Virus record (IMG/VR): IMGVR_UViG_2595698868_000001
Span: 96,001 to 160,000 of that record
Length of the DNA stretch: 64,000 nucleotides
Source: a virus
Lineage: Duplodnaviria > Caudoviricetes
Reading direction: 5' to 3' (one strand)
How positions within the stretch are numbered: the first letter of the stretch is position 1; every line of letters starts with the position of its first letter. The notes below the pieces were generated by a model. The model was not told where the DNA came from. It saw only the letters and a list, made by a program, of their open reading frames with translations, and made no database searches. Both the position numbers and the translations under genes were made by a program. Shown one piece after another: positions 1 through 64,000 of this stretch.

Positions 1-2832
1 GTCCAATGGTCGGATAACGACGCTGATTGGACGACCGCCTGGGAAGTCACCGGGCAAACGGGCTGGGCGCCGGGCCAGACGCGCGAGTTTCACGCGCCGA
101 TCGACCTCTACTTCACCGATCTGGCTGACGCGCCGCAATCCTACATCGGACAGGCCGCCAAGTTGCTGCGCGTCAAGGGCGACAGCAGCGGCCTGGAATT
201 CTTCACGCTGTTCGTGCCGACGACGCTTGGCCAACTGGCAGACGTGGAAGACGCCACGGGTACGCCGCAGGACGGCTATGTCCTGACTTACAAGGATGGG
301 GTTTGGCAAGCTGAGCCGCCGGCTGGAGGCTCCGGAGGCGGTGGCGGTGCGTCCGCCTTCATCGACCTGACTGACGCTCCTTCAAGCTACGCCGGCGAGG
401 GTGGCAACGCCGTGCGGGTCAAGATGACCGAAGACGGCCTGGAGTTCTACTCCCCAGGTACGGGAGGAGGAGGCGGAGGTGGCTGGCGAGGAGGTTGGGC
501 GGCGGGAGCCGAGCAAGTCTTCATCACCTTCGATGACGGCATGCTCAATCCGGCCTTCAGCTATGACGCCAGTGGGTTCTCGGTCGTCAACCAACCGGAC
601 TCTGTGGCTGGGACGACCTACGCTCTGAAGTTCCGCCCGATCGGCAATGGAGCCTCCTGTTACTGCGAACTCCCGATCGAGGACGTGGTCAACGCCGCCA
701 ACCTCAAGGTCCGCTATAAGGTCTCCTCCGAAGGTCCGGATTATTTCCGTATCCTCCAGGACGGCTCTCAGGTTCTCCAGGACAGTGGTAACACGGGGCT
801 CTATGAGGAGTTCTCGCTGGCGACCACGGGCGATCACACCCTTCGCTTCACGTACAGCAAGGACGGCTCGCTGGCGGTCGGAGACGATACGGTCTACATT
901 TCGCAGATCACGTACTACAAGACGCTGACCAACCCCTATGTCTATGGGGACACGGTCACCTATCAGGGGGCTTACTGGTTCTGTCGGCAGGCAGGCACCA
1001 GCGAGGCGCCCGGTGATGGCGACGATTGGATCAAGCTGCCCGAGAGCTTGGCCAATCTCAAGGACATCGACTTCTCGACGCCTCCGACGTCAGGCCAAAC
1101 CCTGGTCTACGATTCGTTGACCTCCAAGTTCAAGCCGGGCGCAGCGTCGGGCGGTGGCTCTTCCACCACCTATAACATCGGCTTGCCGCCGCGCACGCGC
1201 GTCCACCGCGCGGCGGTTCAGGCGATCGCCACCGCGACCTGGACGGCCGTACAATGGGACACCGAAGCCGAGGACGCCGTCAACGCCTTCGTCAGCGGGT
1301 CCAATACGCGGATTACTGTACCGGCAGGGGTGAGTAAGGCTCGCGCCACGGCCTACGTGAATTGGGGCTCCAACATGAACGGCGCCACCATCATTGGCGC
1401 CGCCCTGCGTCGTAATGGCGTCGAGACCGGTAGCACCGGCGGGAGCCGGATCGTTGCTTCGCGTAGCGGCCAGTACGAGTCTCATCTCAATTTCACGTCG
1501 GAATGGTTCCCGGTCACGGCGGGCGATTACTACGAACTGTTCGTGCTTCAGCAGTCGGGGATCACCGCCAACCTCAACGGGCCAGTCACGAACTTCGGCG
1601 AAAACACCTATCTCCAGTTCGAATGGGATGACGGCACGCCGATCACTGCGATCGAAGCTGGTGACACCCACGGCGCGCACCAGGGTTGGCGTGTCATCCT
1701 GACCGATAGTCAGACGGGAACTTTCGCCACGATTTCGGAACTGAAGTTCTACGATCGATCTGGCGTACAGATTCCGACTACCGGTGGCAAGCTCTTCGAC
1801 ACCAATTCCTCGCCTAGCTATCCAGTTCAGCAGGCTTTCGACGGAAACACTACCACTTATTGGTCTTCGTCTCAGGTGGCGTCTTCCGGAGTCTATGGCG
1901 GGCCGGGCTACATTTTCGCCTCACCGGTCGATGTTGGCTCGATCAAGATCACCTCGACGGGTACCGATTTCAACACCACGAACTCGCCCCAGAGCTTCGT
2001 CATCCAGTACACCGATGACGGCGGAGTGTCCTGGCTAACTTACCACACTGTTTCAGGACAGACCGGATGGGGCGACCACGAGGAACGTACCTTCGTCCTG
2101 CCACTGGTTGGCGTTGCGCGCGTCGCGGGCGCTCGCATGCTCGACGAACTTCGTGATGTCACCCTGGGGACGCCGAAGAATGGCGATCTTCTGACTTACG
2201 ATAGCCTCTCTGGGGTCTGGAAGCAGAAGAGCCCGCTGGGATGGGCACCGCCTCTGGCAGCCCACTTCCCCACGGCCGTGGGTTCCGTAGCCCTGACCTT
2301 GGCGGACGACGCCGACGTGGGACTGACGATCGATTGCGGCGCTGCCGCATCGGGCGATGTTCAGCGCGGCGTCTTCAAGAGCCTCCCTACTTCGGGCGAT
2401 TGGTCGGTTACCGCCAAGATCATCGACCATCTGGCGCCGGTCTACTACAACGCCGTGGGCCTCATGCTGCGCGAATCTACGACCGGCAAGCTGGTGCTGT
2501 TGGGCTGTGAGGTCGCCGGATCGAGCTTCTCGGTGCCGATGCGACAGGTGCGTTATTCGCGCCTCCCAGGTCTCACGGGGTTCACGGCCAATGACTACGG
2601 ACGCCCCTCGCCATCCTTGCCGCAATGGTATCGCCTCTCATACACTGCTGCGACGACCACGCTCAAGGCGGAGGTCTCCTCCGATGGCAAGTTCTGGCGC
2701 ACGATCGTTTCCCAGCCCGTGACCACGGGCTTTACGACTAAGCCAGATCAGGTCGGACTTGGTTGCTCGCTGAACTACTCCGACACGCAATCGGCGATGT
2801 TCTCGGTTCCTTATTGGGCACAGAGCTTCTAA
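1..2832 (+). CDS. Modular tail fibre / receptor-binding protein with discoidin-like and lectin-like domains (5' partial)
   Basis: Frame is open from base 1 (VQWSDNDADW...). Repeated modules FxDLxDAPxSY...GLEF and LxDV...PxxGxxLxYD...W, Gly linkers, discoidin-like AFDGNTTTYWSS. Confidence 0.75.
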   Translation, partial: VQWSDNDADWTTAWEVTGQTGWAPGQTREFHAPIDLYFTDLADAPQSYIGQAAKLLRVKGDSSGLEFFTLFVPTTLGQLADVEDATGTPQDGYVLTYKDGVWQAEPPAGGSGGGGGASAFIDLTDAPSSYAGEGGNAVRVKMTEDGLEFYSPGTGGGGGGGWRGGWAAGAEQVFITFDDGMLNPAFSYDASGFSVVNQPDSVAGTTYALKFRPIGNGASCYCELPIEDVVNAANLKVRYKVSSEGPDYFRILQDGSQVLQDSGNTGLYEEFSLATTGDHTLRFTYSKDGSLAVGDDTVYISQITYYKTLTNPYVYGDTVTYQGAYWFCRQAGTSEAPGDGDDWIKLPESLANLKDIDFSTPPTSGQTLVYDSLTSKFKPGAASGGGSSTTYNIGLPPRTRVHRAAVQAIATATWTAVQWDTEAEDAVNAFVSGSNTRITVPAGVSKARATAYVNWGSNMNGATIIGAALRRNGVETGSTGGSRIVASRSGQYESHLNFTSEWFPVTAGDYYELFVLQQSGITANLNGPVTNFGENTYLQFEWDDGTPITAIEAGDTHGAHQGWRVILTDSQTGTFATISELKFYDRSGVQIPTTGGKLFDTNSSPSYPVQQAFDGNTTTYWSSSQVASSGVYGGPGYIFASPVDVGSIKITSTGTDFNTTNSPQSFVIQYTDDGGVSWLTYHTVSGQTGWGDHEERTFVLPLVGVARVAGARMLDELRDVTLGTPKNGDLLTYDSLSGVWKQKSPLGWAPPLAAHFPTAVGSVALTLADDADVGLTIDCGAAASGDVQRGVFKSLPTSGDWSVTAKIIDHLAPVYYNAVGLMLRESTTGKLVLLGCEVAGSSFSVPMRQVRYSRLPGLTGFTANDYGRPSPSLPQWYRLSYTAATTTLKAEVSSDGKFWRTIVSQPVTTGFTTKPDQVGLGCSLNYSDTQSAMFSVPYWAQSF

Positions 2833-3482
2833 TGAGCCGCTTCTGGAAGGCCCAGAAGTGGCATCCGAACAAGACCTGCTTCATCGTCGGAGGCGGTCCA
2901 AGCCTGAAGGGCATGGACCTCTCCGGCCTTGACGGGCGACTGGTCATCACCGCGAACAACGCCTACCAGTTGGTGAAGGAACCTGACACCATCTTCTTCG
3001 CGGACACGCGATGGTGGCGCTGGCACCGCGAGCGCATCGGTGAGTTCCGAGGCCGGATTGTGACGGCTGCCTCGTCACGTGATTTCGGCGACGGACGCGT
3101 CTGCCGCATGGGGCGTGATTACAGCTATACCAAGGATGAGGGACCGGCCCTATCGCGGGACCCTTCGATGCTGTGCGGCGCGGACAGCGGATACATGGCG
3201 ATCAACCTCGCCTACCACTATGGAGTCAGCCGCATCGTGCTCCTGGGCTTTGACATGGGCTTTGTAGGCGGCGAGGCCCACTGGCATCCGGACCATCCGA
3301 TCGCCACGCCAGAGTCACATTACGTGGATCGTTTTGGCCCGACCTATCCTGCCTTGGTGCAAGCGCTCAAGAAGGAGAATGTCGAGGTGCTGCGCTGCAC
3401 GCCCTCGCGATTGGATTTCATTCCCGAAGTCCCTCTGGCCGACGCACTGGCGCTTCCGGACCGATTCCACGGCCGGCTTTAG
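2832..3482 (+). CDS. Putative glycosyltransferase, Maf/DUF115-like fold
   Basis: ATG overlaps the upstream TAA; motifs CFIVGGGPSL, VITANNA, SGYMAINLAYHYGVSRIVLLGFDM. Confidence 0.6.
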   Translation: MSRFWKAQKWHPNKTCFIVGGGPSLKGMDLSGLDGRLVITANNAYQLVKEPDTIFFADTRWWRWHRERIGEFRGRIVTAASSRDFGDGRVCRMGRDYSYTKDEGPALSRDPSMLCGADSGYMAINLAYHYGVSRIVLLGFDMGFVGGEAHWHPDHPIATPESHYVDRFGPTYPALVQALKKENVEVLRCTPSRLDFIPEVPLADALALPDRFHGRL

Positions 3483-3485
3483 GGC

Positions 3486-3524
3486 GCCAGTATTCTTGAC
3501 ACGTTAACCCTCTTCGCCTTAAGA
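3486..3524 (+). promoter_or_regulatory. Sigma70-like promoter with upstream GCCAG element
   Basis: GCCAG-N5-TTGACA-N17-TTAAGA just before ATG 3532. Confidence 0.5.
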
Positions 3525-3531
3525 CCTAGGG

Positions 3532-4368
3532 ATGCCCAAGGCTTACGTCCATCTCCTGGATGCGGTTCACTACCGCCGCGATGCGTTCGTCAACGGCTTC
3601 GCGCGCCTGGGTTATATCGTAGAGCGAGGCACGCCGGCGGTTCCATTGGCGCCCGACGACGTCGTGGTGATCTGGAACAAGACACCGCGTTCGGCCCAGG
3701 CGCTGCGAATGGCGCGCAAGAACGGAGCGGCCGTCCTGGTCGCCGAAAACGGCTACTTCGGTAAGGACGTCAATGGTCACCAACCTTACGCCTTGGCGCT
3801 CGATGGGCACAACGGCTCGGGGCGCTGGTTCGCGCCTGACTCCTCGCGTCTCGATCGTTTGAGCGTTCCGTTTGAGCCCGTGCGTGCTCCGGGGATGCTG
3901 GGTAAGGTCCTGATCGCCGACCAGCGCGGTATCGGCAGTCAAAAGATGCGCTCACCGCCCAAGTTCGGCGTCCAGATGCTGGAGCGCCTGACGCATCATC
4001 AGCCGTTTCGCCAAATCGAGCTACGCGCGCATCCCGGACGTCATAAGGCCGACGTGTCGCTGGAACGCGATCTAGAGGATTGCGACGCGCTCGTGGTTTG
4101 GTCTTCGAACTGTGCAACCCTGGCCCTTCAAAAGGGCATCCCTGTCCATTACTGCGCACCAGCGATCGCGTCGGCGGGCGCTGCCAAGCCTTTCATGCCG
4201 AGCTTGCGCGCCACCTTCACCGAGGAGGAGCGCCGCGAGGCCTTTGCACGCATGGCCTGGGCGCAGTGGTTCCTCGATGAGATCGCCAGCGGCGAGGCGA
4301 TGCGCACTCTGCTCGACGTCTACGCGGGCACGCTTCCATCCGTCTCTCCGGGCATTGACCTCGCATGA
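3532..4368 (+). CDS. Capsule-synthesis-like (KpsC/KpsS-type) GT-B glycosyltransferase
   Basis: Motifs LVAENGYF, RAHP, LVVWSSNCATLALQKGIPV; paralog of the next gene. Confidence 0.5.
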   Translation: MPKAYVHLLDAVHYRRDAFVNGFARLGYIVERGTPAVPLAPDDVVVIWNKTPRSAQALRMARKNGAAVLVAENGYFGKDVNGHQPYALALDGHNGSGRWFAPDSSRLDRLSVPFEPVRAPGMLGKVLIADQRGIGSQKMRSPPKFGVQMLERLTHHQPFRQIELRAHPGRHKADVSLERDLEDCDALVVWSSNCATLALQKGIPVHYCAPAIASAGAAKPFMPSLRATFTEEERREAFARMAWAQWFLDEIASGEAMRTLLDVYAGTLPSVSPGIDLA

Positions 4369-5210
4369 TCCGACCGCCTCTCAATCCCCTTTTTCAGCCG
4401 CCGGTCTGCGTCATCCAGCGCGGTAAGCCCAAGTCCCAGATGCTCGCGGAAGCGATCGTCAAGGGTGCCCGAGGTGGCAAGATCATGGTAACGCCGCATG
4501 TCAGCGAATTGCCGGCCGGGCATATTCCGGTCGTGATCGGGGCGCATCCCACGACCATCGAGACGCTGCGCGCGCTCCACGATAACGGCCATCCCTATGT
4601 CTACGTGGATAATGGCTATTTCCATCCGTACAAGAGCGGCGGCTACTTCCGCGCCACCTGTAACGCGCTCCAGTGGGTCGATCGTTGGCCGTACGATCGC
4701 GCCGAGGCTCGCAACCGCTGGGAAAGCCATAGGCTGAAGGTCGCGCCCTGGCGGGACGAAGGCGGCCACGTGTTGATCGCTCTTCAGACGTCGACTTGGT
4801 ACCAAATGATGGGCGTCGACCAGGATGCCTGGGTGCGCGATGTCCTGGAGCGTCTCACGCCGTGGACGAAGCGCAAGATCATCGTCCGGCAGAAGCCCCT
4901 GAAGGGCATCCAGGTTCCTCCTCTAGAGGAAGAACTGAAGAACGCTTGGGCGGTGGTCGCCTACTCTTCGAATGTCATGCTCGACGCATCTCTCCAGGGC
5001 ATCGCGGTCTTTCCGCAGCGGGCGTGCGCCGCCCAGCCCCTGGGTACCGGACAGCTATCGCGAATTGAAGAACCCCGCCGGGTCTTCGATCGCGAGCGCA
5101 TCTACGAAGAACTTGCCGCCGCGCAATGGACCGTTCCCGAGATGGAATCCGGGAAGATGTGGAACGACCTGCGCTGCCAGTACCAGCCTGAATTTGGACG
5201 CCTTGCATGA
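4365..5210 (+). CDS. Capsule-synthesis-like GT-B glycosyltransferase (paralog)
   Basis: Motifs YVDNGYF, VRQKP, VVAYSSNVMLDASLQGIAVF; ATGA overlap. Confidence 0.5.
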   Translation: MIRPPLNPLFQPPVCVIQRGKPKSQMLAEAIVKGARGGKIMVTPHVSELPAGHIPVVIGAHPTTIETLRALHDNGHPYVYVDNGYFHPYKSGGYFRATCNALQWVDRWPYDRAEARNRWESHRLKVAPWRDEGGHVLIALQTSTWYQMMGVDQDAWVRDVLERLTPWTKRKIIVRQKPLKGIQVPPLEEELKNAWAVVAYSSNVMLDASLQGIAVFPQRACAAQPLGTGQLSRIEEPRRVFDRERIYEELAAAQWTVPEMESGKMWNDLRCQYQPEFGRLA

Positions 5211-5992
5211 CCCTTCACGTCTTCGTCGGCTACGACGTTCGCGAACACGCTGCCTGGATGGTGTGTCGCGACAGCCTCCTCAACCCCATCGCCTACGAGG
5301 GCGACGCGCCGTTGGATGTCCAGGTCCATCCCGTCTCGCACCGTGAACTGCGCCGCGCCGGCGTCTTCGATCGCCCCTGGCGCATCGACGAGAAGGGGCA
5401 GACCTGGGACGAGCGCGACGGCCGTCCATTCTCGACCGAGTTCAGCCACTCGCGTTTCCTGGTCCCGTCGTTGGCTCAGGCGATGGGGTTGACCGGGCAG
5501 GTCGTCTTCGTCGATTGCGATTTCATGTTCATGCACTCGGTGGTCGACATGGTCGACTCACTCGATCCGACCAAGCTGGTGTCGGTGGTCAAGCATGATT
5601 TCGAGCGGATCGCGGCCGGTACGAAGATGGACGGCATGTCGCAGAGCCGTTACTACCGCAAGCTGTGGTCGAGCCTGATGGTGTTCAATCTCGATCATGA
5701 AGACGCGCATCTCTTCCATCCGCATTACGCAAACACCTGGGATGGGTCCAGCCTTCACGGGTTCCAACCGCTGACCGATAGCGAAATCGGGGACATCCCC
5801 AGCGAGTGGAATCACATCCCAGGTCACTCCTCGGCGAACGAGGTTCCCTCAGCCATCCACTGGTCTTTCGGCGGTCCCTGGATGCCCGCGTACGAAAAGG
5901 CGGCCTGGGCTCCGCTGTGGCGCGCACGCTACGTCCAGGTGATGCAGGACGCGCTGATCGACGACATCTCCACCACTTTCCCGATCCTGTGA
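5207..5992 (+). CDS. GT-A glycosyltransferase (GT8-like)
   Basis: VFVGYD start, STEFSHSRFLVP, DxD motif VFVDCDF, WSSLMVFN, WNH, HWSFGGPW. Confidence 0.75.
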   Translation: MTLHVFVGYDVREHAAWMVCRDSLLNPIAYEGDAPLDVQVHPVSHRELRRAGVFDRPWRIDEKGQTWDERDGRPFSTEFSHSRFLVPSLAQAMGLTGQVVFVDCDFMFMHSVVDMVDSLDPTKLVSVVKHDFERIAAGTKMDGMSQSRYYRKLWSSLMVFNLDHEDAHLFHPHYANTWDGSSLHGFQPLTDSEIGDIPSEWNHIPGHSSANEVPSAIHWSFGGPWMPAYEKAAWAPLWRARYVQVMQDALIDDISTTFPIL

Positions 5993-5994
5993 CC

Positions 5995-6501
5995 ATGCTG
6001 ATCAGCACTCAATATCAAGCCCTGAACGCGCAGCTTCACTCAGACCTCGCTACCTATGGGGCCGGCGGCTGGCATTGGATTGGACCCGCGCTCTCCATGG
6101 CGCGTCTGGTCGGCACGCACACCATCCTCGACTATGGCGCTGGCAAGGGCTCGTTCGGCGCCTGGATGCCTCCGGAGTACGAGGTGGTCAACTACGATCC
6201 GGTGACCTATCCGGCGGAGCCGCCTGCCTGTGGATTGGTCGTCTGCCTGGACGTCATGGAGCACATCGAGCCCGACTGCCTGGAAGACGTCTTGCGCCAT
6301 ATCCGCTCGAAGGCCCAGCGCGCCGCCTTCTTCGTGATCTCGCTACGTCCGGCCCAGAAGACGCTGGCGGACGGCCGCAACGCTCACCTCATCGTCGAAG
6401 ATGCGCGCTTCTGGATCGGCAAGCTGCTTGAGCACTTCCGGACGACGGAAACCATCAATGTCGGTCGCGCCGACGAACTGGTCATTTTGGCTAAGGTCTG
6501 A
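5995..6501 (+). CDS. Class I SAM-dependent methyltransferase
   Basis: ILDYGAGKG motif I, VCLDVMEHI; start trimmed to the ATG after the upstream stop. Confidence 0.8.
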   Translation: MLISTQYQALNAQLHSDLATYGAGGWHWIGPALSMARLVGTHTILDYGAGKGSFGAWMPPEYEVVNYDPVTYPAEPPACGLVVCLDVMEHIEPDCLEDVLRHIRSKAQRAAFFVISLRPAQKTLADGRNAHLIVEDARFWIGKLLEHFRTTETINVGRADELVILAKV

Positions 6502-6509
6502 GTACGCGT

Positions 6510-7385
6510 ATGGGTTACGGCGACAAGCTTATGGCGATCGGAGACGCATGGGCAATGCACCAGCGCGATCCGATGAAGCGTAAGGTGGCGATCGGTGATG
6601 GTCGCAACATCGACAAGACGGACCTCAACCTGACCTGGGGACTGGAGCATTTCCTGGCGACGCAGGAAGAGGTCGACTCCGGCTACCCGATCAATTGGGT
6701 GATCAGCTACCCCGGCAACCGACCCTACATCGACTACGGCGCAGTGCGCTCGGCCCTGGTCCGACAGGGCATCCGGCTCATCAAGCCGCGCAAGATGATC
6801 GGGAAGCTGGGGCACTACATCTTCGATCTCTCCTATCGCCCGCGCCCAGCCCCGATCAAGCTGACGCCCGAGGAAGAAGCCATTGCCGAAGAGTGGGCCG
6901 CCAAGGGGCCGTTCGTGGTGATCGAGGGCTTCACCAAGGCGCGCGCCTCGCCGAACAAGCAGTGGCCCGTGGATCGGTTCCGTGAAGTCGCCCGGACGCT
7001 GAAGCGGGAAATTCCGGTCTATCAGATCGGGGCCGCCGGCACGATGCCGCTGCTGCCGAGCCTGCCGCAGATTCGACCCGAAAGCTTCCGCCAGTCCCTG
7101 GCCTATCTGAAGGCTGCGTCCCTCTACATTGGGCCTGAAGGTGGGCTTCATCACGGTTCTCGCGCGATGAACACGCGCGCAGTGGTGATCTACGGCGGGT
7201 TCACATCGCCGCTCATCACGGGCTACCCCGATCTGCACATCAACCTGACCGGGGACAACGAGGGCCGCGCCTGCGGCTCTAAGAATGAGTGCATGCACTG
7301 CACCAAGGCGCTCCAGAGCATCTCGCCTGGAGAAGTCCTGGCGCATGCTCGTCGGCAATTGGAGAAGGTCCATGCTGGACTCTAA
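6510..7385 (+). CDS. GT9-like (heptosyltransferase-type) glycosyltransferase
   Basis: MGYGDxLM start, NKQWPVDRF, YIGPEGGLHH, C-terminal CxxC and ISPGEV. Confidence 0.75.
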   Translation: MGYGDKLMAIGDAWAMHQRDPMKRKVAIGDGRNIDKTDLNLTWGLEHFLATQEEVDSGYPINWVISYPGNRPYIDYGAVRSALVRQGIRLIKPRKMIGKLGHYIFDLSYRPRPAPIKLTPEEEAIAEEWAAKGPFVVIEGFTKARASPNKQWPVDRFREVARTLKREIPVYQIGAAGTMPLLPSLPQIRPESFRQSLAYLKAASLYIGPEGGLHHGSRAMNTRAVVIYGGFTSPLITGYPDLHINLTGDNEGRACGSKNECMHCTKALQSISPGEVLAHARRQLEKVHAGL

Positions 7386-7635
7386 GCCGGGCTATCACGT
7401 CGCGGAAATCCCGAAGGGCGTCCTTGGCGAACCGTCCAAGATCGCCGAGGAACACGCCGAGTTCCAGGACGCCGTCTCGCAGGGCATCAAGATCATGGCC
7501 CTGGTCGAACTGGCGGACCTCTACGGCGCCATCAAGAAGTACCTCGAAAAGCATCACCCCGGCGTCACCTTCGACGATCTGGACGCCATGAGTTTCGTCA
7601 CCGAAAGGGCATTCATCAATGGCCGCCGCACTTAA
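7372..7635 (+). CDS. Small MazG-like helical protein
   Basis: KIAEEHAEF...ELADLYGAI acidic pattern; GGAG upstream of ATG 7372. Confidence 0.5.
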   Translation: MLDSKPGYHVAEIPKGVLGEPSKIAEEHAEFQDAVSQGIKIMALVELADLYGAIKKYLEKHHPGVTFDDLDAMSFVTERAFINGRRT

Positions 7636-8473
7636 TTGGCGGGACATTCCCGTCGCCGATTGCGAGTTCAGCGTCAAAGCTTTGAACGCGATCTGGAACG
7701 ATCACGGACCGAACGTCACCCTGGGCATGCTCGCCTCCAAGTCCGATGAGGAACTGGTGCGCTCCGCCCACATCGGTCGCAAGACCCTGAAGGAAATCCG
7801 CGCCATGATCGACGTCATCTCGCAGCAGCATCCCGGCCCGGCGCCGCAACGTCCGGTCTTCATCCCGCACGCCTCGATCGACTGGTCGCTGCTGGCGCGC
7901 GCCGTGGATTTCTATCAAGCCCATGGCTTCAAGTACGTCGAGTTGCCCTGGGCAGTCAGTCGCGAGAGCGTCGCCATCACCTGTCCCAAGCCGGAGTTCA
8001 CTGCGGAGGTCGAGGGCCTGGGCAGCCTCGTGGGATCGGCCGAGCAATCGTTTCTGCACATGGACCTCGCCGGCAAGCTCGGCAAGGGTCGCTTCTGCGC
8101 CCTGACGCCGTGTTTCCGTCTGGGCGATTACGAAGATGACCTGCACCATCCCTACTTCATGAAGGTGGAACTCTACGCCAACAATGCCGAGGGCATCTCG
8201 GTGATGATGAAGGACCAGGAGGTGGCGCCGCCCGAGGCTCGGGCCATGATGTCACTGCTGCACATGATGAGCATCGTCGGCCAGTTCAACCGTACGATCC
8301 TGGGTGACGAGGAGGTGGACAACCTTCGCGGCGTCCAGACGGCTGAGGGCTTCGATGTCGAACTGAATGGAATCGAGATCGGCAGCTATGGAGTTCGCCA
8401 GCACGGCGAACATGTCTGGGTCTATGGTACCGGCGTCGCCGAGCCGCGCTTTTCTCAAGCTCGGCGCGCCTAG
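7619..8473 (+). CDS. RNAP alpha-CTD-like domain fused to a minimal class II aminoacyl-tRNA-synthetase-like catalytic domain
   Basis: N-term FSVKALNAI...SKSDEELVRSAHIGRKTLKEI; class II motifs GFKYVELP, GSAEQ, TPCFR, FMKVELY, EIGS, GTGVAEPR. Confidence 0.65.
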   Translation: MAAALNWRDIPVADCEFSVKALNAIWNDHGPNVTLGMLASKSDEELVRSAHIGRKTLKEIRAMIDVISQQHPGPAPQRPVFIPHASIDWSLLARAVDFYQAHGFKYVELPWAVSRESVAITCPKPEFTAEVEGLGSLVGSAEQSFLHMDLAGKLGKGRFCALTPCFRLGDYEDDLHHPYFMKVELYANNAEGISVMMKDQEVAPPEARAMMSLLHMMSIVGQFNRTILGDEEVDNLRGVQTAEGFDVELNGIEIGSYGVRQHGEHVWVYGTGVAEPRFSQARRA

Positions 8474-8549
8474 CCGATTTCTTGACCGCTGTCAACAATG
8501 CTGGCAGGATGCCGTTAACCAAACTGGCATCTTGCTGAGCCTCTCTGAC

Positions 8550-9161
8550 ATGCAAATTTCCGCCGAGGGGCTGAAGATCATTCAGTCCGCCGAAAAGTTC
8601 GAGCCCAAGTTCTACTACGAGAACGCCCACATCGCCACGGTAGGCTGGGGGCACGCGCTCACGACGCCCGCCGGCCAACTGATCGACTACGACGTCTTCG
8701 GGCGGGCTAAGGCTGACCAACTGGCGCGCGAAGCCATGCAGCGCATGTTCGGAAAGCAAGAGATCACGGTCCCTGAAGCCGATGCGCTCCTGACGAAGGA
8801 CTTGGCGCGATTCGTCGCGGCCGTCAATGCGGTGGCGGACGACAAGACCTATCAGTGCGAATTCGACGCCATGGTCTCCATGGCCTTCAACATCGGCACC
8901 GCCGGCTTCGCGAGTTCGGCCGTCGCCCGCTTGCACAAGGCCGGTAACCGCAAGGTTGGTCAGGTCTCGATGAGCGCGTTGTCGGCCGCCGCGAAGAACA
9001 AGGCCTCACCGACGGACATCAAGATCGCCTTCGTGCGCTGGTCCAACGTCAACGGGGCCTATTCGTTGGGCCTTTTCCGCCGCCGCCTCGCCGAGATCAT
9101 GGTCTATGGCGGTATGAAGGCTGAAGATGCGCTGAAGACGGCTTGGAGTTTCAAGGGCTAA
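8550..9161 (+). CDS. Endolysin (GH24 lysozyme family)
   Basis: ISAEGLKII, E-x8-E-x5-T, TVGWGH, FDAMVSMAFNIG, GLFRRRLAE. Confidence 0.85.
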   Translation: MQISAEGLKIIQSAEKFEPKFYYENAHIATVGWGHALTTPAGQLIDYDVFGRAKADQLAREAMQRMFGKQEITVPEADALLTKDLARFVAAVNAVADDKTYQCEFDAMVSMAFNIGTAGFASSAVARLHKAGNRKVGQVSMSALSAAAKNKASPTDIKIAFVRWSNVNGAYSLGLFRRRLAEIMVYGGMKAEDALKTAWSFKG

Positions 9162-9634
9162 TGCAGATGCCGGCAATGCCCAACATGGCCCAGGCGCAAG
9201 GATACTTCCAGCGATTTTCTGGCTGGGTAGGGTCCACGGTCAAGACGCTCTGTGACCGTCCCGACCATCTTCAGCGCCTCGCCATCATCGGCGCCGGCAT
9301 GGTCGTCCAGTTGACCATGTGGGCCGTCATTCTCATCGTCTGGCTCGGCTACGACCGCACGCCCGAACTCCAGTCGCAGTCGCTCAACTTCATGGGTTGG
9401 GCATTGATGGGCTCCATGGCTCTTTGGGGTCTCGTCGTCGTCACGCTGCTGGGTACGATCAAGGGCCTATCGATCGCAGGTCCCGGAGGCTTCGGCATCA
9501 ACCTGCTGACCACGGCTGACGATCCGGACGTCGACCCCAGCACGCCACGCGGACATGACCATGGTGGCTGGCGCGGCGGCGGCGGAGGCGGTCCGCCGCC
9601 CGACGGTGGCAAGCAAATTCAGGTGACCGACTAG
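9161..9634 (+). CDS. Putative holin (multi-TM membrane protein)
   Basis: Two to three hydrophobic helices; lies between endolysin and spanins. Confidence 0.55.
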   Translation: MQMPAMPNMAQAQGYFQRFSGWVGSTVKTLCDRPDHLQRLAIIGAGMVVQLTMWAVILIVWLGYDRTPELQSQSLNFMGWALMGSMALWGLVVVTLLGTIKGLSIAGPGGFGINLLTTADDPDVDPSTPRGHDHGGWRGGGGGGPPPDGGKQIQVTD

Positions 9635-10141
9635 ATGTTCTCGATCCTCCTCCACATGCTCATCTCGCCAGCGACCCTCTGGGGCGTCGGCGGCGTAGCG
9701 CTGATCGCGGTGGCTCTCTACTTCACCGCAGGCCCGGTCTTCCTGTGGAAGCTCGCTTCGGATATCCGCACGTGGTTTGCGATCGCGGCCGTGTTGGCGG
9801 TCCTGGCTTTCGCTCATAGCGAAAAGCAGAACAGTGATCTGAAGGCGCAGATCGCCCAGGCTGCTGAACAGAAGACCGCCGACAAGGACGCCCAGAAGAC
9901 CTCCGACCTGCGTGTCAAGCAGAAGACGGCTCGGGCATCGCAGACCCAGCGTTACCAAGCCGTCATCACCAACGCCACCCCCGGAACTGAAGTGGACACC
10001 CTTCTCGATGCAATCGCCGCTGATCAAGCCCACGCCCCTGTCGTCCGCGCTTCGCCGCCTGTCCAAGGCCCTGTTTCTGATCCCGCTCCTGGTGGTGGTC
10101 ACGGGCTGCTCAAGCGTCCCGACGTCACTGTTGTCCCCTGA
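9635..10141 (+). CDS. Putative i-spanin (Rz-like)
   Basis: N-terminal TM segments followed by an Ala/Gln/Lys coiled coil; overlapped by a lipoprotein ORF. Confidence 0.6.
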   Translation: MFSILLHMLISPATLWGVGGVALIAVALYFTAGPVFLWKLASDIRTWFAIAAVLAVLAFAHSEKQNSDLKAQIAQAAEQKTADKDAQKTSDLRVKQKTARASQTQRYQAVITNATPGTEVDTLLDAIAADQAHAPVVRASPPVQGPVSDPAPGGGHGLLKRPDVTVVP

Positions 10142-10388
10142 CAGCCTCTACCCGGATTCGATCACGTCCTGCGCGCCTGAACCGGAAGTGCCAGCGCGCC
10201 CGGCGCCCAACGTCGCACGACCGGAGTCGGTGAAGGCGACCTACCTCAATGGCGTGCGCTGGGCCGGCGCGGACTGCCGCGACACGGTCGCCGCCACGGC
10301 CCAGCGCAAGATCGACTACAAGAAGCAGTACGACGCCGCCACGGCGCCGGCCTGGAAGAAGCTCTTCAAGTTCGGCAAGAAGGAATAG
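10008..10388 (+). CDS. Putative o-spanin lipoprotein (Rz1-like)
   Basis: Signal peptide with lipobox VTG-C, Pro-rich mature part; overlaps the i-spanin in another frame. Confidence 0.65.
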   Translation: MQSPLIKPTPLSSALRRLSKALFLIPLLVVVTGCSSVPTSLLSPDSLYPDSITSCAPEPEVPARPAPNVARPESVKATYLNGVRWAGADCRDTVAATAQRKIDYKKQYDAATAPAWKKLFKFGKKE

Positions 10389-10392
10389 CGCC

Positions 10393-10551
10393 ATGCGTGA
10401 AGGTTATCGCGAAATCGACACTGGCTGGATCGGTGACGGCGGTTCGGCCGGCGTCTCGCCCGGAGGTGGCGCGATGGAAGGGGACGGAGGCACGGGCTGC
10501 ATCGGGGATGGGGGCGGCGGCTGCGTCGACTTCGGAGACGGAGGCACCTAG
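10393..10551 (+). CDS. Possible 52-aa Gly/Asp-rich peptide
   Basis: AAGGA upstream of ATG; four GDGG motifs. Confidence 0.3.
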   Translation: MREGYREIDTGWIGDGGSAGVSPGGGAMEGDGGTGCIGDGGGGCVDFGDGGT

Positions 10552-10590
10552 ATTTAGTCCCCAAACTGAGTCGACTCCACGACGGTTTTC

Positions 10591-10619
10591 TTGACAGATC
10601 GCCGTTCGTTAATCATAAT
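10591..10619 (+). promoter_or_regulatory. Sigma70-like promoter
   Basis: TTGACA-N17-CATAAT. Confidence 0.65.
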
Positions 10620-10632
10620 GCGCGTCTCTTGA

Positions 10633-10666
10633 AAAGCTCGCCTCTAATCGGGGCGGGCTTTCTTTT
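10633..10666 (+). terminator. Intrinsic terminator
   Basis: AAAGCTCGCCTC-TAATC-GGGGCGGGCTTT followed by CTTTT. Confidence 0.7.
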
Positions 10667-10675
10667 GCCTTAGAT

Positions 10676-10990
10676 GGCATGGCCCCGTGGAAACGGGCCA
10701 AAGCGGTAGGCGCCGGCCTGGGAAACCTTGCACGCGCCACACGCTGTTCCGGCTGGAAAGCCGGCTTATAGTAGGAGGGTCGCCTAGCGCCTCTCCACCC
10801 TGGGACGTCACAGCTACGGCTCTGGCGTCGTCATTGTGAGGTGAGAACGCCTTCCTCACGCACGCTGGGACGCCGGCGTAAAGTACGAGGGCAAAAGGGA
10901 CGTCCATGTTGGCGTCCACCCGTCGGAAGAGATGCGGGAGCCCGGTCGACTTGTCGGCCGGCTGAAAACCGAGGACCCCGCCGCAATGAC
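10676..10990 (+). ncRNA. Candidate structured ncRNA of unknown family
   Basis: No credible ORF; consecutive hairpins with GAAA/GGAA loops, long-range GTCATTGTG/CGCAATGAC helix, ends at a terminator. Confidence 0.5.
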
Positions 10991-11027
10991 AAAGGCCCGC
11001 CGGAGTGATCCGGCGGGCCTTCCTTTT
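10991..11027. terminator. Terminator between convergent units
   Basis: AAGGCCCGCCGGA-GTGA-TCCGGCGGGCCTT with a downstream T tract. Confidence 0.75.
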
Positions 11028-11046
11028 ATCGGCTTCCGGCGTCCGC

Positions 11047-12456
11047 TTAGTCGCGGACACCCTCTGGCAGGAGCGCCTCGCCGATCACGCCGGCGTTCTC
11101 GGCCTCGTGGATGAAGCGCAGGACCGACTCCGAGAAGCCGTCGATGTGCGTCCACTTGCCGTAGCCGATGCCGTTCTTCGCCGAAGCGACGTTGATCACG
11201 TACGAATGCTTGACCTTCGGAGCCGGCATGCTACCGCCGCCCAGCATGTGGTTGACGGTCTTGCCCGAGGCTTGCTCATCGGTGATGATGATCAGGCGAT
11301 CGAACTCGAACTTCGACTGGACGGTGGCGACCGCTTGCACGAGCGCCGTACCGATGTGCGGCTGCGAACGACGGATCGCGTCGACGCCGGCCATGCCCTT
11401 GCGGGCGGGCACTTCCACGATCTTGTTCGAGAAGCTGATCACGCGCAGGTCTTCGGCCGGGATGACCGAGGCTAGGGCGCTAGCCGCGTCGATACGCGTC
11501 AGATCGGACTTGCCCGAGAGCTTCTCGTCCATGGAGCCCGACACGTCCACCATGACCACGGTGCGGCCCGGCAGCTTCGGCATGTCGGCGATCGAGGCGA
11601 TCAGCGCTTCGTCCAGGGCCGGTTCGAACGTCGGCGCCGCACGAGCCGCCGCGATGTAGCGGAACGGCAGGACGCGGTGCGCGCCGCCCTTGCGGGCCTT
11701 GATCGCATCGATCACCAGCTTGCGGTCGACTCCGGCCTGCTCCATGTTGCGCAGGTTGCGCAGCAGGGCGAGGTAGCCGAGCTTTTTGTCTTCCAGCAGA
11801 CGGGTGAACTCCGCCTTCTTGTCGCCGCCGGCCGACAGCGCTACTTCCCAGGTGTCCGGCGACTCCAGCGTCTGATCGACCAGCCCCTTGTACAGGGACT
11901 GACGCTCGTCGTTGGCGGCCTTCGGGTGGCTCAGGAACAGCACGTCGCGCAGACGCACTTCCTTGGCGCGGTCGTACTTGGCGATCTGATACGCGTCGAA
12001 CTTGGCGAACGCCTTGGCGAGGCCGAGCTTCATCTGCTTGGACAGCGGCGCCTTGCGGGCGCCGTCGCGCGGTGGGTTGTACTTCCAGTACAGCGCCACC
12101 AGTTCCGACAGTTCGTCGGCGCGCTGGATCACGCGGGCGATCGTCTCCGAGACGAGGCCGTTGCCCGAGCCGCGCTTGGCCAGGGTGACGAGCAGCAGCA
12201 GGGGGACGTGCCGCAGGTTGGCGACTTCGCGCGCTTCGATGGCGATCTGGGCCAGGGTGTCGACCGGGACCTGCTCAGCGAGCTTGGCGATGCGGGTGCT
12301 GATCTCGACGCCGTCCTCGTAGGCCTCGTTCTCGAACAGCAGGCAGGACATCACCGACCGGCGCAGCGCCTGGACGGCCGTCATGCGGGCTGCGGGAGCG
12401 CCCTCGTGCGTCTTTTCGGTGAAGGTGTTCTTGGTCGAACGGTTGGTCGATGCCAT
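11047..12456 (-). CDS. rsr: Ro60/Rsr-like RNA-binding protein (TROVE + vWA domains)
   Basis: THEGA, LRRSVMSCLL, IQRADE, FDAYQIAKY, RDVLFLSHPK, TWEVALS, ALLRNLRNM, LPFRY, MIDAS DVSGSM, IIITDEQ. Confidence 0.92.
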   Translation of the reverse strand: MASTNRSTKNTFTEKTHEGAPAARMTAVQALRRSVMSCLLFENEAYEDGVEISTRIAKLAEQVPVDTLAQIAIEAREVANLRHVPLLLLVTLAKRGSGNGLVSETIARVIQRADELSELVALYWKYNPPRDGARKAPLSKQMKLGLAKAFAKFDAYQIAKYDRAKEVRLRDVLFLSHPKAANDERQSLYKGLVDQTLESPDTWEVALSAGGDKKAEFTRLLEDKKLGYLALLRNLRNMEQAGVDRKLVIDAIKARKGGAHRVLPFRYIAAARAAPTFEPALDEALIASIADMPKLPGRTVVMVDVSGSMDEKLSGKSDLTRIDAASALASVIPAEDLRVISFSNKIVEVPARKGMAGVDAIRRSQPHIGTALVQAVATVQSKFEFDRLIIITDEQASGKTVNHMLGGGSMPAPKVKHSYVINVASAKNGIGYGKWTHIDGFSESVLRFIHEAENAGVIGEALLPEGVRD

Positions 12457-12492
12457 GGTCGGGTCGGCTCCTCTACTGCGTCAAAGGGTTGA

Positions 12493-12634
12493 CCGCAAGG
12501 TTGAGGGGGAACAAGTCGTCCACGGGGTGCGTCTACCAATTCCGCCATCCCTTTCCGAAGATTGGGAGCAGGGCTTGAACCTGCATTTCGCTTTACCGAA
12601 GTATCCGTGTACTACGCCACCCTCAACCTTGCGG
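12493..12634 (-). ncRNA. Y-RNA-like (YrlA-type) RNA, unit 1
   Basis: Terminal helix CCGCAAGGTTGAGGG; GTGGCGTAG..TACTTCG; T arm GCAGGTTCAAGCCCTGC; then D arm GGCGGAATTGGTAGACGC; 3' CTTGTTCCCC. Confidence 0.8.
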
Positions 12635-12645
12635 CTGATGACTTG

Positions 12646-12807
12646 GAGAGGTTGAGGGGGAACTGGCGAGTACGGTTTCTTATTCCGGTGCGTTTGGCCA
12701 CTCCGCCACATGATCCTGTTGGGGATCAAGGTGGGACTCGAACCCACGTGCCCTTTCGGACGCCGGTTCCACGAAGTATCCGCACTCTGCGCCACCCTCA
12801 ACCTCTC
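12646..12807 (-). ncRNA. Y-RNA-like RNA, unit 2 (class II tRNA-like cargo)
   Basis: Terminal helix GAGAGGTTGAGGG; long variable arm GTCC-GAAA-GGGC, T arm GTGGGTTCGAGTCCCAC, closed acceptor, D arm GGCGGAGTGGCCAAACGC. Confidence 0.8.
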
Positions 12808-12820
12808 GGTCGTTGGTGTC

Positions 12821-12964
12821 GAGGTAGAGGGGGAACAGGCGGCAACGCGTTTTTAGCGCTCTACCACTGAGCTACCTCGGGCTTTCGGCCCTCGGGTTGG
12901 ACTCGAACCAACGACCTCTCGATTAACAGTCGAAGAACTCGTCGCCTACGCCACCCTCTACCTC
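12821..12964 (-). ncRNA. Y-RNA-like RNA, unit 3 (permuted tRNA-Asn-like cargo)
   Basis: Terminal helix GAGGTAGAGGG; TTCGA-CTGTTAA-TCGAG, AGGTC, T arm, acceptor closed by CGAAA, D arm TAGCTCAGTGGTAGAGC. Confidence 0.82.
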
Positions 12965-12966
12965 AA

Positions 12967-13106
12967 TCGGCGTGTAGGTTGACACATGGGGAACTGGCGC
13001 CGTCGGTTTAGGGGGATCGAACCCCGTGGCGCGGATTTGCAGCCGCACCATTTCAACCAGCGAAGTAGCCGAAAGCTACGCCACCATGTGTCAGCCTACA
13101 CGCCGA
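12967..13106 (-). ncRNA. Y-RNA-like RNA, unit 4 (Cys-anticodon-like arm + T arm)
   Basis: ~23-bp terminal helix; GCGG-CTGCAAAT-CCGC followed by GGGGTTCGATCCCC. Confidence 0.75.
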
Positions 13107-13110
13107 CACC

Positions 13111-13301
13111 CCGATCATAAGGCGGTGGGGGAACAAGCGATCCCACACACGTTTAGGCGCTCTAACCGCTGAGCTACACGCCCGTCATCAGTTCAGGCCG
13201 AAGCCTGGACTGGTGGTGGACGCGGCTGGATTCGAACCAGCGACCTCCCGCTCCAGATGCGAAGTAAGTGACATCTACGCCACCCACCGCCTCGTGATCG
13301 G
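13111..13301 (-). ncRNA. Y-RNA-like RNA, unit 5
   Basis: Terminal helix; T arm GCTGGTTCGAATCCAGC, CGCGTCC-ACCA, spacer hairpin, GGGCGTG-TAGCTCAGCGGTTAGAGC. Confidence 0.82.
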
Positions 13302-13302
13302 T

Positions 13303-13479
13303 GTCGAGTGTGTTTGGGAGGTCCAGGGGATCAAACGAAAAGGCACTTTTTAATGCCGGTTGTTCTACCACTGAACTACATCCGAGTTGCCCCGGATGGC
13401 GGGATTCGAACCCGCGACCCACTGGTTGATGCGAAGAAATCCTCTTCTACGCCACCTGGACCTTCCAAACACACTCGAC
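13303..13479 (-). ncRNA. Y-RNA-like RNA, unit 6
   Basis: ~25-bp terminal helix; T arm GCGGGTTCGAATCCCGC, acceptor CATCCG/CGGATG, D arm TAGTTCAGTGGTAGAAC. Confidence 0.8.
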
Positions 13480-13508
13480 CTGCCTTTGACGACAGACCGA
13501 CCTGATCA

Positions 13509-13605
13509 GCGGTGGGGGAACGAGCGCCCCCAGGAAGACTAGACCCGAAGGTCCGGTCGCTTGGTTATGGAAAGCGAAGTACCCGAGGACTACGCCACCC
13601 ACCGC
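13509..13605 (-). ncRNA. Y-RNA-like RNA, unit 7 (no T/D arms)
   Basis: Same GTGGCGTAG..TACTTCG and GTTCCCC scaffold with two small hairpins (one UUCG). Confidence 0.7.
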
Positions 13606-13615
13606 AAATCTGGTC

Positions 13616-13694
13616 GTCCGGGAATTATCGAGGTCGGAAATGGGCCGAAGCCCGCTCTATGCAAAAGAAGTAACCGATCTCTGTCGCCACGGAC
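13616..13694 (-). ncRNA. Y-RNA-like RNA, unit 8 (short, promoter-proximal)
   Basis: GTCC-GTGGCGACAG..TACTTC...ATTCCC-GGAC with a UUCG hairpin; starts at the predicted +1. Confidence 0.6.
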
Positions 13695-13700
13695 AGTGAC

Positions 13701-13729
13701 CTTGTCACATAGGCCGATTCCGATGTCAA
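13701..13729 (-). promoter_or_regulatory. Promoter of the Y-RNA array/Ro60 unit
   Basis: TTGACA-N17-GACAAG; predicted +1 coincides with the unit 8 5' end. Confidence 0.5.
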
Positions 13730-13779
13730 CAATGTTGGCAAACTTTTTTCGAGAAATGTGTGCCTGACTGTCAGACATG

Positions 13780-13816
13780 AAAAAGGCCCGCGACGATCCG
13801 GATCGTCGCGGGCCTT
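13780..13816 (-). terminator. Intrinsic terminator after the XRE gene
   Basis: Perfect inverted repeat AAGGCCCGCGACGATC with a U tract on the minus strand. Confidence 0.8.
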
Positions 13817-13837
13817 CCCCTGGTAGGAGATGACGAC

Positions 13838-14566
13838 CTAGAGGTCGCTCACCTTCCCTACCACCTTGCCGAGGAAGTGCAACTCCTCCGGATCGACCTC
13901 GTCGAATTTCTTGCGGTCGGCCGAGTAGACGCGGTACGGGCCGTTGCGATGCGGGCGCGTGATCGAGGCGACCGATGCGATACCGTTCTGGGCGTAGACG
14001 TACTCGGCATGGGAGGAGCCGGGTTCGGAGCCGCGACGCACGACCGCGACGTCGCCGGGCTTCAGGTTGGTGGAGAAGTCGTTGACCGTGTAGAGGGCCA
14101 GGGCCTGGGGCGAGACCTCGAATCTGGAGACGATCCAGTCTTCATCGAAGGTCCAGGGCTTGAGGGCGATCCAGACTTCACCGTCGGCGATGTAGTCGAC
14201 CTCTTCGATCATGCCGGGCATGTCGGTGGATTCTTCGCCGATGCCGAAGGCCAGCCACTGCGGGTCGCACTTCAGGACCGTGGCGAGCAGGACGATCTTG
14301 GACAGGTCGGGAACGACTTCGCCCGACTCGTACATGCAGTACGCCGAGCGGGAGAGCACTTTGTGTTCATGCTGCTTGTTGTTCCAGAAGATGATCTGGC
14401 GGGCGACGTCGAGTTGGCTCAGCCCGAGAGCGTCACGCTTCTCCTTCAGTCGGTCCTTCAGACCTTCGATCATTTCCAGAGGCGTCGGGGAAGAGCCACC
14501 GCGCGCCTTCGCTTGAGTGGGGCGTTCGGTGGTATTGACCGACTCCCGCATCATCGTCTGTTGCAT
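13838..14566 (-). CDS. XRE-family HTH regulator with S24-like C-terminal domain
   Basis: RLKEKRDALGLSQLDVA...YESGEVVP...DPQWLAFG; LKPGDVAVV; FLGKVVG end. Confidence 0.8.
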   Translation of the reverse strand: MQQTMMRESVNTTERPTQAKARGGSSPTPLEMIEGLKDRLKEKRDALGLSQLDVARQIIFWNNKQHEHKVLSRSAYCMYESGEVVPDLSKIVLLATVLKCDPQWLAFGIGEESTDMPGMIEEVDYIADGEVWIALKPWTFDEDWIVSRFEVSPQALALYTVNDFSTNLKPGDVAVVRRGSEPGSSHAEYVYAQNGIASVASITRPHRNGPYRVYSADRKKFDEVDPEELHFLGKVVGKVSDL

Positions 14567-14906
14567 GCCTTCGTCCTTGTCGGTGCCCTAGGCGGGCGTA
14601 TTGGTTATCCCCTGCCAGCACGGTTAACACGCCATGTCAGCAGTAGTTGCATGTCGAACTTAGTCTTCGTCTGGCAACAAATCAACTCCAGACGATATAT
14701 AGCGGCCCTCATTTGTTAAGAACACAGCCTATAGTACGTGCGAAAGCACAGGCCGTAGTATAGAGCTAGGCAGTGAAAAACCCTTAGCCGAAAGGCAGTT
14801 GCCGTGAATCACGACAGCCGGACCAGCCTTTCGGCCAGCCCGGCTGTCATGGGATAGATTGTCCCAAGTGTGACGGCTAAGCCACACATAAATAGGTGAA
14901 AATAGT

Positions 14907-15554
14907 TTACGAAATTCCGGTCGAGCCGAAGCCGCCCGTGCCACGCTCGGTCTGGTCAAGCTCCGCAACGACGTCGAAACGGATGCGGACATAGGGCGCG
15001 AAGACGGCCTGGGCAATGCGGTCGCCGCGATTGATGACGAACGGATTGCGGCCGTGGTTGATCAGGATCACCTTGATCTCGCCGCGATAGTCGCTGTCGA
15101 CGGTACCGGGCGAATTCAGGACAGTGATAGACGACTTGGCGGCGAGGCCCGAGCGCGGCCGGACTTGCAGTTCCAGGCCCGCCGGCAGGGCGACCGTGAC
15201 GCCGGTCGGGATGATGCCGACTTCGCCCGCAGCGATAGTAAAGGGTTCATCCTCGGGGATCGCGGCACGCAAGTCCAGGCCGGCGGACCCACGGGTCTCG
15301 TAGGCTGGCAGCGGCAGGCCTTGGGCATGCTCCAGGGCGACGAATGCGACCGGGACGCTGTTGTGCTGATCCTGGACGTAGGCCAGAGCCGCCTCCCAGG
15401 TCAGAACCGTGTTGTCGTCCAGGTACACGGCTTCCTGATCATCCGTCGAGACGGTGGTGCGCCGGCCGAGGGCCTCGAACAGCTTCGCGAGTTCGTAGGC
15501 GCGCTCCGCACGGGCCGCGCGGGTATAGGTGATGATGACGGTCGGGGTCGCCAT
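14907..15554 (-). CDS. dut: dUTPase (trimeric) with N-terminal extension
   Basis: SAGLDL, RPRSGLA, GTVDSDYRGE, RIAQ, RGTGGFGSTG. Confidence 0.95.
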   Translation of the reverse strand: MATPTVIITYTRAARAERAYELAKLFEALGRRTTVSTDDQEAVYLDDNTVLTWEAALAYVQDQHNSVPVAFVALEHAQGLPLPAYETRGSAGLDLRAAIPEDEPFTIAAGEVGIIPTGVTVALPAGLELQVRPRSGLAAKSSITVLNSPGTVDSDYRGEIKVILINHGRNPFVINRGDRIAQAVFAPYVRIRFDVVAELDQTERGTGGFGSTGIS

Positions 15555-15557
15555 GGG

Positions 15558-16961
15558 TTAGTCCTTCAGGTAGGTGCGGAGATCGGAGGCGCCGCCGATG
15601 AATTCGACTTCAGTGGTGCCGTTGAGGGTGAAGATCATGGGCGACGACTTCCACGTCGCGCCCCACTTCGAGTGGATTTCGGCGAACTTGGCTTGGCGTT
15701 GCTCGGCTTCCGGCAGTTCGATGGCTTCGAAGACGAGGCCCTTGGCCTTCAGCAGCGCCTTGGCGTCGTCGCAGTGCGGGCAGCCGGGCTTGGTATAGAC
15801 CCGGAACTCCGGCTCGATCTGCATGTCGATCGTGACCGAGCCGCCGTGGGGTAGCGGGACGACCGTCTCGATCGGGTGGATCACAGCTTCGGGCACCGCG
15901 CAGACGCCGTCGTCGGAGCAGCCCTCGACCACCTCGGCTGCGAGCATCTTGGCGATCTTGCCGGCGCCGCCCTCGATCAGCAGCGGCCCGCGCTTCAGGA
16001 AGTCGAAGGCGTTCGGCCAGCCAGGGGTTTCGCCCTTGCCGTACTCCGTCGAGCGCTGCTCGAAGAAGTTGGTGTGGGTCGGGGCGTTCATGATCCAGTC
16101 GAGCCAGTCGAACGGATTTGCCTTCACGCCATAGTTAGGCTTCAGCCCGAGTTGCAGCAGGCGGCGGTCCGCGATGTAGCGGATGTATTCCTTGGCCTCG
16201 GCGGCGGTGAAACCTTCGACTTCGCCCAGGTTGGTGCATTGGTCGATGAACGCATCTTCCAGCGTGACCATGGCGCGGCAGGCATCGTAGACACGCTTCT
16301 TGGTTTCGTCGTTCCAGGCGCGCGGGTGTTCCTTGATCAACTCGTGCAGGAGCTTGATCATCGATTCGACGTGCAGCGACTCGTCGCGGATCGACCACTC
16401 GACGATCGTGGTCATGCCCTTCATAAGGCCACGGCGTTGGAAGCTCATCAGCAGCGCGAAGCTGGAGAAGAGTTGCATGCCTTCGCCGAAGGCGCTGAAG
16501 ACGGCGATGTCGACCATCAGGTCGGCGATACCCTTGCCGGATTCGCGCGCGAACATGTACTCATGCTTCTCGCGCATCGCCTGATATTCTTGGAAGGCCT
16601 TGTACTCGACCTCCGGAAGACCCAGGGTTTCGATCAACGTCGAGTAGGCGTCGATATGATTGGCCTCGGCCGCGATGAACTGCCCGATCATCATGCGGAG
16701 TTCAGGCAGCTTGAAGCGCGGGGCGTACTTGTCGAAATAGCCAGAAGCGATGTCGATGTCGGCCTGGGTGAAGAAACGGAAGAGTTGGGTCAGAAGACCC
16801 TTCTCCTTGGGATTGAGCTTCGTGTTCCAGTCCAGGATGTCCTTGTCCATGGGAGCCTCGTGGGGTTCCCAGGACAGGGCGCGCATCAGCTTGTAGGCCT
16901 TGTACGCCCACGGATAAGTGAAGGGCTTGTAGTAGTCGCGAGTCGCGAAAAGGTCGGACAT
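15558..16961 (-). CDS. nrdB: Class Ia ribonucleotide reductase beta subunit with C-terminal glutaredoxin
   Basis: FFTQAD, EANHIDAYS, EGMQLFSSF, RDESLH, NFFEQRSTEY; C-term YTKPGCPHC...IGGASDL. Confidence 0.92.
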   Translation of the reverse strand: MSDLFATRDYYKPFTYPWAYKAYKLMRALSWEPHEAPMDKDILDWNTKLNPKEKGLLTQLFRFFTQADIDIASGYFDKYAPRFKLPELRMMIGQFIAAEANHIDAYSTLIETLGLPEVEYKAFQEYQAMREKHEYMFARESGKGIADLMVDIAVFSAFGEGMQLFSSFALLMSFQRRGLMKGMTTIVEWSIRDESLHVESMIKLLHELIKEHPRAWNDETKKRVYDACRAMVTLEDAFIDQCTNLGEVEGFTAAEAKEYIRYIADRRLLQLGLKPNYGVKANPFDWLDWIMNAPTHTNFFEQRSTEYGKGETPGWPNAFDFLKRGPLLIEGGAGKIAKMLAAEVVEGCSDDGVCAVPEAVIHPIETVVPLPHGGSVTIDMQIEPEFRVYTKPGCPHCDDAKALLKAKGLVFEAIELPEAEQRQAKFAEIHSKWGATWKSSPMIFTLNGTTEVEFIGGASDLRTYLKD

Positions 16962-17015
16962 TAAAGGCGCTCGAAAAAGAGGGGAGATGAAGGCGAGGCG
17001 GATAGGGCCGAAGCC

Positions 17016-19826
17016 CTATCCTTCACACGCGATGCAGGTGGAATCGTCGAGCGGGTTCGCCGACAGGCCGTTGGTAGGCGCCTCCACCTCGGCCGTCGCG
17101 GTCTTGGCGCGCTCGACCTTCTCGTTGGTGTTCTCGGCGCGCTTAGGCGTCGTCGAGCGGTAGTAGTAGAGGCTCTTGATCGGATCGCCGTCGGCTTCCG
17201 GGTCCCAGGCCAGATAGTGGACTTCCGACATGTAGCCGGCGTCCGCGTCGTGCGGGAACGCGGTGTTCACCGATTGCGCCTGATCGATGTCGCCCTGGCG
17301 ATCGCGCGCCAGTTGGACAACCCAGCGCATGTCGAGTTCCGTGAAGGTCTTGAAGACCTCCAGCAGGTTCTCCCAGACCTCGGCGTCAATCGTGACTCCT
17401 TCAACGTCGAGATCGTCGAAGACGTAGTAGGGGGCCTTGCCGAGTTCTTGGACGCGGGTGCCCAGACCCTGCACCGAGCCCTCGTTCGCAATGATCGCCT
17501 TCCAGACGCCCTGAGTGTCGAGGCCTAGCTTGGCCAGTTCGCGGACCAGGAAGGGGTTCTTCACGGGGAAGGAGCCCGACAGCGTCTTATGCAGATAGGC
17601 GTTGGCGCGCCACGGCTCGATCGACGGCGAGGTATTGCCGCAGAGGATAGACGACGACGCGTTGGGAGCGATCGCCATCTTGTGGGCGAAGCGCTCGCCC
17701 GTGCCGATCATGTCCGGCGCCTCGCCGCGTTCGGCGCCCAGCTTCAGAGAAGCGGCATCCGCCAGGGTGCGGATGTGCTTGAAGATCGCACGGTTCACGT
17801 TGCGAGCCTTATGCGACTCGAACCGGATCATATGCTTCTGAAGATAGGCGTGGAAGCCCAGCAGGCCCAGGCCGACCGAACGCTCCTGCGTAGCCGAGTA
17901 GATCGCGTAGGCCAACGCCGGCGGAGCGTTGTCGATGAACACCTGGAGGCAGTTGTCCAGCATACGCATCAGGTCTTCGATGAAGTGTGGGTCATCGACC
18001 CACTCGTCGAACTTCTCGGCGTTGACGCTCGACAGGCAGCAGACCGCCGTACGCTTCTTGCCTTGATCATCGCGCCCGGTCGCCAGCGTGATCTCGGTGC
18101 AGTTGCCAGTCAAGATGCCGTTGAACACGGCGCGGTGACGCAGCGGCTCGGTGACGCAGTACGTGTCGGTCTTGAAAGGCACGGGCACGACATCCGCAAC
18201 GACCGGGTTGGTCTTCTTGATCGTGGCGCGGCCCACGTTCTTCAGGAGCATGCCGCCCTGGTTCAGCCACCAGACGTCACCTTCTCCCAGCATGAAGGCG
18301 TGACCGGCATCGGTGATCCGGATGCGCGGCGTCAGGCCAGCTTCCAGGGCATCCAGGCGCAACTGGTTGACCAACGCGGCGTCGTTCAGGGCCACGGTGA
18401 GGAACTTACCTTCGGTGCCCAGGTCGACCCAGCTACCGCCGGCGTCCATGAGTCCCGCGAACCACGCCAGACGCGCCGTCTCCGACCAACCGGTCGGCGC
18501 CCGGCCAGAGGGGATCGACTTCGGCTCGTAACGGATCGTGAACCCGCCGGCGAGCGCGTCGGCCGAGGCATCGACCGAGTGTTGCATCAGACGCTTCGTC
18601 ACGGCGTCGCCAGGGATGTCCGGCGAGAACACCGTCAGGCGATTGGCGTCCTCGAAGCCGGCGAACGTCGCGTAGCCTGCCGTGTAGGCGACATCCACGC
18701 TATAGTCGTGTCCGCCTTCGATGATCGGATGGGACGACGATTCCAGAATCGTGCCGACCTTCAGGGCGCCGGCCCGGATTTCCGTGCCGTCCTTGTCGTA
18801 GAACTTGTGATAGGGCGTGACGTCGAGGTGGCTGCCGTCCTCGAACCAGACGCGGACCAGTTCCTGGGCCTTGCCGGTTTCCTCGACCGTGACCTTCGAC
18901 CACGCGTCGCCGTTCCACACTTCGACGTCCTGGCCGACCAGGGCGCCGATCGGCTTGTGGCCCTGCTTGGTCAGCAGTTCCGTGTACGGTGCGACGCACA
19001 GGTTCGATTGGTTGACGCGCAGGCCCTTCTTCTTCTGCGGCTCCGGCAGACCACGATTGGCCACGTCCACGAAGAACATGTAGGGCTCGCCGGTCTGCTT
19101 GCGCGTCTCCATGATCTGCTTCCACATCTCGCGGGCAGAGTGGGTCGCGACGACCTCCTTGGACTTCGGGTCCACGAGATCGAACGGCGCGTCATCGCGC
19201 ACCGCTTCCATGAACTTGTCGGTGATGCAGAGGGCGTTGTGCAGGTTGATGAACTTGCGGTTCTCATCACCGCCCGTCGGCTTGCGGCCGGTGATGAATT
19301 CCATCACTTCCGGGTGGTCGATATCCATGTAGGCCGCGTACGAGCCACGCCGGGTACCGCCTTGGCTGACCGACAGGATGATGCGGTCGACCGCCGCGAT
19401 GAATGGAATGACGCCGGTGGACGACGAGCCTTGCGAAGTCTTCGTGCCGTTGGAGCGCAGCGGCCAATAGCCGCCGACGCCGCCGCCGACGCTGGACAGC
19501 CAGCCGGTTTCGGTCCAGTGATCGAAGATGCCTTCACGGCTGTCTTCGGCGGTCGAGAGGAAGCAGGAAATAGGCAAGCCGCGCGACGTGCCACCGTTGC
19601 TGAGCAACGGAGTGGCGAACATGAACCAGCCCTTCGACACGGCGTCGTACAGACGCTGAGCATGATCAGCGTCGTCTGCGAACGCGGCCGAAGCGCGAGC
19701 GAAGGCATGCTGCGGCGAGGTTTCGCCGTCGATCAGGTAGCGATCTCGAAAGGTCTGGAGCGTGAATTCGTCGAACAGGCTGTCGCGGGAGAGGTCGATG
19801 GTAACGAGGTGCGGGTCGACGGCCAT
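17016..19826 (-). CDS. nrdA: Class Ia ribonucleotide reductase alpha subunit containing an intein
   Basis: ATPLLSN, PISCFL, QGGTRRGS, QSNL[intein]CTEI, APNASSS, IDQAQSVN, KSLYYYRS, terminal CIACEG. Confidence 0.95.
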   Translation of the reverse strand: MAVDPHLVTIDLSRDSLFDEFTLQTFRDRYLIDGETSPQHAFARASAAFADDADHAQRLYDAVSKGWFMFATPLLSNGGTSRGLPISCFLSTAEDSREGIFDHWTETGWLSSVGGGVGGYWPLRSNGTKTSQGSSSTGVIPFIAAVDRIILSVSQGGTRRGSYAAYMDIDHPEVMEFITGRKPTGGDENRKFINLHNALCITDKFMEAVRDDAPFDLVDPKSKEVVATHSAREMWKQIMETRKQTGEPYMFFVDVANRGLPEPQKKKGLRVNQSNLCVAPYTELLTKQGHKPIGALVGQDVEVWNGDAWSKVTVEETGKAQELVRVWFEDGSHLDVTPYHKFYDKDGTEIRAGALKVGTILESSSHPIIEGGHDYSVDVAYTAGYATFAGFEDANRLTVFSPDIPGDAVTKRLMQHSVDASADALAGGFTIRYEPKSIPSGRAPTGWSETARLAWFAGLMDAGGSWVDLGTEGKFLTVALNDAALVNQLRLDALEAGLTPRIRITDAGHAFMLGEGDVWWLNQGGMLLKNVGRATIKKTNPVVADVVPVPFKTDTYCVTEPLRHRAVFNGILTGNCTEITLATGRDDQGKKRTAVCCLSSVNAEKFDEWVDDPHFIEDLMRMLDNCLQVFIDNAPPALAYAIYSATQERSVGLGLLGFHAYLQKHMIRFESHKARNVNRAIFKHIRTLADAASLKLGAERGEAPDMIGTGERFAHKMAIAPNASSSILCGNTSPSIEPWRANAYLHKTLSGSFPVKNPFLVRELAKLGLDTQGVWKAIIANEGSVQGLGTRVQELGKAPYYVFDDLDVEGVTIDAEVWENLLEVFKTFTELDMRWVVQLARDRQGDIDQAQSVNTAFPHDADAGYMSEVHYLAWDPEADGDPIKSLYYYRSTTPKRAENTNEKVERAKTATAEVEAPTNGLSANPLDDSTCIACEG
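18102..18998 (-). mobile_element. Intein (299 aa) with degenerate LAGLIDADG-like region
   Basis: Starts CVAPYT, block B VTPYHKF, WFAGLMDAGGS, ends TYCVTEP...FNGILTGN followed by Cys. Confidence 0.9.
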
Positions 19827-20012
19827 GTACGGTTCCGAAGAAAAAGGCCCTGCCCAGCAAAAAATGCTGTGAAATCAGGGCCTTACGTTTGTGACGAAAG
19901 GCGTTAACGATACTTCTCCAGGGCTCTAAAGTCAAGATTCCTGGCAGTTCAAAAGGGTAAATTGATTCCTTGACTGGCTAAGTCTCAGAAGCCCTTTGGG
20001 AAACGTGACTCC

Positions 20013-20237
20013 TTAGGAGTCCTTGAACTTCAAACCGGCCGCCTTGAGCACCTTTTCGGTGTTAGCCGGCTTGCCGTCGAGCAGGAATCCCTGCTTGGTG
20101 ATCTTCAGGCGCTTGCCCAGGATGATCTCGGCAGTGTCGATCAGCGGGGGCGGGTCGTCGAACGGAACCGTGGGGAAGTTGTCTTCGCGCGGAAGGCGAA
20201 ACTGGAGCTTCGGGTTGGGGGTCTTGTCTTCGGACAT
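20013..20237 (-). CDS. Hypothetical protein
   Basis: Co-oriented 74-aa ORF tiling the operon. Confidence 0.6.
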   Translation of the reverse strand: MSEDKTPNPKLQFRLPREDNFPTVPFDDPPPLIDTAEIILGKRLKITKQGFLLDGKPANTEKVLKAAGLKFKDS

Positions 20238-20255
20238 ACGCGTACGCTCTACTGA

Positions 20256-20666
20256 CTAGGTGCCGGACGCGCGGTCGCGATAGCCCGTCTCGATCGCCTC
20301 GGGGGCGATGATCTTGACCTTCTGGATGCGGTGCGGAGGGTAATGGACCAGGATGTTCGGTTGCTTTTCCTGGACCGAGCGGTAGCCCGTTGCGATGATC
20401 GCCGAGACATGCTCGCGGGCCGAGGACATGGAGTCGACGTCGTAGTTAAACGTGACTCCATCGTCCAGGTAGATCACGATCCGATAGCTCGCCGGCGCGG
20501 GCTGCGAAGCGATATCGAGCGGTAGCCCTTGACGCGCTTGATCTGCGAGACGAACGATCGGATTATACGCCGCGTCCCGCATTTCCCGCACCAGAAGGGG
20601 CGGGAAAGCGGTCGAGTTGAAGTCGCTCTCGTAGATGGGACCGCCGTCGAGATATTCGGTCGACAT
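20256..20666 (-). CDS. Hypothetical protein
   Basis: Start trimmed to MSTEY just after the upstream stop. Confidence 0.6.
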   Translation of the reverse strand: MSTEYLDGGPIYESDFNSTAFPPLLVREMRDAAYNPIVRLADQARQGLPLDIASQPAPASYRIVIYLDDGVTFNYDVDSMSSAREHVSAIIATGYRSVQEKQPNILVHYPPHRIQKVKIIAPEAIETGYRDRASGT

Positions 20667-20670
20667 GACC

Positions 20671-21093
20671 TTATTCCTCCGAGGCGGGCTCTTGCGGCAG
20701 GTCGACATCGCCGATGGTGCCGTCCAGCGCCTTGTCGGCGGAAGCGAAAGCGTCTTCCACCGAGGCGCCTTCAGCGAGTTGCTTGTGGACGTTGCCAAGC
20801 GTCTGGGCGACGAGTCCGACGGCATCCTGGAGCGCCTGCGGACGCTGGCGAATGATGGTCGAGATGGCCAGCGCCATGATGTCGACGATCGACACCGGAT
20901 GCGACGTGTTCGGATACAGTTCTTCCATCCGGGCGCCGTGGAGGCCCAGGCCGACCGTGAACCCGCCGGTGCCGGGGATTTCGGTCAGGGTGATGACGGA
21001 CTTGGCGGCATCGCCCGGCTTGTAGGAGAGCTTGGAAGCCAGCGCCTTTTCGGCGGCGCGGCGTTGAACTCGGGACTTGGAGGCGGAGGTCAT
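20671..21093 (-). CDS. Hypothetical protein
   Basis: AAGGA RBS; tiles the operon. Confidence 0.65.
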   Translation of the reverse strand: MTSASKSRVQRRAAEKALASKLSYKPGDAAKSVITLTEIPGTGGFTVGLGLHGARMEELYPNTSHPVSIVDIMALAISTIIRQRPQALQDAVGLVAQTLGNVHKQLAEGASVEDAFASADKALDGTIGDVDLPQEPASEE

Positions 21094-21101
21094 GGTGGTC
21101 C

Positions 21102-21392
21102 TTAGGCGGTGGTGAACTGAGCGATGCGATTGCAGGCATCGACTTCGTTGATGGGGCCGGCGTCCAGGAGTTCGTTCATGCGACGCTCGATCGTGCCGTC
21201 GTGGTCCAGCGAAAGGATCGCCAGACCGTAGAGAAGGGACAGCGAGGCCGGGCGACGAATGTTGGGCTTGGACGGGGTCGTGGTGATGATCTGGACGTCG
21301 CCCTCGGGTTCGTCGTACGCGGTCAGGCTGAAACGGGCTTCAGCTTCCTCGTGGGCGGCCTGGATCACGTCGAGAGCGGCGGCTTGGGGCAT
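21102..21392 (-). CDS. Hypothetical protein
   Basis: Tiles the operon. Confidence 0.6.
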   Translation of the reverse strand: MPQAAALDVIQAAHEEAEARFSLTAYDEPEGDVQIITTTPSKPNIRRPASLSLLYGLAILSLDHDGTIERRMNELLDAGPINEVDACNRIAQFTTA

Positions 21393-21477
21393 TTGGGAAC
21401 GAACTCATTGCCAGGAAAACTGACATCTTAGTAGCCAGGAATCCTGGCGCCGGTCAACGTAGTTAATGCGGTGAAGC

Positions 21478-21852
21478 TTAATTTTCCAGGGGCGTGAATA
21501 CGTCGCAGTCCACGGACAGTGCGCGTCGCCATCCGCCGTAGATCGGCTTGCCCCACATCTTCGCCCAGGCGATCTCACGGCGAGTGCTGAAGCCGATGTA
21601 ATGCGCGAAGGCGCTGATCTCGCTTTCGTGCATCGTCAGGCCGTCGCCGCCGACGACCAAGATCGCGTCGCTTTCCACGATCTTCCGGAAATGGACAAGA
21701 TCGAGGATGATCTTATCTTCGTCGGTCATGTCGTCTTCGTGGTGCCCGAAGCTGGCGACCGAGTAGACGATGTGCCCGGCCTTCGATAGGACACGGTTGG
21801 CGTGGTTGAAGGCGTCGCGGTACTTGGTCGAGCCGCAGAGGGTGATCTTCAT
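21478..21852 (-). CDS. Nucleoside 2-deoxyribosyltransferase-like fold protein
   Basis: ITLCGS, KIVESDAILVV, YIGFSTRREIAWA...GKPIY. Confidence 0.6.
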   Translation of the reverse strand: MKITLCGSTKYRDAFNHANRVLSKAGHIVYSVASFGHHEDDMTDEDKIILDLVHFRKIVESDAILVVGGDGLTMHESEISAFAHYIGFSTRREIAWAKMWGKPIYGGWRRALSVDCDVFTPLEN

Positions 21853-22010
21853 AGTGCGCTCTTTTGTTGGGGGCGGGCAGACGGCGCAGCATTCAACTGC
21901 TGCATCAGCGTCGCCCTGTTGGCTGGCGTGTCGTCGAGCCCCTGGTAGCGAAGCATGAACTTCATGCAGAACTCGACCGCCGCCCGCAGGAGGTTGAGCC
22001 GGATATTCAC
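21849..22010 (-). CDS. Small hypothetical protein (53 aa, not in the ORF track)
   Basis: GTG directly after the thyX stop; ATGA overlap with the next gene. Confidence 0.5.
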   Translation of the reverse strand: MNIRLNLLRAAVEFCMKFMLRYQGLDDTPANRATLMQQLNAAPSARPQQKSAL

Positions 22011-22012
22011 GG

Positions 22013-22984
22013 TTACAGGCGCTCGTTCGGAACGAACTTGCGGAACTGCGCGAAACCGCTGAAGTTACCCTGGACGTAGTCCGGATCGCTCATCAGCAGC
22101 GGGCGGGCCTGATGCTCCAGTGGCGAAGCGTGCTTCGGGTCGGAACCCGCGAGGCGCAGATAGAGGCTCAGGTCGGTTTCGATCTCCGGGCGCGCGCCAT
22201 CGTGCTTCGAGTAGGAGACGCGGCAGCAGCGGGCCGTCGAGATCGCCAGGAGCAGGGCATTGCGGGCCGAGATCGCGTGATGACCTTCCAGCCCCTTGAG
22301 GCCCATCAGGTCGTAGATCACCTTCGGCACCACCTCACCCGGCAGCGCACGCTGGCGAGCGATGTTGTCGGCATCGACGACGTCCTGTTGGGTGATGTAG
22401 GGCAGGTGCCATTCGCCATGCTTCAGCACCTTGGGCGTCGCCGCCTCGCGCGCCTCCAGCATCATCTCGGCCAGGACGCGGATTTCATCCTGGGCTTCGC
22501 CGTGGATACGCAGGCCATCGAAGTTCGACCAGTCGGTCGACGAGATCAGGACGTCGATGTAGCCGAACCATTCCAGCGGGCGGTTGACCCACTGCTTGTG
22601 GATGTTGAGGCCGTCCTTGGCCGACATCTGCCCGGTGCGCTTGATGCAGTACGCGGCCATGTCGCGCCAGATCGCTTCGGCTTCGAACTGTTCGTCCGGC
22701 GACAGGTACTCGCCCGGCTGCATGCCGGCCTTGTTCTTGCGGAACTGCGGGATGAAAATGTCCGCGTCTCGCACGGTCAGCGAAGCGTGCGGAATGGCGC
22801 GGCTGCTGCTGGCGTTACGCGAGAATACGCGGTGGGTCATCACCTCGCCGTGGATCGGACGCCAGTAGCGGACCTGGAGCGTATCGATGCGGGCGCCGGT
22901 GTCCTCGCTGACCGAGGCGGCGATCGACTTGACCGTGAAGAACTCGCGGATACGTTCGTCGGGCTCGTTGGTGAAGAGGCTCAT
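22013..22984 (-). CDS. thyX: Flavin-dependent thymidylate synthase
   Basis: THRVFSRNASSSRA motif, AQDEIR, KHASPLEH. Confidence 0.8.
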   Translation of the reverse strand: MSLFTNEPDERIREFFTVKSIAASVSEDTGARIDTLQVRYWRPIHGEVMTHRVFSRNASSSRAIPHASLTVRDADIFIPQFRKNKAGMQPGEYLSPDEQFEAEAIWRDMAAYCIKRTGQMSAKDGLNIHKQWVNRPLEWFGYIDVLISSTDWSNFDGLRIHGEAQDEIRVLAEMMLEAREAATPKVLKHGEWHLPYITQQDVVDADNIARQRALPGEVVPKVIYDLMGLKGLEGHHAISARNALLLAISTARCCRVSYSKHDGARPEIETDLSLYLRLAGSDPKHASPLEHQARPLLMSDPDYVQGNFSGFAQFRKFVPNERL

Positions 22985-23094
22985 GCGCGGCTTTCGTACT
23001 GGTTCTGGCCGCGACGCTGTTCGCGCAGGTAGGCCGAGGTGAGGGGGAGCGCGCCGCCCGAAAGCAGCACGAAGAGGATGAGGATGCTCAGCAT
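22981..23094 (-). CDS. Small membrane peptide (37 aa)
   Basis: MLSILILFVLLS...; ATGA overlap with thyX. Confidence 0.4.
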   Translation of the reverse strand: MLSILILFVLLSGGALPLTSAYLREQRRGQNQYESRA

Positions 23095-23104
23095 GGGCGA
23101 CTTC

Positions 23105-23689
23105 CTAGGCGTCGGCGAAGCAGGTCGCTGCGAGTTCCAGGTCGCGGATGCCGCGATCATTGGTGATCGTCCAGTTGACCTGAAGTTGATCGATTTCGAC
23201 TTCCGACTGGTGCAGCGAACGCTCATCGAGCTTGAGCTTCGCGCGCTTACGGGGGTCTTCGATCTTGATCAGAGTACCGCCCAGGCTGGCGATCATCGCG
23301 GCTTCATTGAGGAAGCGGCAGTCCGAGCAGACGACGCCGGCGGCTTCGCGAACGCCGCCGAAACCGTTCACCTTGCGGCCTTCGAGGATAGCGGTGACCT
23401 CGTTCTTCCAGGCCTGGACCCACGTGTCGTCGATGTAGGCGCGGAACATGTCGGTGCCGATCTGCTGAAGCAGTTCGCGCGGGCTCTTGTAGGGCCAACG
23501 GTCCAGAGCCTTTTCCTTCAGGACGGGGTCCAGCATCTCGTCAAACGTGACTCCGTAGACGAGATTGCAAACCTTGCGGAGCGGGTCGGCGAAGTTGACC
23601 TGCACGTAGCCGTAGTCGCGGACCAGCGCGCGCGCGGCGGTGTCCTTGCCGTGGCCACGCAGACCGGTGAAGGCGATGATCTTGCTCAT
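23105..23689 (-). CDS. Deoxynucleoside monophosphate kinase
   Basis: GLRGHGKDT, FADPLR, SPRELLQQIGT, SDCRFLNE, HQSE. Confidence 0.9.
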   Translation of the reverse strand: MSKIIAFTGLRGHGKDTAARALVRDYGYVQVNFADPLRKVCNLVYGVTFDEMLDPVLKEKALDRWPYKSPRELLQQIGTDMFRAYIDDTWVQAWKNEVTAILEGRKVNGFGGVREAAGVVCSDCRFLNEAAMIASLGGTLIKIEDPRKRAKLKLDERSLHQSEVEIDQLQVNWTITNDRGIRDLELAATCFADA

Positions 23690-23698
23690 GGTGTTTCC

Positions 23699-25024
23699 TC
23701 AGACCAGGACGGTGATGGTCTCGGCCGCGCGGGTCAGACCGGTGTAGAGATGCTTGTCGGCGTCATCACGGAAGACGCTGGACTCATCGATCAGCACGAC
23801 GTCGTCGAACTGCGAGCCCTGGACGTTGTGGACGGTGAGCGCCCAGGCGTAGTCCAGATGGATCAGCTTCTGCTTCGCCTTGTAGGCAGATCGCGAGTCG
23901 GCCGAGAACCCGTTCTTGCGAGCCGAGTAATGCTCCTCGAACAGGCCTTGGAAGACGGCCTTGTCGATGTAGCGAGCGCCGTCCTCATCTTCGAACGACA
24001 TCATCGTGGAGACCTTGCCGGGTTCCAGGTGAACTTGTTCGGTCAGGCAGGTGCCGAGCGTGCCGTTCACCAGCGAGGGATGCTCCTTGCTGTTCTTGCG
24101 CACGATCAGCGGCTCGCCGGCGGTAGGGCCGGGCGGCAGGCCTTCGCGGTACATTCGCGTGATGCGGAAGCGGGTGCGGTTCGTACCGACCAGGATTTGC
24201 GGACCGTCTGTACCGGCCGCGATCGCCGGTTCCGGATCGTAGTCCTCGCGGTTCATGACGCGCGCGCAGACCTTGCCTTCGCCGTTGACGTGCTCTCCCT
24301 TGGGCAAGTCCTTACCCTGACGCGCCAGCGTAGCGAGGCGGATGATCGGGTTGTCGGCGGCTTGGCGGTGGATTTCGGTCAGGAAGAAGTCGGGATCGCC
24401 GGCCGTCAGCCCCGGCTTGTCGCCGACCGGCGGAAGCTGACCGGGATCGCCCATCGCCAGGATCGGCACGCCGAACGACATCAGGTCTTTCGCCATGTCG
24501 AAGCCGACCATCGACGCCTCGTCGACGACGATGCACTGCATGTCCTTGATCGGGCTGTCGATGTTCAATTGGAAATTGATCTTGTCCTCGTTGTAGAGGT
24601 TGTCCAGATCGCGCTCCAGCGAGCGGATTTCCGTAGTCAGCTTGTCGATCTCGTGCGCCGAGCCTTCGCCCGACTCGATCATCTTCTGGCGCTTGACTTG
24701 TCGCTCATAGAGTTCGGATTCGAGTTGGCTGACCGGCGCGGGCTTCGCGCGATAGATCGCCGAGTGAATTGTGGTGGCGTGCGGGTTGCCGTACTGCTGG
24801 GCAGCCAGCTTCTTGCGCATGATCTTCGCGGCCTTGCCGGTAGGCGCGCAGAAGGCGACGGAGTTGGGCTCGAAGCCCAGGTCCGTGAGAATGTGCGGAA
24901 GGATGGTCGACTTACCCGTACCGGCGTACCCACCGATGTAGGTCAGCGCCTCCGGATAGGCGCCCTTCAGGCGTGCGACCACAGTGCGAACCGCGTCGCC
25001 CTGGTGTTCAGTGAGCGTCGTCAT
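23699..25024 (-). CDS. RecD/Dda-like SF1 helicase
   Basis: GYAGTGKS, APTGKAA, VDEASMV, GDPGQLPPV, HRQA, QGSQF, YTGLTRA. Confidence 0.9.
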   Translation of the reverse strand: MTTLTEHQGDAVRTVVARLKGAYPEALTYIGGYAGTGKSTILPHILTDLGFEPNSVAFCAPTGKAAKIMRKKLAAQQYGNPHATTIHSAIYRAKPAPVSQLESELYERQVKRQKMIESGEGSAHEIDKLTTEIRSLERDLDNLYNEDKINFQLNIDSPIKDMQCIVVDEASMVGFDMAKDLMSFGVPILAMGDPGQLPPVGDKPGLTAGDPDFFLTEIHRQAADNPIIRLATLARQGKDLPKGEHVNGEGKVCARVMNREDYDPEPAIAAGTDGPQILVGTNRTRFRITRMYREGLPPGPTAGEPLIVRKNSKEHPSLVNGTLGTCLTEQVHLEPGKVSTMMSFEDEDGARYIDKAVFQGLFEEHYSARKNGFSADSRSAYKAKQKLIHLDYAWALTVHNVQGSQFDDVVLIDESSVFRDDADKHLYTGLTRAAETITVLV

Positions 25025-25052
25025 CGGGTATCGGGGAATAGGAGTTGAAGAT

Positions 25053-25079
25053 GCCCCGCCGACCGAAGTCGGCGGGGTT
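25053..25079 (-). terminator. Hairpin/terminator
   Basis: CCCCGCCGAC-TTCG-GTCGGCGGGG downstream of the 25094 stop. Confidence 0.5.
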
Positions 25080-25093
25080 CGCTTCAGGACCGC

Positions 25094-26101
25094 TTAGAAG
25101 CGACGACCGCGCGGCTCGCCGCCGCCGGCGGGCGCCGGAGCACGGGCGGGAGCAGCCGCCGGCGCGGGACGCGGGGCCGGAGCACGAGCAGCCGGGGCAG
25201 CGGCCGGACGGGCAGCGGGAGCAGCCGCCGGGGCAGGACGCGAAGCCGGGGCACGGGCCGGAGCGGCGGCCGGGGCTTCACGACGACCGCCACGCGGAGC
25301 CGGCGCCGGAGCGGGCTCGGGTTCCGGAGCGGCTTCTTCGACGTACTGGTCGTCGGCGCCCTGGTCGTCCGCGTACTGCTGGTCATCGTAGCCGGCGTCG
25401 CCCGGTTCGGCGTAGTCGTCCGCGCCGGCGTCGCCCTGGTCGTAATCTTCCGGAGCGCCTTCGGCCATGGCCAGGAGTTCCGATTCCGGCAGCCAGCCCA
25501 GAATCTTAAAGGACGGGGCGTACTTCTTGATCTTGCGGCCGTAGGGCTTGCCGTCGTCGTCACGCTCCTGGGTCTCGAACGAGGTCGAGCCGAACTCGAT
25601 CACCGGCAGGCAGCCGGGGTTGTTGCGGAAGTTGCGGCCGAAGTCCTTCAGGAACGCTTCCAGGGCGTTCATCTTGGACTTGTTGTTCGCCTGGAACAGC
25701 AGGTTCAGGAACTCGCCTTCGATCGTCTTGAACTCGATCGTCTTCTGCTCCACCCAGCCTTCGCCCTTGCGGTACGGGCCGTGGTCGGTCAGAGCGTGCT
25801 TCGGCGGAGGAGTGCCTTCCTCCAGCGACAGCATGATCTCTTCCTTGGGCTTGCCGTCGATCCAGCAAATCCAGCCGCGCTTCAGGCTGCGCGGGTTGAC
25901 GGCGGCCTGGGTGCCGACGTCCAGCGGGATGTCTTCGGCGCCGTAGCTGTAGTGGCCGTCGTTGCCGTTGAACTTCAGGAAGTTCACGCCATCGCTGCCA
26001 CCACGGTAGCCTTCGGCTTCAGCCGCCAGAGCGGCGTAGTAGTCGTCCGCCGACAGAGCCACGGCGGTGTTGTTGTTGCGCAGAGCGACTTGGTTGGTCA
26101 T
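25094..26101 (-). CDS. Putative ssDNA-binding protein with acidic and Pro/Ala-rich tail
   Basis: Located in the replication module; beta-rich aromatic core with a D/Y-rich tail. Function inferred. Confidence 0.5.
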   Translation of the reverse strand: MTNQVALRNNNTAVALSADDYYAALAAEAEGYRGGSDGVNFLKFNGNDGHYSYGAEDIPLDVGTQAAVNPRSLKRGWICWIDGKPKEEIMLSLEEGTPPPKHALTDHGPYRKGEGWVEQKTIEFKTIEGEFLNLLFQANNKSKMNALEAFLKDFGRNFRNNPGCLPVIEFGSTSFETQERDDDGKPYGRKIKKYAPSFKILGWLPESELLAMAEGAPEDYDQGDAGADDYAEPGDAGYDDQQYADDQGADDQYVEEAAPEPEPAPAPAPRGGRREAPAAAPARAPASRPAPAAAPAARPAAAPAARAPAPRPAPAAAPARAPAPAGGGEPRGRRF

Positions 26102-26232
26102 CTGGTTTTCTACTTCTAAGTCTTTTCTGGTGGGATGCTGCCCGGTCGGGATGACCGGGCAGTTCTAGGACCTTCGTCTAAGTCCAAATCTAGGTGCTGT
26201 TACTGGTGCTGTTTCTAGTTCTAGTTTAGCCG

Positions 26233-27330
26233 TTACTCTTCGTCGGCGTTACGAGGCCCCTTTTCGGAGATGGACAGACGGCTGTGCCCTTCGCCGACCT
26301 TCGTGAAGTCTTCGACAGGGATGCCTGCTGCGCGCATTGCTTCCACGTCATAGGTCTTGCGACCCTTCACCCAGGAGATCGAGACCTTGGCGACATCGGG
26401 TACCTCGACACGCCGAACCCCAACGTCGCTGAACCATTGCTTAAGCTTCTCTGAAGCCAGCTTGTGCTCAGCTTCCGCAGCCTTCTTCGCAGCGGACGCC
26501 GCCCGCTCATCGCGAATAAGGCTCTCGGCCTCTTCCATCAGCGCGAGCGAAGTGTTCTTCGCGTTCGCCTCCCCTTCCGTGGGGGTCGCGCGGCCGTTGG
26601 CCTTCGCGCACTCGGTGGTGAACGGGCAGTATTCGCAACCGCCGTCCACCTTGCCCTCGGAGAAGATTTCGCTGACGTTCTTGATCTCGTAGACCGACCG
26701 GGCGCGCGCCTTCGCGGCGTCGTAGGTCTTCTGGTCGAACGGGACGACGAAGATTTCGATATCGTCGAAGAAGCTGGCGTCGACGTAGACGATCACAGCA
26801 TAGTTCGGGCGATACTCCGTCGTCTCGCGGGTGATTCCCATTTGAACGATCGTTTGACCCCGGTGAATCGCCTTCTCCTCCTTCAAGTTCACGCGCGGGT
26901 CGATGGACTTGATTTCGAAGTTGAAGCAGCCGGTGCCGCCCAGGGACGGGATGCCGTAGAGTTCCAGGGCATCGTCGTCAGCATCGACCACCAGACCGTC
27001 GGGCGTCGCCGTCAGAGGCGCATCAGGAGCCTTGAGCGTCTTCTGGTCCTGGCCGCCCCAGATCAGGCGGGCGTCGTTGTAGTAGGTCTCCAGGAACCAC
27101 TTGATCGCGGGCTCGGCGAAGTGACCTTCGATCAGGTCCCCGCGTTGCAGCGCGCCCCACGACTCCTTATAGTCGGCGTTCTTGGGATAGTTGTTCTTCG
27201 AGAACCAGACCTTACGGAGGCAACCGAAGGCTTCCGAGGCGCCGACCGTCTTGGAACGATCGTGAGCCCAGACCTTCTGGTGGCTCTTCACGTAGGTGTC
27301 GTAGCCCTCGAAAAAGTCGATAGCGGCCAT
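26233..27330 (-). CDS. PD-(D/E)XK (Cas4-like) exonuclease
   Basis: GASEAFGCLR, ATPDG, FEIKS, CEYCPF...C. Confidence 0.75.
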   Translation of the reverse strand: MAAIDFFEGYDTYVKSHQKVWAHDRSKTVGASEAFGCLRKVWFSKNNYPKNADYKESWGALQRGDLIEGHFAEPAIKWFLETYYNDARLIWGGQDQKTLKAPDAPLTATPDGLVVDADDDALELYGIPSLGGTGCFNFEIKSIDPRVNLKEEKAIHRGQTIVQMGITRETTEYRPNYAVIVYVDASFFDDIEIFVVPFDQKTYDAAKARARSVYEIKNVSEIFSEGKVDGGCEYCPFTTECAKANGRATPTEGEANAKNTSLALMEEAESLIRDERAASAAKKAAEAEHKLASEKLKQWFSDVGVRRVEVPDVAKVSISWVKGRKTYDVEAMRAAGIPVEDFTKVGEGHSRLSISEKGPRNADEE

Positions 27331-27342
27331 GAAAGGTGACTC

Positions 27343-27438
27343 CTAGGCGGGACGGAGATCGTCGTCGTCGTGGTCGAACAGCGACGCGAAGATGAGGAGG
27401 GCGAGCAGCAGCCCGGCGATCTGAAGGCCCCAGGTCAT
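27343..27438 (-). CDS. Small membrane peptide (31 aa)
   Basis: MTWGLQIAGLLLALLIFASLFDHDDDD; ATGA overlap. Confidence 0.45.
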   Translation of the reverse strand: MTWGLQIAGLLLALLIFASLFDHDDDDLRPA

Positions 27439-28043
27439 TCGGGAGCCGGCGAAGTCGCCGCCTGCTTGAGGTCGAAAAGGTGGAAGAAGAGGTCGCGGCA
27501 GTCGATCACGTCGCCGATGGCTTGGTGGGCGTCGGTCGGTTCACGGCCGAGCAGGTGGGGAATCGCTTGCTCCAGCTTGGGCCACGCGAACTCACCGCTA
27601 CGCTTCCACTTGCTCGGGAACTTGCAGACCGGCGTCGCCGCCAGCATGGTGCAGAAGGTCTTCTTTTCGGCGAAGACGTTCAGCACCGGGTTGCCCGAGA
27701 TCAGGCGCGCGGCGTTGTTGATGACGTTGATGTCGAACTCGATGTTGTGCGCGACTACCAGATCGGAGCCGAGGAGCATGTCGCAGAAGATGTCCAGCGC
27801 CGGGTCTTCGAAGACGCCGAACTTTTGAGACACTTCGGTGGACGTGCCGTGGACCTTCACCGAGGCCTCCGGAATCTCCTCCTTGCGATAGACGATCAGG
27901 TTGATGCTCTGGAGGACGCGGCGGGTAGCCGGGTCCACCTGCATCGCCGCAAGCTGGACGATGCGCGGCTGATCTTCGTGGCCGCAGGGCAGGTTCTTGT
28001 CCCAGAGGCCGGTGGTTTCGGTGTCGAAGAACAGGATCGCCAT
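27435..28043 (-). CDS. DEDDh 3'-5' exonuclease (DnaQ-like)
   Basis: FFDTETTG, VAHNIEFD, AHQAIGD. Confidence 0.9.
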   Translation of the reverse strand: MAILFFDTETTGLWDKNLPCGHEDQPRIVQLAAMQVDPATRRVLQSINLIVYRKEEIPEASVKVHGTSTEVSQKFGVFEDPALDIFCDMLLGSDLVVAHNIEFDINVINNAARLISGNPVLNVFAEKKTFCTMLAATPVCKFPSKWKRSGEFAWPKLEQAIPHLLGREPTDAHQAIGDVIDCRDLFFHLFDLKQAATSPAPE

Positions 28044-28045
28044 GA

Positions 28046-28477
28046 TTAACGACCACCCTTCGGCGGATCGGTGCGATTCATGCGATCGCGCAGGTAGGTG
28101 ACAGCGGAGAGGTCAGCCACATCGATCTTGATGTTCGAGGTGACGCCGATGACCGGCTCCTCTTCGCTCTTGGCCTCTGCGCGGAACGGCGCGAGCGCAT
28201 AGGCGAAGAATTCCGCCCAGGCGCGGATCGTGGCGTAGACCGCGTAGTCGATCAGGATGGCGACGCCATAGAAGATCAGCCAGAAGAGGCCGAGAACGAT
28301 CGCGCTCTTGCGCAGGAAGGCGACGGTGTCGGCTGCGAACCAGTGCAGCCAAACATGACTGGTGTGGGCGCCGAAGTAGGCCAGAATGACGACGATCGCG
28401 GTAATCGTCAGCATGTTGGCATACCCGTCAGCCTCGCGCTTGAGGCTCGTGATGAAGGGGGTCGGGTCGGGGGTCAT
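28046..28477 (-). CDS. Hypothetical membrane protein
   Basis: Two hydrophobic helices. Confidence 0.6.
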   Translation of the reverse strand: MTPDPTPFITSLKREADGYANMLTITAIVVILAYFGAHTSHVWLHWFAADTVAFLRKSAIVLGLFWLIFYGVAILIDYAVYATIRAWAEFFAYALAPFRAEAKSEEEPVIGVTSNIKIDVADLSAVTYLRDRMNRTDPPKGGR

Positions 28478-28554
28478 GTCGTTCTCGGAGGAGGCCCTTG
28501 TTAACCATACTGGCGCCGGGGTGTCAATAATCCTGGCCGCGAAATGTGACTCGT

Positions 28555-30921
28555 TTAGTGCGTGTCAGACCACCGATTACCGAACTGCACATCCACGTCG
28601 ACGGGGCAGCGGAAACCGAACTGCATACCGGCGTCGTAGGCAGCCGTGGTGATGTTGCGCTTGCAGATTTCCATGATTTCTGGATCATCGCGGACCGCGA
28701 CCTGGAGTTCGTCGTGAATCCACGCCAGGATGGCGAAGTGCCCATCCCATCCGTGGATCAGCCCGTCCTCCAAGCAGTAGTCGTAGAAGTTCACGCACCA
28801 CTGCTTGGCGATGGTCGCGCCGGCGCCTTGCAGCAGCGTGTTCAATGCGGCGTGCTGGGCGCGGACGAACAACTTGCGACCGTCCAAGGCATCCAGCATG
28901 CCAGACTTGGCCTCGCGCTGGATGTTCTTGACGACCTGACCCAGAGCGGGAATGCGCGTCATCAGGCGGCGGCGCATTTCGGCCCCGACGCGCTTGGCTT
29001 CCTGCGGCTTCATCGCCAGCGCCGGGTCGATGACGGTGCCCAGCTTGAAGTCCTGGGCGCCGTAGATCAGCGCGTAGATGAAGGTCTTGGCGGTGTCGCG
29101 GCTCTGGAGTTCCAGCGCGGCCGTGTGCAGGTCGTGGGGGTCGGAGTCAACAACCAGCTTGGCATAGACGCCGTTATCGAACTCGGCCATGAAGTGGCCG
29201 AGCGCACGCAGTTCAATGCCCTTTTGGTCGGCGCCCATGAGCTTCCAGCCCTTGGGGACATAGAAGAGCTTCCGGCAGTCGTAACCATGATCGCCGATGC
29301 GTCCGGTCAGCTTCTGCTTCTTGGTCTCGACCTTACCCTCGGCGTCCAGCACGAACTCGCCATGCTCGTCACGCTTGGGCGTGCCGAACAGTTGCTTGCC
29401 GTCAGGACCGCACAGCGGCGTCAGGTTCTCATCGTAGCCGATTTCCTCGCCGGCCTCGTTGAGGATCGGGATGCCGTAGATGATCTTGCCCAAGCGGAAG
29501 CGCGGCACGACGCCTTCTTCCACCCACTGCGCCAGCTTCTTGAAGACGACGCGCGGGACCTGCGCGATATTGGGATCGCTATGCGATGCACGATTCGTGA
29601 CTGTTCCGCCCACGTTGAAACGCGGGTGGATGCAGCCGTCATTACGCTCCATCGCCTTGCCGATCCAGCCGTTCTTGCCATCAACAAGCTGCCCAAGGCG
29701 CTTGTTCAGGTAGAACAGTTCGGCCAGTTCGTCGCAGATCGGGATCGTATGCGCCAGATCGCGCAGGACTTCGTCGTTAACCGCCGGCTGGCCGGTTTCC
29801 GTGAAGTCCTGAGGTTCCCACTGGTAGTTGAACTTCAAGCGGTCGATGATCTGCGGACGGCTGCCGGGGTTGAAGTCGGTGAGTTCCACCGGGCAGTACG
29901 GGCAACCTTCGGTGCGGTCGCCGCCCTTAGACCAGTCCTTGAACTTGACCGACTTCTTAGGGACCGTGATGTCGGCCCAGGCTTCACGCGAGTTGTCTTC
30001 GCCGTATTCGGTCTGCGGACGATAGGCAACCTTGGTCTTGAGCGGCTTGCCGTCGTCACCCAGGACAGGCTGGCCCGCCTCGTTGAGGACGGGCGTCGTG
30101 TACTCCTTGCCGATGACCTTTCGCTTGGACGGAATCCACCACTTGCCGAAGTGGGCGACAGCCTTGGCTTCCTTGACCTCGACTTCGGCGCGCAGTTCGG
30201 CTTCCAGTTCGCGGGCGGCATCGATGTCGAACGGGAAGCCGTTGTCGGTGACCTCGGCCATCAGCGCGTGGATGCGGTGCTCCAGCGTGATCGCGTCGTC
30301 CGAGTGGCGGCGCGGGTTGGCGACCATCAGGTGCCAGAGGGCTTCGTTGACGTTCAAGTCCTGAACGCAGTAGTCCTCCATCTCCTGGTTCCATTCGGAC
30401 CAGACGAGGCGGGTGACTTCGTCCTTGGCGAGGCCGGGATAGTTGGCCTTGATCTCCTCAGCCTTGGCCTTGGAGTAGTCGCCCTTGTGCAGGCCCAGAC
30501 GCTGACCCCAGGCTTCCAGGCCGTGACGACCGATCTGACCGCCGTCCAGTTCGCCACGCTTCCAGCGGCGGAAGTCCCGCTCCTTCTCGTCGGCGAAGAA
30601 GACGCGACTCAACACCATCGTGTCGCGGATCAGGGCGTTGACCTGGAACTCCGGATAGAAGAGTTCCAGCGCCGGGATATCGAACTCGACGATGTTGTGG
30701 CCGACGAGAACCTCGGCCTCGTTCAGCATCTGGATGCCGCGCGGGATGGTGTTCGTGCGCTTGTTCTGGCGGAAGACGTAGGTCTGCCGCGTGTCCAGGT
30801 CGCGGATCGCGAGGATATGGACACGCGACTTGACGGGATCGTCGCGATTGGCGCGCAGGTAGTCAAGAAGGCCCGTCGTTTCGATATCGAACAGGTAGCG
30901 CTTGCCGGCAGGGATGTACAT
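28555..30921 (-). CDS. Family A DNA polymerase, T7-like
   Basis: FDIETTG, GHNIVEFD, DQKGIELR, AKTFIYALIYG, LNTLLQG, IHDELQ. Confidence 0.95.
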   Translation of the reverse strand: MYIPAGKRYLFDIETTGLLDYLRANRDDPVKSRVHILAIRDLDTRQTYVFRQNKRTNTIPRGIQMLNEAEVLVGHNIVEFDIPALELFYPEFQVNALIRDTMVLSRVFFADEKERDFRRWKRGELDGGQIGRHGLEAWGQRLGLHKGDYSKAKAEEIKANYPGLAKDEVTRLVWSEWNQEMEDYCVQDLNVNEALWHLMVANPRRHSDDAITLEHRIHALMAEVTDNGFPFDIDAARELEAELRAEVEVKEAKAVAHFGKWWIPSKRKVIGKEYTTPVLNEAGQPVLGDDGKPLKTKVAYRPQTEYGEDNSREAWADITVPKKSVKFKDWSKGGDRTEGCPYCPVELTDFNPGSRPQIIDRLKFNYQWEPQDFTETGQPAVNDEVLRDLAHTIPICDELAELFYLNKRLGQLVDGKNGWIGKAMERNDGCIHPRFNVGGTVTNRASHSDPNIAQVPRVVFKKLAQWVEEGVVPRFRLGKIIYGIPILNEAGEEIGYDENLTPLCGPDGKQLFGTPKRDEHGEFVLDAEGKVETKKQKLTGRIGDHGYDCRKLFYVPKGWKLMGADQKGIELRALGHFMAEFDNGVYAKLVVDSDPHDLHTAALELQSRDTAKTFIYALIYGAQDFKLGTVIDPALAMKPQEAKRVGAEMRRRLMTRIPALGQVVKNIQREAKSGMLDALDGRKLFVRAQHAALNTLLQGAGATIAKQWCVNFYDYCLEDGLIHGWDGHFAILAWIHDELQVAVRDDPEIMEICKRNITTAAYDAGMQFGFRCPVDVDVQFGNRWSDTH

Positions 30922-31961
30922 TAGGCGCGAGCCTCATGAAGGGCGCGGGCCACGCGTTCGCCGATGAAGCGCACGACGGGAACCGCCAGCGAGTTGCCAA
31001 TGGCGTAAAGGCGTTGGTCGCGGGTGGCGCCGGGGATGTCGGTGTAGCCGGGCGGCATGCCCATCAACACCTCGCACTCCTCCGGCATGATCACGCGGAT
31101 GTCGTAGCGGTCGGCGCCGCGATCCTTGCAGAGCACGTAGGCCTTGGACGATCCGCCTCCGGTGGTGCGCAGGCAGTTCGAGAGGGTGTCGCCTTGTTCG
31201 ATCTGCTGGCCGCTGAAGCCCTTGATCAGTCGACCACGGATGGCGATACGGTAAGCCGGGGCTTCAGTCCCTCCGTCAGTTCCGGGGAGAGATTCCGACC
31301 AGCGCTCCGCGCGTTCGCCAGCAGCGTCGCCTTCCGCTCGTTGCTCAAATAGGATGTCTCGGGGATCGATTCCGCCACGAGGGCACGCTGCAACGAAGAG
31401 GCGCGGCCGAGATTGGGCGAGGCCGAAATGTTGAGCGTCCAGGAGTCGCCATGCAACGGACCGCTTCGGCCCAAGCACGTAACCAGCGTTCGACCACCGA
31501 GACCCTGGCGGTCCTGGCGGGACGAGGGCGTCACCAAATTCTCCGCAGAGTTGAGCGAGGAATTGTCCGAAGGCGTTGTCGTCATCAGAGAGGAGGCCCT
31601 TGACGTTTTCGAAGATGAAGACCGGCGGGTCGATCTCATCGACGATGCGCAGGCCGGCGAGGGTGAGGATGCCGCGCGAACCGTTCAGGCCCTTCTTCTT
31701 GCCGGCGTCACTGAAGTCCTGGCAGGGAAACGAAGCCCAGAGCGCGTCGATTTTTCCGCGATAGGGGTAGCCGTCGATTTGCAGGATATCGCCCAGGTTC
31801 GGAACCGTGGGGTGACGCTCCTTGAGGAAGCGCGTAGGGAACGCGGCATTATCGGCTACGAAGCGCGGTTCATCCTCGAACCCAAGGCCCTTGAAGGCTA
31901 GGGAGGGGATTTCCACGCCCGAGCAGAGCGTACCGAGTGTGAGGAGAGGGAAGGTGGTCAT
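30921..31961 (-). CDS. C5-cytosine DNA methyltransferase
   Basis: FPCQDFS, FENVKGL, QSRPRLF, IGNS. Confidence 0.9.
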   Translation of the reverse strand: MTTFPLLTLGTLCSGVEIPSLAFKGLGFEDEPRFVADNAAFPTRFLKERHPTVPNLGDILQIDGYPYRGKIDALWASFPCQDFSDAGKKKGLNGSRGILTLAGLRIVDEIDPPVFIFENVKGLLSDDDNAFGQFLAQLCGEFGDALVPPGPPGSRWSNAGYVLGPKRSVAWRLLDAQHFGLAQSRPRLFVAACPRGGIDPRDILFEQRAEGDAAGERAERWSESLPGTDGGTEAPAYRIAIRGRLIKGFSGQQIEQGDTLSNCLRTTGGGSSKAYVLCKDRGADRYDIRVIMPEECEVLMGMPPGYTDIPGATRDQRLYAIGNSLAVPVVRFIGERVARALHEARA

Positions 31962-32020
31962 CGGGGCCGGTATGGTTAACGGGTGCCAGGATTCCTGTCA
32001 AGTCGGTGACAGGCAGGCCG

Positions 32021-32800
32021 TCACTGAATCTTGCCGGGCCACACCTTGTCCGCGTAGTGAAGCAACTTCTCGACGAACGACTGCTTGGCCGATCCGGAGA
32101 CGAAGAACGTCATCCCCGTCGGCCAGCCCGAGGGCAGCCCCAGGAACTGGAGCGGTGCATCCATCATCGTGAAGTGGTGGGCGACGAAGGAAGCGATCTC
32201 GTTCCACGCCAGCGCATAGGTATGCTCACCGAACCGGCGCTGGTTGTTCTCGTCGTAGAAGCCGAGGCCCAGGCGAATCTTGTTCAGGCCCGCATCGAAG
32301 GCCATCCAAACGAAGCGGCCGTCGGTGAGGTTCGCGTCTTCGACTTCCCAATCCAGAGGATGCGGAAAGACCGCGAGCTTGACGTCGCGGAGCGCGGCGG
32401 CGAACTTCCGACGGAAGCCTTCCTGATCCAGGCGCGTGGTATCTTGAGCGACGAGGTACTGACCCACGTACAGCGGGATGTACTGATGAGTCAGCAATTG
32501 CTCGTGGAAGTTGACGTCCATCGTCGAGGAGAACGGATGGATGCGCGGACGCTTCTCGTCCACGAGTTCGAACCCGCCTCCGTTTTCGAGCCATTCGGCC
32601 AGCGGCTCGATATGGAACTCGTGGACGTTAGGGCCGGCGATGTGGGCGCGCTGAAGGCCGGTCTTGGTTTCGTTGCCGAAGCCGATCTGGATGTGATTGG
32701 CCTCGGTGAAGTGGAGAGCGTAGATGAAGGAGATGGAGACGCGAGCCGATTGGATCAGCACGCGCTCGTAGCCGTCGAGGATATCGCTCACAGGCGCCAC
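32021..32800 (-). CDS. Hypothetical protein
   Basis: 259-aa co-oriented ORF. Confidence 0.6.
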   Translation of the reverse strand: MAPVSDILDGYERVLIQSARVSISFIYALHFTEANHIQIGFGNETKTGLQRAHIAGPNVHEFHIEPLAEWLENGGGFELVDEKRPRIHPFSSTMDVNFHEQLLTHQYIPLYVGQYLVAQDTTRLDQEGFRRKFAAALRDVKLAVFPHPLDWEVEDANLTDGRFVWMAFDAGLNKIRLGLGFYDENNQRRFGEHTYALAWNEIASFVAHHFTMMDAPLQFLGLPSGWPTGMTFFVSGSAKQSFVEKLLHYADKVWPGKIQ

Positions 32801-34620
32801 TTTCCGTTGTTCATGGTGAGGATCGCACGCTTCCCGTTCTGATAGGTAATGACATGCGATTGCGACCAGGACGACAGGCCCTTGTTGTAGCCCATGTCCA
32901 GCTTAGACGAGGTGCCCGAGGTATAGATGCCGTCGTGGATTTCGCACGAGTGGGTATGTCCAGTCGTCGCCTTCGGCCCCATCTTGGTGAAGGCTCGCGG
33001 ATTGCCACGGGCGCCGTTAGCGCCCAGGTGTCCGTGCATGCCCTTCTCGATGTCCAGGACCCGGAACGACTGATCTTCGCGAAGGAACTCGACGCCGGCG
33101 CAAGGCGTCTTTTCGAAGAACGTCGTCAGGACGTGGTTGAAGATCGAGAACTTCTTGGCCTTCTCGGCGATCTCGGGATCGCTGCTCTTCTTGTCGCGGA
33201 TCGCCTTGTAGGAGGCCAGTTGGCATTCCAGGAAAAAGATCGCGTTGGGAGGGTCTTGACGGTAGTCGGCTTCCTTGAGCCAGCGCTTCAGCGCCAGATC
33301 GTGGTTCGACTCGACGATCACCGTCTGGCAGAAGTCACGCTTCGTGTTGTCGATGAAGTAGGCGACCTCACGCAGTTCTTCTTCCACCAAGTCCACACCT
33401 TCGATGAACAACTCGAACATGTGGTGGGCGTCGCGGATGTTGTGGTGGTTGCGCGACTGGAAGTCGGCGACGTCGTGGAAGAACTGGTACTTAGGGCGCA
33501 GCACGTCAATCAGAGGCGTCTCCGCCAAACGTGACTCTCGCATGTCGATCCAGACGCGCGAGCCGTTCAGACCGACTTGCTCGGTCGGCGCGATACCGAA
33601 GCAGGTCTCGCTGACAACCGGGTCGATCTGTGCGACGTGCAGGTCGCCCCAATTCACCGCTTCGATGCGGTGACCGTGAGTGACCTCCGCGACGTTCTTG
33701 TACTCCAGGTAGTCGTCCGGGAACGACATACGCTCGTAGCTGCCGTCCGCGAAGGCTTCCCAATACCGGCTAGTCGCTTCGCGCTTCTCGGCGCGGCGCT
33801 CTTCGCGCTCTTCCTCGGTCAGCGGCGCCTTGTGCATCTCAACACGGGTGTCGAGGTCGTAGAAGGAGCCGTCGGCTTCGCCCAGGAGGTGACGACAGAA
33901 GAACGTACCGTCTGCCGCGATCTCGACCAGCACCGCGCCCAGGGCGTGGTGGAACGAAGCTTCGATGCCGGCGCGCATCGGAATGTAGTTAGGCTTGGTG
34001 ACCGCGCCGGTGGTCATGATGATCTTCGCCGGCTCGTGCTTCATGGTCGGCACGGACTTCAACTGCACCTTGGCGTGGGGAATGATGCCCCAGCGGTGGC
34101 GCGTGTAGGTCTCGAAGCCTTGAAGCGGCGACTTCGCGGTCGGACGCGTGTTCATCTCGCCGCAGAAGTCGATGCCGTCGCCCAGGCGGATGCGCTCCTG
34201 GACACGGTACTGGTTGATCCAGGGATGCCAGTACGGCACCTTCTTGGGATCGTTGTTACCGAAGAGGCGCTTGCTGTAGGTGAAGCCGGCGACGATCAGT
34301 TCGCAGGGGCCGAGCGCCTGAAGGCTGTCGCGGTAGGCTTCCAGCGCCGCCAGGAACTCGTAGTGGAGTTCGGTGCTCTCCTGGGCCGACGTCAGGATGA
34401 AGCGCGCCACCGGTTCGCTGATTTGGCGGACCGTGGTCGACGGCGCTGGGCGATGGGTGAAGCCGCCCTCGGCCGCCTTCGCCAGACGCAGTTGAAGGGT
34501 AGAGCGCGGCACGCCATACTTGCGAGAGAAGGCGCGCTGCCCGCCGATCTTGTTGACCAGTTCGGCCAGCTTGTCGGGGGTGACCGAATCAAGGTCGAAG
34601 GTCGGGGACTTAGCCGGCAT
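32788..34620 (-). CDS. HTH + metallophosphoesterase protein (T5 A1-like)
   Basis: N-term HTH; GDLH, HD, SNHD, HGH, GHTH metal motifs. The A1 label is from recollection. Confidence 0.65.
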   Translation of the reverse strand: MPAKSPTFDLDSVTPDKLAELVNKIGGQRAFSRKYGVPRSTLQLRLAKAAEGGFTHRPAPSTTVRQISEPVARFILTSAQESTELHYEFLAALEAYRDSLQALGPCELIVAGFTYSKRLFGNNDPKKVPYWHPWINQYRVQERIRLGDGIDFCGEMNTRPTAKSPLQGFETYTRHRWGIIPHAKVQLKSVPTMKHEPAKIIMTTGAVTKPNYIPMRAGIEASFHHALGAVLVEIAADGTFFCRHLLGEADGSFYDLDTRVEMHKAPLTEEEREERRAEKREATSRYWEAFADGSYERMSFPDDYLEYKNVAEVTHGHRIEAVNWGDLHVAQIDPVVSETCFGIAPTEQVGLNGSRVWIDMRESRLAETPLIDVLRPKYQFFHDVADFQSRNHHNIRDAHHMFELFIEGVDLVEEELREVAYFIDNTKRDFCQTVIVESNHDLALKRWLKEADYRQDPPNAIFFLECQLASYKAIRDKKSSDPEIAEKAKKFSIFNHVLTTFFEKTPCAGVEFLREDQSFRVLDIEKGMHGHLGANGARGNPRAFTKMGPKATTGHTHSCEIHDGIYTSGTSSKLDMGYNKGLSSWSQSHVITYQNGKRAILTMNNGKWRL

Positions 34621-35365
34621 AGAACATCTCAGCCTTGGCGTGGGGAAGCGTCTGAGCCTTCTGCCAGTCCCACACGTAGAACGCGTAGGAGAAGCGCGGG
34701 CTCGCGGACTTTTCGCCTTCCTTCTTCTCGACCCAGACCGGGCGGAAGCGCAGGGTGATCTTGGCGGCGAAGGCGGGGTGGTCGATCAGGTCGGCGCGCC
34801 CCTTGGCGGCGTCCCATTCGTGGCGCATCAGGAAGGCGACGTAGCCGTGCTGCGCTTCCATCAGTTCGAGGGCCTTGCGGACCGCGCGATCGGTATCCTT
34901 GCCGTAGGGCGGGTTGGAGATGATGCAGTCAGGCGTGAAGCCTAGCATCTCGGTGATCTCCGAGAACGGGCGCGGGCGGACCGGTGCAGGCTCGGCACCC
35001 AGCCAGACGCCGTCGTCGCCAGTGTTCTTGTCGATCAGACGCTCCCACGCAGCCAAGGCGCTGTCGAACGCCTCGCCATCCGGGTAGATGCTGAAAAAGT
35101 CGACCAGCCCATGGAGGTCCAGACCATCGTATTGGACGATGTCCGTGGCGCCGGCGGAACGGCAGTAATTCTTGATGATGTGGTAGATGGCACCGTTACC
35201 TGCGAACGGTTCCCAGAATTGCATCGCCTCCAGATCGTCCTCGACGACCGAGACGTACGCATTCGTCGCTCGGGCCGGGGTGGGATAATGATCAAGGGGA
35301 GCACGCGCGTAGTTCGTGCCGCCCAGCATGGAAGGGTCCTTACGACCCGTGTCGGTGATAGCCAT
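34610..35365 (-). CDS. Amino (N6A/N4C) DNA methyltransferase
   Basis: DHYPTP, WEPFAGNG, ISNPPY. Confidence 0.8.
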   Translation of the reverse strand: MAITDTGRKDPSMLGGTNYARAPLDHYPTPARATNAYVSVVEDDLEAMQFWEPFAGNGAIYHIIKNYCRSAGATDIVQYDGLDLHGLVDFFSIYPDGEAFDSALAAWERLIDKNTGDDGVWLGAEPAPVRPRPFSEITEMLGFTPDCIISNPPYGKDTDRAVRKALELMEAQHGYVAFLMRHEWDAAKGRADLIDHPAFAAKITLRFRPVWVEKKEGEKSASPRFSYAFYVWDWQKAQTLPHAKAEMFYAG

Positions 35366-35674
35366 GCCGGGATAACTGGCATGGTTAACCGAAAGCGTCA
35401 AGAATCCTGGCATTTCTCTCCAGGCTTGACCGTTACGGCCCTTACGGATAGGGAATAATCAACCGAGGCGGGTCCACCACACCAACCGCGCGCCTCACGC
35501 TCTGCGCGCGAATTTGACCGTAACTCGAAGTGGCCGGACGCCTCAGGTGGAGGAGGCTAAGGCAATGGGCGAAGGACGGGTGCGGCGAGCGTATAATTGA
35601 GGCCGGCTGAAGTTAGCTGGGAATGTAGGTGTCCTGCCACCGTTCCCACGATGCGCGGAATCGACAGGTCCGTG

Positions 35675-36208
35675 TGACGCGAACGCCGGCCGAGAATAGA
35701 CGACAAGGCGTGACGCCCGGAGAGAGTGCCGGACTTCTTGACACGAAGAACTAGATCGTAGACACCTTGGGCCGACTAGGGGACCTGGGGTGGTGCGAAT
35801 GGGCTTCCACCTACAGTCATCTGGCAGCCTCTGGGACCCCAGGCTGTCAGGCTCAACGGTGATGAGATGCCAACGGCTGGCTGGAATGCCGATATCACCT
35901 GACGCGAACGCCGGCCGAGACGATACGACCAGGGCGTGACGGGGGCCAGAGGCCTCAATCCATTACTTGACCGGCGCCGGGAGTTCTGGCATCCAGGCTG
36001 TGATGTCTCAGGAGCCTCCGTTCCTGAGGGACCTATTCAGGCGATCGTGACCGTCTCAAGGGTGCTGTCCTGCGAGAAGATCGTGAGCCCGCGTATGAGA
36101 CGTCATTTACGCGCGGGACACCCATGGTGGAAGGGAGCCGCTATGTGGCCCACCTGACGCGAACGCCGGCCGAAAAGTACGATCAGGCGTGACGGGGGCC
36201 AGAGGCCC
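35675..36208 (+). repeat. Three copies of a ~58-nt structured RNA module (35675-35732, 35896-35956, 36151-36208)
   Basis: TGACGCGAACGCCGGCCGA...GGCGTGACG plus a hairpin, separated by unique sequence. Confidence 0.85.
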
Positions 36209-36215
36209 TACACCT

Positions 36216-36302
36216 GCTACGGTGGACTGAGTGGTAAGGCGTGGGACTGCAAATCCCGCTGGCGAAAGCCTATCGTGGGTTCGATTCCCACTCGTAGCTC
36301 CA
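36216..36302 (+). tRNA. tRNA-Cys(GCA) with long variable arm
   Basis: GCTACGG/TCGTAGC acceptor, TGGGA-CTGCAAA-TCCCG, GGC-GAAA-GCC extra arm, T arm, U73-CCA. Confidence 0.85.
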
Positions 36303-36321
36303 AAATTCCTGACATTTTTCT

Positions 36322-36360
36322 GCCAGCCTGCTTGACAAGCCGAAAAGCGTCCGGTACACA
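36322..36360 (+). promoter_or_regulatory. Promoter of tmRNA
   Basis: GCCAG-N5-TTGACA-N17-TACACA. Confidence 0.55.
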
Positions 36361-36366
36361 CCTCTC

Positions 36367-36712
36367 ATCGTCGTAATACGGCATACACGATTGGCGGCAA
36401 GACAGGGGTGCGATTCCCCTCGCCTCCACCAAGACCCCACCGGCCGGTGCTTCGGCGCCGCGATCTGCCCCAGCGACAGATCGAAATCTGAACGGTGCGG
36501 TGGGGTCCTGATGGGGGCGATCAGTTTCGATTGGCGCTGTGACTGGAAGACGCGACGTAGGGTGACCTCCTGGCTTAGGCTTCGGCCGAGGTAATTGGGT
36601 CAACGCTGACAAATGTCAACGACAACGACGCTCCCGTGATGGAGCAACTGCTGGCGGCCTAACGGCCTAAAGCGGCGCCCGGCGGGGGCGTGTCAACAGA
36701 ACCCCGCCACCC
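36367..36712 (+). ncRNA. ssrA: Circularly permuted (two-piece) tmRNA
   Basis: Acceptor piece with T arm and CGCCTCC-ACCA (to 36431); hairpin intervening segment; coding piece starts GGGGGCG (36513) giving G3-U70; tag frame VNDNDAPVMEQLLAA* at 36615-36662. Outer ends approximate. Confidence 0.9.
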
Positions 36713-36891
36713 TGCTTCCGCAGCCGGAGGCGACGACAACTAACGGCATGATCTGTCGGCAACCGATCAACCAGTTTTCGTCTCCGGCTTCGCAAGTAGG
36801 TTTGGGGAGTAGTCCTCCGAGGGATCGGAGTATAACGCTCTCCGGGGAGGCGCCTGGGACCATCCAGCCCAGACCGTCTCCCGAATTTTAT

Positions 36892-36954
36892 GCCGGGGAT
36901 AGGGTGGTCGCTCGCCCTAAACAGTTCGGGTAAGCTCCGACTGCCCCGGCTCCA
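36892..36954 (+). ncRNA. Two-arm tRNA-like mini RNA ending UCCA
   Basis: GCCGGGG/CCCCGGC 7-bp stem plus TCCA, two internal hairpins. Confidence 0.55.
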
Positions 36955-36961
36955 AGTTTGA

Positions 36962-37038
36962 TGCGGGGTGGAGCAGTCCGGTAGCTCGTTTGGCTCATAA
37001 CCAAAAGGTCGAGGGTTCAAATCCCTCCCCCGCATCCA
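36962..37038 (+). tRNA. tRNA-Met(CAT), initiator-like body
   Basis: TGCGGGG-TGGAGCAGTCCGGTAGCTCG, TTTGG-CTCATAA-CCAAA, GAGGGTTCAAATCCCTC, TCCA. Confidence 0.9.
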
Positions 37039-37536
37039 CAAGCTGAAGCTCCGATGGCGGTCCTAGGCCGCAGCTTTACCCGGTCCCACGTCGGACAAGG
37101 CCGGGGTCTAGGTGGTGAGATATGATCGACGCCGGCGGAGCGCCAAGCCACCTTCCGCCACCAACGCCGTGTGCGTGACAAGCCTGGAGAGAACGGGCAC
37201 TCCAATCCGGGGTATGAGGCCGGATGTAGCGAACGCCAGCGAGATCGGCGTGACTGGTGGGGGAGAGGACCCACGCTGATTTCGATGAACGCATTCGGCG
37301 ATGTCGGCTTTCTCCATGGAGCCGCCGCCTGAGGCAGGAGCTACTGCCTCCGTCATGCGTTCTGCCAAATCAGCTTCGTCGCGGGGGTTCGATTCCCCAA
37401 GTTCGCGCCTCCTAGGGCGTAGGGCTGCATGGGACACCGACGGATAAACGGGAGTTGCCGGTTCGAGTCCGGCCTGGGCGGGGACTAGGAAACCCGGCCG
37501 GTGGAGGTAACTGGAGAACCTCGTCCGACCTATTTT

Positions 37537-37623
37537 GGTGTGGTGGCTCGACAGGTAAGGCGCCGGCCTCATAAGCCGGAGGGCGAAAGTCCTATGTAGG
37601 TTCGAATCCTACTCACACCTCCA
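37537..37623 (+). tRNA. tRNA(CAT) (Met or Ile2) with long variable arm
   Basis: GGTGTGG/TCACACC, CCGGC-CTCATAA-GCCGG, AGGGC-GAAA-GTCCT extra arm, T arm, TCCA. Confidence 0.85.
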
Positions 37624-37820
37624 ACTATGCGACGCCCCAGCGTCCGGACGACTCCCTGGCCGGTAACCACTCCGTCACAGGGACTCCCAGCCGGGGATAG
37701 CATGCCGAGGACGGAAGGCGCACGCCGTGACTGCCGGGAGAGTACGGTATCGAGTGAAAGCCGTGAGGCAGACCCTAGTGGCTCGACGGGGGACGTGAGG
37801 TGGAAGCCCTCACACCTTCC

Positions 37821-38069
37821 TCAATTGAACAGAAGCTGCTTGCTGTCGGGCCGGAACTGTACGCCGAGTTCGACCAGGATGCGCTTGATCGTGGCGTAGA
37901 AGTTCAACACCGCGCGGTGATCCGAGATGGATGCGCCTGTCACCAATGTGCGGGTCTTCCCCTCGTGCTGAACACGAATCTTGCAGTGCTTGTTGCGCTC
38001 GACCTCGAACGCCACATCGTGGTGCTTGAGGATGCGTTTCGCCATTTCTACGGTGTCTCGGCCAGCCAT
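37821..38069 (-). CDS. HicA-like small protein
   Basis: NKHCKIR...TLVTGASISDHRAVLN pattern; start trimmed to MAGRD. Confidence 0.45.
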   Translation of the reverse strand: MAGRDTVEMAKRILKHHDVAFEVERNKHCKIRVQHEGKTRTLVTGASISDHRAVLNFYATIKRILVELGVQFRPDSKQLLFN

Positions 38070-38070
38070 G

Positions 38071-40008
38071 TCAGGCTCCCATCGCTTGGTTGATATTGTC
38101 TTCCTTTTCCTTTGCTGCCTGCGCGATTCGCGCATCGAGCGAACCGTTGGCGACCAGGAAATAGGACATGATCTTCTCGGCCGTCTGCCCAATCCGGCAG
38201 GCCCGATCTTCACACTGCTCGATCATGCTCGGGACCCAATCGCCTTCGGCAAAGGCGACGTCGGCCGCGCGCGTCAGCGTAAAGCCCACGCCGGCGGCGG
38301 CGATGTTCCCGATGAAGAGTCGGCAGGATTCGTCGGTCTGGAAGCGGTCGACCTGGGCCTGCCGCTTGTGCATGGGCGTGCCGCCCCAGATCACCGCCGG
38401 ACACCAGTTATCCATCCGCTCTGCGATTGCCTTGACGACGTCGGAGTGATAGGCGAACAGCAGCAGCTTCTCGCCCCCTTCCAGGAAGTCGGAGACCCAC
38501 GGCGTGACGCAGGAGAGCTTGGCGATGCCGAGTTCACGGCGCACGGCCGCCATCTCCTCGAACAGGATCGCAACTGCCGGCGGCTCCAGGCCCGCGACGG
38601 CGGCGGCATAGTCGAGGTCCAGGGTACGCCAGTTCGGATGATCTGGGTCCATGTCGGCCGAGAAGCCGATGCGGGCGGCGTTGTCGATGATCTGGGCGCC
38701 GTGGACGATCTCATCAACGACCTCGCCCTGGCCGAGATGGACCTTCTCGTAGAGCTTCAGCATCTGCGCCAGTTCGTCCTCGCGGGCGACCAGGGCGCGG
38801 ATTTCCGGGCTGTCCATAGGGACGACGACGCGGCGCTTGGGCGGCAGTTCAGGAAGCACCTCGCGCTTGAGGCGTCGGACCATGAAGCTGCTGCGCATCT
38901 TCTCACCGAGTTCAGCGAGGTTGGTCGCGCCGTTCACAACCAGTGCGCCGTTCTTGCCACGCATGGGATCGTGATAGGCGCCGCAGTATTTGTAGACGTA
39001 GTCGAGATACTTGGAGCCCAGACCGTTTGGATCGAATGCCTTGACGATCGGCCACAACTCCACCGGCCGCGACATCATGGGTGTGCCTGACAGGAAGACA
39101 CGACGATTGGCGTCGATCGCGGTATGCCAGACCGATTCCGTCGACAGGCCCTTCGCGGCCCGCTCCTTCTTCTGCTGTTTGGTGTAGGTCTTCTGCCCGC
39201 CCAGCACGAACAACGTCCGGCCGCTCTGATCAGTCTTCAGGGCGTGACATTCGTCACACACGACGTAGTCCCAGGTCCGGCTCTTGATCTGATTGGTGAA
39301 CCGGTCCAGGATATCGTAGTTGATGATGACGATGTCGGTGTTAGGCCAATAGTCCTTCTGGACCTCGGCGACCCGATACTTCGGCTTGCCTTGGACTTCG
39401 ATCTTCTTGTACTTTGTTTGACCTGCCTTGGGGCCGGACTTGTAGACGCCGTCCTCGACCTTTTCGTAGGCCTTGGTGAAGCCGTCCTGCACGCGCTCCA
39501 CACGCGATGCCTCAGCGATCCCGAACGTCAAGTTCGGCACCATCCACTTGTCGATTTCACGCTTCCAGTTGACCTTCAGCGACGCCGGCACGATAAAGAT
39601 CGCGGACGTAATGGAGGTGTCGGCATTGAGGACGCCAATCGCTTGGATCGTCTTACCGAGGCCCGGCTGATCTGCGATCAGCGTATCCTTCCGCATCAGA
39701 GCGTACTCGATACCGGCGCGCTGATAGGGTAGATATTCGAGCCCAGGGGGCGACGGGGGCACGTAGTCCGTCGTCGCCTTCCACGACATCTCCTCGCTGA
39801 TCTTGGCGACTTCGAGCGTGTGCTGGACATGTTCCAGCGCTCGCTCGCGCCAGTAGACGCCAGTCACCTTTTGGGCGACGTCCAGGCGATCGGTGACCCA
39901 GGCGCGGCGCAGCTTCGAGAACGTGAAGCCCGCCTCCTTCCAGAGGTGACGTTCTTCGTACGTCCCCATCCCGTAGAAGAGGTTGTCGCGGAAGTCGATG
40001 TGAGCCAT
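38071..40008 (-). CDS. SNF2-family helicase/ATPase
   Basis: DQPGLGKT, DECH, LSGTP, RRLKREVL, GVGFTLT, QCEDRACRIGQ. Confidence 0.92.
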   Translation of the reverse strand: MAHIDFRDNLFYGMGTYEERHLWKEAGFTFSKLRRAWVTDRLDVAQKVTGVYWRERALEHVQHTLEVAKISEEMSWKATTDYVPPSPPGLEYLPYQRAGIEYALMRKDTLIADQPGLGKTIQAIGVLNADTSITSAIFIVPASLKVNWKREIDKWMVPNLTFGIAEASRVERVQDGFTKAYEKVEDGVYKSGPKAGQTKYKKIEVQGKPKYRVAEVQKDYWPNTDIVIINYDILDRFTNQIKSRTWDYVVCDECHALKTDQSGRTLFVLGGQKTYTKQQKKERAAKGLSTESVWHTAIDANRRVFLSGTPMMSRPVELWPIVKAFDPNGLGSKYLDYVYKYCGAYHDPMRGKNGALVVNGATNLAELGEKMRSSFMVRRLKREVLPELPPKRRVVVPMDSPEIRALVAREDELAQMLKLYEKVHLGQGEVVDEIVHGAQIIDNAARIGFSADMDPDHPNWRTLDLDYAAAVAGLEPPAVAILFEEMAAVRRELGIAKLSCVTPWVSDFLEGGEKLLLFAYHSDVVKAIAERMDNWCPAVIWGGTPMHKRQAQVDRFQTDESCRLFIGNIAAAGVGFTLTRAADVAFAEGDWVPSMIEQCEDRACRIGQTAEKIMSYFLVANGSLDARIAQAAKEKEDNINQAMGA

Positions 40009-40011
40009 GCG

Positions 40012-40380
40012 TCAGGCTTGGACCTTCGAGCGGTTCTTCTCGCGGATGAGGTCCATCTTGTTCTCGACGCGGCGCCATTCTTCCACGCCGAGCGTCAGCC
40101 CATCGTAACCATAGGCTTCGGCCGTAAGGAGCGCGGCGTTCAGTACGCCGGCGATCTCCTGGTACGGACGCCCCTTAGGGCGCCCGTAGGTGTGATTGAG
40201 TTGCTCCAGAGCCTTCTCACGTGAGATGCCGGCGGCCTGGGCGAGTTCGATCGCTTCTTCCAGGACCCGGATGGCGCGGTCCTTTCGGCTATTCAAGGTC
40301 TTCTTGCCCAGGCAGCGCTCCAGCCAATCAGCCAAGTTGGTCTGGAGCAGCACCTTGATCTCGCTGGCGTGATCAAACAC
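40012..40380 (-). CDS. MazG-like hypothetical protein
   Basis: RVLEEAIELAQA...QEIAGV; AGGAG RBS. Confidence 0.55.
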   Translation of the reverse strand: MFDHASEIKVLLQTNLADWLERCLGKKTLNSRKDRAIRVLEEAIELAQAAGISREKALEQLNHTYGRPKGRPYQEIAGVLNAALLTAEAYGYDGLTLGVEEWRRVENKMDLIREKNRSKVQA

Positions 40381-40392
40381 GAAACGTGACTC

Positions 40393-41601
40393 CTACTGGA
40401 ACTCGGTGCCGCCCTTGCGGGTCAGGTACGCTTCCGAGACGTGCTTGAGGATCGGGCGCAGGCGCTTGCCCGAGTCGAGCGTACGCTTGCGCTGATCGCC
40501 GGCGGCCGTGACCACCACACCTTCGCGGATGTTGGGGCCTTCCTGCTGATCCATCTTGCGGCCGAGCGTAGTCGTGCCCGACGCCAGCTTGTCGATCACC
40601 GCGCGATCGAACGGCCCCTTGTAGAGGACGGGGACGCGGTCGACGCCCATGGCGGCAAAGAAGGCCATCTTGTCGGCGTCATCCAGGTAGGACGTGCCGT
40701 GATTGTCGGAGACCCCAACGTCGAACGCCGCGAACGCCTTGGTCGTGAGGCCGTAATGCAGGTCTTGCACGCCGGCGCCGTAGACTTCGCCCAGCAGGTG
40801 AACACGGCAGCCGGGGAAGCGGGTCTGAGCCACTTCCTGAAGCTTGTCCGCCAGAGGCGCCAGCACCTTGACGTACAGCGTCTTGTCCAGGTTCTTCTGG
40901 ACGTTGATGAAGGTCAGGCCATCGGCGCCCATGCCCTTCGTCGAGATCGCGACGCGGCCGTCGCCGAACAGTTCGGGATCGGGCGCGGCGTCATCGACGT
41001 GGCTGATACGGGCCAGAGTACCGTGCAGCTTTTCGGTTACCACGACTTCTTCGCCGTCCTCAAACAAGTCCGGGAACGCCTTGATGTTCTCGATGTCGTA
41101 GTCCAGGCGCGACTCAAAGACGCCCTTCATCAAGCCGTCCATGCTGGTCGGCACTTCGGGAACGTACTTGGTGATGCCGAAGAACGGGGCGACATCTTCG
41201 TACAGGCTGACCTTCTTTCGACTCGCAGGGAAGATGCCCGCGCCAGCGTCGCCGAAGCCGACGATGATGCGGCCATTGACGTCACTGGTCTTCCAGACAA
41301 GGCCCTGGCTCAGCACGCCACGCAGCGTGATCGCCTTGACGCGGTTTCCGCGCGCGCCGGCCAGGATACCGACGCCCTTATCGGCGTTCCAGTATCCGCG
41401 CTCTTTAAGGTGCTGATCTGGTACGACCGCGCCCTCAGGCACGTAGATGACGTACTCGCCCTTGACGTAGCGGTGAGAGCCGTCCGGGTTCTTATTGGCG
41501 ATCGCCTCGTAACCGCGAATGCGCAGGATCGAAAGGCGGTCGGCATTGGGGTGGTCGTAAACGTCGTCGACCAGCAGGATCGGGACTTCGAAAGTGCTCA
41601 T
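40393..41601 (-). CDS. RNA ligase, DRB0094/Rnl5 family
   Basis: HPNADRL, LRGVLSQGL, TEKLHGT, GEVYG, FDV, REGVVV, LKHVSEAYL. Confidence 0.88.
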   Translation of the reverse strand: MSTFEVPILLVDDVYDHPNADRLSILRIRGYEAIANKNPDGSHRYVKGEYVIYVPEGAVVPDQHLKERGYWNADKGVGILAGARGNRVKAITLRGVLSQGLVWKTSDVNGRIIVGFGDAGAGIFPASRKKVSLYEDVAPFFGITKYVPEVPTSMDGLMKGVFESRLDYDIENIKAFPDLFEDGEEVVVTEKLHGTLARISHVDDAAPDPELFGDGRVAISTKGMGADGLTFINVQKNLDKTLYVKVLAPLADKLQEVAQTRFPGCRVHLLGEVYGAGVQDLHYGLTTKAFAAFDVGVSDNHGTSYLDDADKMAFFAAMGVDRVPVLYKGPFDRAVIDKLASGTTTLGRKMDQQEGPNIREGVVVTAAGDQRKRTLDSGKRLRPILKHVSEAYLTRKGGTEFQ

Positions 41602-41674
41602 AGGGTCCTCGGGGTTTTCCCATGGACCCTATGGTTAACGGCTAGGACGTGTCAAGAATTCTGGCGCCTGGGCG

Positions 41675-41887
41675 TCAGTAGGGCTGTCGCTTCAGCGCCT
41701 GGGCGTCGTCCCAGAAAAGGTAGGTGACCAGGACGATCAGCGCGGGGACAATCCACCATCCGATCAGATTGGCGAGCGCGGCCACGAGAGCCCACGACAG
41801 AAAGCCGGCGATCACGCCACCAAAGCGGTTCCAGTTGAGCCGCACTTCGCCGGCGACTTGAGACATCGAACGCATCGTTTCCTCCAT
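41675..41887 (-). CDS. Small membrane protein
   Basis: Two TM segments; TAATG overlap. Confidence 0.55.
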   Translation of the reverse strand: MEETMRSMSQVAGEVRLNWNRFGGVIAGFLSWALVAALANLIGWWIVPALIVLVTYLFWDDAQALKRQPY

Positions 41888-42348
41888 TATTGTTCTTCCT
41901 TCCGCATGGCCGAGCGAAGGGCGGTAAGCCGGCGACAGAACTCCGCCTGGGTCAGGACCGTATCGCGCGGATCGCGCTTACCGATCGAGTGCGTCAGCAC
42001 CGCATCGCCGGTGGCGAGCAGGGCCTTGCGGAAACCCTCGTTGGTGGCGAGCGCCATGTAGGCGCGATCCAGCAGAGTCTGATACTCGGGACCGTGCCGA
42101 TCGTATTCGACGCCGTTCCACCACAGCTTCTGCACACGCTGCCAGTGCTTGGACCGGCCGGCGCCGCGTTTCTTCGCCACGAGGCCGACGTTCTTGACGA
42201 CCTCACGCTGCATGTGAACCTTGTCGAACTTGAACGCCTGGAGCAGACCTTCCATCGACGCGACCAAGAGCCCGTCAAACCAGAAAGGGTGCGGGGCGAA
42301 GTTCGAGAGCGCGGATGACGGGTAGCCGCGACCGGAGCCGATGTCCAT
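41887..42348 (-). CDS. NADAR-like protein (T4 30.3-like)
   Basis: LSNFAPHPF, SMEGLLQAFKF, FRKALLATG. Confidence 0.7.
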   Translation of the reverse strand: MDIGSGRGYPSSALSNFAPHPFWFDGLLVASMEGLLQAFKFDKVHMQREVVKNVGLVAKKRGAGRSKHWQRVQKLWWNGVEYDRHGPEYQTLLDRAYMALATNEGFRKALLATGDAVLTHSIGKRDPRDTVLTQAEFCRRLTALRSAMRKEEQ

Positions 42349-42617
42349 CAGCGGGTGATCTCCACCGCCGGCGGACGCGGGAACGCACGCAGCGTGTCGT
42401 AAAGGACCGTGGGATGATAGAGCAGGTAGATGAAGCTGAAGATGCTCGCGATGCAGATCGCGTAAGCGCAGCGCGTCGCCACGGCATCTGAGCCGGTATT
42501 GCCACCGAAGGCCTTACCCAACAGCGACATGATGACGCTCGCCACGAGCGAGAAGAACGCCAGGATTCCGAGGACGACAAACACAGCGCCGTTCAGATTT
42601 GCGGCCCAGAACGGCAT
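42348..42617 (-). CDS. Small membrane protein
   Basis: Two TM segments; TGATG overlaps. Confidence 0.55.
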   Translation of the reverse strand: MPFWAANLNGAVFVVLGILAFFSLVASVIMSLLGKAFGGNTGSDAVATRCAYAICIASIFSFIYLLYHPTVLYDTLRAFPRPPAVEITR

Positions 42618-42958
42618 CAGAAGTCGAGTCCCAGGTCTTTACGCTGCTCAGGCGTCAGCGCCGCCATAGCCGCGCTCTTGGCTTCAGCCTTTTGCCGACC
42701 ACGCTGCGCGATGAGGTCGATATTGAGGTCCGAAGCGGGGAACCCATCCTGGGCGCCCTCGGCAAGCAGATAGTATCGGTCACCGACCTTGATTGCGTAG
42801 CGTTCGCGGACTGTGCCCATACCGCCGAAGTAGCCTTTTCCGGTCGCGGCATAGTCGGCTTCGCCTGACGAAGCGAAGTAGCCGACAATGCCGCCGACAA
42901 CGCCACGATCATCGGTGGTCGTATAGGTGACGTACAGGCGGACGATCTTCGCTTCCAT
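42617..42958 (-). CDS. Hypothetical protein
   Basis: Overlapping start/stop with its neighbours. Confidence 0.6.
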   Translation of the reverse strand: MEAKIVRLYVTYTTTDDRGVVGGIVGYFASSGEADYAATGKGYFGGMGTVRERYAIKVGDRYYLLAEGAQDGFPASDLNIDLIAQRGRQKAEAKSAAMAALTPEQRKDLGLDF

Positions 42959-43815
42959 TAGCCGACTCCTAGGGCATCGAGCAGAAGCTGATTAGCCTCG
43001 CGCTCGAAGGCGGCATTCGGCGGCAGCCTGTCGAAGCCCTTCTCCTTCACCCAGCCGATCGACGACTCCACGAAGCTGTCGAGCGCCGGGATACGCGTGC
43101 CGTGACCGACTTCGCCCATGGTCGCCTTGCGGCCCAGGAGCTTCGCCACTTCGTCGCGAGCGGCATCGGGAATGATGTCATGCGACATAAGCTGCGGCAG
43201 CGTCATCGGCGGGACTTCGCCGTAGCGCTGAATCCAAGCGATCGCGCAGGCGCCCCGGATGGCGTAGAGGTACTTCTTGAGGTTGACCGTGGTGATGCCT
43301 TTGATCATCACGCCGTCGCGCTCATGCTGGGCGAGCACCTCAGCCGTCGGACGGTTGTTGATCTCGCCCTCGTAGCACTGCCGAGTCAGCCCGAAGTAGT
43401 GGCGGGCGCTGGCTTCCGGGCTGGAGTTACGCTTGATCAGGTCGCGAAGCTTGTAGGGCAGCGGACCATGCTCGCGATAGATCAGCGGACTGGACAGCCA
43501 TTCGGCGACCGTGGCGTTGCCCTTGACGAGCAGCCCCAGGGCCTTACGCAGGTCCCAGCCATTCAGGTCCCAGACACCTTCAATCGGACGCTCGATCACG
43601 TCGCGCGGCGTCGTCAGCCCCAGATATTGCGAGAGCGGGCGAACGTAGAAGAACCGGACGTCGTTGTCGCTATCCGGCGACGGGAAGCCCCAGGCGCGCG
43701 AGCCGCTCTCCACCGCGAACACGATGGTGACGTTGTCCTCGGCTTCGACCCGCCCGAGACGGTTGTTGGCCTCGCCATAGACATCCAGCGGCAGGGTAGG
43801 GGCAGTGAACGACAT
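42958..43815 (-). CDS. Pol-beta superfamily nucleotidyltransferase (RlaP/YcgL-like)
   Basis: VESGSRAWGFPSPDSDNDVRF, GWDLRKAL, EWLSSP, KKYLY. Confidence 0.8.
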   Translation of the reverse strand: MSFTAPTLPLDVYGEANNRLGRVEAEDNVTIVFAVESGSRAWGFPSPDSDNDVRFFYVRPLSQYLGLTTPRDVIERPIEGVWDLNGWDLRKALGLLVKGNATVAEWLSSPLIYREHGPLPYKLRDLIKRNSSPEASARHYFGLTRQCYEGEINNRPTAEVLAQHERDGVMIKGITTVNLKKYLYAIRGACAIAWIQRYGEVPPMTLPQLMSHDIIPDAARDEVAKLLGRKATMGEVGHGTRIPALDSFVESSIGWVKEKGFDRLPPNAAFEREANQLLLDALGVG

Positions 43816-43867
43816 AGGGCTCCTCTCGTCAGTCTGGACGGCAGTTACCCGCACTACCTGCCGGCTG

Positions 43868-44122
43868 TCAACTCTTGTTGTCTATGCTCGTGGCTGGGAA
43901 GTTGCGACCTTCAGGCCAGACCGCCGGCACCGCGACCGGCGTCAGGTCGTACTCTCGAAGGAGCGCGCCGGCCGCCTGGAGCGCAAGGCTCTTGTCGCCT
44001 GCGGTCGCGCGCTTCCAGCGCTCCTGGCGCAGTTCGTCCAGGGTCCAAGGCGTCCCCGGCGGCAGCGGCAGGTACGGGCCAAGTACCGCCCGAGCCACCT
44101 GCATCTTCAGGTCTTCACTCAT
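43868..44122 (-). CDS. Hypothetical protein
   Basis: ATGA overlap. Confidence 0.5.
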   Translation of the reverse strand: MSEDLKMQVARAVLGPYLPLPPGTPWTLDELRQERWKRATAGDKSLALQAAGALLREYDLTPVAVPAVWPEGRNFPATSIDNKS

Positions 44123-44496
44123 TTGCGCCGCTTCCGTGGCTTGACCGGCGCTTGGGTGACCGTCTTGTTGGTGAAGACCTGCTTCACGCAGGGTTCCCCG
44201 TTTTCGTCCGGTAGCACGATCGTGAACTTCGTGTAGGTGCTGTGCTGGCCGGTCTTGAAGTCCTCGGCCTCGCGCATCGTCATGGACGGCATCGGTTGGC
44301 CTTTGACGAGATAGCCATCCAGGGCGCTGGGCGGCCGATCCCAGGACATCGGGATGCCCTCTAGATAGGGTCCCGTCGCCAGCGCTTTGAGCTTGCTGGC
44401 GATCTCGTGAATCTTCGGACTGTCGGGCGAGATAAGATAGGCGTGCTGGACCGTCTCCTCGACGATCATGAGGACGCTGCCATTGGGATAGGTCAT
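44119..44496 (-). CDS. Hypothetical protein
   Basis: Start trimmed to the ATGA overlap (MTYPNG). Confidence 0.55.
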   Translation of the reverse strand: MTYPNGSVLMIVEETVQHAYLISPDSPKIHEIASKLKALATGPYLEGIPMSWDRPPSALDGYLVKGQPMPSMTMREAEDFKTGQHSTYTKFTIVLPDENGEPCVKQVFTNKTVTQAPVKPRKRRK

Positions 44497-45137
44497 GAGG
44501 CCTTCTTCTCCGCGTGCTTGTCCCACAACCCGCCGTGATACCGAATGTCCGCCTCGTAGTGCCACACCATCCTGCGAGCGTCCTTGGCGGCCTTGCGCCC
44601 GCGCACCGTATCCTTTTGGCGCTCGGCCTCGGCGGTGTACTGCGCGATTTTGGCCTCGTCGTAGGCGCGCTCAGCGGCTTTATGTCCGTACGTTACCGCT
44701 CGGAACTTCTGATAGAACCAGACGGCGCCGGGACCATCATCGTACATCCAACTCGGCGCGCCGAAGATGTTGATGAACAGCGGCGCCTTTTCGTTCTTCC
44801 GGATGATCACGCGGCCCCAGCCGCTAGGGGCGGTGTGCTGTGGACGCGAATCGTCCTTGGGATTGAAGTATTCGACTTCCCAGGTGTGATTGTCGTCCAG
44901 CACGTTGATCTCGCGCTCGGGCCGGAACGGATGCCACAACTCGCGCACTAGCCGATAGACCGTCTGGGCCGGGTCCTCGCCCGGCACCAGATCATGGGTC
45001 GTGATGCCGTAGTGATGGTCGCACTCGATCCCGATCACTTCGGTGGCATTCTCCGGACCTAGGCCGCCGGCCGAGGCCGGTGTCAGGTAGCTGGCGTAGT
45101 CCACGCCAAACCGAAGCGGGATGTACGAATGCGCCAT
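44493..45137 (-). CDS. Hypothetical protein
   Basis: AGGAG RBS; tiles the operon. Confidence 0.6.
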   Translation of the reverse strand: MAHSYIPLRFGVDYASYLTPASAGGLGPENATEVIGIECDHHYGITTHDLVPGEDPAQTVYRLVRELWHPFRPEREINVLDDNHTWEVEYFNPKDDSRPQHTAPSGWGRVIIRKNEKAPLFINIFGAPSWMYDDGPGAVWFYQKFRAVTYGHKAAERAYDEAKIAQYTAEAERQKDTVRGRKAAKDARRMVWHYEADIRYHGGLWDKHAEKKAS

Positions 45138-45146
45138 CTCGGGCTC

Positions 45147-45845
45147 CTACAGCGTGCGGGACGGCAGCACGCGGCCCGGACCACCCGGTGGGCGGCGATA
45201 GGGCGTAGGCGCAGGAGGCGGCGCGACTGACGGCGTGCGCGCGGTCACAGCGGCGGTCGTGATCGGCTTGATCTTGCGCGGCTTCGGCGCCGTCAGGCTC
45301 TTGAACCACTTCAAGACGCCGGCGTACCACGGCGTATAGAGGCGCAGGCGGCCGTGCGGAAAACGCGAAGCGCTGGGCAGTTCGCCGAAAAAGTTGCCCC
45401 GCGTTCCGCGCTTCGGCTGGACTGCGAAGTAGACGCAGCCATTGGCGAACGTCCACTTCTCAACAGCGACGCCGCGATACCCCGACACATGATCGTAGAC
45501 ATAGTCGCCGATCTTGATCGTGACGGTATCGTCTTCGGCCGGCAGCTTGTCGGAGTAGCCGACGCCGATCTGCTCCAGCAGATGGTAGTCGACGAAGTGG
45601 GCGTCCATCACCTTCTCGGCATCGCCCTTGGCAGGGCGCGGCTGGATGGCGTACTGGATGTTGCCGCTCATGAATTCGAGCCGCGCCGATGCGAAGCCCT
45701 TGAGCGCCGACATCGGGTCGCGAATTTCGATGCCCAGACGCGTCTTTTCCGTGACCGGGATAGGCGTAAACGCAGGCTTCGCGGTGGTCTTACGCGTCGC
45801 CGTCGAGCGACGCGGCGTAGGCTTCTTCAGGTTGATGTCCGTCAT
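45147..45845 (-). CDS. Hypothetical protein with an internally duplicated SH3-like module
   Basis: LGIEIRDPMSALKG...YAIQP and IGDYVYDHVSGYRG...FAVQP. Confidence 0.6.
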   Translation of the reverse strand: MTDINLKKPTPRRSTATRKTTAKPAFTPIPVTEKTRLGIEIRDPMSALKGFASARLEFMSGNIQYAIQPRPAKGDAEKVMDAHFVDYHLLEQIGVGYSDKLPAEDDTVTIKIGDYVYDHVSGYRGVAVEKWTFANGCVYFAVQPKRGTRGNFFGELPSASRFPHGRLRLYTPWYAGVLKWFKSLTAPKPRKIKPITTAAVTARTPSVAPPPAPTPYRRPPGGPGRVLPSRTL

Positions 45846-46264
45846 TGCTTCGTTTCCTTGTCGAACATGTTGGCGGTCCGAATGAGTGCCGAAATCTTGT
45901 CCTGGAGGTAGTTCCAGGTCTCGGGCGAGCGTAGGCGCAGTTCAGCGCGCTCGGTCCCGAGCCCGGCGGCAGGGATGATGACGATGCCACCCTGCTTGAC
46001 CTTGTCGAACAGCGGCTTCATGTCCTGGTCGATGATGCGGTTTTGCGCCTCGACCGCCGCAGGATCGTTCGTGAAGAACGCGTCCTCGGACATCGACGGC
46101 AGGTACTTGGTGGCGACGCCGATCCCGTTGGGCTCGTTGCGCATCTCGGCCGCCTGCCCGCCGTCGCCATATCGGGCGACGTTGTCGCCAAAGACGTAGA
46201 GGACGTCGATGTTGCGGCGCAGATCGCGCCGCGCGATGTGATGCTGGAACAGGACCGGCATCAC
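45842..46264 (-). CDS. Conserved-looking phage hypothetical protein
   Basis: YVFGDN...GGQAAEMR...GIGVATK. Confidence 0.6.
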   Translation of the reverse strand: MMPVLFQHHIARRDLRRNIDVLYVFGDNVARYGDGGQAAEMRNEPNGIGVATKYLPSMSEDAFFTNDPAAVEAQNRIIDQDMKPLFDKVKQGGIVIIPAAGLGTERAELRLRSPETWNYLQDKISALIRTANMFDKETKQ

Positions 46265-47556
46265 TTATCCTCGTCGGCCTTGGCGTTGAAGTGCGTGTGG
46301 TAGGCGTCGCGCAGCGCACGGTCATAGGCCGTAACAAACGGATGCTCCGCCCCGCCTTCACCTTCGCCGGCCGTACGCTCGCAGTAGTTCACAAGGCTGT
46401 CGCGTTGGGTGTCTTCCAAAGTGTCGGTGTTGTCGTAGTTGGGGTAGTCGGCCTTGGCTCGGCTGATGCCGGTTTCCTTACCGACCGCGATCGCACGCTC
46501 CAGCGTCCAGACGATGCTGTTGTAGCCCTCGCGGTAACCGTCCTCGTACCCTTCCTGATACCACTCGCGCTCGTGCAGTTCGATCGCATCGTTCGGGAAC
46601 TTGAAGTCGTTCTGCCAGTCCGCGTCGTAGCCCAGATTGGCATCCTTGGCGCCGTCGGTCTTGCCGTCCTCCAAGCCACGGGCGCCCCACCATTCGGCAT
46701 CGTGGGTTTCACGCTCTTCGGCCAGAGCCTCTTCGACGCGATCGACGATCTCGTCAGCCGGCTCGGTCACCGGGCGATACCGATTGTCGACGATGTCCTT
46801 GAAGTGGTTCTTGGCGTCCTCTTCCGGAATCTCGCCGGCGACGAAGAGTTCGCAGCAGCGCAGCTTCTGGTCGTCGTGGTCCGCCGGGATCGCCGTGACG
46901 TGCTCGGGATCGACGCGGATGATCATCACCCGACCACGCTGCGGGTACCAGAACTTCAGGTACTCGAAAGAACAGACGTGAAGACCGCGCGAACAGGTCT
47001 GATGTCGATTCGGGTCGCAGTCCTCGCGACGCATATTGGGGGTCGTACCCGGAAGATATTGGACCTTGCCGTTCTCGCCCGAGGCGTAGGACCAGTATTC
47101 GTCGTCGACCTTCTTGAAGCCGTAGAGGTAACCGTCCTCGTCGAGAGGCAGGTTGCCCTTCTCCATGAAGCGGTAGAGGTCTTCGGCCACGGTCGGGTCA
47201 GGATTGCGCGACAGCCGTTCGATGAAATTGGCGAGCGACACGAAGCTCATGCCTTGCTCGATCAGCTTGCTGATGCGCCCGGTGAGCCCGTAGTCGATGA
47301 GCTTGCCATCCAGGCGCAGACGATCGGTCTCGTCGACCGTGACGCGACCGTGACTGAGCTTGGCGACCCATTGGACAGCGTCGGCGATGTCACTGATCGC
47401 TTCGACGTCGTGAACCGGCGCGCGCAGCAACTCCTCCAACTGCCGACCACGCTCGGACGAGAGAAGGAAAGAACGCCAGCGCTGATTCACCAGGACGCCG
47501 ACACGGGCGTTGGGTCGGCCTCGGCCGCTGATCATGTAGGGCAGCTTGTCAGTCAT
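46261..47556 (-). CDS. rIIB: rIIB-like protein
   Basis: NPDP...DLYRF, DGYLYGFKKV, TCSRGLHVCSFEY, KLRCCE; follows the rIIA-like gene. Confidence 0.8.
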   Translation of the reverse strand: MTDKLPYMISGRGRPNARVGVLVNQRWRSFLLSSERGRQLEELLRAPVHDVEAISDIADAVQWVAKLSHGRVTVDETDRLRLDGKLIDYGLTGRISKLIEQGMSFVSLANFIERLSRNPDPTVAEDLYRFMEKGNLPLDEDGYLYGFKKVDDEYWSYASGENGKVQYLPGTTPNMRREDCDPNRHQTCSRGLHVCSFEYLKFWYPQRGRVMIIRVDPEHVTAIPADHDDQKLRCCELFVAGEIPEEDAKNHFKDIVDNRYRPVTEPADEIVDRVEEALAEERETHDAEWWGARGLEDGKTDGAKDANLGYDADWQNDFKFPNDAIELHEREWYQEGYEDGYREGYNSIVWTLERAIAVGKETGISRAKADYPNYDNTDTLEDTQRDSLVNYCERTAGEGEGGAEHPFVTAYDRALRDAYHTHFNAKADEDK

Positions 47557-47561
47557 GGTCG

Positions 47562-49676
47562 TTAGGCCTTGGACTTGGGCGGGAAAACGTTCTGGAGGTG
47601 GATCAGCAGGCCGACGTACTTGTGCGCCTGGGCCGGATCGTCCTTACAGTAGTGGAGGTTGGAGATCACGCCCGAGGCCGGATTGGAATGGAAGTTCCAG
47701 TCCGAAATGATGGCGAGCGCCTTCTTCAGCGAGGCGGCGGCCTTCGGACAGGCAGGCGTGACGACGCGGTCGTTGTTGTCGACCACCAGGGCGTCCAGTA
47801 CCTTCTTCTCGTCATCCTTGATCGCCGTAAGATCGATACCGAGGTAGCCCTTGGCGTATTTGGCGATCTTGGAATAGATGCCCGTACCCTTTTCGAGACG
47901 CGCATAGTCTTCCGGCGCGAGAAGCTGGAGGAACTTCACGAACGCCTTCGCAGTGCTGGATTGGAAGATTTCGTGGGTGTGGTACCACAGGTCGAATCCA
48001 CTACCCTTCTCCTTCAGGCGCAGATCGACAGCCTCCCGGAGATGCGGGATGCTGTGGTCATCCATCTGATGCTGGGCCTGAGGCGCGGCGATGTACAGGG
48101 CATCGAGCCCGAACGATTTCGCCAACTTGAACAGCGGCCCGGCCTGACGGCGATGCTGTGCGCTGCTGATCCAGGCGTACTTGCCCTCATCCGCCTTGAT
48201 CTCGAAGACCGGTTTCTGCTCACCGGCCGCCTTGGCGAACGCGAGGCCTCGAATGGGCGGCTTGGACTTGTCGGTGACCGGCGACACGCGACGTGGCATC
48301 GCATCGCGCAGTTCTTCGAAAGTGATGAACTGCCAGCGGTCCCCAAAGCAGGCCGTCCAGAACTCCTCTCGCGGTTCCGCGAAATTCATGAGCAGCGTGA
48401 CAAGCGACAGCGAATTGCGTTCCATGTAAGAACGCACGAAACGGGCGATGCGGCGTTGTTCGCTGAACGACAGGGTGCTCGAAGTCGGATCACGCGATGC
48501 GTCCAAGAAGGCCGAACCATCGTTCAAGATCAGGTACTTCTCGGCCTGACGACCGTTGGGTCCAGTTTCCAGGTTGAAGCTCTGGGGGACGCTGAAGTCC
48601 CAGCGGCCGTCCTTTTGGCGGAAGCACTCGACAAAATAGCGATCGCCGGTCGCCGTCATCACCGTCGATTTCATGCCGGTGATGGGATGTTCATAATTTC
48701 CGGTCACGAACGTCGGGGTCAATTCCTTGGCCTTGGCGAAGAACGACTTGACCGACTTGATGTCCTTGATGGCTTCCCAGACGGCCGACGCCACCTCTTC
48801 ACGCAGGCGCTCAACGCGGTTGTTGAGGTAGCCTACGACTTCCTCGCTGTATTCGATCGATTCACGCGAGGGCGTGACCTTCACGGTGCCGATCGGACAG
48901 TCGAGGATGAAGCGGCTCTTGGAGTCGTAGTTCACCTTCGGCAGCGTGATCTTGTCTCGGGCGATCGGATAAATCACGCACCCCTGCCGAGCATACCACC
49001 CAGGCGGCAGGGCGCACTCGTCCACGACGAACCAATCGTCACCGGCGAACTTGGGCTTCGGGTTTTCGCCGAGTTTGACATTGGTCTCGAAGGCGCCGTT
49101 GTGCGCCAAGGCCACTTCGCGGATCGCCTTTTCGAAGGCATCGAAGTCCCGCGCCTCCACGGCGAAAGCGACTCGAACACCGCGCGGTTCGTCGCACGGC
49201 TCTTCGCTCATGAGGTAGAGTGTGGGGATATCATCTTCAGCCAGACCATAACCGTAGTGGCGGACGGTCTCGCCGTCGTAACAGGAGATCGTGTACTGAT
49301 CAGTGTAGGCATACGGCGCCTGGGCGCCGTGGCCCCACATGCCGACCTCGTCGTTCGACTTGTCCTTATCAGACTCGCCCAGGACGATGTAGACCTCCTC
49401 CATGACTTGGTCCGTCATGCCGACGCCGTAGTCGCGCACTGCGAATTCCGGCTGGAGGGCGGTTGGGGCCTGAACGTAGAAAGGCTTGTCGTTGCCTGCG
49501 CGCAGATGGGAGTCCCAGGCGTTCGAGGCGAGTTCGCGAACCGGCGCCTCGATCTTCTTCGAGTATTGCGCGTCGATGTGCATCTTGAAGGTCTTCGCCG
49601 ACAACTTGATCGACGATTTACGTGCCTTCATGATGCCGTGCGCTTGGAAATCGTTCGGCTGGGTCTCAATGAGCAT
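47562..49676 (-). CDS. rIIA: rIIA-like protein (GHKL ATPase N-terminus)
   Basis: YSKKIEAPVRELASNAWDSH, VRDYGVGM, SDK, YAYTDQYTI, TPSRESI. Confidence 0.82.
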   Translation of the reverse strand: MLIETQPNDFQAHGIMKARKSSIKLSAKTFKMHIDAQYSKKIEAPVRELASNAWDSHLRAGNDKPFYVQAPTALQPEFAVRDYGVGMTDQVMEEVYIVLGESDKDKSNDEVGMWGHGAQAPYAYTDQYTISCYDGETVRHYGYGLAEDDIPTLYLMSEEPCDEPRGVRVAFAVEARDFDAFEKAIREVALAHNGAFETNVKLGENPKPKFAGDDWFVVDECALPPGWYARQGCVIYPIARDKITLPKVNYDSKSRFILDCPIGTVKVTPSRESIEYSEEVVGYLNNRVERLREEVASAVWEAIKDIKSVKSFFAKAKELTPTFVTGNYEHPITGMKSTVMTATGDRYFVECFRQKDGRWDFSVPQSFNLETGPNGRQAEKYLILNDGSAFLDASRDPTSSTLSFSEQRRIARFVRSYMERNSLSLVTLLMNFAEPREEFWTACFGDRWQFITFEELRDAMPRRVSPVTDKSKPPIRGLAFAKAAGEQKPVFEIKADEGKYAWISSAQHRRQAGPLFKLAKSFGLDALYIAAPQAQHQMDDHSIPHLREAVDLRLKEKGSGFDLWYHTHEIFQSSTAKAFVKFLQLLAPEDYARLEKGTGIYSKIAKYAKGYLGIDLTAIKDDEKKVLDALVVDNNDRVVTPACPKAAASLKKALAIISDWNFHSNPASGVISNLHYCKDDPAQAHKYVGLLIHLQNVFPPKSKA

Positions 49677-49814
49677 GGGCGGTTCGAACTCGAAGGGCTG
49701 GGTCTGATAGTTGCCGACTGGCATACGCCCCGCCCGGTTAGCTTGTCAACTCACGCTGTCACCGCCCTGCCGGCTTTCTTGACGCTGGACCCTTTCGGTG
49801 TCAGGATTCCTGGC

Positions 49815-50081
49815 ATGTTGGTGATGCGCGATATCACGGGCGAGGCGACGGCCACCGTGGCCAGCTTCTATGGGTATGAGCCGATCCCGCCGCGTGGAGT
49901 GGAAGGCTGTCCATGTCTGGAGCCCATTCCGACGAATGAACTGATCACCATCCACGACCGTAACAATCAAATTGTCTGGTATGCGAGGAAGAATTGTCCG
50001 ATCCACGGAATCCTGATCACGGACCTGCCCGAATCCCCTCCTACGGACACAAGTACGGACTCCTCCACGATCGAATCGTAG
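49815..50081 (+). CDS. Possible small Cys-containing protein
   Basis: CPC...CPIH; start uncertain. Confidence 0.35.
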   Translation: MLVMRDITGEATATVASFYGYEPIPPRGVEGCPCLEPIPTNELITIHDRNNQIVWYARKNCPIHGILITDLPESPPTDTSTDSSTIES

Positions 50082-50431
50082 GCGATAAGGACCCGGACTC
50101 GACCTTCCATAGCAAGATCAGCAACCACGCCAAGACCGAGTACATCTGTCAGGCGCTTCGGCTGGACCCGCGTGCGTTCAACCTCGATCTCCCATTCCCG
50201 CTGGAGGACTGGAATTCGAGCAGCGACATGTCGCTGATCAACGCCGGCCTCTACTTCACCGACATGCGCCGTCAGTTCTTCGAAGCGCTCGTCGCCGAAC
50301 ACGCCGAGCACCGCCACGGCGACGCCTGGGTGAAGCAGGGTGAAGCCGAGTTCTGGTGCGTCGAGTTCAACCGCACGCTGCACAAGCGCCTCAGCGGTAT
50401 CGTAATCGGCGACTCGCGGGTGCTGAATTGA
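49994..50431 (+). CDS. Hypothetical protein (start uncertain)
   Basis: GC3-biased codons in the 3' two-thirds; stop overlaps the next start. Confidence 0.5.
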   Translation: MSDPRNPDHGPARIPSYGHKYGLLHDRIVGDKDPDSTFHSKISNHAKTEYICQALRLDPRAFNLDLPFPLEDWNSSSDMSLINAGLYFTDMRRQFFEALVAEHAEHRHGDAWVKQGEAEFWCVEFNRTLHKRLSGIVIGDSRVLN

Positions 50432-50802
50432 GCAAGACCATCACCATCTATGACGGCGCGATCGAGGCCAATCACGTCGGGTCGTTCGTCAAGATGGGCG
50501 AGGCCTTCCAGGTGATCCGCCCTGGCTACGACGCGCAGGGCAACCCGCGCGCAGCGTGGACGCAGATCGTCCACGACGGCATCCCCATCTTCGAGGAGAA
50601 GGTGAAGGGGCCGCTATCGGCCGCGACGCGGTCCTTCGACCGTCAGTGGGCGCAAGTCATCGGCGACGATCGTGACCTGATGCTCCGTGCGCTTGAGGCC
50701 TGCAAGAAGGAGCACCGGGCCAAGTTCCGGGATGGCCGTTCCGGTGTGGAGCCGGCGCCTACCATCCACGACACCCGCATCGGCACGAACTATGTCGCCT
50801 AG
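50428..50802 (+). CDS. Hypothetical protein
   Basis: TTGA overlap start. Confidence 0.55.
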   Translation: MSKTITIYDGAIEANHVGSFVKMGEAFQVIRPGYDAQGNPRAAWTQIVHDGIPIFEEKVKGPLSAATRSFDRQWAQVIGDDRDLMLRALEACKKEHRAKFRDGRSGVEPAPTIHDTRIGTNYVA

Positions 50803-50858
50803 GCGACAAGTTGACGCAGAGAGTTGACAGCCGGCACAAGCTGAGCCATAACCCTGCT

Positions 50859-50939
50859 CGTAAACCAGCAGCCGTCCCCTCCGAACCGATAGCTGCTGGA
50901 CTGTAGGAAGCCGGGGATCACTGCGATCTCCGGCTTTTT
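50859..50939 (+). ncRNA. Candidate sRNA with anti-Shine-Dalgarno loop
   Basis: TTGACA-N17-CATAAC promoter (50824-50852), hairpin with a CCCCTCC loop, intrinsic terminator. Confidence 0.55.
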
Positions 50940-51017
50940 AGTTTTCTGGGCATCAGGAGTTGACAGACGTGACTCCTCGGAATATGTGACTCCTCGACGA
51001 TAACGAAGGAGGCCCCG

Positions 51018-51680
51018 ATGGCTCAACGTTCCACTTCTCGCAAGCGCGCCAAGGTTCTCGACCGCGCGCAGTTCGACGCCCTTCTACCGATCGTGCGTGC
51101 GTCCAAGACGCCGCTGCGCGATGAAGTCGCCCTGCGTCTCTCGTTCAGCGCGGGGCTGCGCGCCTGCGAGATCGCCAACCTGCGCTGGTACAACAACCTT
51201 CTGGGTCCGACCGGCAAGCTGCTGGAGAACATCCACATTACCGGCGACGTCGCCAAACGCTCTATTGAGCGCGTGATCCCGATCGAGCCCGAACTGGCGA
51301 AGCTGCTGCGCCGCCTTCGCCGGCAGCGGCCGGAAGACGAATACGTTTTCTTCGCGGTCCACAACTACCAGACCCCTATGGTGCAGGACCCCAAGAACCC
51401 CAAGAAGAAGATCATCAACCCGACCTTCACCTTGGGCAAGGTCCAGCCGACAGCAGTGATCCAGTTCTTCCGCCGCCTGTATCGTCAGGCGGGCTACGTG
51501 GGCTGCTCCAGCCACAGCGGCCGGCGTACGTTCACCACGGTCAAGGCCCGTCAGGTCGGCAAACACGGCTGCTCGATCGAGGACGTCCGTGATCTGGTCG
51601 GCCATAAGCGCCTGGACACCACGGCCTCCTATATCGAGCCGTCGGACAACCGCCGCGCGCTGATCTCGGCGGACTGGTAA
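51018..51680 (+). CDS. Tyrosine recombinase (catalytic domain only)
   Basis: GLRACEI, HSGRR, LVGH, TTASY; AAGGAGG RBS. Confidence 0.88.
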   Translation: MAQRSTSRKRAKVLDRAQFDALLPIVRASKTPLRDEVALRLSFSAGLRACEIANLRWYNNLLGPTGKLLENIHITGDVAKRSIERVIPIEPELAKLLRRLRRQRPEDEYVFFAVHNYQTPMVQDPKNPKKKIINPTFTLGKVQPTAVIQFFRRLYRQAGYVGCSSHSGRRTFTTVKARQVGKHGCSIEDVRDLVGHKRLDTTASYIEPSDNRRALISADW

Positions 51681-51794
51681 GCGGCGCCGGCGCCCTTAAC
51701 AGGGGGCCGGTTTAAGCTGCCAGTATTCTTGACATTCGTGAACGGATGGACGAGGGTGACGCCTCGTCCATCACCCCCGTCCAAACGTCCCCGT

Positions 51795-54700
51795 ATGACC
51801 GCTTTGCAAGATTTCCTCTCGGCGCTCTTCGCCGCGTGCCCTGAGTCTCCGGTACCGCTGACGGTGGGGGAGGATGCCTACGAAGCCTACACCGCCGACG
51901 AAATCGCCAGTGTCGTCAGCGCGGCGGAAGAAGCCGGAGAGGCCCTTTATACCGCGCCCGTGACGCAGGGACTCGTCGCCTTCATGCCGGCGGTGACCGA
52001 AAACGTGGCCGACCCCGACGAGTGGCGCGACGCCACGATCCAACCGACAGCGGTGTTGTTCCGGGACGGGATCATGCTGTCGCTTTACGCGCTGGACGCG
52101 GCCGTCGATTTGGAAGCTTCGCCCGAGGTCCAGAGCCTGTTCGGCTGGATGGGCAGTGATCCCTCCGACCTCATCCCTACCCCTGATTCGAACGGCTGGA
52201 CCCTGGCCCATTGCGACCCCAACGTCTACCAGACGCTGGCGACGCTCATGGATGCGTATGCCCCTGAGACGCCGGTCACAGGCGCTGTCGGCGCACCAGC
52301 CGAAGGCGCTCCGTGGGACGAGGACTTCGGGACCCTGCATGATGCGCATATCCTGACGTATTACGATCCGACCGATGCCTACTATGCCCAAGAGATGACG
52401 ATCTCGATCGGCGGTAACCGCGAATCGAAGAAGTGGGTTCCCAAGACGATGCCGATCGCGGCGTTCGTGGAACTGCTGTCGATGCACCGCGAGGACCCCA
52501 AGAAGGACGGCTTGGCGTTCGTCCTGGCCGAGATCGTCGGCGACCAGCGCCGGAAGCAGGCTGTGAAGACCTGCTACGGCGTGGGCCTCGATATCGACGT
52601 TGGCGTCTCGGGCGCCCAGATCGACGCAGCCCTGAAGGAAATGGGCTGCCTCGCCGTCCGCTACACCACCCACAGCCACAACAAGACGTCGACGTTCCTG
52701 AACAAGGACCGTGTGACGAAGTGGGCGGCGAAGAATGGCCAGGAGGAACTGGACGAGGCCGTCATCAAGCGCTTCCTCCGCGAGGAAGAAGATTGGGTTC
52801 CGGAACTGATTGAATCCGTCGCCTACCTCGGGGATGATCACCGCCCTGAAGGCCTGATGATCCAGCTTGAGCACGATCCGATGCCCAAGCACCGCGTCGT
52901 CGTGCCGCTGGCTACGCCTTACGAGGTCGCCAAGATCGCCAAGACCCACGAAGAGGGCATGCGCAAGTGGAACGAGATTCCCAAGGCGCTGGCCCGCGCT
53001 TTGGGCGACCTGCCGCTCGACAAGGCGGCTCTGGACCCCTCGCGCCTCTTCTATTTCCCGCGTCACGCTCCCGGTCGCGCCTTCGAAACGACCATCTTCG
53101 GCGGACCGATGCTGGACTGGTCGACCCTGGACCTGGACGGTCCGCCGAAGGACGCCTTCGAAGCGGCCCTGGAGGCTGAGATCGGCGGCTCCAACAAGAG
53201 TGGCGGTGGTTCGCGGTCTACGACCAAGGAAGGCCGCGACCTCGGTCGCTGGTCTATCAAGCGCGCGCACGGTTTCCAGATCGTCGACGTCATTCGTGAC
53301 TTCGACCCCGATCGCATCCGCACCAATGGCGCGCACAAGATCGACATCGAGTGCCCCTTCGACGATCATCACTCCAATCCCGGCGATCCCGAAGACAAGG
53401 GATGCTTCGCGGTCAATGCCGGCGACGGGCCGTCGGGTATCTTCACGATCAAGTGCCAGCACGATTCGTGTCAAGAGCGTACGAACCTGGACTTCCTCGG
53501 CAAGATGCTGAAGGACGGCTGGTTCGAGGACGATGTCCTGGAAAGCGACATGTACAACGCTGTCCTCGACGAGGAGGACACCAGCATTCCGGAGGCCGCG
53601 AAGAAGATCGCGGCCCAGGATGAAGCGCGCGACGAATATCAAGTTAAGATCAGCGCCTTGTCTCCCGAATCGAGCGAGAGCGATATCGAGGACGCGTTGC
53701 GTGCTCTGATGGAAGCTGACCTCGGGCCGCTGGCCCAACAGCGAGCAGAATCCGAGATCAAGCAGAACCTGAAGATCAACCAGTCGACCCTGACCCGCAT
53801 GTTGAAGACGATGCGCCGCGTGGTTGAACGCGATCGCAACCAGTCCGGCGACTACCGCGACCCGAAGGGCCGTCTGGTGTTCTCGTTCCAGGGCGACTTC
53901 AACTTCGACGAAGCCGTCGACATGTGCTTCAAGGCGCTGCGCAACACCAACACCAAGGATGCCGAGCCCACCTTCTCGTGCGTCCAGGACAAGCCTTACC
54001 GCCTCAAGCGCCACCCGAAGACCGGCCGGATTGTCTTCGAAGAACTGCCCAATCAGGCTCTGTGGTCGGAATTGAATACGCGTCTGACCTTCGTGCGTCG
54101 CGGCGACAACGGCGACGGCGCCCGTCAGGCCGTACCGAAGGAAGTGGCGACTCACGTCTACGAGCAGGTCTACAACGAACTGCCGCAGTCGCCGGAAGTC
54201 ATCTACACGCCGCTCTACACCAATGACGGCGCCCTGGTTCTGCACCCCGGCTACTACGCTGACCTGAACATCCTGATGGCGAACACGCGCTTCGAAATCG
54301 ACGTCCCGGTCAACCCGTCGGCGGAAGATGCTCTGGCGGCCGTGGACTTCCTCAAGCATGAACTGCTGGTCGACTTCCCGTTCCTGGACTACGACACCCA
54401 GGGGAACGAACGTCGGGAGCCGTCGGAAGCCAACGCTCTGGCGATGCTGCTCACCCCCTTCATGCGCCGCATGATCAATGGCTGCACGCCGGTGTTCTTC
54501 GTCGCCAAGCCTACGCCGGGTACTGGCGGCACTCTGCTGGGCAAGCTGCCTATGCTCATCTTCGACGGCGTCGAGAGCGCGCCCATGAGCTACACGCAAA
54601 ACGAAGAAGAAATGCGTAAGGCGCTGCTGGCGGCGATCATCGAGACCCGCTCGCACCTCTTCTTCGACGACGTGCGCGAATTCAACAACCGCGTCCTGCT

Positions 54701-55397
54701 GCAATCCATCACGGCGCAGGAGATCGGCGGCCGGCTGCTGGGCTCGACGCGCAACGTTACCCGTCCGAACACCTTCAATTGGGTGGGCACCGGCAATAAC
54801 CCGCTGATCGGCTCCGAAATGGAACGCCGCATCTGCTGGATTCGTTTGAACCGCAAGACCTCCAACATTCAGGAGATCACCTACACCCACGACGACCTGC
54901 CGGGCTGGATCGCGGACAACCGTGCGAAGATCATTCGCGCCATCCTGACGATGGTCCAGTATTGGATCGACATTGGCCAACCGACTTTCACCGAGCGTAA
55001 GCGTGTCTCGTTCGAGGACTGGTCGCGTAAGGTTGGTGGCGTCCTCCAGGCCTGTGGCGTGGAAGGCTTCCTCGACAACCGTCGCTCGGCCGGCGCCGAT
55101 ATGGACGAGACGGCGATCCGCACCTTCGTCAAGGAGTGGTTGAAGAAGTTCGGGTTCGAGAAGACCGCCCCGGCGAAGCTCTTCGAGTACGCGACGTCGA
55201 TGGAACTGGACATCATCGAAGGCAACAACGACGACCAGAAGAAGCAGCGCTTCCCGAAGCGCCTGCACACCATGGATGGCCGTGTCTTCTCGATCGACAG
55301 CGTCGACTACATCGTCCTCACGAACTTCGACGACGACAACAACTTGGTCTACTCGCTCACTCCGCTGGAGACGGCGAAGGAAGCCGAAGCGGCATAA
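51795..55397 (+). CDS. Large primase/helicase-like replication protein
   Basis: LDID and YTTHSH primase-like motifs, DPSRLFY, CPFDDHH...CQHDSC Zn-binding motif, C-terminal P-loop-like region with FFDDV and TGNN. Confidence 0.65.
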   Translation: MTALQDFLSALFAACPESPVPLTVGEDAYEAYTADEIASVVSAAEEAGEALYTAPVTQGLVAFMPAVTENVADPDEWRDATIQPTAVLFRDGIMLSLYALDAAVDLEASPEVQSLFGWMGSDPSDLIPTPDSNGWTLAHCDPNVYQTLATLMDAYAPETPVTGAVGAPAEGAPWDEDFGTLHDAHILTYYDPTDAYYAQEMTISIGGNRESKKWVPKTMPIAAFVELLSMHREDPKKDGLAFVLAEIVGDQRRKQAVKTCYGVGLDIDVGVSGAQIDAALKEMGCLAVRYTTHSHNKTSTFLNKDRVTKWAAKNGQEELDEAVIKRFLREEEDWVPELIESVAYLGDDHRPEGLMIQLEHDPMPKHRVVVPLATPYEVAKIAKTHEEGMRKWNEIPKALARALGDLPLDKAALDPSRLFYFPRHAPGRAFETTIFGGPMLDWSTLDLDGPPKDAFEAALEAEIGGSNKSGGGSRSTTKEGRDLGRWSIKRAHGFQIVDVIRDFDPDRIRTNGAHKIDIECPFDDHHSNPGDPEDKGCFAVNAGDGPSGIFTIKCQHDSCQERTNLDFLGKMLKDGWFEDDVLESDMYNAVLDEEDTSIPEAAKKIAAQDEARDEYQVKISALSPESSESDIEDALRALMEADLGPLAQQRAESEIKQNLKINQSTLTRMLKTMRRVVERDRNQSGDYRDPKGRLVFSFQGDFNFDEAVDMCFKALRNTNTKDAEPTFSCVQDKPYRLKRHPKTGRIVFEELPNQALWSELNTRLTFVRRGDNGDGARQAVPKEVATHVYEQVYNELPQSPEVIYTPLYTNDGALVLHPGYYADLNILMANTRFEIDVPVNPSAEDALAAVDFLKHELLVDFPFLDYDTQGNERREPSEANALAMLLTPFMRRMINGCTPVFFVAKPTPGTGGTLLGKLPMLIFDGVESAPMSYTQNEEEMRKALLAAIIETRSHLFFDDVREFNNRVLLQSITAQEIGGRLLGSTRNVTRPNTFNWVGTGNNPLIGSEMERRICWIRLNRKTSNIQEITYTHDDLPGWIADNRAKIIRAILTMVQYWIDIGQPTFTERKRVSFEDWSRKVGGVLQACGVEGFLDNRRSAGADMDETAIRTFVKEWLKKFGFEKTAPAKLFEYATSMELDIIEGNNDDQKKQRFPKRLHTMDGRVFSIDSVDYIVLTNFDDDNNLVYSLTPLETAKEAEAA

Positions 55398-55401
55398 AAG
55401 G

Positions 55402-55433
55402 AAACCCCGGTGGAGCGATCCACCGGGGTTTTT
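55402..55433. terminator. Bidirectional terminator
   Basis: AAACCCCGGTGGA-GCGA-TCCACCGGGGTTTTT. Confidence 0.8.
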
Positions 55434-55435
55434 GC

Positions 55436-55669
55436 TTAGAGGAAGACGATTTCAGGAGGCTTGCCGCGCCGGCGGACGATCTTGATAAGACCCGCCTTGA
55501 TTTCGGCGGCGAACTGCTCCTCCAGGGTCTTCTGTTTACCGCGCCGGTGCTTCGATTGGCCCCAGGGTGTCTTGGTCTTGCCGCCCCGCCGTCTCGGCTC
55601 CGAGGGTTGCTCAGGATCGGGCAGAAGGGTCGAGGACCCCTCCATGCCATTGTAGCTCGCCATGCCCAT
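55436..55669 (-). CDS. Small basic hypothetical protein
   Basis: TGATG overlap start. Confidence 0.45.
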   Translation of the reverse strand: MGMASYNGMEGSSTLLPDPEQPSEPRRRGGKTKTPWGQSKHRRGKQKTLEEQFAAEIKAGLIKIVRRRGKPPEIVFL

Positions 55670-55902
55670 CAGGGACGGCCCGCCTTGCGGTAGCGACGCT
55701 CCGTAGCCCACTCATGGTGAGCGCAGCCGAGCGCGACCAACAAGCCCGCGACGATCGTGAAGCCCCCGAGCACCCAGGGAAACGCCAGCGGCGCGGCCAG
55801 GAGGATGAACGCGGCCCACACGACGGGCCAGGACCAAACGAGCGCGCCGGCGAGCTTGAACACCATGATGAACACGGCGGTGATGAAAGCAAGCATACGC
55901 AT
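55669..55902 (-). CDS. Small membrane protein
   Basis: KLAGALVWSWPVVW hydrophobic pattern. Confidence 0.6.
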   Translation of the reverse strand: MRMLAFITAVFIMVFKLAGALVWSWPVVWAAFILLAAPLAFPWVLGGFTIVAGLLVALGCAHHEWATERRYRKAGRP

Positions 55903-56038
55903 TTCCAATTTGCCTCAAAAGGTATAGGCGCCAGGATTTACGGCGCCTCGATGTCCTGTGTCAACGCCATACCGCTAAAAGCGTTGACAGCCGACACCGC
56001 GAGGGCTACTTCCTGAAATGAGTATTACAGGAGTTTCC

Positions 56039-56632
56039 ATGGCTTACGAGGCGGAGGATCACGAGGACGATTTTGTTGCGCATCCCTCTCGTCGCGGCGT
56101 CCCTTTGGCGGATGCGGACTTGATCGCCGCGCAGCCGGCTCGCCGTCGTCTCACCGGACCGACGCAGGCCGCGCTCGACTCCAATCGCGAATCCGTCCTG
56201 ATCCGCAAGGAAGGGTCGCCCGCGATGCGTTTTTCCCTGAAGCACGCCGACGTCTATCAGGCGCTCTGGAAGCTGTGGGCCGAAAAGCGCGTTGAGGGAC
56301 TCGACGATCCCGGCGTAACGCTGAGCGATCTCTACGCGCGTCTGGATGACCTCGGTCACGCTTATCCCAAGACGACTGTGGCCGCCATGGTGCAGGGCTT
56401 TGTGCGCAGCGGGCTCGCGAGCGTCGTCAGCCAATTCGTGGGTTTTGGAGCCGCGCGTGCTCGCTACTACCCTTCGGCTGAAGGCGTCCAGGCCTTCGCC
56501 CTGGCGGCCCATCTAGGCTACGGCGCCATGGTCCAGGTTGGACACACGGCGTCCGCGTGGGCTAATCGCAAGGAATCCGAACCCAGCAATTTGTTTCAAC
56601 ATGCCGCGCTGCTCGCGCGCGTCATGCCGTAA
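56039..56632 (+). CDS. Hypothetical protein, possible winged helix
   Basis: AGGAG RBS; upstream TTGACA promoter. Confidence 0.6.
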   Translation: MAYEAEDHEDDFVAHPSRRGVPLADADLIAAQPARRRLTGPTQAALDSNRESVLIRKEGSPAMRFSLKHADVYQALWKLWAEKRVEGLDDPGVTLSDLYARLDDLGHAYPKTTVAAMVQGFVRSGLASVVSQFVGFGAARARYYPSAEGVQAFALAAHLGYGAMVQVGHTASAWANRKESEPSNLFQHAALLARVMP

Positions 56633-57084
56633 TGCGGAGAGTGCATGAAATGGCAGAAAACTCGCAGGCCCAAACCAAAACCATCACAGCCCCAGGGCGA
56701 GCGCGAGAAGCGCGCGCTGGAAGTGCTGGCCAAGATGCCGGCGCCGGTAAGGAGGTTCTGACGAAGGAGAGCCTGCGGAAGATCGGCGAAGGGCTGAACG
56801 GCCGACACTGGCAGACCGACATCGCCAGCCGCCTAGGCGATTCCAAATCGCAGATGTCGCGTTACCTGAAGGGCGATCGCCAACTCAGCCCCCTTCTCCC
56901 GCGTCACCTCCAGTTCATCCTGAACCAGCGCATCGAAGAGATCGCGGCTCTCCTGAACACACCGGGCATGCCCTATGCGGGCACTCAGGAGGCTCAGGAA
57001 GTAGAGGAGATCATTCGGACGGCGCTCGGTAAGGTCCCAGGCTCTCGACCGCCCCGTAAGCGCGCTGGAGCGACGCTCGCGTGA
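56632..57084 (+). CDS. HTH DNA-binding protein
   Basis: WQTDIASRLGDSKSQMSRYLKG. Confidence 0.65.
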   Translation: MRRVHEMAENSQAQTKTITAPGRAREARAGSAGQDAGAGKEVLTKESLRKIGEGLNGRHWQTDIASRLGDSKSQMSRYLKGDRQLSPLLPRHLQFILNQRIEEIAALLNTPGMPYAGTQEAQEVEEIIRTALGKVPGSRPPRKRAGATLA

Positions 57085-57560
57085 CGCAGATCATCAAGCC
57101 AACCCTACGCCGTTACAAGACGACAAACCAGCCGTCGGTGTTCCTCGCGGGGAGTATCGAGATGGGGACAGCGTCACCCTGGCATGACGAAGTGGCCGAG
57201 CATCTCAACGGCTATGCGTCGCTGGTTTACAATCCGCGACGTGACGATTGGGATTCGACCTGGGTCCAGGAAATCGGTGCGGAGCAATTCAACGCCCAAG
57301 TCAATTGGGAGTTGGACATGATCGAAGCCGCCGATGCGGTTTTCTTCTACTTCGAGCCCAACACCAAGTCGCCGATTACCCTACTGGAGCTTGGCATTGT
57401 AGCTGCATCCAAGCCGGCGAGGGCAGTTGTGGTCTGTCCTGCCGGGTTCTGGCGTAAGGGGAATGTCGACATCGTCTGTGAACGAGCCGGGCTACCGGTC
57501 CGAGAGACGATCGACGAAGGGCTCAAGCGTTTCCAGGCACTTCTCGGGACGCTCATTTAG
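57081..57560 (+). CDS. Nucleoside 2-deoxyribosyltransferase-like protein
   Basis: VFLAGSI, NPRR, QVNWE, SPITLLELG, WRKGNV. Confidence 0.8.
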   Translation: MTQIIKPTLRRYKTTNQPSVFLAGSIEMGTASPWHDEVAEHLNGYASLVYNPRRDDWDSTWVQEIGAEQFNAQVNWELDMIEAADAVFFYFEPNTKSPITLLELGIVAASKPARAVVVCPAGFWRKGNVDIVCERAGLPVRETIDEGLKRFQALLGTLI

Positions 57561-57567
57561 ATCAATG

Positions 57568-57602
57568 AAAAAGGCCCCGGATCGCTCCGGGGCCTTTCCT
57601 TT
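57568..57602. terminator. Bidirectional terminator
   Basis: AAAAAGGCCCCGGA-TCGC-TCCGGGGCCTTT between convergent genes. Confidence 0.8.
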
Positions 57603-57618
57603 AGGATAGCGAGTCGAC

Positions 57619-58080
57619 CTAGACGCCGGCAGCGATCATCTGCTTCACGTCGTTGCCGTCGATCAGCGCCCGGCCGTGCTTCTCGATCAGGTACTTCATG
57701 ATCGGTCCGATCGCCTTGGGGGAGATCGTGACATCGGCGGCCACGGCGGCTTCCTGGATCGCACGGCGCAGGTCGTCGCCCTTGACCATCTTCGGCACGA
57801 GGCCTTGCAGCAGGGCCACCTTGGCGGTCAGGTCGAGCGCGATCGCCGAATCCCCCGGCAGTGGCGCGGTACCCGACTCAGGATCGCCGGCCAGCACCTT
57901 CTCGTAGGCCTTGATCTCGGCATAGATCGCCGTGAGGGCGTCATCGTCCGACGGCTCACGCAGCTTCGTCTTTGCGGCCGACTGAGCGTTCGACAGCACC
58001 ATCGACAGGAACGCCGCGTAGATGCCCTTTTCCTTGCGCTGTTCGAGCGAGGCGTCTTGCAGGTTTTTCAGGGTGCCCAT
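57619..58080 (-). CDS. GatB/YqeY domain protein
   Basis: All-helical; LLQGLVPKM, IGPIMKYL...IDG. Confidence 0.6.
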   Translation of the reverse strand: MGTLKNLQDASLEQRKEKGIYAAFLSMVLSNAQSAAKTKLREPSDDDALTAIYAEIKAYEKVLAGDPESGTAPLPGDSAIALDLTAKVALLQGLVPKMVKGDDLRRAIQEAAVAADVTISPKAIGPIMKYLIEKHGRALIDGNDVKQMIAAGV

Positions 58081-58091
58081 GATATCCTCTT

Positions 58092-58661
58092 CTAGGCAGC
58101 CGCCGGCAGACGCTGATAGCTCTTCCAGACGGCGAGATCGTAGTCCGACGGAGTTTGACCCGCAGCGTCTGCCAGGGTCAGGAACTCCAATTCGAGGCGA
58201 CGGTACTCACGGGCTGATCCTGGTGTGACGAGAGGCGCTTCCACGCCGTTCGCTCGCAGGTGCTTCAGCACGTGAGTGTCGATCGCCGCGAGACGCTGGT
58301 CGGGACGGCTGTGCATGAGGAACATGCGCGCCGTCTTCGGCCCGACGCCGTGGATAGCCTCAAAGGCTTCCAGCGGGTCATTCCGCAGGTCTAGCTTAAG
58401 GCTCTCGACAAAGCAACGGTGAAGACGGGAATACTGGCCGAGGCGCGACTCCTGGAGACGCTCCATCAGTTCGCCATCGGTCCAAGATCGCGCCATGGCG
58501 TCGAAGGGGCGCTCATAAGGAGGAAGAGACCGGATGAAGTTTTCCAGCAGCCGGGCCTGCGTCGCGGCGGTCTTCCCCGCTACGACAGTGCAAAACAGCC
58601 AGAACTCTTCAAGTTCCGCGTCGGTGCGATCGTATTTGATGACGTCAGCGGGGTCGATCAC
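58092..58661 (-). CDS. HhH-GPD DNA glycosylase-like protein
   Basis: IHGVGPKTARMFL, AIDTHVLK, YRRLE, DLAVW. Confidence 0.75.
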   Translation of the reverse strand: MIDPADVIKYDRTDAELEEFWLFCTVVAGKTAATQARLLENFIRSLPPYERPFDAMARSWTDGELMERLQESRLGQYSRLHRCFVESLKLDLRNDPLEAFEAIHGVGPKTARMFLMHSRPDQRLAAIDTHVLKHLRANGVEAPLVTPGSAREYRRLELEFLTLADAAGQTPSDYDLAVWKSYQRLPAAA

Positions 58662-59845
58662 AGTACGCGCTCTTCCCCGTGCCACTTGGTAGCGACGCCC
58701 ATGCGCGGCACGCCGGCGCCGCCCTGAGTCAGGCCGAAATACTTGATCGTGACGATCTTGTGGTCCGCGTGCAGCAGATCGCGCAGCCACTGATCCTTCT
58801 TGCCCTTGATGCCGGCCTCGAACTCGCGACCGTCATCCATGGCGCAGACGACCCGCTTAGCGTAGCCGGCGTAGTTGCCCTTGCCTTCCTCGATACGCAG
58901 CACGGCGAACTCGGCGTCGTCGAACGTCTTGATCTTGATCACCGACCAGGAGCGCTTGGCCTTCTCGTACGGCAGGTGCAGGCGCCCGATGCCGCCCTCA
59001 TAGCCGTCCTCGACGGCCTGGGCGGTCAGTTCCAGCAGGTGCTCCTCACTTTCGACCTTCGTGGTCTTGACGCATTCGATCGGGTGCGCCCACAGGCCCA
59101 TATCGGCGAAAGTGGTGTAGAGTTCGTAGCTGCGGTAGCCGAAGCCCTCATGCTCGCCGGCGCCCGGATAATCGTAGATGTGGTACTGGACCTTGGCGAC
59201 GACCTCGGCGATATGTTCGTCGGTGATGCCCTTCTGCTTCTTCAGCAGCGAGCCGAGCTTCTCGAACTCGTCCTTGAGGTCGTGATTGTAGAGTTCGCCA
59301 TGCAGTACCGCGTCCGGGTAGCGTTCGAAGAACGGGACCAGGGCCTGGATGATGTGAGGCGCCGTCAGGATCGGCAGACCCTCGCGAGACTGAAGGCCCT
59401 TGGCGGTCGCGATGCAGCAGTAGCCGTCCAGCTTCGGCTGGAAGTAGACGCCGGTCTCCGTCGGGCCGAGCGCAGCGCCAGCCTTGGCGAGACGCGCGGT
59501 CCACTTCTCCCAGGTCGTGTCCTTCCAGCCCTCGGCGAGCATTGGCAGGTAGTTGCGCGGCGGGCCGTTGGCTTCCTCCGGCGTCTCGTAGTAGTCGCGA
59601 TCGAGCGCCTTCTTGTAGAGGGCGGCGACCTCCTTAATGGCCTGTTCTTCGGGCGTGGTTTGGGCCTTGCCCTTGCCCTTTGAGACGCATTCGGTCCAGG
59701 CGTTTTCGACCAGCGAGCCGCCGTCGAAGCCCGCGACCACGCGATGCTTGTGACCCTGGCGTTCCATGTACCAGACGCGCATCTTGCCGCTGGCGTCCTT
59801 CTTGTAGATTGGGCGTCCGCGCTCGATCGGCAGTTCTTCAGTCAT
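58658..59845 (-). CDS. ATP-dependent DNA ligase
   Basis: PMLA, QPKLDG, HGELY, YHIYD, YEGG, IKIKTFDDAEF. Confidence 0.9.
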   Translation of the reverse strand: MTEELPIERGRPIYKKDASGKMRVWYMERQGHKHRVVAGFDGGSLVENAWTECVSKGKGKAQTTPEEQAIKEVAALYKKALDRDYYETPEEANGPPRNYLPMLAEGWKDTTWEKWTARLAKAGAALGPTETGVYFQPKLDGYCCIATAKGLQSREGLPILTAPHIIQALVPFFERYPDAVLHGELYNHDLKDEFEKLGSLLKKQKGITDEHIAEVVAKVQYHIYDYPGAGEHEGFGYRSYELYTTFADMGLWAHPIECVKTTKVESEEHLLELTAQAVEDGYEGGIGRLHLPYEKAKRSWSVIKIKTFDDAEFAVLRIEEGKGNYAGYAKRVVCAMDDGREFEAGIKGKKDQWLRDLLHADHKIVTIKYFGLTQGGAGVPRMGVATKWHGEERVL

Positions 59846-59855
59846 GTCGTTTCCC

Positions 59856-60263
59856 CTATTGCGGCCACCACTTGATGGTGTACTCACCATCGGCCTCGAT
59901 CTCGATGTCACCCACCGGCACGCCGGCCTTGTGACAGATGTCCATCATGTTGAGCGTGCCGTTCCCTCCAGGGAACCCAAGGCATTCATCCACGACTGCC
60001 TGCTCGTCAAACATGCGCTGGTTACGATTGAACGGCGCCTTCTCGCGATAGCCGTCCAGGTCTCCACGGATCGGGACGCGCTTTTCACGATGCCCTCGGA
60101 ACACCGCCCATTGTCCGGCCCACTGATCCGTGTACACGGCGTCGCCGTGAACGATCGTGATCGGCTTGACCCAATCCTTGGATCGCTCATCCAGGATTCG
60201 CCACACGCGCCCCTTGGTCAGGTTCCGGCCGACACGTCCGCCGGCGACGATGACGACCGTCAT
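59856..60263 (-). CDS. SLOG/YspA-like protein
   Basis: VIVAGGR, IVHGDA, RNQRM, FPGGNGT. Confidence 0.7.
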   Translation of the reverse strand: MTVVIVAGGRVGRNLTKGRVWRILDERSKDWVKPITIVHGDAVYTDQWAGQWAVFRGHREKRVPIRGDLDGYREKAPFNRNQRMFDEQAVVDECLGFPGGNGTLNMMDICHKAGVPVGDIEIEADGEYTIKWWPQ

Positions 60264-60784
60264 CGGCGGCCTCCACCGTAGAAGTGGGAATCGTCGATGA
60301 ACTCGTTGGAGATCATGCGGGGTTCCGGGTACACACCGCCACCATAGGTGCGCATGCGCGCCGACGAGAAGCGTTGATGCTCGCGCTCCGCCAGCACCTT
60401 GCCCTCCAGCAGCGCCGTTGCCAGCCCTGCCAAAGTGGCGCCGTTGTCAGCTTCTCGCTGGAGTAGTGCTTGAAGTTCGACCAAGCGTTCGTCTAGGCAG
60501 GAGCCCTGCGCGCCCAGCCATTCTTTGATCCGAGCGGCGGACAGTGTGTAGACCTCACCTTCGAAGGCCCACGCCTCATCTCGTTCATCCCAGGTCCAGT
60601 CGACATCGTTGACGGCCGCCAGGACGCCCATCGGGTCGTAGGTGTTGTCGGCGCTGCGCAGAACACCGGCGCCGTCGAGGTAAGCGCCACTAGACAAGGC
60701 GCCGGCCCACATGACCCATGCGCTTTCGCACGGCTTGATCAAGTTGTAGAGCGAAGACAGTTCGATAGTGAGGGCCGACATCAA
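60260..60784 (-). CDS. Hypothetical protein
   Basis: Tiles the operon. Confidence 0.55.
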   Translation of the reverse strand: MMSALTIELSSLYNLIKPCESAWVMWAGALSSGAYLDGAGVLRSADNTYDPMGVLAAVNDVDWTWDERDEAWAFEGEVYTLSAARIKEWLGAQGSCLDERLVELQALLQREADNGATLAGLATALLEGKVLAEREHQRFSSARMRTYGGGVYPEPRMISNEFIDDSHFYGGGRR

Positions 60785-61518
60785 AAACGCTCCAGAGGGG
60801 TTTGAACGCGCGTGTGATCGCGAGACGCCATGTCAGCCCACGCCGCCATATCCTTGTAGGTCTTGAACCGGATATGGAATTCGTAGCTGCTATGCGGCGC
60901 CGGCCATCGGTAGGGGTCCGCCAGCAGTCTCGCTTCGAATTCAACCCCACGAAGCGAGAAGTCCAAGGTAACATTCAGGCCGTGCTGGACCGCCTGTCGG
61001 GCACTATAGAGAAGTTCACCGTTCTCGTAGTCTTTAATGGCCTTAACCTTGGCGAAGGATACAGTCTCGCAGCGTGGGCCGAAAATCCAATGAGCGGCAA
61101 GGTCTGCGTCGCGGAAATGGGGTCGAACGATTTCACCCGCGCAATAATGGGGCGTGCTCTGCATCGCTTCCATGAAGGCCTGAACGAAGTTGTAGTCTCC
61201 GTGACCGCCACGATACGAGGCTACATCTGCGATCATCCCCTTACCCATGCGATCAAGCTCTTTCTTAATATCAATCATCTGAAGCATGCACTGATCTAGA
61301 GTGGCGGGATCGAGGTATTTGATCTTAGGCACCACAGTCCAATCACACGCCGATTTACGATCGACGCGTGACTTGGCCTGATCTACTGCGTTAGGCGACC
61401 ACGCCGGCGGGATCAGATAGACGGGCTCCGGCTTGTCGTCGACCACGGCGAACTGCTTGATCCAATCGGCCCAATGAGGTCCCGTGGGGAATAATGCTGC
61501 TAGAGCCGAGGACGCCAT
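60781..61518 (-). CDS. Hypothetical protein
   Basis: TGATG overlap start (MASS). Confidence 0.55.
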   Translation of the reverse strand: MASSALAALFPTGPHWADWIKQFAVVDDKPEPVYLIPPAWSPNAVDQAKSRVDRKSACDWTVVPKIKYLDPATLDQCMLQMIDIKKELDRMGKGMIADVASYRGGHGDYNFVQAFMEAMQSTPHYCAGEIVRPHFRDADLAAHWIFGPRCETVSFAKVKAIKDYENGELLYSARQAVQHGLNVTLDFSLRGVEFEARLLADPYRWPAPHSSYEFHIRFKTYKDMAAWADMASRDHTRVQTPLERF

Positions 61519-62042
61519 CACGCCTCCGGGCGCCAGACGAACGGCTTGGTGTCTCGGGGAATGCGGTGGTGGCCTCGCGCGAGCGGATGCTTGGGATAGC
61601 CATCCTTGGTGACGCCGAAGCACATCACGTCTAGCCCGGTGCGCTCGATCATCTCGGCGACCTGCTCAGCGCGACCCAGATAGTCGCCGTTCGCGCCCCA
61701 GGCGGCGACCACCATGCCTCCGTACTCCGAGATCGATTCGAACAGTTCGTCCAGTGTGCGATCGTTGTCGGGTCCGATCGGATCAGCCGCCTGCTTCAAC
61801 ACCTTCGGATGCGGCGAGCGGAACGCGAATAGGTTGACGACACGGATCGACCCGAAGCCGTTGCGGCGCGCGAAGTCGATGCAGGCGAGGATCGTAGGGT
61901 CGTCCTTCTCGTGGTCAGCGGTGCTCGGATTGAGCATCACCCAGACCATCTCCGGGAGGCTATGATCCCAGCCTCGCACCAGATCGTAGCGGTAGGTCCC
62001 ACACAGGGACAGCGTAGCGGAGGTGTAGCGGGGCGCCGTCAT
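61518..62042 (-). CDS. DUF1643-like protein
   Basis: YRYDL, MLNPSTAD, DDPT, VNLFA, AAWG, PKHPL. Confidence 0.8.
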   Translation of the reverse strand: MTAPRYTSATLSLCGTYRYDLVRGWDHSLPEMVWVMLNPSTADHEKDDPTILACIDFARRNGFGSIRVVNLFAFRSPHPKVLKQAADPIGPDNDRTLDELFESISEYGGMVVAAWGANGDYLGRAEQVAEMIERTGLDVMCFGVTKDGYPKHPLARGHHRIPRDTKPFVWRPEA

Positions 62043-62090
62043 GGCTGGCAATTAACGATGCGCCGTGTCGGCTGTCAACTCTTAAAGCGG

Positions 62091-62272
62091 AGGCCGGCAG
62101 CCCTAAGCTACTGCCGGCCTCGCTCCCAGGTCTTGCACCCCTTCGCCGGTTCGTCTTTCGACCCCGGAGCGCCCCGGAGGGATGCCAGTGTCCGCCCGTT
62201 GACCTGGGACGGATATCGGGTCCATCGGGCCATGATGAAGCCCTAGGGACTAGGAGTCCGGCGCTCCGAAAC
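62091..62272 (-). ncRNA. Candidate pseudoknotted RNA element
   Basis: Two crossing 9-bp helices, a GAAA hairpin and a terminal hairpin in an intergenic gap. Confidence 0.4.
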
Positions 62273-62280
62273 TCAATCTC

Positions 62281-62616
62281 TCATGCCAAGCCTGCGAAAC
62301 GCAAGACCGTCTTGAACAGTCGCGTGTGCAACGGCTTGGTGAGCTTTTCCCCAAACTGGTAGTTGCGCGTCGCTTCCCACCCCTCGGGATCGGCCGCCAG
62401 CAGGAATTCGGCATAGGCCCTGGGATCGACTTCCCAATAAGGTCCCTCAGGCGTACGCGGTGGGCGAATGTGGAAGCCCGTTGGGATATGGATAACCTGC
62501 CCGTCATCCGTCCATCCCAGAAGGTCATTCAGCACGGTGCCGCGTTTGCGGGCCTCGCCGAAATGGGTACGGATGAGCTTGCGCTGTTCCTGTACTGGCT
62601 TACTCGGTCGCGCCAT
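62281..62616 (-). CDS. Hypothetical protein
   Basis: Tiles the operon. Confidence 0.55.
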   Translation of the reverse strand: MARPSKPVQEQRKLIRTHFGEARKRGTVLNDLLGWTDDGQVIHIPTGFHIRPPRTPEGPYWEVDPRAYAEFLLAADPEGWEATRNYQFGEKLTKPLHTRLFKTVLRFAGLA

Positions 62617-62851
62617 TCATCTTCGCCTGCTGGACCAGCCGTTCGTTCGCTTCCAGGAATTTGCGGGCGTCCGCCACACCTTCCTGAAGGCGATCCTCCG
62701 AGAAGTTGGACGGGGCGTCATTGATGCCCGCCATTGTCAGGGCGTTGATGACGTCCATCGTGTCGTACTCGCGAAACAGGGCACGGATCGCCGGCGGCGC
62801 GTCGTCGATGCGCTCATCGCTCAGCGCGGGATTTGCGCGGCCGTCAGTCAA
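62600..62851 (-). CDS. Hypothetical protein
   Basis: Tiles the operon. Confidence 0.5.
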   Translation of the reverse strand: MTDGRANPALSDERIDDAPPAIRALFREYDTMDVINALTMAGINDAPSNFSEDRLQEGVADARKFLEANERLVQQAKMNGATE

Positions 62852-63287
62852 CGTCCAGGCCCTTCTCCTTGTCGATGCGGACGGCTTCGGCCACCGTTCC
62901 GCGCCGATAGTTGTTCCAGTGTTGGTTGTCGACGAAGCGATTGTTCGGACCGGTACGCATGATGTGCAGATTCTCGGGAATCTTCAGGCCGTGATCCTGC
63001 TGCGCCTCTTCGACCAGAGCGAAGAACTTCGCCTGCCAATCCGGCGGCATCTCCTGGAGGGAGAGGCGTGGGATCGCGAGCCAGGACGCGCGGGTCAAGC
63101 CGAAGAAGTAGTCGGCCGGCGGATCAAGCATGATCGCGCCGTCGAAGTTGTAATGCACGGGGAAACCATGCTCGTTGACGATGGAATGCGAGTGACGCAT
63201 CCAATCGTTCCAGCGATGATCGACGTAGTCTTTCGGTTGCTGGACGGTGCCGGCGTCTACGGTGACGGTTACGGGTGCGATGCCCAT
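62844..63287 (-). CDS. Hypothetical protein
   Basis: FGLTRASWLAIPRLSLQEMPPDWQ. Confidence 0.6.
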   Translation of the reverse strand: MGIAPVTVTVDAGTVQQPKDYVDHRWNDWMRHSHSIVNEHGFPVHYNFDGAIMLDPPADYFFGLTRASWLAIPRLSLQEMPPDWQAKFFALVEEAQQDHGLKIPENLHIMRTGPNNRFVDNQHWNNYRRGTVAEAVRIDKEKGLDVD

Positions 63288-63298
63288 CTGCGATCTCT

Positions 63299-63523
63299 CT
63301 AGTCCCAGCCGACAGCTTTACTGAGTTCAGGTGTCCAGCCTCCGGCCTCCCGGAAGCGCACCATAATACGGTCCATGATCGCGGCCTCACGCACTAGAGC
63401 CACCTCAAAATCGTGTTCGTCGCGGGCTACCGCCGACATGCCGGGAGACGGCAAGTGGCGCGCCCATTTCGCAAGCTGGAAGTGCGAGGCGGTTTCAACG
63501 GCGGTGAGTTCGGGATAGGTCAC
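63299..63523 (-). CDS. Hypothetical protein
   Basis: GTGA overlap; ends GGWTPELSKAVGW. Confidence 0.55.
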   Translation of the reverse strand: MTYPELTAVETASHFQLAKWARHLPSPGMSAVARDEHDFEVALVREAAIMDRIMVRFREAGGWTPELSKAVGWD

Positions 63524-63705
63524 GGCTTCACCGGCGTGTAGTGGTAGCTGGTGTACTGGCTATCGCCGCCGGTCGTGCGGGTCAGCAAGCCGCGTTCAAC
63601 CAGATCGTCCGCCTCGCCGAGGTAGTCGGCGTTGTGATGCGAGTCGATGTAGAATGCGCCCGTCAGCATTTGCTTCTGGACGGTCGTGAGGTCTTCAGTG
63701 GTCAT
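63520..63705 (-). CDS. Hypothetical protein
   Basis: ATGA overlap start (MTTEDL). Confidence 0.5.
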   Translation of the reverse strand: MTTEDLTTVQKQMLTGAFYIDSHHNADYLGEADDLVERGLLTRTTGGDSQYTSYHYTPVKP

Positions 63706-63896
63706 CGCAGTAGCGCCCACAGCAGCCAGCTTAACGAGGAGACCAGCGCCGCCAGTGTCCAGATGATGAACTTGATTCCGCCTCCGAAGGCGGTGAACCA
63801 AGGGTCATCATCCAGAAACGTCAGCCAGATAGCCACTCCGGCGGCGACCACGGTAATGATCAGCGGGAAGACCCACGTCTCGATATGAATGTCCAT
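63702..63896 (-). CDS. Small membrane protein
   Basis: GGAGG RBS; two TM segments. Confidence 0.6.
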   Translation of the reverse strand: MDIHIETWVFPLIITVVAAGVAIWLTFLDDDPWFTAFGGGIKFIIWTLAALVSSLSWLLWALLR

Positions 63897-63913
63897 GATC
63901 GCCGCCTCCAGGC

Positions 63914-64000
63914 TTAGAACGGGTCTTCGCCGGCAGCCTCGACGCGGGCGCTGGTCACCTTGGCGTCCTCGATCTCCAGCACGGCGCCATACGAGCGGCT
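63914..64000 (-). CDS. C-terminus of a gene extending beyond the window
   Basis: Open frame SRSYGAVLEIEDAK...EDPF*. Confidence 0.5.
   Translation of the reverse strand, partial: SRSYGAVLEIEDAKVTSARVEAAGEDPF

What the first reader, a model, noticed from the sequence alone, without database searches (positions are those of the whole stretch)
11047..13729. Phage Ro60 gene fed by a tandem array of eight Y-RNA-like genes: constant scaffold, variable cargo
Seen: the 1.2 kb upstream of the TROVE/vWA gene is eight back-to-back units on the same strand (79-191 nt). Each is closed by its own terminal helix. The helices differ in sequence but keep pairing. Each unit carries 5' GTGGCG(T/C/AC)AG-N7-10-T(A/T)CTTC and 3' GTTCCCC or a close variant. 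Between these constant parts the cargo differs: permuted tRNA-like domains (T arm, closed acceptor, D arm) in five units, a partial tRNA in one, plain hairpins in two. One promoter sits at the head. Known: Ro60/Rsr binds Y RNAs through a terminal helix, and YrlA RNAs carry permuted tRNA-like domains, including in some phages. Inference: one Ro60 is loaded with a repertoire of interchangeable RNA adaptors cut from one polycistronic transcript, each able to tether or decoy a different partner. The size and diversity of the array is the unusual part.
Basis: partly seen in the sequence, partly recalled or inferred. Interest (0 to 1): 0.92.

Follow-up and report, generated by a model that had tools for sequence, protein, structure and literature searches.

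The report
Eight Y-RNA genes before phage Ro60
A giant Caulobacter phage carries eight back-to-back small RNA genes that share one conserved "handle" but differ inside (mostly rearranged tRNA look-alikes), directly in front of its gene for the RNA-binding ring protein Ro60; they are most likely that protein's partner RNAs, and similar arrays turn out to be common beside this protein family.

Summary
On the minus strand, 12492-13695, eight units (81-189 nt, 2-29 nt linkers) precede a TROVE/vWA (Ro60) gene. A covariance model seeded only from other viral contigs finds four of them. A second-round model finds exactly eight in the window and in the whole 280-kb phage genome.

All eight share a scaffold: a variable terminal helix, a one-base bulge, GG:CC, an internal loop (5' CGUA), a variable 8-bp helix, then UACUUC. 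The pairs covary strongly (94.6% of cells paired against 59% when shuffled).

These are best read as Ro60-partner Y RNAs of the YrlA/YrlB kind. They fail Rfam's YrlA threshold, and their handle differs by one base from the published motif.

In 37 viral loci I counted 1-8 units, and in 80 bacterial loci 0-7 (13 with six or more). This scan has also noted similar arrays on other DNA. I found no paper describing such arrays.

Expression, processing, Ro60 binding and separate partners are untested.

The parts
11047..12456 (-). Ro60 homologue (TROVE + vWA, 469 aa)
   Evidence: Pfam TROVE scores 64.7 bits against a cut-off of 23. VWA_2 (25.6) and vWA_Ro60 (24.2) fall just under their cut-offs. PHROG 850 'RNA-binding protein', E 5e-73. 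The best solved relative is Thermus phage phiLo Ro60 (9KOP/9L5Y), E 2e-20 over residues 14-450, with the DVSGS metal-site motif aligned.
12492..12635 (-). Unit 8: scaffold plus tRNA-like cargo (T arm, closed stem, long-loop D arm)
   Evidence: R2 49.8 bits. 16-bp perfect terminal helix. Fold z -3.3. T and D motifs present. ARAGORN does not call it, even after permutation.
12640..12811 (-). Unit 7: scaffold (GGCGCAG variant) plus tRNA-like cargo with a long extra arm
   Evidence: R2 52.1 bits. Fold z -5.3. ARAGORN calls a tRNA in 13 circular permutations of the cargo and none in native order. Rfam tRNA 23 bits, under the cut-off of 29.
12819..12966 (-). Unit 6: scaffold plus permuted tRNA-like cargo. 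The order is a 5-bp/7-nt hairpin with loop CUGUUAA, then T arm, closed acceptor-like stem, D arm.
   Evidence: R1 36.6 bits, R2 51.9 bits. Rfam YrlA 29.9 bits, under the cut-off. ARAGORN calls tRNA-Asn(gtt) only after permutation. Fold z -5.0.
12971..13102 (-). Unit 5: scaffold plus partial tRNA-like cargo (hairpin and T arm, no D arm)
   Evidence: R1 52.3 bits, R2 64.3 bits. Fold z -6.3. T motif only.
13112..13300 (-). Unit 4: scaffold plus tRNA-like cargo. After the T arm come a 7-nt strand and ACCA, a UUCG hairpin spacer, the complementary 7-nt strand, then the D arm.
   Evidence: R2 49.5 bits. Rfam YrlA 30.5 bits, under the cut-off. Fold z -4.3. ARAGORN calls a tRNA in 35 permutations. Sequence read.
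13303..13479 (-). Unit 3: scaffold (3' GAUCC variant), terminal helix of about 25 bp, tRNA-like cargo plus one extra hairpin
   Evidence: R2 46.1 bits. Rfam YrlA 42.3 bits, the best of the three YrlA hits but under the cut-off of 69. Fold z -8.1. ARAGORN calls a tRNA in 9 permutations.
13509..13605 (-). Unit 2: scaffold plus two plain hairpins
   Evidence: R1 51.7 bits, R2 56.7 bits. Fold z -3.1. No T or D motif.
13615..13695 (-). Unit 1: scaffold (GGCGACAG / AUUCC variant) plus one UUCG hairpin. It probably starts at or next to the transcription start.
   Evidence: R1 45.3 bits, R2 59.9 bits. The same unit type comes first in two Brevundimonas phages, at 74-77% identity. Fold z is only -1.2.
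13724..13729 (-). TTGACA, a likely -35 element of the array/Ro60 promoter
   Evidence: It lies 34 nt before unit 1, and at the same distance in L005, L002, L003, L004, L018 and L036. 13 of 37 loci have an exact TTGACA within 100 nt of the array head, and 1 of 37 has one inside the array. The tool's sigma-70 scan found no TATAAT-type site on this strand, so the -10 element is not identified.
13780..13815 (-). GC-rich inverted repeat followed by TTTTT, a likely terminator of the upstream HTH gene that insulates the array
   Evidence: Read directly from the sequence. The terminator scan did not list it on this strand.
10992..11021 (.). 13-bp hairpin 26 nt after the Ro60 stop codon, a possible two-way terminator
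   Evidence: Listed for the + strand. On the - strand the T tract after it is weak (read).

Best explanation
The 1.2 kb in front of the phage Ro60 gene encodes eight Y-RNA-like RNAs. Each has the same Ro60-docking scaffold and its own inner module.

**The scaffold**
- A terminal helix formed by the unit's own 5' and 3' ends, whose sequence is free to vary.
- A bulged U.
- A two-pair clamp, GG:CC.
- An asymmetric internal loop, 5' CG(U/C)A against 3' GCUUGUU-like.
- An 8-bp helix whose sequence is free to vary.
- UACUUC leading into the cargo.

**The cargos**
- Five are tRNA mimics in YrlA order (T arm, closed acceptor-like stem, D arm).
- One keeps only a T arm.
- Two are simple hairpins, like a minimal Y RNA.

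**Inferred steps**
- One promoter (TTGACA at 13729-13724) drives the array and the Ro60 ORF as one transcript.
- Host nucleases release the units.
- Each unit docks on the phage Ro60 ring through the constant scaffold.
- The variable module then gates Ro60 or ties it to host proteins that handle tRNA-shaped or structured RNA. The precedent is PNPase, which the host has and the phage lacks.

**Shown here:** the anatomy, the covariation, and the strict linkage to the Ro60 gene.
**Not shown:** transcription, processing, binding and partners.

The confidence of 0.8 is for 'these are Ro60-partner Y-like RNAs'. That different cargos serve different partners I put at about 0.35.
For: 1. **Family, not chance.** Model R1 was seeded from 19 short units of IMG/VR contigs only. 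It finds U5, U2, U1 and U6 at 52.3-36.6 bits (E 1.6e-12 to 4.6e-8). The best hit elsewhere in the 64 kb scores 11.1 bits. Model R2 finds 8 of 8 units, with nothing else under E 0.1 in the window, and 8 hits in the whole genome, all in the array.
2. **Structure.** Counts on 131 units (128 distinct rows):
   - 94.6% of 2043 cells are paired, against 59.2% when shuffled (0 of 500 shuffles reach it).
   - The covariation score is 0.893, against 0.210 shuffled and at most 0.158 when partners are slid.
   - All 16 pairs show changes on both sides.
   - The GG:CC clamp is paired in 128 of 128 rows at both positions. Compensatory forms are GC:GC, AG:CU and GU:AC.
   - The eight window units alone give 95.3% of 128 cells paired, against 67.2%, with 12 of 16 pairs changed on both sides.
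3. **Linkage to Ro60.**
   - All 131 hits in 37 viral or phage sources lie upstream of the gene on its strand.
   - All 285 hits in 78 bacterial loci do the same.
   - In five bacterial genomes searched whole, all 26 hits lie in the contig region of the Ro60 gene.
4. **Likeness to known Ro60 ligands.**
   - Chen 2014 (sections read) defines GNCGAAN0-1G near the 5' end as the likely Rsr site, followed by YUAY.
   - The same model family here includes GGCGAAG (8 of 131) and GGUGAAG (12 of 131) beside the window's GGCGUAG.
   - The nearest solved protein is phiLo Ro60. It binds two upstream-encoded Y-like RNAs through a CGAA loop and forms a complex with host PNPase (PMC12135203, passages).
5. 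**tRNA mimicry.** ARAGORN calls no tRNA in any cargo in native order (0 of 8). After circular permutation it calls one in 4 of 8. The three best Rfam matches are to YrlA.
6. **Each unit is kept.** The window and CcrPW units match one to one in the same order at 87-99% identity, while paralogues are 32-68% alike. Unit types are partly collinear in Brevundimonas phages whose Ro60 is 67-70% identical.
7. **Context.** The phage has Ro60 once and an RtcB ligase, and no RNase PH/PNPase domain. The control genome of Caulobacter vibrioides (the host of CcrPW) has no TROVE or RtcB match but has the RNase PH domain.
8. **Not coding.** 0 of 4 ORFs in the array match any PHROG.
Against: - There are no expression data. 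No RNA run holds the stretch, so discrete RNAs are unproven.
- Rfam's YrlA model is not satisfied: best 42.3 bits against 69, and 0 of 20 related loci reach it.
- 0 of 8 window units carry the exact published motif. Six have U where it has A, and the equivalent A10U change raised the KD of phiLo Yrl2 about fourfold (PMC12135203).
- U1 alone does not fold better than shuffles (z -1.2).
- Against CcrPW, units are no better conserved than linkers (95.8% against 96.5%). That comparison is too close to show selection.
- Alignments A3-A5 were fitted to the model's structure, which biases pair counts towards it. R2's seed contained four of the window's units (R1's seed did not).
- The -10 element is not recognisable.
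- Nothing tested here bears on different partners for different cargos.
Confidence: 0.8

Rival explanations
1. The units are not released. The array is a long structured 5' leader of the Ro60 mRNA, for example repeated operator sites through which Ro60 controls or stabilises its own message.
For: There is one promoter-like site at the head. No terminator lies between unit 8 and the ORF. Only 35 nt separate unit 8 from the ATG.
Against: In a Microcystis phage, both units lie downstream of the gene. In an Arthrobacter phage, they lie on both sides among tRNA genes. Each unit is closed by its own helix and carries its own elaborate cargo, which an operator would not need. Known Y RNAs of Salmonella lie inside the rsr operon and are still separate RNAs (Chen 2014). 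Three abundant RNAs were seen upstream of an Rsr-like gene in a Listeria phage (PMC12282133, passage).
Confidence: 0.1
2. The units are Ro60-independent tRNA mimics that merely share a neighbourhood with Ro60. They would be decoys or baits for host tRNA-cutting or tRNA-modifying enzymes, and the constant scaffold would be a processing or stability element.
For: Phage Ro60 genes often sit inside tRNA clusters. 22 of 131 viral and 32 of 150 bacterial units carry a hairpin with anticodon-loop features before the T arm, with many different triplets. The phage encodes RtcB.
Against: The two hairpin-only units, and the many 62-77-nt units in relatives, keep the scaffold but have no tRNA feature. The scaffold was found only beside Ro60 genes, including in 5 whole bacterial genomes. 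It also resembles the published Ro60-binding module.
Confidence: 0.07
3. The array is decayed tRNA-gene debris or a repeat without function.
For: The cargos look derived from tRNAs. ARAGORN and Rfam tRNA give only partial or sub-threshold matches.
Against: There is strong compensatory covariation. All eight units are retained one to one in CcrPW, and unit types are kept across genera. More than 400 units were found in 115 loci with the same architecture.
Confidence: 0.02

Closest known systems
Salmonella Typhimurium Rsr with YrlA and YrlB; the YrlA family (Rfam RF02553; Chen et al. 2014, PMC4201824; Wang et al. 2018 preprint 10.1101/312249)
   Same: The RNAs are encoded beside Ro60 on the same strand. 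A stem formed by the 5' and 3' ends carries a G-N-C-G-A-A-like 5'-strand motif followed by (Y)UAC. The inner domain has the order T arm, closed acceptor-like stem, D arm. A tRNA-less partner (YrlB) exists beside the tRNA-like one.
   Different: Here there are eight units rather than two, all upstream of the gene. The terminal helix is long and variable, lying outside a bulged U and a GG:CC clamp. Both strands of the module are conserved (3' GUUCC). The motif is GGCGUAG rather than GNCGAA(N)G. Rfam's model scores 42 bits or less against 69.
Thermus phage phiLo Ro60 with Yrl1 and Yrl2 (PMC12135203; PDB 9KOP, 9L5Y)
   Same: It is the nearest solved protein (E 2e-20). The Y-like RNAs lie upstream of a phage Ro60 gene. 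A stem-loop-stem carries a CGAA-type loop. The host lacks Ro60 but has PNPase, and the phage has no PNPase.
   Different: phiLo has two RNAs and no tRNA-like domains are reported. Binding and the PNPase complex were shown there and not here. I could not fetch the phiLo locus to test model R2 on it.
Mycobacterium smegmatis YrlA (Chen et al. 2014)
   Same: [quoted passage not shown] Unit 4 here has a 7-bp acceptor-like helix whose 3' strand is followed by ACCA and a spacer hairpin, so it could be opened in the same way.
   Different: Cleavage is untested here. Unit 4 encodes the CCA, and it is one of eight units.
Deinococcus radiodurans Rsr with Yrn1 and further neighbouring ncRNAs
   Same: Several ncRNAs are encoded near Rsr. 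The Y RNA tethers Ro60 to PNPase. Both strands of the Ro60-binding helix are recognisable (Chen 2014, section read).
   Different: Yrn1's tRNA-like module has another arrangement. No tandem array with one repeated scaffold is described.
Listeria phage CKA15: three highly transcribed regions within 2 kb upstream of an Rsr-like gene (PMC12282133)
   Same: Several abundant RNAs lie upstream of a phage Ro60-like gene and are transcribed in its direction. The authors suggest they are Y RNAs.
   Different: No shared scaffold or structure is described there. That protein was recognised only by HHpred. I did not compare sequences.

Membership tests
Ro60 / Rsr protein (TROVE + vWA) | TROVE (HEAT-repeat ring) domain | tested here: met
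   Pfam PF05731 scores 64.7 bits against a cut-off of 23. PHROG 850, E 5e-73. Aligns over residues 14-450 to phiLo Ro60, E 2e-20.
Ro60 / Rsr protein (TROVE + vWA) | C-terminal vWA domain with a DxSxS metal site | tested here: inconclusive
   VWA_2 scores 25.6 against 27, and vWA_Ro60 24.2 against 27.7, both just under their cut-offs. DVSGS aligns with the same motif of 9KOP.
Y RNA (Ro60-bound noncoding RNA) | Encoded next to the Ro60 gene on the same strand | tested here: met
   8 of 8 units lie within 1.25 kb upstream, on the same strand. None lies elsewhere in the genome.
Y RNA (Ro60-bound noncoding RNA) | Long stem formed by pairing of the 5' and 3' ends, containing the Ro60 site (preprint 10.1101/312249, passage read) | tested here: met
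   Terminal helices are present in 8 of 8 folds. Helix 1 is paired in 100% of cells in the window set and 95.4% across 128 rows, with covariation.
Y RNA (Ro60-bound noncoding RNA) | 5'-strand motif GNCGAAN0-1G (Chen 2014) / CGAA (phiLo) | tested here: not met
   The exact motif is in 0 of 8 window units: GGCGUAG in six, GGCGCAG in one, GGCGACAG in one. The exact form GGCGAAG occurs in 8 of 131 units of the same model family, so this is a one-base variant and not another motif.
Y RNA (Ro60-bound noncoding RNA) | Physically bound by Ro60 | not testable with these tools
   Needs pull-down or a gel-shift assay.
YrlA (Rfam RF02553) | Score at or above the family's gathering threshold (69 bits) | tested here: not met
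   U3 scores 42.3, U4 30.5, U6 29.9; the other five units have no YrlA hit. No YrlA hit at threshold in 20 related loci.
YrlA (Rfam RF02553) | Inner domain in the order T arm, closed acceptor-like stem-loop, D arm | tested here: met
   Met by 5 of 8 units on T and D motifs. ARAGORN of 8 cargos only after circular permutation. U1, U2 and U5 do not meet it.
tRNA genes | Recognised as a tRNA in native order | tested here: not met
   ARAGORN finds none in the array. Rfam tRNA scores 25, 23 and 22.1 bits against 29. 0 of 8 cargos are called in native order.

The most novel reading that the evidence does not exclude
The array is a multiplexed ribonucleoprotein kit. One Ro60 chassis is loaded, through a universal handle, with a panel of different tRNA impostors. 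These include an Asn-type anticodon-arm look-alike, class-II-type arms, and a CCA-bearing acceptor. Each impostor baits or recruits a different host tRNA-handling or tRNA-cutting enzyme. Together with the phage's own RtcB ligase, this would protect translation against tRNA-targeting defences. The same kit, with exchangeable cargos, would run in more than 100 phage and bacterial loci.
Probability: 0.15. Interest if true: 0.85.

Novelty: new variant of a known kind. Interest (0 to 1): 0.6.

Why it matters
Ro60 and Y RNAs are conserved from bacteria to humans. What the variable module of a Y RNA does, and in particular what the tRNA-like domain of bacterial YrlA binds, is still open (Chen 2014, section read).

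This locus is a natural experiment on that question. It has one Ro60, one constant handle and eight different modules, in a culturable phage-host pair whose host appears to lack Ro60.

The handle defined here rests on covariation in more than 400 units. It shows three things:
- The tRNA-less 'minimal' partners are as common as the tRNA-like ones.
- Arrays of 3-7 units are the norm in a large clade of phage and bacterial (mostly Acidobacteriota) Ro60 genes.
- Current catalogues miss them: Rfam finds none at threshold.

It also corrects annotations. A 'tRNA-Ser' in one Brevundimonas phage and a 'hypothetical protein' in CcrPW both lie on these RNAs.

Tried and rejected
- **Alternative central pairing.** I first read the centre of the scaffold as GGCG pairing with the 3' CGCC. 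Counted on A4, it is paired in 88.2% of cells, with 44 of 128 rows broken at one pair and almost no double changes. The GG:CC reading is paired in 128 of 128 rows with compensatory changes. I kept the latter.
- **R1 with filters off.** It did not recover the four long units, and split them into false short hits of 13 bits or less. The model's insert length was the limit, and R2 solved it.
- **Selection test against CcrPW.** Units against linkers gave 95.8% against 96.5%. This is uninformative.
- **RNA evidence.** No RNA holder is listed for the stretch. Only small shares (0.17 or less) appear in DNA or unclassified runs. I did not lay reads.
- **Neighbours of two bacterial Ro60 loci.** There are no Rtc or nuclease genes, so this gives no lead.
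- **crAss001.** No R2 hit at E below 0.1, although the phage has a TROVE gene.
- **Whole-genome RNA search of five bacterial genomes.** It was less sensitive than the direct search (26 hits against 29 in the same loci). I used it only for location.
- **Promoter scan.** It found no TATAAT-type promoter on the minus strand.
- **Papers.** Searches listed no paper that describes tandem arrays of Y RNAs with a shared scaffold.
  - Not held: Sim et al. 2020 (Annu Rev Microbiol) and Boccitto and Wolin 2019.
  - Not seen: the supplementary tables of Chen 2014, which list YrlA hits in 22 phages. According to PMC12135203, that paper covers a Caulobacter phage of the genus to which CcrPW belongs. Some of the tRNA-like units may therefore already be listed there.
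- **Not available.** R-scape was not on hand, so I used the count of structure pairs instead. The phiLo locus could not be fetched because no accession was in the text I read.

Full report
**What the window is**

The locus is 94% identical over 2.8 kb to Caulobacter phage CcrPW (genus Colossusvirus). The window lies in a 279,967-bp virus record, G000.

The gene at 11047-12456 on the minus strand is a Ro60 homologue:
- Pfam TROVE scores 64.7 bits, and two vWA models fall just under their cut-offs.
- PHROG 850 'RNA-binding protein', E 5e-73.
- Its nearest solved relative is the Ro60 of Thermus phage phiLo (9KOP/9L5Y, E 2e-20, residues 14-450, DVSGS metal site aligned).

Upstream lie an HTH repressor-like gene (13838-14566), dUTPase and a ribonucleotide reductase small subunit. 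CcrPW and Brevundimonas jumbo phages have the same gene order.

**Checking the observation**

On the minus strand between the HTH gene's terminator-like hairpin and the Ro60 start codon, I find eight units. Each has these parts:
- a terminal helix made by its own two ends, with 6-16 uninterrupted pairs abutting the motifs and up to about 25 bp in the folds;
- GUGGCG(U/C/AC)AG;
- eight variable bases;
- U(A/U)CUUC;
- a cargo;
- (G/A)(U/A)UCC running into the 3' strand of the helix.

Units are 81-189 nt and linkers 2-29 nt. Unit 8 ends 35 nt before the ATG.

The 5' pattern occurs 7 times in 64 kb, against none in 100 shuffles. Seven of the eight units fold better than their shuffles (z -3.1 to -8.1). 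U1 does not (z -1.2).

**An independent test with covariance models**

I collected relatives of the protein from IMG/VR (34 loci). I aligned 19 short units (62-77 nt) from 16 of those loci, with no window or CcrPW sequence, and built model R1.

R1 finds U5, U2, U1 and U6 at 52-37 bits. The next best hit in the window scores 11 bits. Long cargos exceeded R1's reach.

I therefore rebuilt the model from its 83 hits as R2. R2 finds exactly the eight units in the window (46-64 bits, E 4e-16 to 7e-11). It finds eight in the whole genome, all in the array.

**The structure**

On the 131 R2 hits from 38 sources (128 distinct rows):
- 94.6% of 2043 cells are paired, against 59.2% when shuffled.
- The covariation score is 0.893, against 0.210 shuffled and at most 0.158 for slid partners.
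- All 16 pairs change on both sides.

The first-round alignment gives the same picture. The eight window paralogues alone give 95.3% paired against 67.2%, with 12 of 16 pairs changed on both sides.

The model is: helix 1 (free sequence), a one-base bulge (U in 118 of 131), the GG:CC clamp, an internal loop (5' C/U-G-U/A-A against 3' G-C-U-U-G-U-U), helix 3 (a G:C pair plus seven free pairs), then UACUUC.

The clamp is paired in all 128 rows and switches to GC:GC, AG:CU or GU:AC. My first reading (GGCG with CGCC) fares worse.

One caveat applies. These alignments were fitted to the model's structure, and R2's seed held four of the window's units.

**Cargos**

- T-arm and D-arm motifs are in U3, U4, U6, U7 and U8. 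U5 has a T arm only. U1 and U2 have neither.
- ARAGORN calls no tRNA in any cargo as it stands. After circular permutation it calls one in U3, U4, U6 (as Asn, gtt) and U7.
- Rfam's three best matches in the region are to YrlA, all below threshold.
- U4 carries a 7-nt acceptor-like strand followed by ACCA, a UUCG hairpin, and the complementary strand. [quoted passage not shown]

**Link to Ro60 and spread**

Every R2 hit lies upstream of the Ro60 homologue on its strand. This holds for 131 hits in 37 of 38 viral or phage sources (the 38th has no upstream DNA). It also holds for 285 hits in 78 of 80 bacterial loci, mostly Acidobacteriota MAGs plus Asticcacaulis and other Alphaproteobacteria.

In five bacterial genomes searched whole, all 26 hits lie by the Ro60 gene.

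Units per locus:

| Set | Distribution |
|---|---|
| Viral | 8 units in 2 loci (the window and CcrPW); 6 in 1; 5 in 4; 4 in 9; 3 in 12; 2 in 8; 1 in 1 |
| Bacterial | 0 in 2; 1 in 8; 2 in 10; 3 in 20; 4 in 18; 5 in 9; 6 in 11; 7 in 2 |

The bacterial counts are lower bounds, because some arrays reach the edge of the 3-kb flank.

More distant phages (Microcystis, Arthrobacter, Rhizobium) also have 2-3 units, in two cases downstream of the gene. crAss001 has none at E below 0.1.

The array as such is therefore a trait of this Ro60 clade. The window holds the largest and most tRNA-rich example I saw, not an exception. Earlier notes of this scan report similar arrays (3-10 units) beside Ro60-like genes in other phages. 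I did not test those.

**Each unit is kept**

The window and CcrPW units correspond one to one, in order, at 87-99% identity. Paralogues are 32-68% alike. In Brevundimonas phages (Ro60 67-70% identical), the order U1-, U3-, U4-, U5-, U7-like is recognisable. The last unit of a 43-kb Xanthomonas phage is 79% identical to U6.

**Transcription (inferred)**

- A TTGACA lies 34 nt before unit 1 and at exactly that distance in six other loci.
- 13 of 37 loci have an exact TTGACA within 100 nt of the array head.
- 1 of 37 has one inside the array.
- No -10 element of TATAAT type is seen.
- No convincing terminator separates the array from the ORF. The two terminator-like hits inside the array overlap scaffold helices.

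**How it most likely works**

By analogy with published systems, the constant scaffold docks each RNA on Ro60. The variable module gates the ring or ties it to another protein. The published systems are Deinococcus and Salmonella Rsr-Y RNA-PNPase (Chen 2014, sections read) and phiLo Ro60-Yrl-host PNPase (PMC12135203, passages).

The phage has no RNase PH/PNPase domain, while the control Caulobacter vibrioides genome has one. That control genome has no TROVE or RtcB match, and the phage has both. These steps are inference; nothing here shows binding.

**Comparison and novelty**

The kind is known: a Ro60 with neighbouring Y RNAs, tRNA-like YrlA, and phage examples.

Chen 2014 reports 355 YrlA candidates in 254 bacteria and 22 phages. 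According to PMC12135203, that paper lists a Caulobacter phage of this genus among phages with Ro60. I could not see its supplements.

What I did not find in print:
- the tandem array with one repeated, two-stranded handle;
- the abundance of tRNA-less units;
- the spread of such arrays.

Rfam does not capture these RNAs. I class the finding as a new variant of a known kind.

Noticed in passing
window 10591-11027 (+): A near-consensus sigma-70 promoter (TTGACA-17-CATAAT, 11 of 12 matches) is followed by two terminator-like hairpins (10633-10661 and 10992-11021). It runs towards the 3' end of the Ro60 gene, with no ORF that matched a family (protein 5).
   Followed up: no
G000:C1:168272-169417 (-), outside the window: The phage encodes a full-length RtcB RNA ligase (415 bits), 59 kb from the Ro60 locus. 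It also has about 27 tRNA genes over threshold. In Salmonella, rsr, the Y RNAs and rtcBA form one operon.
   Followed up: partly
window 36216-37623 (+): A two-piece (permuted) tmRNA gene at 36328-36711, and three tRNA genes (Cys, Met, Met).
   Followed up: no
L003 4454-4528 (Brevundimonas phage Kikimora); L001 4480-4608 (CcrPW gp439): An annotated 'tRNA-Ser' lies inside a Y-like unit (R2 hit at 4395-4526). An annotated 42-aa 'hypothetical protein' lies antisense on the CcrPW array. Both look like mis-annotations.
   Followed up: partly
units in A4 and A6 (e.g. window 12918-12934, L004, L006, L009): 22 of 131 viral and 32 of 150 bacterial units have a 5-bp/7-nt hairpin 3-6 nt before the T arm. 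Its loop is of the form Y-U-NNN-R-N, like an anticodon loop, and the triplets vary widely (GUU is the commonest in viral units, CAG in bacterial). In the window, only U6 passes this strict test.
   Followed up: partly
L020 2705-2766 (inside the unit at 2679-2815): Rfam tRNA scores 55 bits over model positions 5-66 in native order. This cargo seems to be an unpermuted tRNA body whose acceptor stem is replaced by the scaffold.
   Followed up: no
L051-L130 (bacterial genome contigs): Ro60 relatives at 49-61% identity are common in Acidobacteriota/Terriglobia MAGs. Their Y-like arrays are spread over at least 3 kb. Two loci inspected had no Rtc or nuclease neighbours.
   Followed up: partly
window 42842-42899 (-): A weak scaffold-like hit (13.5 bits, E 0.16) contains CGGCUACUUCGC. 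It is probably chance.
   Followed up: no
L047, L048, L050, L006, L010: Phage Ro60 genes often sit inside tRNA gene clusters, with up to 19 tRNA genes within 6.5 kb in Arthrobacter phage Atuin.
   Followed up: no
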